Below, one piece after another: positions 1-19,695 of a stretch of DNA of 19,695 nucleotides. Within the stretch, counting starts at the first letter, position 1; each line of letters begins with the position of its first letter. The notes below the pieces were generated by a model. It searched no databases and was not told the DNA's origin. It saw nothing but the letters and a program-made list of their open reading frames with translations. Location of the stretch: NCBI GenBank assembly GCA_037924335.1, contig JAXSMZ010000028.1, positions 1 to 19,695 of the forward strand. Direction: 5' to 3'. A program made the position numbers and the translations under genes. This stretch comes from Aquificaceae bacterium. GTDB taxonomy: Bacteria; Aquificota; Aquificia; Aquificales; Aquificaceae.

Positions 1-309
1 CACATATATGTCTTCCGTCATAAGCTGTCCAGAGAGGTAAAAATAGACTTCTTCTGGGCTTAGGCTTTTCAACTTTGAGGAAATTATGCTGTATGCTATC
101 TCCCAGTCTATTTCCTTGAAAGAGCCTCTTTTGCTTTCTCTAAAGAGAGGTCTTAAAAGCCTATCCTTGTGCATAACCTTTGGATAGTAAAGTGGCTTTT
201 GACATACATCTCCTTTAGATGCCATATGGTCTTTGTCACCCCTTACCCTCCCACCATCATAGAGAAGGCCACAACCAACACCACAGTATGGACACTGAAA
301 GGCTTTCAT
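1..309 (-). CDS. narB: Assimilatory nitrate reductase catalytic subunit (NarB/NasA-type molybdopterin oxidoreductase), N-terminal 103 aa; runs off the window edge
   Basis: Not in the ORF track. Manual translation from ATG at 309 gives MKAFQCPYCGVGCGLLYDGGRVRGDKDHMASKGDVCQKPLYYPKVMHKDRLLRPLFRE...FYLSGQLMTEDIYV. It has the CPYCGVGC...CxK [4Fe-4S] motif, RLxxP and SGQxxTEDxY. It starts 1 nt after the transporter stop and is open to position 1. Confidence 0.93.
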   Translation of the reverse strand, partial: MKAFQCPYCGVGCGLLYDGGRVRGDKDHMASKGDVCQKPLYYPKVMHKDRLLRPLFRESKRGSFKEIDWEIAYSIISSKLKSLSPEEVYFYLSGQLMTEDIYV

Positions 310-310
310 C

Positions 311-1735
311 TTAGTCTCCCTTGTAAACAAGATCCATCACCACCCTCCCGTTGGGAGCTATGCCTACAAGCATATCCTTTTCGTAATCATACCTCACATG
401 AGCCCATTCCATCCACTGGCTATGCACAAGCCTTAGCAGAACCAAAGCAGTTAAGGCTACCATTGAAAAGAGAAAAAAGCCTGCAGAGTAAGAACCGGTT
501 GTCTCCTTTACTATACCTAAGATGGTGGGAAGGTAAAAACCTCCAAAACCGCCGGCTGCGCCTATAATTCCAGCCATAATACCCCTTGCCCTTGGCCATC
601 TATGGGGTACAAGCTGGAAGGTCGCCCCATTGCCAAGTCCGAAGAAGGCGAAGATTACAAGAATGGCAATTACACCAAGAATGGGAGGGAGATTAAACAG
701 GGATAGTATCATATAGGTGCTGGATATACCAAAAAGTATAAAGATTAAAGCTCTAACACCACTTATCATATCAGCAATAAAGCCACCAAAGGGCCTTATA
801 AAGGCTCCCATAAAAGCAAAGAGGGACATTAAGGCTCCAGCCTGTAGCTTTGAAAAACCATACTGATCAATAAGATAAAGGCTTACGTAAGAGGACATAC
901 CCACAAAACCACCAAAGGTTATGCTGTATATGAGGACCATAAGCCATGTATCCCTTTCAAGAAACACTCTTCTGTATCTGTTTGGTAGAAAAGAAAGCAC
1001 AAAGGCGCTTCCTATAAATGGAAGTAAAAGCAGGGCTTCTTTACCTTTTATACCAAGCCAGCCTCTCTCAAGGGCCGGGACCAAAAAGATCATAAACAGG
1101 ATGGTTATAACAAAGACAAGGATGGAATAAGTTCCCTTGCCTTCTTTTTCCCCTTTATCCTTTGACCAGAAGAAGACCACCAAAAAGGTTATTATCAATA
1201 AAAGCCCCGCTATAGCCATAGTTTCCTTCCAACCAAAGAGCTTTGCCAAAGGTGGGAAAAGAACGCCGTCAAGCACAGCCCCTATGTTTCCAGCCGCAGC
1301 AAGCCCCAATACAAGACCTTGCACCTCTCTTGGGTAATTGCTACCAGCCATAGGAAGGGCCACGGCAAAGCTAGCTCCACCCATACCCAAAAGTACACCC
1401 AAAAGGAGAAGCACCGAGTAATCACCCAAATAGTATGGAAACAGAAGAGCAAAGAGGGATGGGATGCTGGAAAGGATTATGCCAGCCAAGGCTGTCTTCC
1501 TTCCATCTACGGACTGGTAGAGATAGCCTAAGTTTATCCTAAATATGGCGGCGGAAAGAACGGGCACAGCCACAAGAAAGCCCTTTTGTACAGGGGAAAG
1601 GTTCAGCTCTTGGGCTATAAAGGGTGCCAAGGCACCAAGCAGAAGCCATATGCTAAAGCCCGTATCAAAGTACAAAAAGGATGCAAAAAGGGCCTTCGGA
1701 TTGCCAGACTTTATAGCTTCTATGATACGTCTCAT
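311..1735 (-). CDS. MFS nitrate/nitrite porter (NNP family, NarK/NasA-like)
   Basis: Nitrate signature GGASFAVALPMAGSNYP..QGLVLGLAAAGNIG, YSITFGGFVG and GLGNGATFQLVP. Both conserved substrate Arg residues are present (AIFRINLG, AFIRPFGG). RBS AAGGAGGT lies at 1741-1748 (minus). Confidence 0.92.
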   Translation of the reverse strand: MRRIIEAIKSGNPKALFASFLYFDTGFSIWLLLGALAPFIAQELNLSPVQKGFLVAVPVLSAAIFRINLGYLYQSVDGRKTALAGIILSSIPSLFALLFPYYLGDYSVLLLLGVLLGMGGASFAVALPMAGSNYPREVQGLVLGLAAAGNIGAVLDGVLFPPLAKLFGWKETMAIAGLLLIITFLVVFFWSKDKGEKEGKGTYSILVFVITILFMIFLVPALERGWLGIKGKEALLLLPFIGSAFVLSFLPNRYRRVFLERDTWLMVLIYSITFGGFVGMSSYVSLYLIDQYGFSKLQAGALMSLFAFMGAFIRPFGGFIADMISGVRALIFILFGISSTYMILSLFNLPPILGVIAILVIFAFFGLGNGATFQLVPHRWPRARGIMAGIIGAAGGFGGFYLPTILGIVKETTGSYSAGFFLFSMVALTALVLLRLVHSQWMEWAHVRYDYEKDMLVGIAPNGRVVMDLVYKGD

Positions 1736-1753
1736 TTCATACCTCCTTGCTAT

Positions 1754-2209
1754 TTAGAACTTTTTGTAATGAAGCCACTTACCATTGAGACTTAGTAGCA
1801 TTCTTGAAACGCCTGAGGGTTCTTCTATTCTTTGAACATCTATTGACATATCTATGGCACTCATAATACCATCACCAAAAAGTTCATGAGCAACGTCTTT
1901 AATAACAGGGCCATAAAGCATGACTACTTCATAAAGTCTGTATACAAAAGGGTCTGTGGGAGGCCATGGTTGAGAAGGAATCCTGTAGGGAGCTTTAGTT
2001 AAAACCTTTTTAACTTCTTCCGGTACTCCTAGAACATCTATCAATTTACTTGCCTCTTTTTCTGTTGCTTGCCCATAGCCGTATACAAGCATGGCTGTGT
2101 ATACGGGGCTTAGACCCATGACCTTGGCCAACTGGTCCCATGTCAAACCCTTTTCATCCTTTGCTGAAAGCAGTAAATTCCTTACATCTTCTCTTGTGTA
2201 TAGCTTCAT
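1754..2209 (-). CDS. cynS: Cyanase (cyanate hydratase)
   Basis: PTDPFVYRLYE (catalytic Arg/Glu), HELFGDGIMSAID (catalytic Ser), C-terminal GKWLHY and an N-terminal HTH-like domain; 151 aa. Confidence 0.97.
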   Translation of the reverse strand: MKLYTREDVRNLLLSAKDEKGLTWDQLAKVMGLSPVYTAMLVYGYGQATEKEASKLIDVLGVPEEVKKVLTKAPYRIPSQPWPPTDPFVYRLYEVVMLYGPVIKDVAHELFGDGIMSAIDMSIDVQRIEEPSGVSRMLLSLNGKWLHYKKF

Positions 2210-2535
2210 CTAATAACTCCAAGCTCTCTTTTCTTTGTCCTTATGGTCCAAACATCTTCAAGCTGACAGATAAAAACCTTTCCATCTCCAAACATACCAG
2301 TATGGGCATGCCTTATTATAATGTCCACTACCTTGTCCGAATGCTCATCCTCAACTGCTATCATTATTAGAGTCTTTGAAAGCTCATCGTAGCTTTTGTC
2401 TCCTACTTGAATACCACCCTCCATTCCTCTTCCCACCACATCCATCACCGTTATACCCTTAAAACCTTCCTTTTCTAAAGCTTTCATAACTTCATAAAGC
2501 TTCTCCGGTCTTATTATAGCCTTTATCATCTTCAT
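2206..2535 (-). CDS. P-II family nitrogen regulator, NifI1-like
   Basis: MKMIKAIIRPEKL, DVVGRG, a short T-loop ending YDELSK, HTGMFGDGKVF and WTIRT. Start moved to ATG 2535 because of RBS GGAGGT at 2541-2546 and the ATGA overlap with the upstream stop. Confidence 0.92.
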   Translation of the reverse strand: MKMIKAIIRPEKLYEVMKALEKEGFKGITVMDVVGRGMEGGIQVGDKSYDELSKTLIMIAVEDEHSDKVVDIIIRHAHTGMFGDGKVFICQLEDVWTIRTKKRELGVIR

Positions 2536-2822
2536 GACCAACCTCCTATCACAAAGATCTTTCCATCGCCATAAAAGCCCGTATGGGCTATCTCCATGAT
2601 CTTCTCCACCACCTCCTCATAGAGGGCATCTTCCACCCAGGTAAGGATAAGGGTTTTTGGAAGAAGGGACATAATAACTCCTTTCTTTGTTTTGTACCCC
2701 AATCCCCCCTCCTTACCCCTTCCTTTTACGGTTTTGGATACATAATCAAGCCCTATAGATGAGAGGAAGTTTTTTACTTCCGTGCTTTTTTCCCTTCTGA
2801 CTATTGCCATAAGCTCCTTCAT
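2532..2822 (-). CDS. P-II family protein, NifI2-like, C-terminally short (96 aa)
   Basis: MKELMAIVRREK, VKGRGK, LLPK and HTGFYGDGKIFV. It ends before the usual C-loop RxRTGE. ATGA overlaps with both neighbours. Confidence 0.88.
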   Translation of the reverse strand: MKELMAIVRREKSTEVKNFLSSIGLDYVSKTVKGRGKEGGLGYKTKKGVIMSLLPKTLILTWVEDALYEEVVEKIMEIAHTGFYGDGKIFVIGGWS

Positions 2823-3247
2823 TGTGTGCCTCCTTTGACTTCCTCAAGGCATGCGTAAAGTTTTTTCTCTTTGCTGATTAATACATCAGCTAAAAACCAA
2901 TAGGCTTCCTTCCATGCCTCAATAAGGTCTTGGCTAACATCCATTTCAACCATGGCTTGGTAAAGGGCATCCCAAACCTTAGGGTAGTGTTCAGGCTTTA
3001 CACCAGCCTTTGTATGGGCAAGCGCCATTGTGTTTATGGCTGGTTTCAGTACGTTCAGTCTTTCCAGATTTTGGGCAAAGGCAAGCAAAGCACTGGCAAG
3101 CTTTTTAGAGTTATCACTTTCAAACATGCTCCTAAGCTCTGGGTCTTTTTCAAAGAGTATCTGGTACATGCGAGAGGTTAGCTTCTCACCATTAGACTGC
3201 AAAAAAGGTATGCTCCTTCTTATGGCCACCTTTGTTTCTTCCCGCAT
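2819..3247 (-). CDS. Single-domain 3/3 globin (Vitreoscilla hemoglobin/thermoglobin-like, flavohemoglobin globin domain without reductase)
   Basis: B10 Tyr (RMYQILF), CD1 Phe (PELRSMF), proximal F8 His (MALAH), GVKPEHYP, AWKEAY and terminal KEKKLY. RBS AAGGAGGT at 3256-3263 (minus). Confidence 0.93.
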   Translation of the reverse strand: MREETKVAIRRSIPFLQSNGEKLTSRMYQILFEKDPELRSMFESDNSKKLASALLAFAQNLERLNVLKPAINTMALAHTKAGVKPEHYPKVWDALYQAMVEMDVSQDLIEAWKEAYWFLADVLISKEKKLYACLEEVKGGTQ

Positions 3248-3274
3248 TGATGTTTACCTCCTTAACCTACTGTA

Positions 3275-3291
3275 TGCAAATCTCATACCAA
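3275..3291 (-). promoter_or_regulatory. sigma54 (-24/-12) promoter for the globin-PII-PII-cynS-transporter-narB operon
   Basis: The minus strand reads TTGGTATGAGATTTGCA, an exact GG-N10-GC spacing with TTGC. The predicted start (~3264) lies just upstream of the RBS. Confidence 0.8.
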
Positions 3292-3341
3292 GGGCGTAGG
3301 AGCGTAGAAGGCTGGCACCAACTTGTTTTTTTTATAAAAGC

Positions 3342-3393
3342 TATGCTTACATTATTGTAAAATTGCATACAATAATGTAATATTGTAAGCATA
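3342..3393. promoter_or_regulatory. Palindromic upstream activator/operator site shared by the divergent promoters
   Basis: Perfect inverted repeat TTACATTATTGTA (3347-3359) - 8 nt - TACAATAATGTAA (3368-3380), with core TGT-N10-ACA (also GTA-N8-TAC). A second inverted pair is TATGCTTACA (3342-3351) / TGTAAGCATA (3384-3393). Confidence 0.72.
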
Positions 3394-3449
3394 ATAGAGA
3401 GGTGGCTTAGACCAAAGGCATAAAATCCAAGGGTTTTAAAAAACCCCGA

Positions 3450-3466
3450 TTGGCAACATCTTTGCA
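3450..3466 (+). promoter_or_regulatory. sigma54 (-24/-12) promoter for the nitrite reductase gene
   Basis: TTGGCAACATCTTTGCA is TGGCA-N6-TTGCA with exact GG-N10-GC spacing. The predicted start (~3477) precedes RBS AGGAGGT at 3478-3484. Confidence 0.85.
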
Positions 3467-3488
3467 CGGATGGAGGTAGGAGGTGTCT

Positions 3489-6335
3489 ATGAAGGTTATA
3501 GTTGTGGGAAACGGTATGGCAAGCACCGCTTTAGTTGAGGAGCTCACAAGGCTAAACGGAGATGTTAATGTACATGTTTTTGGTGAAGAGAAGACTTTAA
3601 GCTACAACAGGATACACTTGGCGGATGTTCTCAGCGGTAAAAAGCTTTTTAGCCAAATAGTAATAAACAGGTGGAGCTATTACGAAGAGCAAGGGATAAG
3701 GCTTCATACAGGCAGTAAGGTTGAGAAAGTATTCCCCTGGAAGAAGCTTTTGCTTACTTCTGATGGAAGGCTTTATCCCTACGACAAGCTGGTTATAGCC
3801 ACTGGAAGCCTTCCCAGAGTGCCACCCATAAAGGGTGTGGATAAGAGAGGGGTCTTTACCTTTAGGAGCATAAAGGATGTGTATGGCATAATGGAGCTGG
3901 CAAGGGTTTCAAAAAAAGCTGTGGTTATAGGTGGTGGGCTCCTTGGCATTGAGTGTGCAAAGGCTTTAAAAGATATTAGCCTTGATGTTTATCTGGTCCA
4001 TCTTTTTGACGTGCTTATGGAACAGTACATTGACAGAACAGCCAGCGATATGCTGAGAAAAAGCCTTGAGGACTTTGGTATAAAGGTTTTGCTTTCAAAA
4101 AGGACAGAGGAGATTATCGGAGACAGAAAGGTTAGCCATGTGAGGTTTTCCGATGGAGAAGAGATAAAGACGGATATGGTCATAATAGCCACAGGCGTGG
4201 TGCCCAATGTGGAGCTGGCAAAAAACTCTGGTATAAGGGTGGATAGGGGTGTGCTTGTAAATGATTTTCTTGAAACATCGGAGCAGGATGTATACGCCAT
4301 AGGCGATTGTATACAGCACAGAGGAAAGACTTACGGGCTTTTGGCTTACATAATGGATCAGGTTAAGATTTGTGCCAAAAACCTCCTGTATGGCAATGTG
4401 GAAAGGTACGAAGGATCCTTAAGCTATGCCATCTTAAAGGTGGCTGGGGTAAGGCTTATGTCGGTGGGAGAGGTGCAGGAAAGGGAAGAGGATGAGGTGA
4501 TCCTCTTTAAAGACAACTCCAGGTATAGAAAGGCCATTGTAAGGGATGGTAGGCTTTTGGGTGCCATACTGCTTGGAGACTTGGCAGGAAGTGAAAGCCT
4601 TTTGGAACTTATAAGGACAGGGAAAAGCGTGGAAAACATAAAGCCCCACTTCCTTATAAAGGACCTCATCAAGGAAGAGGTAAAACTTACCTTCAAGCCG
4701 GAAGACATTGTATGCAGCTGCAACGCTGTATCTTACGGAAGGATACTTGAGGCCATTAAAAGTGGAGCTAAAACCGTTGAGGACCTTCAAAATCTTACAA
4801 AAGCTTCCACTTCCTGCGGTGGATGTATGCCCCTTCTTGAAGGCATACTAAAAGAGCATGTAAAGGTAAAGCCAGTAAGAATAAACAAGGTGGAAGAGTA
4901 CAAAAGAAGCAGGCATCCCTTTGATATTAAGCTAAGGGAAAGGCTTGAGGTTTGGGCAAGGGAGCATGGAAATTGGCAAAGGGTGCCAGAGGAAGATAGG
5001 GAGTATGGGCTAAAGTGGTACGGTATCTTTTACAGAAAAGCCACACCGGGCTATTTTATGGTTAGGATTAGGATAACCCATGGAAAGCTAAACGCAGACC
5101 AAGCAAAGATCATAGCATACCTCTCTAAGAAGTTTGGAAGAAACCAGATAGACCTCACCTCAAGAGAACAGATACAGCTAAGATGGATAGAGCTGAAAGA
5201 CCTTCCAGAGGTCCTATTAGCTATAGAAAGAGTGGGGCTTACAACCTTACAAACAGGCATGGACAACGTAAGAAACATTACAGGAGACCCCCTATCGGGC
5301 CTTGCAGAAGACTCAATTATTGACACCATCCCTATAAGCAAGAGGATAACGGAGCTTTTCCTAGGCAAAAGGCAGTATGCGGACCTTCCAAGGAAGTTTA
5401 ACCTGGGCTTGGTGGGGTCAAAGACGGATAGCATAAACTGCAAATATAACGACCTTTGCTTTTACATGGCAAAGAAGGACAACATCTATGGCTTTAATGT
5501 TTATGCAGGTGGTAAAGTAGGCTCTGGTGGTCCTGTGGAGGCTCTTGATTTAAACATCTTTGTCCTACCCTACGAAGCCACAGATATAACAAAGGCTGTG
5601 CTTGAGATATATTCAGACATGGGCAACAGGGAGGACAGGACAAAGAACAGGCTTTACTTCTTGATAGAAGAGTTGGGTGTGGAGGGTTTTAGAAGTGAGA
5701 TAGAAAGAAGGCTTTTAAGGAACCTATGGAGAAAGGGTGAGGACTTGGTAGAGAGGGTGGGCGAAAGGACTGGAGTAATCAGGCAGAAGAATGGTCTCTA
5801 TGCGGTTAGCCTAATGGTGCCTGCAGGCATCTTTACAGGAGAGGATTTAGAAAGGCTGGCACACCTTTCAAGGAAATACGGAAGCGGTGAGATAAGGCTG
5901 TCCGTTTATCAAAACCTATACCTTGTAAACATACCAGAGGAACACTTGGAAGACCTACTTTCTGAACCTATCTTCAGCAAGTATCCTATCAACGCCTCCC
6001 CATACCTTACAGGGCTTATAGCCTGTCAAGGAAGTGAGACCTGCGCCTTTGGAGTCATTGAAAACAAACCGGATGCCTTAAGGCTTGTACATTACCTTTC
6101 CCAAAAGATACCAACCTACATACCCTTACGCATGCACTGGTCCGGCTGTGCCAAGGGTTGTGGACAGCATGGTTCTGGAGACCTTGGCTTTGTGGGTACA
6201 AAGGTAAAGGTAAACGGAGAGGTCAAGCTGGCTGTGGATGTTTTCTTAAAAGGAAAGAAGGTCCAAACCATTCCCCTTGACAACTTGGAGGATTCTACGG
6301 AAGAGTTGGTGCGTAGCTTAATCAAAAGCACATAA
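3489..6335 (+). CDS. nirB: Assimilatory siroheme nitrite reductase: NAD(P)H/FAD module + BFD-like [2Fe-2S] + NirA-type catalytic body
   Basis: FAD motif VVGNGMA, ATGS, NAD motif VIGGGLLGIE and YAIGDC; BFD motif CSCN...CGGC; LKWYG, FMVRIR, TGMDNVRN and LPRKFN; siroheme/[4Fe-4S] Cys in CQGSETC and SGCAKGC. Start set to ATG 3489 because of the RBS. Confidence 0.93.
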   Translation: MKVIVVGNGMASTALVEELTRLNGDVNVHVFGEEKTLSYNRIHLADVLSGKKLFSQIVINRWSYYEEQGIRLHTGSKVEKVFPWKKLLLTSDGRLYPYDKLVIATGSLPRVPPIKGVDKRGVFTFRSIKDVYGIMELARVSKKAVVIGGGLLGIECAKALKDISLDVYLVHLFDVLMEQYIDRTASDMLRKSLEDFGIKVLLSKRTEEIIGDRKVSHVRFSDGEEIKTDMVIIATGVVPNVELAKNSGIRVDRGVLVNDFLETSEQDVYAIGDCIQHRGKTYGLLAYIMDQVKICAKNLLYGNVERYEGSLSYAILKVAGVRLMSVGEVQEREEDEVILFKDNSRYRKAIVRDGRLLGAILLGDLAGSESLLELIRTGKSVENIKPHFLIKDLIKEEVKLTFKPEDIVCSCNAVSYGRILEAIKSGAKTVEDLQNLTKASTSCGGCMPLLEGILKEHVKVKPVRINKVEEYKRSRHPFDIKLRERLEVWAREHGNWQRVPEEDREYGLKWYGIFYRKATPGYFMVRIRITHGKLNADQAKIIAYLSKKFGRNQIDLTSREQIQLRWIELKDLPEVLLAIERVGLTTLQTGMDNVRNITGDPLSGLAEDSIIDTIPISKRITELFLGKRQYADLPRKFNLGLVGSKTDSINCKYNDLCFYMAKKDNIYGFNVYAGGKVGSGGPVEALDLNIFVLPYEATDITKAVLEIYSDMGNREDRTKNRLYFLIEELGVEGFRSEIERRLLRNLWRKGEDLVERVGERTGVIRQKNGLYAVSLMVPAGIFTGEDLERLAHLSRKYGSGEIRLSVYQNLYLVNIPEEHLEDLLSEPIFSKYPINASPYLTGLIACQGSETCAFGVIENKPDALRLVHYLSQKIPTYIPLRMHWSGCAKGCGQHGSGDLGFVGTKVKVNGEVKLAVDVFLKGKKVQTIPLDNLEDSTEELVRSLIKST

Positions 6336-6339
6336 CTTA

Positions 6340-6348
6340 TGTTATAAT
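6340..6348 (+). promoter_or_regulatory. Extended -10 (TGnTATAAT) sigma70 promoter for rplT-pheS
   Basis: TGTTATAAT at 6340-6348, followed by RBS GGAGGT (6355-6360) and ATG 6365. Confidence 0.6.
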
Positions 6349-6364
6349 TTAGTTGGAGGTACAC

Positions 6365-6724
6365 ATGAGAGTAAAGGGACCATCTTCGAGAAAGTTTAAA
6401 AAGAAGATACTCAAGCTTGCTAAAGGCTTTAGAGGTCAGAGGAAAAACGTATACAGAAGGGCTAAAGAGTACGTTTTTAGGGCTTTGCAGTATCAGTACA
6501 GGGACAGAAGGCAGAGAAAAAGAGAGTTTAGAAGGCTCTGGATTGCAAGGATAAACGCAGCTTCAAGGCTTAGTGGCATATCTTACAGTAAGTTTATGGC
6601 AGGTTTAAGAAAGGCTGGAATAGAGGTCAACAGAAAAGTTTTGGCTGATATGGCCGTTAGAGACCCAGAGGGCTTTGCTCAGATAGTAAGCAAGGCAAAG
6701 GCAGCCCTTTCCCAAACCTTATGA
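6365..6724 (+). CDS. rplT: 50S ribosomal protein L20
   Basis: MRVKG...[33 protein letters not shown] and [10 protein letters not shown]. Start at ATG 6365 after GGAGGT. Confidence 0.98.
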
Positions 6725-7737
6725 TTGATGAAAAAAAAGTCAAGGAAGAGGTTAGCAAGGAAGTAGTATCAGCAAAGGACATAGGTGAGTTATCTGAGAT
6801 AAAAGCTAAGTATCTTGGGAAGAATGGAATAATAACACTAGCCATAAAGGGAATAAGGGACATTTCCCAAGAAAAAAGGAAAGATTACGGTATAAGGATC
6901 AATCAGCTAAAGGAGTTCGTAGAAAACCTTCTCAAAAGAAAGGAAGATGAGCTAAAGAGCGAAGAGTTTCAAAGGTCCTTAAGAGCAGAATGGGTTGACC
7001 TATCTGTACCTTTGGAGCCAGGCTTGGGAACTCTTCACCCAATAACCCAGACTCTCAGGAGGATAAAAGAGGTCTTTGTCAGTATGGGCTTTTCCGTAGC
7101 TGAGGGCCCAGAGATAGAGTTAGAGAATTACAACTTTGACCTTTTGAACATACCCAAGGAGCATCCAGCAAGGGAAATGCAAGATACTTTCTACGTTAAC
7201 AGAGATGGTTACCTTTTAAGAACCCATACTTCACCAGTGCAGATAAGAGTTATGCTATCTCAATCACCTCCAATTCAGGTCATAGCTGCAGGAAAGGTTT
7301 ACAGGAGGGATGATGACCCTACTCACTCTCCCATGTTTCACCAGGTTGAAGGGCTTGTTGTTAACGATTATGTCAACTTTAAGCATATGAAGTATACCAT
7401 AGAAACCTTTTTGAAGGCTTTCTTTGAAAGGGACATACCCGTTAGGTTCAGAGCCTCTTACTTTCCTTTTACGGAGCCATCTTCAGAGGTGGATATAGGC
7501 TGTGTTATGTGTGATGGGCTTGGGTGTAAGGTTTGCAAAGGTTCTGGATGGCTTGAAGTTATGGGATGCGGAATGGTACATCCTGTTGTGTTAGAAAACT
7601 GTGGAATAGACACGCAGGAATATCAGGGCTTTGCCTTTGGCATGGGTGTGGAGAGGCTCTCCATGCTTTACTTTGGAATAGATAACATAAGGCTCTTTTA
7701 TGAGAACGACCTTAGATTCTTAAGGCAGTTTGGATAG
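6721..7737 (+). CDS. pheS: Phenylalanine--tRNA ligase alpha subunit
   Basis: [40 protein letters not shown] and [11 protein letters not shown]; Cys-rich CVMC..GCKVC insert; ATGA overlap with rplT. Confidence 0.98.
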
Positions 7738-7747
7738 GAGGTTTTTT

Positions 7748-8953
7748 ATGTTCAAAGAGTTTACAAGAGAAGAGATAAAGGCTGTGTTTGGAATAACCTT
7801 TGCTGTTGCTGTTAGAATGCTTGGCCTGTTTCTCCTCTTGCCAGTCCTCTCCCCCTATCTTAAAACTCTCCAATCCTCTACTCCACAGCTCATAGGTCTT
7901 GCCATAGGCATATACGGTTTTGCTCAATCCTTTCTTCAAATACCCTTTGGCTATCTTTCAGACAGGTATGGAAGAAAGCCGATAATTATCTTTGGTATGC
8001 TCACTTATGTGTTAGGTAGTCTTATGGGTGGTCTTGCTAGCAACATATGGAGCATGGTACTGGCTCGTTTTGTACAGGGATTTGGGGCTGTATCTTCTGC
8101 TATGATAGCCTTGGCTGCAGATATTACAAGGGAAGAGGTAAGAACTCGTGCCTTTGCTCATATAGGTGCTTCCATTGGGCTTGTTTTTGCACTGAGCATC
8201 ACGCTTGCACCAGCCATTGCTGGATATATGGGAGTTCCCTTTCTATTTTTCCTAACAGCTATTCTTAGCCTTATTGCAACTTTACACTTGGCTTTCTTTA
8301 TACCAGAACCAAAGGTTCATGCATCAGATAGGGAGATAAAGCCCTCTATAAAGAACTTTTCCATGATCCTAACGGACAGGAACCAAATAATGCTAAACTT
8401 TTCAATAGCCATACTTCATGCCTTCCTTGTCTCTATATTTACCGTATTGCCTTACGAGTTCGTTTACAGCTATGGCTTTCCTAAAATAGAGCACTGGAAG
8501 GTGTACCTGCCCGCCGTAGTTGTGTCTTTGGTGCTCATGGTTCCTTCCACAATAGTTGCAGAGAAAAGGGGAAAGTTTAAGGAAGTTATGCTCCTTGGCA
8601 TATTTTTTATAATGGCTGGTTTTCTTCTACACGACATTGTAAAGGGTCTTTGGGGTGGTATAGCGCTCATCTTCCTCTTTTTTATAGGTTTTAACTTCTT
8701 AGAGCCTATAATACCATCCCTTCTTACAAAGCTTACTCACAAGGACATAAGGGGCCTATCTCTTGGCTTTTTCAACAGCAATCAGTTCTTTGGTGCCTTC
8801 TTGGGTGGTCTTTGGGGTGGATACTCTCTAAAGCACGGTATTGGTTACCTTCTTATCTCCTCAGTTCTTGTCTGTCTTCTGTGGGGAGCTTTAACTTATC
8901 TGTGGTTTAGCTCCATGTCTGTAAAGGAGAGACTAAAGGGTGCTACGCTTTAG
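7748..8953 (+). CDS. MFS transporter (YajR-like)
   Basis: RMLGLFLLLPV, LQIPFGYLSDRYGRKP (motif A), RFVQGFGAV and GFNFLEP; about 12 hydrophobic segments. RBS AGGAGG at 7736-7741 supports ATG 7748. Confidence 0.85.
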   Translation: MFKEFTREEIKAVFGITFAVAVRMLGLFLLLPVLSPYLKTLQSSTPQLIGLAIGIYGFAQSFLQIPFGYLSDRYGRKPIIIFGMLTYVLGSLMGGLASNIWSMVLARFVQGFGAVSSAMIALAADITREEVRTRAFAHIGASIGLVFALSITLAPAIAGYMGVPFLFFLTAILSLIATLHLAFFIPEPKVHASDREIKPSIKNFSMILTDRNQIMLNFSIAILHAFLVSIFTVLPYEFVYSYGFPKIEHWKVYLPAVVVSLVLMVPSTIVAEKRGKFKEVMLLGIFFIMAGFLLHDIVKGLWGGIALIFLFFIGFNFLEPIIPSLLTKLTHKDIRGLSLGFFNSNQFFGAFLGGLWGGYSLKHGIGYLLISSVLVCLLWGALTYLWFSSMSVKERLKGATL

Positions 8954-9301
8954 TTTTCTTTTACAATCTCAGGATGTTTCAAAAATAGCCTATGAGTATT
9001 CACAGACTACGCCCCCTGCAATGTGAATACCGACAGAAACCTGCTTGATGAGCGGTATGAGTGTCTTGGGAGTAAGGCACTGGGGCTGATTAGAAAGGAT
9101 AAATACTTTCGGCCAGTCCTAAACCTGAGGTGTGGATGAATGTCTATAAAAGGGATTTTGTCCATGCTAAGGGATACTCTCTTAAGACTCTCTCAGGAGA
9201 GCGCAGTCAGCACCGCTACTTTGAGAACTTGCCAAAGATGTTGAGTTTGAGACTTATTCCTTTAGGCATATCTATAGCTGAAGACCATCTTCCCATGAAG
9301 A

Positions 9302-9850
9302 TTAAGGCTTTCTCTTTATCTTGAGAGCTTGAGAGCATGGTAATATTTTTAACAAAGCCTCTTTACAATTTTGGCAGAACTCTTTACCTTTTGCATCCAC
9401 ATCCCATATAGAGAGGGAAAAGCTCATGACGCATTTTTTATTTTTGCAGTGGTCAAGCCCAAAAGTGTGTCCAAGCTCGTGGTTCACCTCCTTGAAGGTT
9501 CTCTCAAAAAAAAGGAGTTCATCGTGAGACCTTAGCCTAAAGAGACTCACCAGAGCAACCCTACCTTCAAGCTGAGAAAAACCAAAGACAAAGTTAAGGT
9601 CGTCCTCATATATATCAAAACTCAAAAGGGCTATAAGTTTTAAAAGGTTGGGAAGCCTAATCTCCGTTAGGTATTTGAGCACCTCTCCAGCCTTGTACTG
9701 ACCCCTTTCTGGGTTGTAAGCCTTTCTTATCGGTATGGGGACAGAGGATATTCTCACATCAAAACCAAAGGTCTCTTTTATGTTCTTGGCAGTTGCAAGA
9801 ATGAGCCTACTTTCTATTTCTCCAAAGCTTACAAGATATATGAACATCAA
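9302..9850 (-). CDS. Archaemetzincin-family zinc metalloprotease (M54)
   Basis: HELGHTFGLDHC..CVM...FCQNC (HEXXHXXGXXHC, Met-turn and Cys cluster), with YNPERGQY and NFVFG. Confidence 0.9.
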   Translation of the reverse strand: MMFIYLVSFGEIESRLILATAKNIKETFGFDVRISSVPIPIRKAYNPERGQYKAGEVLKYLTEIRLPNLLKLIALLSFDIYEDDLNFVFGFSQLEGRVALVSLFRLRSHDELLFFERTFKEVNHELGHTFGLDHCKNKKCVMSFSLSIWDVDAKGKEFCQNCKEALLKILPCSQALKIKRKP

Positions 9851-11220
9851 ATTCCTTCTTCCCTTTTAGCAGTCTCTATCTGCCTGAGTATCTCCTCCTT
9901 TGCTGTTCCACCGTAAGTCTTTTTTCTGTCTGCAACTACCTTTGAGCTAAGAAGGGAAAGGGCAGACTCATCAAAAAGCTCAGAGATGTTTTTGAGCTCA
10001 TCAAGGCTTACTTCCTCAAGCCTTTTTCCTTGAGACAAAAGGTAAGATACAAGCTTACCAACTGTGCTGTGGGCTTTCCTGAAAGGAACCCCCTTCATTA
10101 CAAGATAATTGGCAAGGTCTGTGACTAACGTAAAGTTCCCAGAGGATGATGCCATTCTTTGAGCCTTTATCTCCATACCCTCAAGGGCAAGCTTCATGGC
10201 TTGCAAACAGGCCTTTAGAGTATCTATGCTATCAAAGAGCGGTTCTTTGTCCTCTTGAAGGTCCCTGTTGTAAGCCAAGGGAAGGTTTTTCATAGTGGTC
10301 AAAAGGCTAACAAGATTGCCATAAACCCTGCCAGTTTTACCCCTTATGAGCTCAAGGATGTCTGGGTTCTTCTTCTGTGGCATTATGGAGCTTCCTGTAC
10401 ACAGTCTGTCTGGAAGCTCAACAAAACCAAACTCTTCAGTAGACCAGAGGATAAGGTCTTCAGAGATCCTTGACAGATGCATGCTTATCACAGAAAGAGA
10501 ATATAGAAGGTCAAGTATAAAATCTCTCTCAGACGTTGCGTACATAGAGTTTCTAACAACGGACCTAAATCTGAGCTCCCTTGCTGTAAAAAACCTGTCT
10601 AAGGGGAAATCTACACCAGCAACAGCTCCACAGCCAAGGGGTAATGAGTCTGCATTCCTGTATGCACACATAAGCCTTGATTCATCTCCCAAAAACATCT
10701 CCCTGTATGCTAAGAAGTAATGGGCTAACCTTATGGGCTGAGCTCTCTGGAGATGTGTGTAAGCTGGAATGACAACCTCCACGGATTTTTCCGCAAGCTT
10801 TACCAAAACCCTTCGCAGGTCTCTAAGGTAATTCACTACATTCCTTATTTCCTTTTTTATGTAAAGCCTCTCATCAGTTGCAACCTGGTCGTTTCTTGAC
10901 CTACCTGTATGCAATTTCCCACCGAGTTCACCTATTCTTCTGATGAGCTCAGCTTCTATGTTCATATGAACATCTTCCAACTCCTCTTTGAAGAGAACCT
11001 TCCCCTCCTTTAGGTCTCTTTTTATGCTCTCAAGTGCTGAAAGGATCTGAGAAGATTCATCCTCCGTCAGAACACCAGCCCTTAGGAGTGTTTTGACATG
11101 GGCTATGCTTTGCTCTATATCTTCCTCTGCAAGCCTTTTGTCAAAGCTGACCGATTGGGTAAACTCCTCTACAAACTCCAGCGTTTTCTCTTTAAATCTT
11201 CCTTCCCAAGGTTTTTGCAT
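9847..11220 (-). CDS. argH: Argininosuccinate lyase
   Basis: WEGRF, EDVHMNIE, KLHTGRSRNDQVATD, YTHLQRAQP, signature GSSIMPQKKNPD and YNRDLQEDKE. The start is ATG 11220 (or TTG 11223). Confidence 0.98.
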   Translation of the reverse strand: MQKPWEGRFKEKTLEFVEEFTQSVSFDKRLAEEDIEQSIAHVKTLLRAGVLTEDESSQILSALESIKRDLKEGKVLFKEELEDVHMNIEAELIRRIGELGGKLHTGRSRNDQVATDERLYIKKEIRNVVNYLRDLRRVLVKLAEKSVEVVIPAYTHLQRAQPIRLAHYFLAYREMFLGDESRLMCAYRNADSLPLGCGAVAGVDFPLDRFFTARELRFRSVVRNSMYATSERDFILDLLYSLSVISMHLSRISEDLILWSTEEFGFVELPDRLCTGSSIMPQKKNPDILELIRGKTGRVYGNLVSLLTTMKNLPLAYNRDLQEDKEPLFDSIDTLKACLQAMKLALEGMEIKAQRMASSSGNFTLVTDLANYLVMKGVPFRKAHSTVGKLVSYLLSQGKRLEEVSLDELKNISELFDESALSLLSSKVVADRKKTYGGTAKEEILRQIETAKREEGI

Positions 11221-11241
11221 CAATTTATAATTTTACATTAC

Positions 11242-13068
11242 ATGCCTGCAAAAATAGAAAAGGAAATAAAAGATGCCATAAGGGCTATGGGGGCAGTGTT
11301 TGGAGATATTGGAACAAGCCCCCTGTACGCACTGACGGTTGTACTGCTCTTAACAAAACCAGAGAAACACCAGATGATAGGGATAGCCTCCTTGATGGTC
11401 TGGACTCTCATAATCTTAGCTACAGTTCAGTATGCATGGTTTGCTATGAACCTGAGCATAAAGGGGGAGGGTGGTACGGTAGTCTTGGGAGAGATAGCCA
11501 AGTCTCTCACAAAGAATCAAAAATTCAGGAGGCTTTATAGGGCTTTGGTGCTTTTAGGTCTCAGTTTCCTTATGGGGGATGGTGTAATAACACCAGCCAT
11601 AACCATCCTAAGCTCTTCTGAGGGGATAAGGCTCATCCCTGGTTTTGAGAGAATGCCCCAATCTGAGGTCATGCTGATAGCTATCATCATAACAATAGCC
11701 CTTTTCTCCATTCAGAGCAAAGGGGTGGGAAGGATAGGGGACTACTTTGGACCCATCATGCTTTTTTGGTTTACTTCTATAGGGTTTATTGGTCTTTACT
11801 ATGTTGCTCATCTGCCACAGGTTGTCAAAGCTTTGAGCCCTCATTACGCATTGGAATTTTTGCTTTCAGACCCACTAAGGGGGTTTGTAGCTCTGTCAGA
11901 AGTCATACTTGTGGCTACAGGTGGGGAGGCTCTTTATGCAGACATGGGGCACCTTGGGAGAGTTTCCATAAGAAGGGCATGGGTTTTTGTATTTTCTATG
12001 CTAGTTTTAAACTACTTGGGACAAGCATCCTTTGTTATTATGAGTTCTAAACAACCGAAGCAATCCATATTTTACGAATCAGCAAAAGCTCTGCTTGGAG
12101 ATGCGCTTTATATACCTTTTCTCTTGCTAGTCATCTTAGCTGGTGTTATAGCATCTCAGGCCCTTATAAGCGGTGTTTTTTCCATAGTTTTTCAGGCGAT
12201 AAACACAAGAATATCACCCCTCTTTAACGTGAAACACACATCTACAGAGATAAGTACTCAAATATATATACCGGCAGTCAACTGGGCTCTTATGATTGGC
12301 GTTATCCTTATGTATTTAAACTTTAAAACGTCCGATAATATGGCAGCAGCTTACGGCTTTGCTGTTATCATGACAATGAGCATAACTGGATTCTATCTTA
12401 TGGTTATATACTTTGCAAGGAAAGAGTACTTTTACTTTTTAGGTTCTGTATTTTTATTCTTCGTAGATATACTTTTTTTACTGTCCAGCAGCACAAAAAT
12501 ACCGCATGGTGCTTATTGGTCCGTTCTGTTTGCTATGGTCCCCCTATCTGTCATGTCTCTTTACATAAAAGGACAGGAAAAGCTCTACAAAAAGATGAAG
12601 TTCAAACCGTTTAAGGAGTTTGTTTTGGAATTTGAAAAGCTTTACAGAGAAAGGTCAAAGATAGAAGGAACTGCCATATTTTTAGTAAGGGACCTAAAGG
12701 CTATCCCTCCTTATGTAACTCAGACCATGTTCAATCATGGCATACTTTACGAGGACAATGTGTTTCTTTCTCTTATAAAGAAGGATGAGCCCTTTGGCAC
12801 GGAGACCTTTCTGAAAGGAAGTATAGCGGAAGGTCTAAGGCTTGTTGAGATAAGGTACGGATACATGGAGGTGCTGGACATAGACAAGGAGCTTTCAAGC
12901 GTTGGTATAAGTGAAAGGGCTATCTTTTACGGCGTCGAATATATATACACTAACAAGCTCCTATGGAAGTTCTTTGGTTGGATAAAGCGTTCCACTCCAA
13001 GCTTTGTAGAGTTTTACAGATTTCCCTATGGAAAGCTACACGGTGTAGCGGTGAGAGTTGAGTTTTAG
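11242..13068 (+). CDS. kup: KUP/HAK/KT family potassium transporter
   Basis: GAVFGDIGTSPLY, GEGGT, GDGVITPAITILS, TGGEALYADMGH, QIYIPAVNW and AAAYG. Start moved to ATG 11242 to avoid overlapping argH. Confidence 0.95.
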   Translation: MPAKIEKEIKDAIRAMGAVFGDIGTSPLYALTVVLLLTKPEKHQMIGIASLMVWTLIILATVQYAWFAMNLSIKGEGGTVVLGEIAKSLTKNQKFRRLYRALVLLGLSFLMGDGVITPAITILSSSEGIRLIPGFERMPQSEVMLIAIIITIALFSIQSKGVGRIGDYFGPIMLFWFTSIGFIGLYYVAHLPQVVKALSPHYALEFLLSDPLRGFVALSEVILVATGGEALYADMGHLGRVSIRRAWVFVFSMLVLNYLGQASFVIMSSKQPKQSIFYESAKALLGDALYIPFLLLVILAGVIASQALISGVFSIVFQAINTRISPLFNVKHTSTEISTQIYIPAVNWALMIGVILMYLNFKTSDNMAAAYGFAVIMTMSITGFYLMVIYFARKEYFYFLGSVFLFFVDILFLLSSSTKIPHGAYWSVLFAMVPLSVMSLYIKGQEKLYKKMKFKPFKEFVLEFEKLYRERSKIEGTAIFLVRDLKAIPPYVTQTMFNHGILYEDNVFLSLIKKDEPFGTETFLKGSIAEGLRLVEIRYGYMEVLDIDKELSSVGISERAIFYGVEYIYTNKLLWKFFGWIKRSTPSFVEFYRFPYGKLHGVAVRVEF

Positions 13069-13087
13069 GTCAGATTTTTGCTAAAAT
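13058..13087 (+). promoter_or_regulatory. Putative sigma70 promoter giving a leaderless transcript for the foldase-GT-deacetylase operon
   Basis: TTGAGT (13058-13063), an 18-nt spacer and TAAAAT (13082-13087) with extended TG at 13079-13080. ATG follows 6 nt later with no SD sequence. Confidence 0.5.
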
Positions 13088-13093
13088 GATAAC

Positions 13094-13927
13094 ATGAAAA
13101 GGATTTTATCATTCCTATTAACACTCCTCTCCCTCTCCTATGCAAGCACTGTAGCAAGAATAAACGATGAGAGGATAACAAAGGAAGAGGTTATGCAGGC
13201 TTTTAATGCTTACTGGAGGGAGATCCTCCACCTTCCTATAAATAAAACTACCAAAAAGGACCTTCAGGAGTTTCTCGTTGATTACGTGAGAAACAGAATA
13301 ATCGAAAAAGAAGCGAAAAAAATGGGGATAAGAATAACTGAAGGAGAGCTTGAAGAATACGTATCAAGAAATATAGGCAGTACAAGTTTAAGTTCAGTGG
13401 TTAAGAATTTTGTAAAGGTAGAGGTAATTGTAAACAAGATAGTAGATAAGATAGCTAAAGACTTGAGCATAACAGACAGAGAAATAACAGCGTACTACTA
13501 CCTGAACTTAAGAGACTTTAAACTACCCTCACAGGTTCTAGTTGACAGATTTGTAGCTTATGACTTGGATACTGCCAACGAGGTCTACTATAGACTATCA
13601 AATGGAAAGGATAACCTTCAGGGCTTGAAGGATGTAAAGACGGGAACTCCCATGTGGTATTCTTTGCAGACACTCCCAGATGTTGTAAAGCAGCAACTTT
13701 ATCCCTACGACGTTGGAAAGGTTTCCAGACCCATAAGCATTCCTGGGGGAGGGTATATGATACTGAAGGTTACAGACAAAAGCGGTGGTGGTATACTTCC
13801 CCTTGAGGAGGCAAAACCTTTGGTTAGGGAAAAGCTCATGAAGGAAAAAAGACAGGAGGTATTCAAGCAATGGTTTCAGGAGGTCTCAAAAGATTATCGT
13901 GTGGAGTTTTACTTTGGGCAGCTTTAA
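13094..13927 (+). CDS. Exported SurA-N/parvulin (PpiC-type) foldase-like protein
   Basis: Signal peptide, VARINDERIT, ITDREITAYY, rotamase-like VGKVSRPI..GYMILKV and LEEAKPLVREKL. Confidence 0.8.
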   Translation: MKRILSFLLTLLSLSYASTVARINDERITKEEVMQAFNAYWREILHLPINKTTKKDLQEFLVDYVRNRIIEKEAKKMGIRITEGELEEYVSRNIGSTSLSSVVKNFVKVEVIVNKIVDKIAKDLSITDREITAYYYLNLRDFKLPSQVLVDRFVAYDLDTANEVYYRLSNGKDNLQGLKDVKTGTPMWYSLQTLPDVVKQQLYPYDVGKVSRPISIPGGGYMILKVTDKSGGGILPLEEAKPLVREKLMKEKRQEVFKQWFQEVSKDYRVEFYFGQL

Positions 13928-14718
13928 GCTTATCAACCTTTGCCTATGTGCTTGTTGATAGGGTTGTTGCTTCTGTAAATGGGGAGGCCATTCTGGAGAG
14001 TGATGTCAAGCTTGGTATGCTCTTTTACGGAGTTCAGAATAGGCGTGATATTATAAACAAACTTGTGGATGTTTACATCCTTGCACAGTTTTTAGAGGGC
14101 AAAGGTGGGGGAGTACAGGATGAGTACATAAACTCAGTCCTTTTGGACATAGCAAAGACTAACGGAACTGACCTGGATGGTTTGTCAAAGGAACTAAGCA
14201 AGGAAGACCTGACTCTTGAAGACCTAAAGAGATTTTTGAGAAAAGAGTTGCTTGCAAAGCAAGGGTTAGATGCTTATCTTTCAAGGGAAATAAAAGTGTC
14301 GGACGTTGACTTAGAAATTGAAAAGCTTAAAAAGGGAGAGATTAAACTACAAAGGGAGATTGAACTTTTAACTGTAGATAAGAAGGAAGGAGAAAAGGTT
14401 TTGAGGCTTATTGGCAAGAGGGAAAAACTATCGGATATGGCAGAGGCTTTGGGTGTACCGATAGAAACCTTAAAAGTGGAGAGGGGGGACTTGGTAGAAC
14501 CATTGGACAAGGAAGTTTGGAGAGCAGGCGTCGGCGATACCGTTTTTGCCGAGGATAAGGATAACATATACATAGCTTACATCAAAGATCAAAGAGATGT
14601 CTACCATGGAAAGTCAATAGAGGAACTTAAAAAAGAGGTACTTGCAAAAAAAATTGAAGAAAGAAGGGAAGAGCTTCTAAGAGATCTCAAGAGAAAAAGC
14701 ATTATAAAAATACTATAA
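13870..14718 (+). CDS. SurA N-terminal domain-containing periplasmic chaperone-like protein
   Basis: Signal-like N-terminus, then VDRVVASVNGEAILESDV (SurA N-terminal motif) and a C-terminal LRDLKRKSIIKIL. The exact start is uncertain. Confidence 0.75.
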   Translation: MVSGGLKRLSCGVLLWAALSLSTFAYVLVDRVVASVNGEAILESDVKLGMLFYGVQNRRDIINKLVDVYILAQFLEGKGGGVQDEYINSVLLDIAKTNGTDLDGLSKELSKEDLTLEDLKRFLRKELLAKQGLDAYLSREIKVSDVDLEIEKLKKGEIKLQREIELLTVDKKEGEKVLRLIGKREKLSDMAEALGVPIETLKVERGDLVEPLDKEVWRAGVGDTVFAEDKDNIYIAYIKDQRDVYHGKSIEELKKEVLAKKIEERREELLRDLKRKSIIKIL

Positions 14719-15794
14719 TGCGTCTTCTTTCAGTTGTAGACGGTGTAGGCTGGGGTGGAACAAAAGAACAGGCTTATCTTCTTGCACGTGAACTTTCAAA
14801 GAAAGGCATTCAAACCCATATGGCTTTATCCTTCCAGTACAGAAGAATGGTTGAGAGATTAGAACCTTACGGTGTGAAATTTCACTTCTTTGAAAACTAT
14901 AACAGGTTTTCACGTTTTAATCCCATAAATTACTATAGACTCTGGAGGATAATAGACGGTGGTAAATTTGACGTGGTTCTTGCCAATTCACCCCATACCC
15001 TTGATTTTCTGAGGGTTGTTTTCCAATTCCTAAAGAAGAGACCAAAGCTAATAGCGGTCAAAAGGTCTGCAAGGGTGCCAAACCCTTTGTCCTTAAAGTT
15101 TAAGTATGCTTATGCGGATATGGTGGTTTCAGTATCGGAGAGTGTGAAGGAAGGTCTTACAAAAGCTGGTTTCCCCCATGAAAAGATAAGCGTTATACAG
15201 AGCGGTATAGATACAGATAGGTTTAAACCCAATCCATCCATAAGACAAAAGAAGAGGCTCGAGCTGGGTATATCCCATCAAGCAAAGGTATTTATAAACG
15301 TTGCCAACTGGAACCCATCAGTGAAAGGACAGGATAGACTTATAGAAACCTTCTTGAAATTAAGATGCGAGGGTTGTCTCTTGCTACTCGTAGGCATAGA
15401 CACTCAAAAACACTCCTTAAAAGAGAGGGGTGTGGTCGGGCTTGGTTTCAGGGAGGATGTGGATGAGCTTCTCAATGCTTCTGATTTTTTTGTCCTATCC
15501 TCTTACCTTGAAGGAATATCGAATGCCCTTTTGCAAGCCATGGCATGCGGCCTTGTTGTTATATCCACATCTGCTGGTGGTATAAGAGAGTTCCTAATGG
15601 ATGGATACAACGGATTTACGGTAGAAGTAGGCGATTTTGAAGAGTTTCTAAAGAAGATGGAAAAGGCACTGGATCTCTCTTACGAGGAGCGTAAAGTCCT
15701 ATCAGAAAGAGCTATAGAAACAGCCATGAACTATTCAATAGAAAATACGGCTAAAGAATACATAAAGCTCTTTCAGGAGCTCCTGAAATGTTAG
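14718..15794 (+). CDS. Glycosyltransferase family 4 (GT-B, RfaB-like)
   Basis: WGGTKEQ, VIQSGIDTDRF, KGQ, GFREDV and SDFFVLSSYLEGISNALLQAMACG; TAATG overlap with the upstream gene. Confidence 0.9.
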   Translation: MRLLSVVDGVGWGGTKEQAYLLARELSKKGIQTHMALSFQYRRMVERLEPYGVKFHFFENYNRFSRFNPINYYRLWRIIDGGKFDVVLANSPHTLDFLRVVFQFLKKRPKLIAVKRSARVPNPLSLKFKYAYADMVVSVSESVKEGLTKAGFPHEKISVIQSGIDTDRFKPNPSIRQKKRLELGISHQAKVFINVANWNPSVKGQDRLIETFLKLRCEGCLLLLVGIDTQKHSLKERGVVGLGFREDVDELLNASDFFVLSSYLEGISNALLQAMACGLVVISTSAGGIREFLMDGYNGFTVEVGDFEEFLKKMEKALDLSYEERKVLSERAIETAMNYSIENTAKEYIKLFQELLKC

Positions 15795-16813
15795 TACTAC
15801 TCTACCACAAGATACTCAAGAACCCTTCCTCTGACATGTGGTGGAGAACTTTCGATATGGAGCTTTGCATACTTAAAAGTTTTTTTAAGGTGGTCACCCT
15901 AGATGAAGTACTAGAATACATAAGCCTTCAGAAGAAGCCAGAAAAACAAACAGTCGCGATAACTTTTGATGATGGATATACGGATAACTACGTTTACGCT
16001 TACCCTCTCTTAAAAAAGCACAGACTTAGGGCAACCATCTTTGTGGCATCTTCTAGGGTAATCAGGAAGAGCTATAAAAGGAAGACGCTAGAAGACTATT
16101 GGAAAGGGAAGGCTTCTCTAAGGGAGCTTTACACGCCTTTGAGCATGCATAGGGCAAACCTAGAGTTCTTAACTAATGGGTACAGTGAAGACTTTCTGAC
16201 AGAAGAGGAACTAAGGAGCATGCTTGATGTCTTTGACATAGGTTGGCACTCCAAATGGCATACAAAGGATTTTTATAAAGAGGAGATTCTGGACTTCTAT
16301 GATGGTGACAACGGACACTGGTCTTTGCCCCATGCTTATGGAGAGGGTCCAAGCATAGGTTTCCCTATATTTCCCATGCGTGGCTCTTTATCTGTAAAAG
16401 CGGGGAAGCTGAGGAAAGAGATAAGGGAGTTTGTGAAGAGTAAGGAGGCCAGTTTTTTTGAAAGGAAGGACTGGAAGAAGGTTCTAAAGGTGGAGCTCTC
16501 CAATAACTTTAGCCAGCTTTTAGATTTTGAAGACTCAAAGAGCAGGATAGTGAGGATAAGGCAGGAAATAGAAGAATCAACGAAAGAGCTTAAAGAGATA
16601 ACACAGAAGGGTATCTACTATGCCGCCTATCCCTTTGGAGATTACGACCAAGTACTAAAGGATGAGGTATCTAAAAGGTTCAGCTCTGCTTTTACCACAG
16701 AGAAGAGAAGAGTAAAGCCAAGGGATGACCTTTACCTCTTGCCAAGGGTCTCTGTCCCAAAGGATATATGGTCCTTCTTTGCTATTCTGTTGAGGTTTCT
16801 AAAAAGCTCATAA
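15788..16813 (+). CDS. Polysaccharide deacetylase (CE4/NodB-like)
   Basis: VLLYH, AITFDDGY, ATIFV, IGWHSKWH, AYPFG, AFTT and LPRV. Confidence 0.88.
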   Translation: MLVLLYHKILKNPSSDMWWRTFDMELCILKSFFKVVTLDEVLEYISLQKKPEKQTVAITFDDGYTDNYVYAYPLLKKHRLRATIFVASSRVIRKSYKRKTLEDYWKGKASLRELYTPLSMHRANLEFLTNGYSEDFLTEEELRSMLDVFDIGWHSKWHTKDFYKEEILDFYDGDNGHWSLPHAYGEGPSIGFPIFPMRGSLSVKAGKLRKEIREFVKSKEASFFERKDWKKVLKVELSNNFSQLLDFEDSKSRIVRIRQEIEESTKELKEITQKGIYYAAYPFGDYDQVLKDEVSKRFSSAFTTEKRRVKPRDDLYLLPRVSVPKDIWSFFAILLRFLKSS

Positions 16814-17570
16814 ACTCCTTTAGATTGTCAAAGACAAGGTCTGGCTGGAAGCCAGCTTTTTTCAGCTCTTGCCTCCTGTACTTACCAGTTGTCATAAACA
16901 CCGTTTTAATACCGAGGCTTTTTGCTCCCATGAGGTCTGTGTATAGGTCATCGCTTACCAAGTAAGTCTCATCACCTTTAAGTCCAAGGAGAGCAAACTC
17001 TATGAAATCCTTTGATGGCTTACCAAGGTTTGGTATATCTTCATTGTAATTGCAAGCGTGAGCCAGCATGTGAGCAACGGACCCAGCTCCTGGAAAGTAG
17101 AGACCATCATCGTCTTTTACTATCCTGCTTAAGTTTATTGGAACTATCTTAGCATTGCTCAAAAAAATTGCAGAGGTTGCTATCTTTATCTTCTCAAAGT
17201 TTATGTTTCTGTCCTGACCTATCACCACCGCCTGAACTTTATGGTCCTTTCTTAGCTCAAATCCAGAATGCTTTAGGTACTCCTCTACATCCTCCGTACC
17301 AATAAAGAACAACTTTGTTAAGTTTCCTCTTATCAGATAATCTTTAAGTATACCAACAGGAGAGATAAACTCTTCCTCCGAGATGTTTATACCCTTCTCT
17401 TTTAACCTTCTCACTATAATGTCCGTAGGCTTTGTAGAGTTGTTGGAAACAACTCTGAAGGGTACATGTTTTTTTCTCAAAAAGGCCAAAAGGTCAGCCG
17501 TTTCTGGAAAGGGGTTCAGGGCTTTGTCCTTCACAAGAACACCGTCCATATCCAAAAGGAGCCTTATCAT
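16782..17570 (-). CDS. HAD-IIA family hydrolase (NagD-like)
   Basis: LLDMDGVL (motif I), VSNNS, LGKPS and SDDLYTDLMGA..G; TGKY. Confidence 0.9.
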   Translation of the reverse strand: MIRLLLDMDGVLVKDKALNPFPETADLLAFLRKKHVPFRVVSNNSTKPTDIIVRRLKEKGINISEEEFISPVGILKDYLIRGNLTKLFFIGTEDVEEYLKHSGFELRKDHKVQAVVIGQDRNINFEKIKIATSAIFLSNAKIVPINLSRIVKDDDGLYFPGAGSVAHMLAHACNYNEDIPNLGKPSKDFIEFALLGLKGDETYLVSDDLYTDLMGAKSLGIKTVFMTTGKYRRQELKKAGFQPDLVFDNLKEFMSFLETSTE

Positions 17571-17806
17571 ACTTTGAAAGGTACGCTTATCCAGAGTTCC
17601 TCAAATTCTCCCCTCTCTTTCTTTATATCAACCTCTATGCTGCTGACCTCAAACTGTGGGTACTTGGAAAAGACATTTACCAGGTCATCCCTCAATCTAT
17701 CTACAAAGTTGGGAGGCAGCCCTCTTCTCTCGTACGCAAGGACGAGAGTTAGCCTTCTTTTGGCATCGTTTTTACTTTTGTTCCTTGCAAATAGAAAGTC
17801 AAACAA
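17567..17806 (-). CDS. minE: Cell division topological specificity factor MinE
   Basis: SKNDAKRRLTLVLAYER and LRDDLVNVFSKY; TTG start with GGGAGGT RBS; lies downstream of minD. Confidence 0.93.
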   Translation of the reverse strand: MFDFLFARNKSKNDAKRRLTLVLAYERRGLPPNFVDRLRDDLVNVFSKYPQFEVSSIEVDIKKERGEFEELWISVPFKV

Positions 17807-17809
17807 GCT

Positions 17810-18598
17810 TTACCTCCCTAAAAGTTTCTCTAAAATCCCCTTCTTTTCACCATAGTATACCAACGGGACATCTTCTCCAACCATCCTCCTCGCTATGTCC
17901 ATCATGGCCTTTGACGCATCGTAGCTCTCATCAAACACTATTGGCTCTCCTCTGTTGGTGAAATCTATGAGCTTTTTCTCCTCTGGTATAACACCCAGGA
18001 GGGGTGCTCTGAGGATATCAACTATGTCTTTAACGGAGAGCATCTCTCCCTTTTTAACTGCATCCCACTTTATACGATTTATCACCAAAAAGTACTCTTC
18101 CTTGTTCATGTTTTCGAGAAGCCCAATAACCCTGTCTGCGTCCCTAACTGATGAAACTTCTGGGTTTACCACAACCAGAGCTATATCTGCTGGAGCAGCC
18201 GCTATCTGGAACCCTCTCTCTATGCCTGCCGGTGAGTCTATGATCACAAAATCGTACTCTTCTGAACTTTTTATACCTTCCAAAAGCTCCACCCACTTTT
18301 CTATGTCTATAGCATCCTTGTTTTTTGTCTGGTTTGCTGGAAGCAACCACAGGGGTAATCCCCTTTTGTCCTTTACCAGTGCTTTATTAAAATCCACTCT
18401 TTTTTCGAGAACATCGAGAACATCGTACACTATCCTGTTTTCAAGTCCCAGGATCATATCGAGGTTCCTCAGTCCTATATCCGCATCCACGCATAGGACT
18501 CTCTTTCCGAGTTTTGCCATTGCAACACCGACGTTTGCGGCTACTGTTGTTTTTCCTACTCCACCCTTTCCCGATGTAACCACGTAAACTCTTGTCAT
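17810..18598 (-). CDS. minD: Septum site-determining ATPase MinD
   Basis: TSGKGGVGKTT, DADIGLRNLD, IDSPAGIERGF, PEVSSVRDADR and C-terminal amphipathic GILEKLLGR. Confidence 0.97.
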   Translation of the reverse strand: MTRVYVVTSGKGGVGKTTVAANVGVAMAKLGKRVLCVDADIGLRNLDMILGLENRIVYDVLDVLEKRVDFNKALVKDKRGLPLWLLPANQTKNKDAIDIEKWVELLEGIKSSEEYDFVIIDSPAGIERGFQIAAAPADIALVVVNPEVSSVRDADRVIGLLENMNKEEYFLVINRIKWDAVKKGEMLSVKDIVDILRAPLLGVIPEEKKLIDFTNRGEPIVFDESYDASKAMMDIARRMVGEDVPLVYYGEKKGILEKLLGR

Positions 18599-19173
18599 CC
18601 TTTCACCCTTTCTAAAACTATAGCATCATTCTCAATTTTAGCAACCTCTGGGTAGCCAGGTGAGTTTCTCTCCTCGTCGCTCGATATGGCTACCTTTTTT
18701 CCTATCCTTATCTGCTGTGGTTCCATTTCAAGGGCTACAACTACAGCAGTCTCGTCTCCTAAGGCACCGGCTGCAGCTATCCCTCTGAGCTTACCCATCA
18801 CTATTATGTTTCCACTTGCAACAATTTGGGCATCCTTGTTCACATTTCCAAGGACAAGGATATCTCCATTGTGCTCTACCTTCTGTCCAGACCTAAGATG
18901 CTTTTGAATCACCAAAAGCCTACCGTTTCTTTTATCTGGACTCTCAAGATGAACCCTCTTCACGTTCTTTATTCTTTTGGACATAAGGAAGCTCTCTATC
19001 TGTTGTATCTCTTCATCCTCTAAGAGGTCGCCACTGTCTATGAGAAAATAGCTACCTTTAAAAAGTTTAGAAGATAGCTTCTCTTTTATCTTTTCTATAA
19101 CTTCCCCTGCACTTACCCTCTTCTTTATGCTTATAACCACCACTGGCAATGTGATCCCTCTTATCTCTATCAT
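18595..19173 (-). CDS. minC: Septum site-determining protein MinC
   Basis: LRSGQKV, LVLGNVNKDAQIVASGNIIVMGKLRGIAAAG and PQQIRIG. Start set at ATG 19173 because the longer ORF runs through the tRNA. Confidence 0.93.
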   Translation of the reverse strand: MIEIRGITLPVVVISIKKRVSAGEVIEKIKEKLSSKLFKGSYFLIDSGDLLEDEEIQQIESFLMSKRIKNVKRVHLESPDKRNGRLLVIQKHLRSGQKVEHNGDILVLGNVNKDAQIVASGNIIVMGKLRGIAAAGALGDETAVVVALEMEPQQIRIGKKVAISSDEERNSPGYPEVAKIENDAIVLERVKG

Positions 19174-19187
19174 CTCCTTTACCTTTT

Positions 19188-19263
19188 TGGCTCCGGGGGA
19201 GGGACTCGAACCCCCAACCAGGTGGTTAACAGCCACCCGCTCTGCCTGTTGAGCTACCCCGGA
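19188..19263 (-). tRNA. tRNA-Asn (GTT)
   Basis: TCCGGGGTAGCTCAACAGGCAGAGCGGGTGGCTGTTAACCACCTGGTTGGGGGTTCGAGTCCCTCCCCCGGAGCCA: 76 nt, acceptor stem TCCGGGG/CCCCGGA, anticodon loop CTGTTAA, GTTCGA T-loop and encoded CCA. Confidence 0.98.
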
Positions 19264-19269
19264 TACTCC

Positions 19270-19400
19270 CATTAAATTATATTATAGTTCCTCATCCCAT
19301 AGAAAAATATTCCACAGGACGAGGTTTCGCAGGCAAGGAGACTATAGACTCCCTTGTGAACCGCATAAGAACATTCCTCGCACCTACAATGTCTGCATCT
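19270..19400 (-). ncRNA. Putative TnpB omega/reRNA 3' scaffold plus flank-derived guide
   Basis: Hairpins at 19334-19356 and 19290-19324 (the latter has 4 G-U pairs on the tnpB-sense strand). TnpB guide RNAs are known to overlap the gene 3' end and extend into the flank. Limits are approximate. Confidence 0.5.
19276..19286 (-). promoter_or_regulatory. Overlapping TATAAT -10 boxes upstream of tRNA-Asn
   Basis: The minus strand reads TATAATATAAT, ending 12 nt before the tRNA 5' end. Confidence 0.55.
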
Positions 19401-19695
19401 CCTTCATACCCACACCGTAGGCACTTGAAATGCTCCCCTTTGCGGTTCATCCTGTCCTGATATCCACACTCAGGACAAGTCCTGCTTGTGTAAGCAGAAG
19501 GAACTATGTAATGCTGGACGCCAGCGGTCTCACATAGCTCCTTTATCCTCTTTATAACATACCCATACAACCAGTGGTTAAACCTCCTGTTTACTACCCT
19601 ACTCCAGACTTTTCTCTTTCCCTTCTTCAAATTCTTTAATCCTTCAAGCACTGGAGAAAAACTGCCATCTATCACCTTCTTGAGTATCCTGTTTA
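19287..19695 (-). mobile_element. Right part of a tnpB-encoding insertion sequence (or its domesticated remnant)
   Basis: tnpB 3' half plus a terminal 15-bp hairpin, followed by an abrupt switch to AT-rich promoter DNA at 19286. The boundary is inferred and no transposase is visible in the window. Confidence 0.6.
19292..19695 (-). CDS. tnpB: RNA-guided endonuclease TnpB family protein (IS200/IS605/IS607-associated), C-terminal part
   Basis: The frame is open to the window edge (..NRILKKVIDGSFSPVLEGL..). It shows RuvC-II Glu (VLEGL), AYTSRTCPECG...FKCLRCG zinc ribbon and RuvC-III DADIVGARNV. Confidence 0.92.
   Translation of the reverse strand, partial: NRILKKVIDGSFSPVLEGLKNLKKGKRKVWSRVVNRRFNHWLYGYVIKRIKELCETAGVQHYIVPSAYTSRTCPECGYQDRMNRKGEHFKCLRCGYEGDADIVGARNVLMRFTRESIVSLPAKPRPVEYFSMG

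Follow-up and report, generated by a model that had tools for sequence, protein, structure and literature searches.

NifI-type heteromeric P-II proteins are known as inhibitors of nitrogenase, so what function does a pair of adjacent P-II genes resembling them perform in an operon for nitrate assimilation? The window (the whole stretch of 19,695 nucleotides that was analysed, from an Aquificaceae bacterium) contains the following features.

1..309, minus strand: N-terminus of an assimilatory nitrate reductase (NarB/NasB type; PF04879, PF00384), truncated by the contig end
311..1735, minus strand: NarK-family MFS nitrate/nitrite transporter, the proposed target (TIGR00886 best but below cut-off; orthologues named NarK/NNP)
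314..415, minus strand: C-terminal tail of NarK (residues 441-474), cytoplasmic and conserved, the proposed docking site (from conservation)
335-346, minus strand: R-V-x-M motif closing the NarK tail (from sequence comparison)
1754..2209, minus strand: cyanase CynS, accessory (TIGR00673 above cut-off)
2206..2535, minus strand: P-II subunit B, 109 amino acids, NifI1-type (top PDB match 9p1x_H, E 9e-29; in the NifI1 clade)
2532..2822, minus strand: P-II subunit A, 96 amino acids (PF00543)
2541..2547, minus strand: putative Shine-Dalgarno site of subunit B, within the last codons of A, also kept in fused genes
2819..3247, minus strand: single-domain globin of flavohaemoglobin/thermoglobin type, accessory (PF00042; best PDB matches 6WK3 and 7DIH)
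3275..3290, minus strand: sigma54 -24/-12 site of the globin-PII-cynS-narK-narB operon (2 mismatches)
3356..3371, no strand: TGT-N10-ACA enhancer-type site common to both promoters
3451..3466, plus strand: sigma54 -24/-12 site of the divergent nirB-nirA gene (1 mismatch)
3483..6335, plus strand: divergent nitrite reductase that joins a FAD/NAD module of NirB type to a sirohaem module of NirA type, the rival target

The three ATGA overlaps that chain globin, A, B and cynS, and the 1-nt gap between narK and narB, are borne out on the sequence; cynS and narK are 18 nt apart. The sequence-only reading had called these genes fused into one coupled operon, which holds as translational coupling but not as protein fusion, the genes being separate here. 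At the window edge the first 103 codons of the molybdoenzyme are present, from 309; the remainder of narB was searched for and is absent from the assembly, and the gene is identified by 72% identity with the N-terminus of a full-length orthologue. Support for the single sigma54 promoter proposed for the operon comes from position: the operon-side site by itself is at chance level (11 matches vs 9.2 expected), but a site at that position is conserved in 16/16 homologous intergenic regions, and a second site, facing nirB, likewise in 16/16. The TGT-N10-ACA site, which we take to be the NifA-type enhancer consensus, is found in 15 of the 16 regions and also upstream of the genome's own nifH, nifI1 and glnB.

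Both proteins belong to the P-II family (PF00543 over cut-off, P-II fold), and the phylogenetic check of the pair against GlnB/GlnK and NifI assigns B to the NifI1 type. B lies inside the NifI1 clade (support 98/92 in a tree of 65 hand-picked rows; 99 in a larger quick tree, from which 13 near-duplicate nif loci had been dropped beforehand), and 24/24 B proteins score best to NifI1 among three reference profiles. The earlier claim of a NifI1/NifI2-like pair with the NifI2-like member first therefore stands for B, and for A, which is long-branched, a NifI2 origin is one of three placements left unrejected by AU tests: p 0.46 with NifI2, 0.33 with B, which corresponds to a local duplication that would account for the Glu39 shared by A and B, and 0.17 with GlnB (the B-like P0125 was excluded from the GlnB set in these tests and in the profile scoring). 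All 24 A proteins score best to a profile of Dehalococcoidia A, itself within the NifI2 clade (95/93); against the three reference profiles only, 17 prefer NifI1 and 7 NifI2. The combination of GlnB/GlnK grouping, an intact C-loop R-x-R and Gln39 is not that of the pair, and at the GlnB Gln39 position every orthologue, 23 of A and 23 of B, has Glu, a change that may affect 2-oxoglutarate sensing. With NifI1/NifI2 of methanogens and anaerobic diazotrophs the pair shares two adjacent P-II genes, a B of the NifI1 clade, a likely 2:1 heterotrimer, and the B-loop, Lys58 and T-loop base, which are kept in both A and B. It differs in the Gln39 to Glu replacement in A and B, and in that the T-loop of A is short and its chain stops after the B-loop strand, without a C-loop (C-loop motif in 0/23 orthologues vs 25/27 NifI2), whereas in NifI2 the T-loop is long and the C-loop extended (PMC12439982). 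The lengths of its chains and their 12:6 ratio make PDB 9P1X a probable NifI1/NifI2 complex. The sequences suggest that the NifI system is at least partly the ancestor of the pair and that the pair was kept for nitrate assimilation.

The distribution of the pair bears on what it serves. Of 178 Aquificota genomes, 39 carry it, and among the 33 Aquificaceae with a NarK orthologue 32 also have A; in the single one without A, narK is truncated by the contig start. By comparison, only 5/39 carriers have nifH and 34/39 lack it, so that the pair tracks nitrate genes and not nitrogenase. The arrangement is also not that of nifI1-nifI2 within or beside nif genes, since the order is reversed, the operon is one for nitrate and A and B often form one gene. 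It is correct that no nif genes lie near the operon, but the organism cannot be described as without nitrogenase: in the same assembly contig C1 carries nifH, nifD, a split nifK, nifE and nifN, and contig C13 a separate nifI1-nifI2-nifB. Seven of the 39 carriers have no NarK orthologue; five of these rely on an ABC transporter with no R-V-x-M motif in its subunits, and in two (one complete) no nitrate gene was found. The B T-loop is altered in 6/6 NarK-less genomes examined, five of the six from one genus, and a remnant of A precedes an ABC-only operon. In Dehalococcoidia and Omnitrophota, related reversed pairs are found within nitrite/nitrate operons; the gene most often adjacent outside Aquificaceae is nitrite reductase, in many cases placed between A and B, and some three-gene operons are without NarK.

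A and B are fused into one gene in 23/37 genomes, and these natural fusions argue for a heteromer. No A fused to NirD was seen among 11 longer P-II hits. In all 23 fused genes B still has its own start codon, ATG/GTG, with a strong ribosome site (mean -12.6 kcal/mol vs -4.5 at 221 other internal ATG/GTG); a 5-mer ribosome site is present there in 23/23 fused and 13/14 split genes. The retained start would give a 1:2 A:B trimer, as in NifI, where the NifI1:NifI2 trimer is 2:1 (PMC12439982, 10.64898/2025.12.07.692841), though the site could be a relic of fusion, aided by the Glu-rich linker (14-15% background). For the fused model the Foldseek matches listed were single P-II chains only, with no tandem P-II structure among them, and the ESM Atlas search gave scores of only 0.80 or less. 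We regard it as quite probable, from sequence comparison, that A and B form a P-II heteromer dedicated to the nitrate pathway.

On which protein would such a heteromer act? Among 24 proteins the NarK tail is 76% identical vs 64% for the body; in sister families 5/5 complete NarK are without it and no P-II shows at their loci, and it is missing from 65 of the 120 homologues listed, among which three NarK proteins have an eroded last tail strand. Of the 1302 ORFs in the source genome one, NarK, ends in R-V-x-M. Where A is without a C-loop, R-V-x-M is present on NarK (in Dehalococcoidia on NirA too), and where A has a C-loop the motif was not seen; this pattern comes from three lineages, with genomes kin within each and many incomplete, and the motif was defined after the sequences were inspected. 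In Dehalococcoidia, A lacks the C-loop in 16/16, and the motif is found on 8/8 NarK, of two divergent types, and on 12 of 13 readable NirA ends; in Omnitrophota, A retains the C-loop in 8/8, and the motif is found on 0/3 NarK and 0/6 nitrite reductase ends. A matrix made from 15 Dehalococcoidia motifs alone ranks the Aquificaceae tail window 1st in 21 and 2nd in 4 of 25 NarK, and in tail-less controls it places a top-two window within the last 25 residues in 2/65. In the model of an orthologue the tail forms three low-confidence strands (pLDDT 48-62); profile comparisons of the tail with the P-II C-loop and with B revealed no similarity, and a metagenome scan with the NarK having an eroded last tail strand (P0281) found nothing.

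Of the four possible targets named in the sequence-only reading (nitrate reductase, the transporter, cyanase and nitrite reductase), the evidence favours the transporter, with nitrite reductase next, and we give the NarK tail an even chance of being the main site of A/B action. Under nitrogen limitation the two divergent sigma54 promoters would turn the pathway on. When ammonium is back and 2-oxoglutarate is down, a trimer, most likely of one A and two B, would bind the cytoplasmic C-terminal tail of NarK with its R-V-x-M, and nitrate uptake would be halted; by analogy with P-II and NifI, MgATP and 2-oxoglutarate would release the trimer. The globin, probably an NO scavenger, and the cyanase would be passengers. 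A more speculative extension, to which we give limited credence, is that A is incomplete by design: the R-V-x-M peptide of the target would replace the missing C-loop strand and complete the effector pocket that the C-loop of NifI2 forms, and hence would be a portable C-terminal tag able to recruit any protein (NarK here; NarK and NirA in Dehalococcoidia), with the internal translation start of the fused genes setting the 1:2 ratio.

It is possible, although we think it unlikely, that the pair acts instead on the nitrite reductase NirB-NirA, blocking its site for the electron donor, as NifI does with the NifH site, and that the NarK tail has another role or is a second target. The A-nirA-B order in Dehalococcoidia, Omnitrophota and metagenome loci, the motif on Dehalococcoidia NirA, and the presence of NirB in 33/39 carriers, including 5/7 of those without NarK, agree with this; however, the motif was not found on Aquificaceae NirB-NirA ends, nirB is here on the other transcript, and 13 of 46 NirB-positive Aquificaceae are without A, among them one complete genome whose nirB-ABC-narB cluster is intact. 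Control of NarB, of an ABC ATPase or of a NifA-type activator of both sigma54 promoters is improbable. NarB is present in 35/39 carriers, the enhancer sites are conserved with a NifA-like gene near some clusters, and in cyanobacteria P-II locks the ABC transporter NrtBCD (PMC10945777); yet NarB occurs without A in 43/58 genomes of two sister families and in 10/45 NarB-positive Aquificaceae, ABC-only operons are frequently without the pair, and ordinary GlnB candidates are also found in each genome, the own glnB being located away from the pair.

Two further explanations have very little probability. If the pair were a second nitrogenase switch tying nitrate use to N2 fixation, the nif genes of the source genome would fit, as would one complete nif-positive genome that retains the pair and in which no nitrate gene was found, but most carriers lack nifH, as noted, the genome has its own nifI1-nifI2, and the T-loop of A is short whereas the long T-loop of NifI2 makes most NifDK contacts. 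The other, a form of the candidate switch raised in the sequence-only reading, is an O2/NO switch in which the globin would sense and signal via the pair, with cyanase as a target. The ATGA coupling suits this, and every one of the 8 family genomes that have this globin carries the pair too; nevertheless, the globin (8/90 family genomes) and cynS (10/90) are each missing from 31/39 carriers and present in 8, two of the cynS being partial, so that the proposal is not sustained, and the gene order is variable. PDB and NCBIfam matches place the globin in the NO-dioxygenase type; they are thermoglobin, Vitreoscilla-type haemoglobin and flavohaemoglobins, and not globin-coupled sensors or protoglobins. 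Like thermoglobin (PDB 7DIH) and single-domain bacterial globins, it keeps the proximal His, with 43% identity to the orthologue of the Aquifex-type cluster, but ahead of the E helix it has three residues fewer and is without the Gln that thermoglobin has there. In one genome a 96% identical globin stands beside 65% identical P-II proteins, which points to independent transfer.

Returning to the reading in which a dedicated heteromer acts on NarK, a similar cluster does exist in the thermoglobin region of Aquifex aeolicus, as the sequence-only reading had stated, and its PII-like protein GlnBi (P0029) is an orthologue, with two halves that share 54-55% identity with A and 67% with B and stand in tandem beside narK-narB with thermoglobin and cynS in the neighbourhood. 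GlnBi is one 205-aa gene and the window has two, and by sequence the pair is a split form of it. An older review may mention Aquifex GlnBi; in the literature searched, with subscription journals mostly outside reach, no paper was found that deals with GlnBi or with NifI-like pairs in nitrate operons, and no description of P-II acting on an MFS nitrate transporter. The proposed control resembles cyanobacterial GlnB-NrtBCD, where P-II shuts nitrate uptake according to 2-oxoglutarate (PMC10945777), but there a general homotrimeric GlnB acts on an ABC regulatory domain, and here a dedicated heteromer would act on an MFS tail. For this family, a NifI-type branch present in at least three phyla within nitrate/nitrite operons would mean a second job, and it bears on which came first. 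The uncharacterised GlnBi of Aquifex gains a testable function and a 35-residue putative docking site is named; if the NarK-tail reading is true, it would be a case in which P-II acts on a nitrate transporter of the MFS type. Since the components are a peptide and small thermostable proteins, testing is cheap.

Subunits A and B are a recurrent companion of nitrate genes in Aquificaceae. The distribution counts are only descriptive, because the genomes are all kin and many are incomplete: A turned up in 39 of the 178 Aquificota genomes searched, every one in Aquificaceae, and B follows it in 37 of the 39, the other two loci stopping at a contig edge. In 23 of these 37 the two form a single gene of about 205 codons, and one fused protein is identical to the Aquifex aeolicus entry "PII-like protein GlnBi". 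A tandem P-II profile, run against 1.84 billion cluster representatives, gave only one strong match over its full length. According to hand-entered genome lists, A is present in 32 of the 33 Aquificaceae genomes with a NarK orthologue, 33 of the 46 with NirB (three of the 46 match the N-terminal half only) and 35 of the 45 with NarB; in two sister families NarB occurs in 43/58 genomes and A in none. Intact-looking pairs with no nitrate gene found were also seen in genomes G046 (complete and nif-positive; L057:8705-9312, near amtB-glnA-glnB, with both sigma54 sites kept) and G053 (L058:503-1128).

The window spans an entire contig, whose assembly has 1.53 Mb, and the close homologues bearing names are from Aquificaceae. 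The sequence bears out the sequence-only reading as to the six genes on the minus strand, their three ATGA overlaps and the 1-nt gap; "fused" applies to the overlaps and not to the products, which are six separate proteins. The sigma54 promoter proposed for the operon is unremarkable alone, but a site in the same setting recurs in 16/16 homologous intergenic regions, as does one toward the divergent nirB-nirA, and a TGT-N10-ACA site lies between the two in 15/16. Other features of the contig are:

3483-6335, plus strand: fused gene of a NirB-type FAD/NAD module and a NirA-type sirohaem module
19188-19263, minus strand: tRNA-Asn, immediately upstream of minC-minD-minE-like genes
19292-19695, minus strand: C-terminal part of a TnpB-like protein, at the end of the contig

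The true start of nirB-nirA may be ATG 3489. The fusion is full-length in many Aquificaceae; sister-family matches mostly cover the NirA half only. A TrpD-like glycosyltransferase family 3 gene (L061:6585-7514) recurs in fused-type and sister-family nitrate clusters.

The supposed lack of nitrogenase is wrong at genome level. The assembly contains nifH, nifD, a split nifK, nifE and nifN, together with separate nifI1-nifI2-nifB and glnB-glnA-amtB, which brings its P-II genes to five. The nifK gene lies in two frames (own genome, G000:C1:97902-106717) and is followed by Crp-like, small nif-associated and aminotransferase-like genes, labelled by eye, and then nifE-nifN. A diazotrophic Aquificales culture with split NifK plus NifI1/NifI2 is on record in PMC12780486. 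Among Aquificota, nifH occurs in 12/178 genomes and in 5/39 of those bearing the pair.

The claim that the pair is NifI1/NifI2-like is upheld by phylogeny for B, which falls inside the NifI1 clade (support 98/92; 99 in a quick tree). A sits on a long branch, and placement with NifI2 (p 0.46), as a local duplication (0.33) or with GlnB (0.17) was in no case rejected. All 24 Aquificaceae A proteins score highest against a Dehalococcoidia A profile, and the Dehalococcoidia A proteins group with NifI2 (95/93); when only the three reference profiles are compared, 17 favour NifI1 and 7 NifI2. The C-loop is found in 0/23 A versus 25/27 NifI2. Position 39, a Mg-binding Gln in most P-II proteins, is Glu in 23/23 A and 23/23 B. 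The best solved relative of B is a 105-residue chain present in 12 copies in 9P1X, presumably NifI1.

The pair would work like NifI, but differs from it in gene order, nif linkage and NifI2 loops; it would also resemble cyanobacterial P-II control of nitrate uptake, as described in PMC10945777. A 2026 study of how methanogens use nitrate (PMC13381448) covers the clade of the pair-linked NarK, and a term search of its accessible text found no mention of the pair. The accessible portions of PMC3917532 and PMC5061849 contributed nothing further, and no published description is among the papers that literature searches listed. In NifI, two NifI1 subunits and one NifI2 assemble into a trimer, with one effector pocket built from a NifI1 T/B-loop and the NifI2 C-loop (PMC12439982; 10.64898/2025.12.07.692841), and a 1:1 A-B fusion seems at odds with this 2:1 trimer. 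In 23/23 fused genes the B half starts with ATG (19) or GTG (4), preceded by a strong ribosome site that is written in different reading frames; a second B subunit would be made from this internal start. Alternatively, the site may be a relic of the fusion. The fused protein is predicted to form two packed P-II domains (pTM 0.81).

Reversed pairs also occur outside Aquificota. When genomes were scanned with the alignment of B, 80 loci matched, 28 of them from Aquificota; the other 52 include reversed pairs at one Omnitrophota and 11 Chloroflexota loci, all but one of these 12 adjoined by nitrite or nitrate reductase genes. Within the same Chloroflexota class, Dehalococcoidia, 21/301 genomes gave matches; the 20 regions inspected comprise 14 of the form A-[oxidoreductase]-[narK]-nirA-B, 3 nif and 3 glnB. 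Matches in Omnitrophota (8/301 genomes) have nitrite or nitrate genes at 7/8 loci, and 80 metagenome loci divide into 57 nif, 8 nitrate/nitrite and 15 neither. Several Dehalococcoidia operons carry a 216-aa molybdopterin oxidoreductase-domain gene (PF00174) between A and narK (e.g. L184:273-923); no narB was seen in them, and the protein is possibly a stand-in nitrate reductase.

The proposed target is the cytoplasmic tail of NarK, which ends in R-V-x-M in Aquificaceae and is more conserved than the body (76% vs 64%, 24 proteins). It is present in 27/30 loci, the other three being two cut and one sister-family, and absent from five complete sister-family NarK, at whose loci no P-II was seen, and from 65 among the 120 NarK homologues listed, the named ones proteobacterial. 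Three homologues (P0280, P0281, P0287) keep the first tail part and have lost the R-V-x-M strand. In the window's own genome the motif occurs in 1/1302 ORFs, NarK itself, and NirB-NirA is without it. In Dehalococcoidia a similar motif ends 8/8 NarK, of two divergent types, and 12/13 readable NirA, and motif matches (18/229 ORFs) are all NarK or NirA; because some of these operons contain only A, nirA and B, the pair is pointed to as partner of the motif. A matrix of 15 Dehalococcoidia motifs gave one of its two top windows to the tail in 25/25 Aquificaceae NarK, as against 2/65 controls with such a window near their end.

A retains the C-loop in Omnitrophota and in 8 metagenome nitrate loci, and the motif was seen on 0/3 NarK and 0/6 nitrite reductases among complete Omnitrophota ends. 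ABC-only nitrate clusters are without the pair in three Aquificaceae loci and in one from a sister family. Upstream of one such operon, in G064, lies an 18-codon remnant resembling the start of A (L109:4654-4800).

Given these sequence patterns, the chances that the pair acts on NarK through the tail appear evenly balanced. Counting against it, seven pair-bearing genomes have no NarK, two of them with no nitrate gene found; the constant neighbour outside Aquificaceae is nitrite reductase; the pattern of tail and C-loop covers three lineages only; the definition of the motif is post hoc; a profile comparison of tail and C-loop found no similarity; and the tail is weakly modelled in the predicted structure. 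That the R-V-x-M peptide would substitute for the C-loop strand missing in A is rather unlikely.

Globin occurs in 8/90 Aquificaceae genomes, all 8 among the 39 bearing the pair, and cynS in 10/90, 8 among the 39. The globin resembles thermoglobin and flavohaemoglobin globin domains and by analogy is likely to remove NO during nitrite turnover. The coupled globin/cyanase switch envisaged earlier is disfavoured because globin is patchy, shifts in position and has a 96% identical copy beside diverged P-II proteins. That copy, downstream of B in G063 (L054:7085-7510), is likely a recent transfer: the P-II proteins and NirB of G063 are only 65-66% identical to those of the window.
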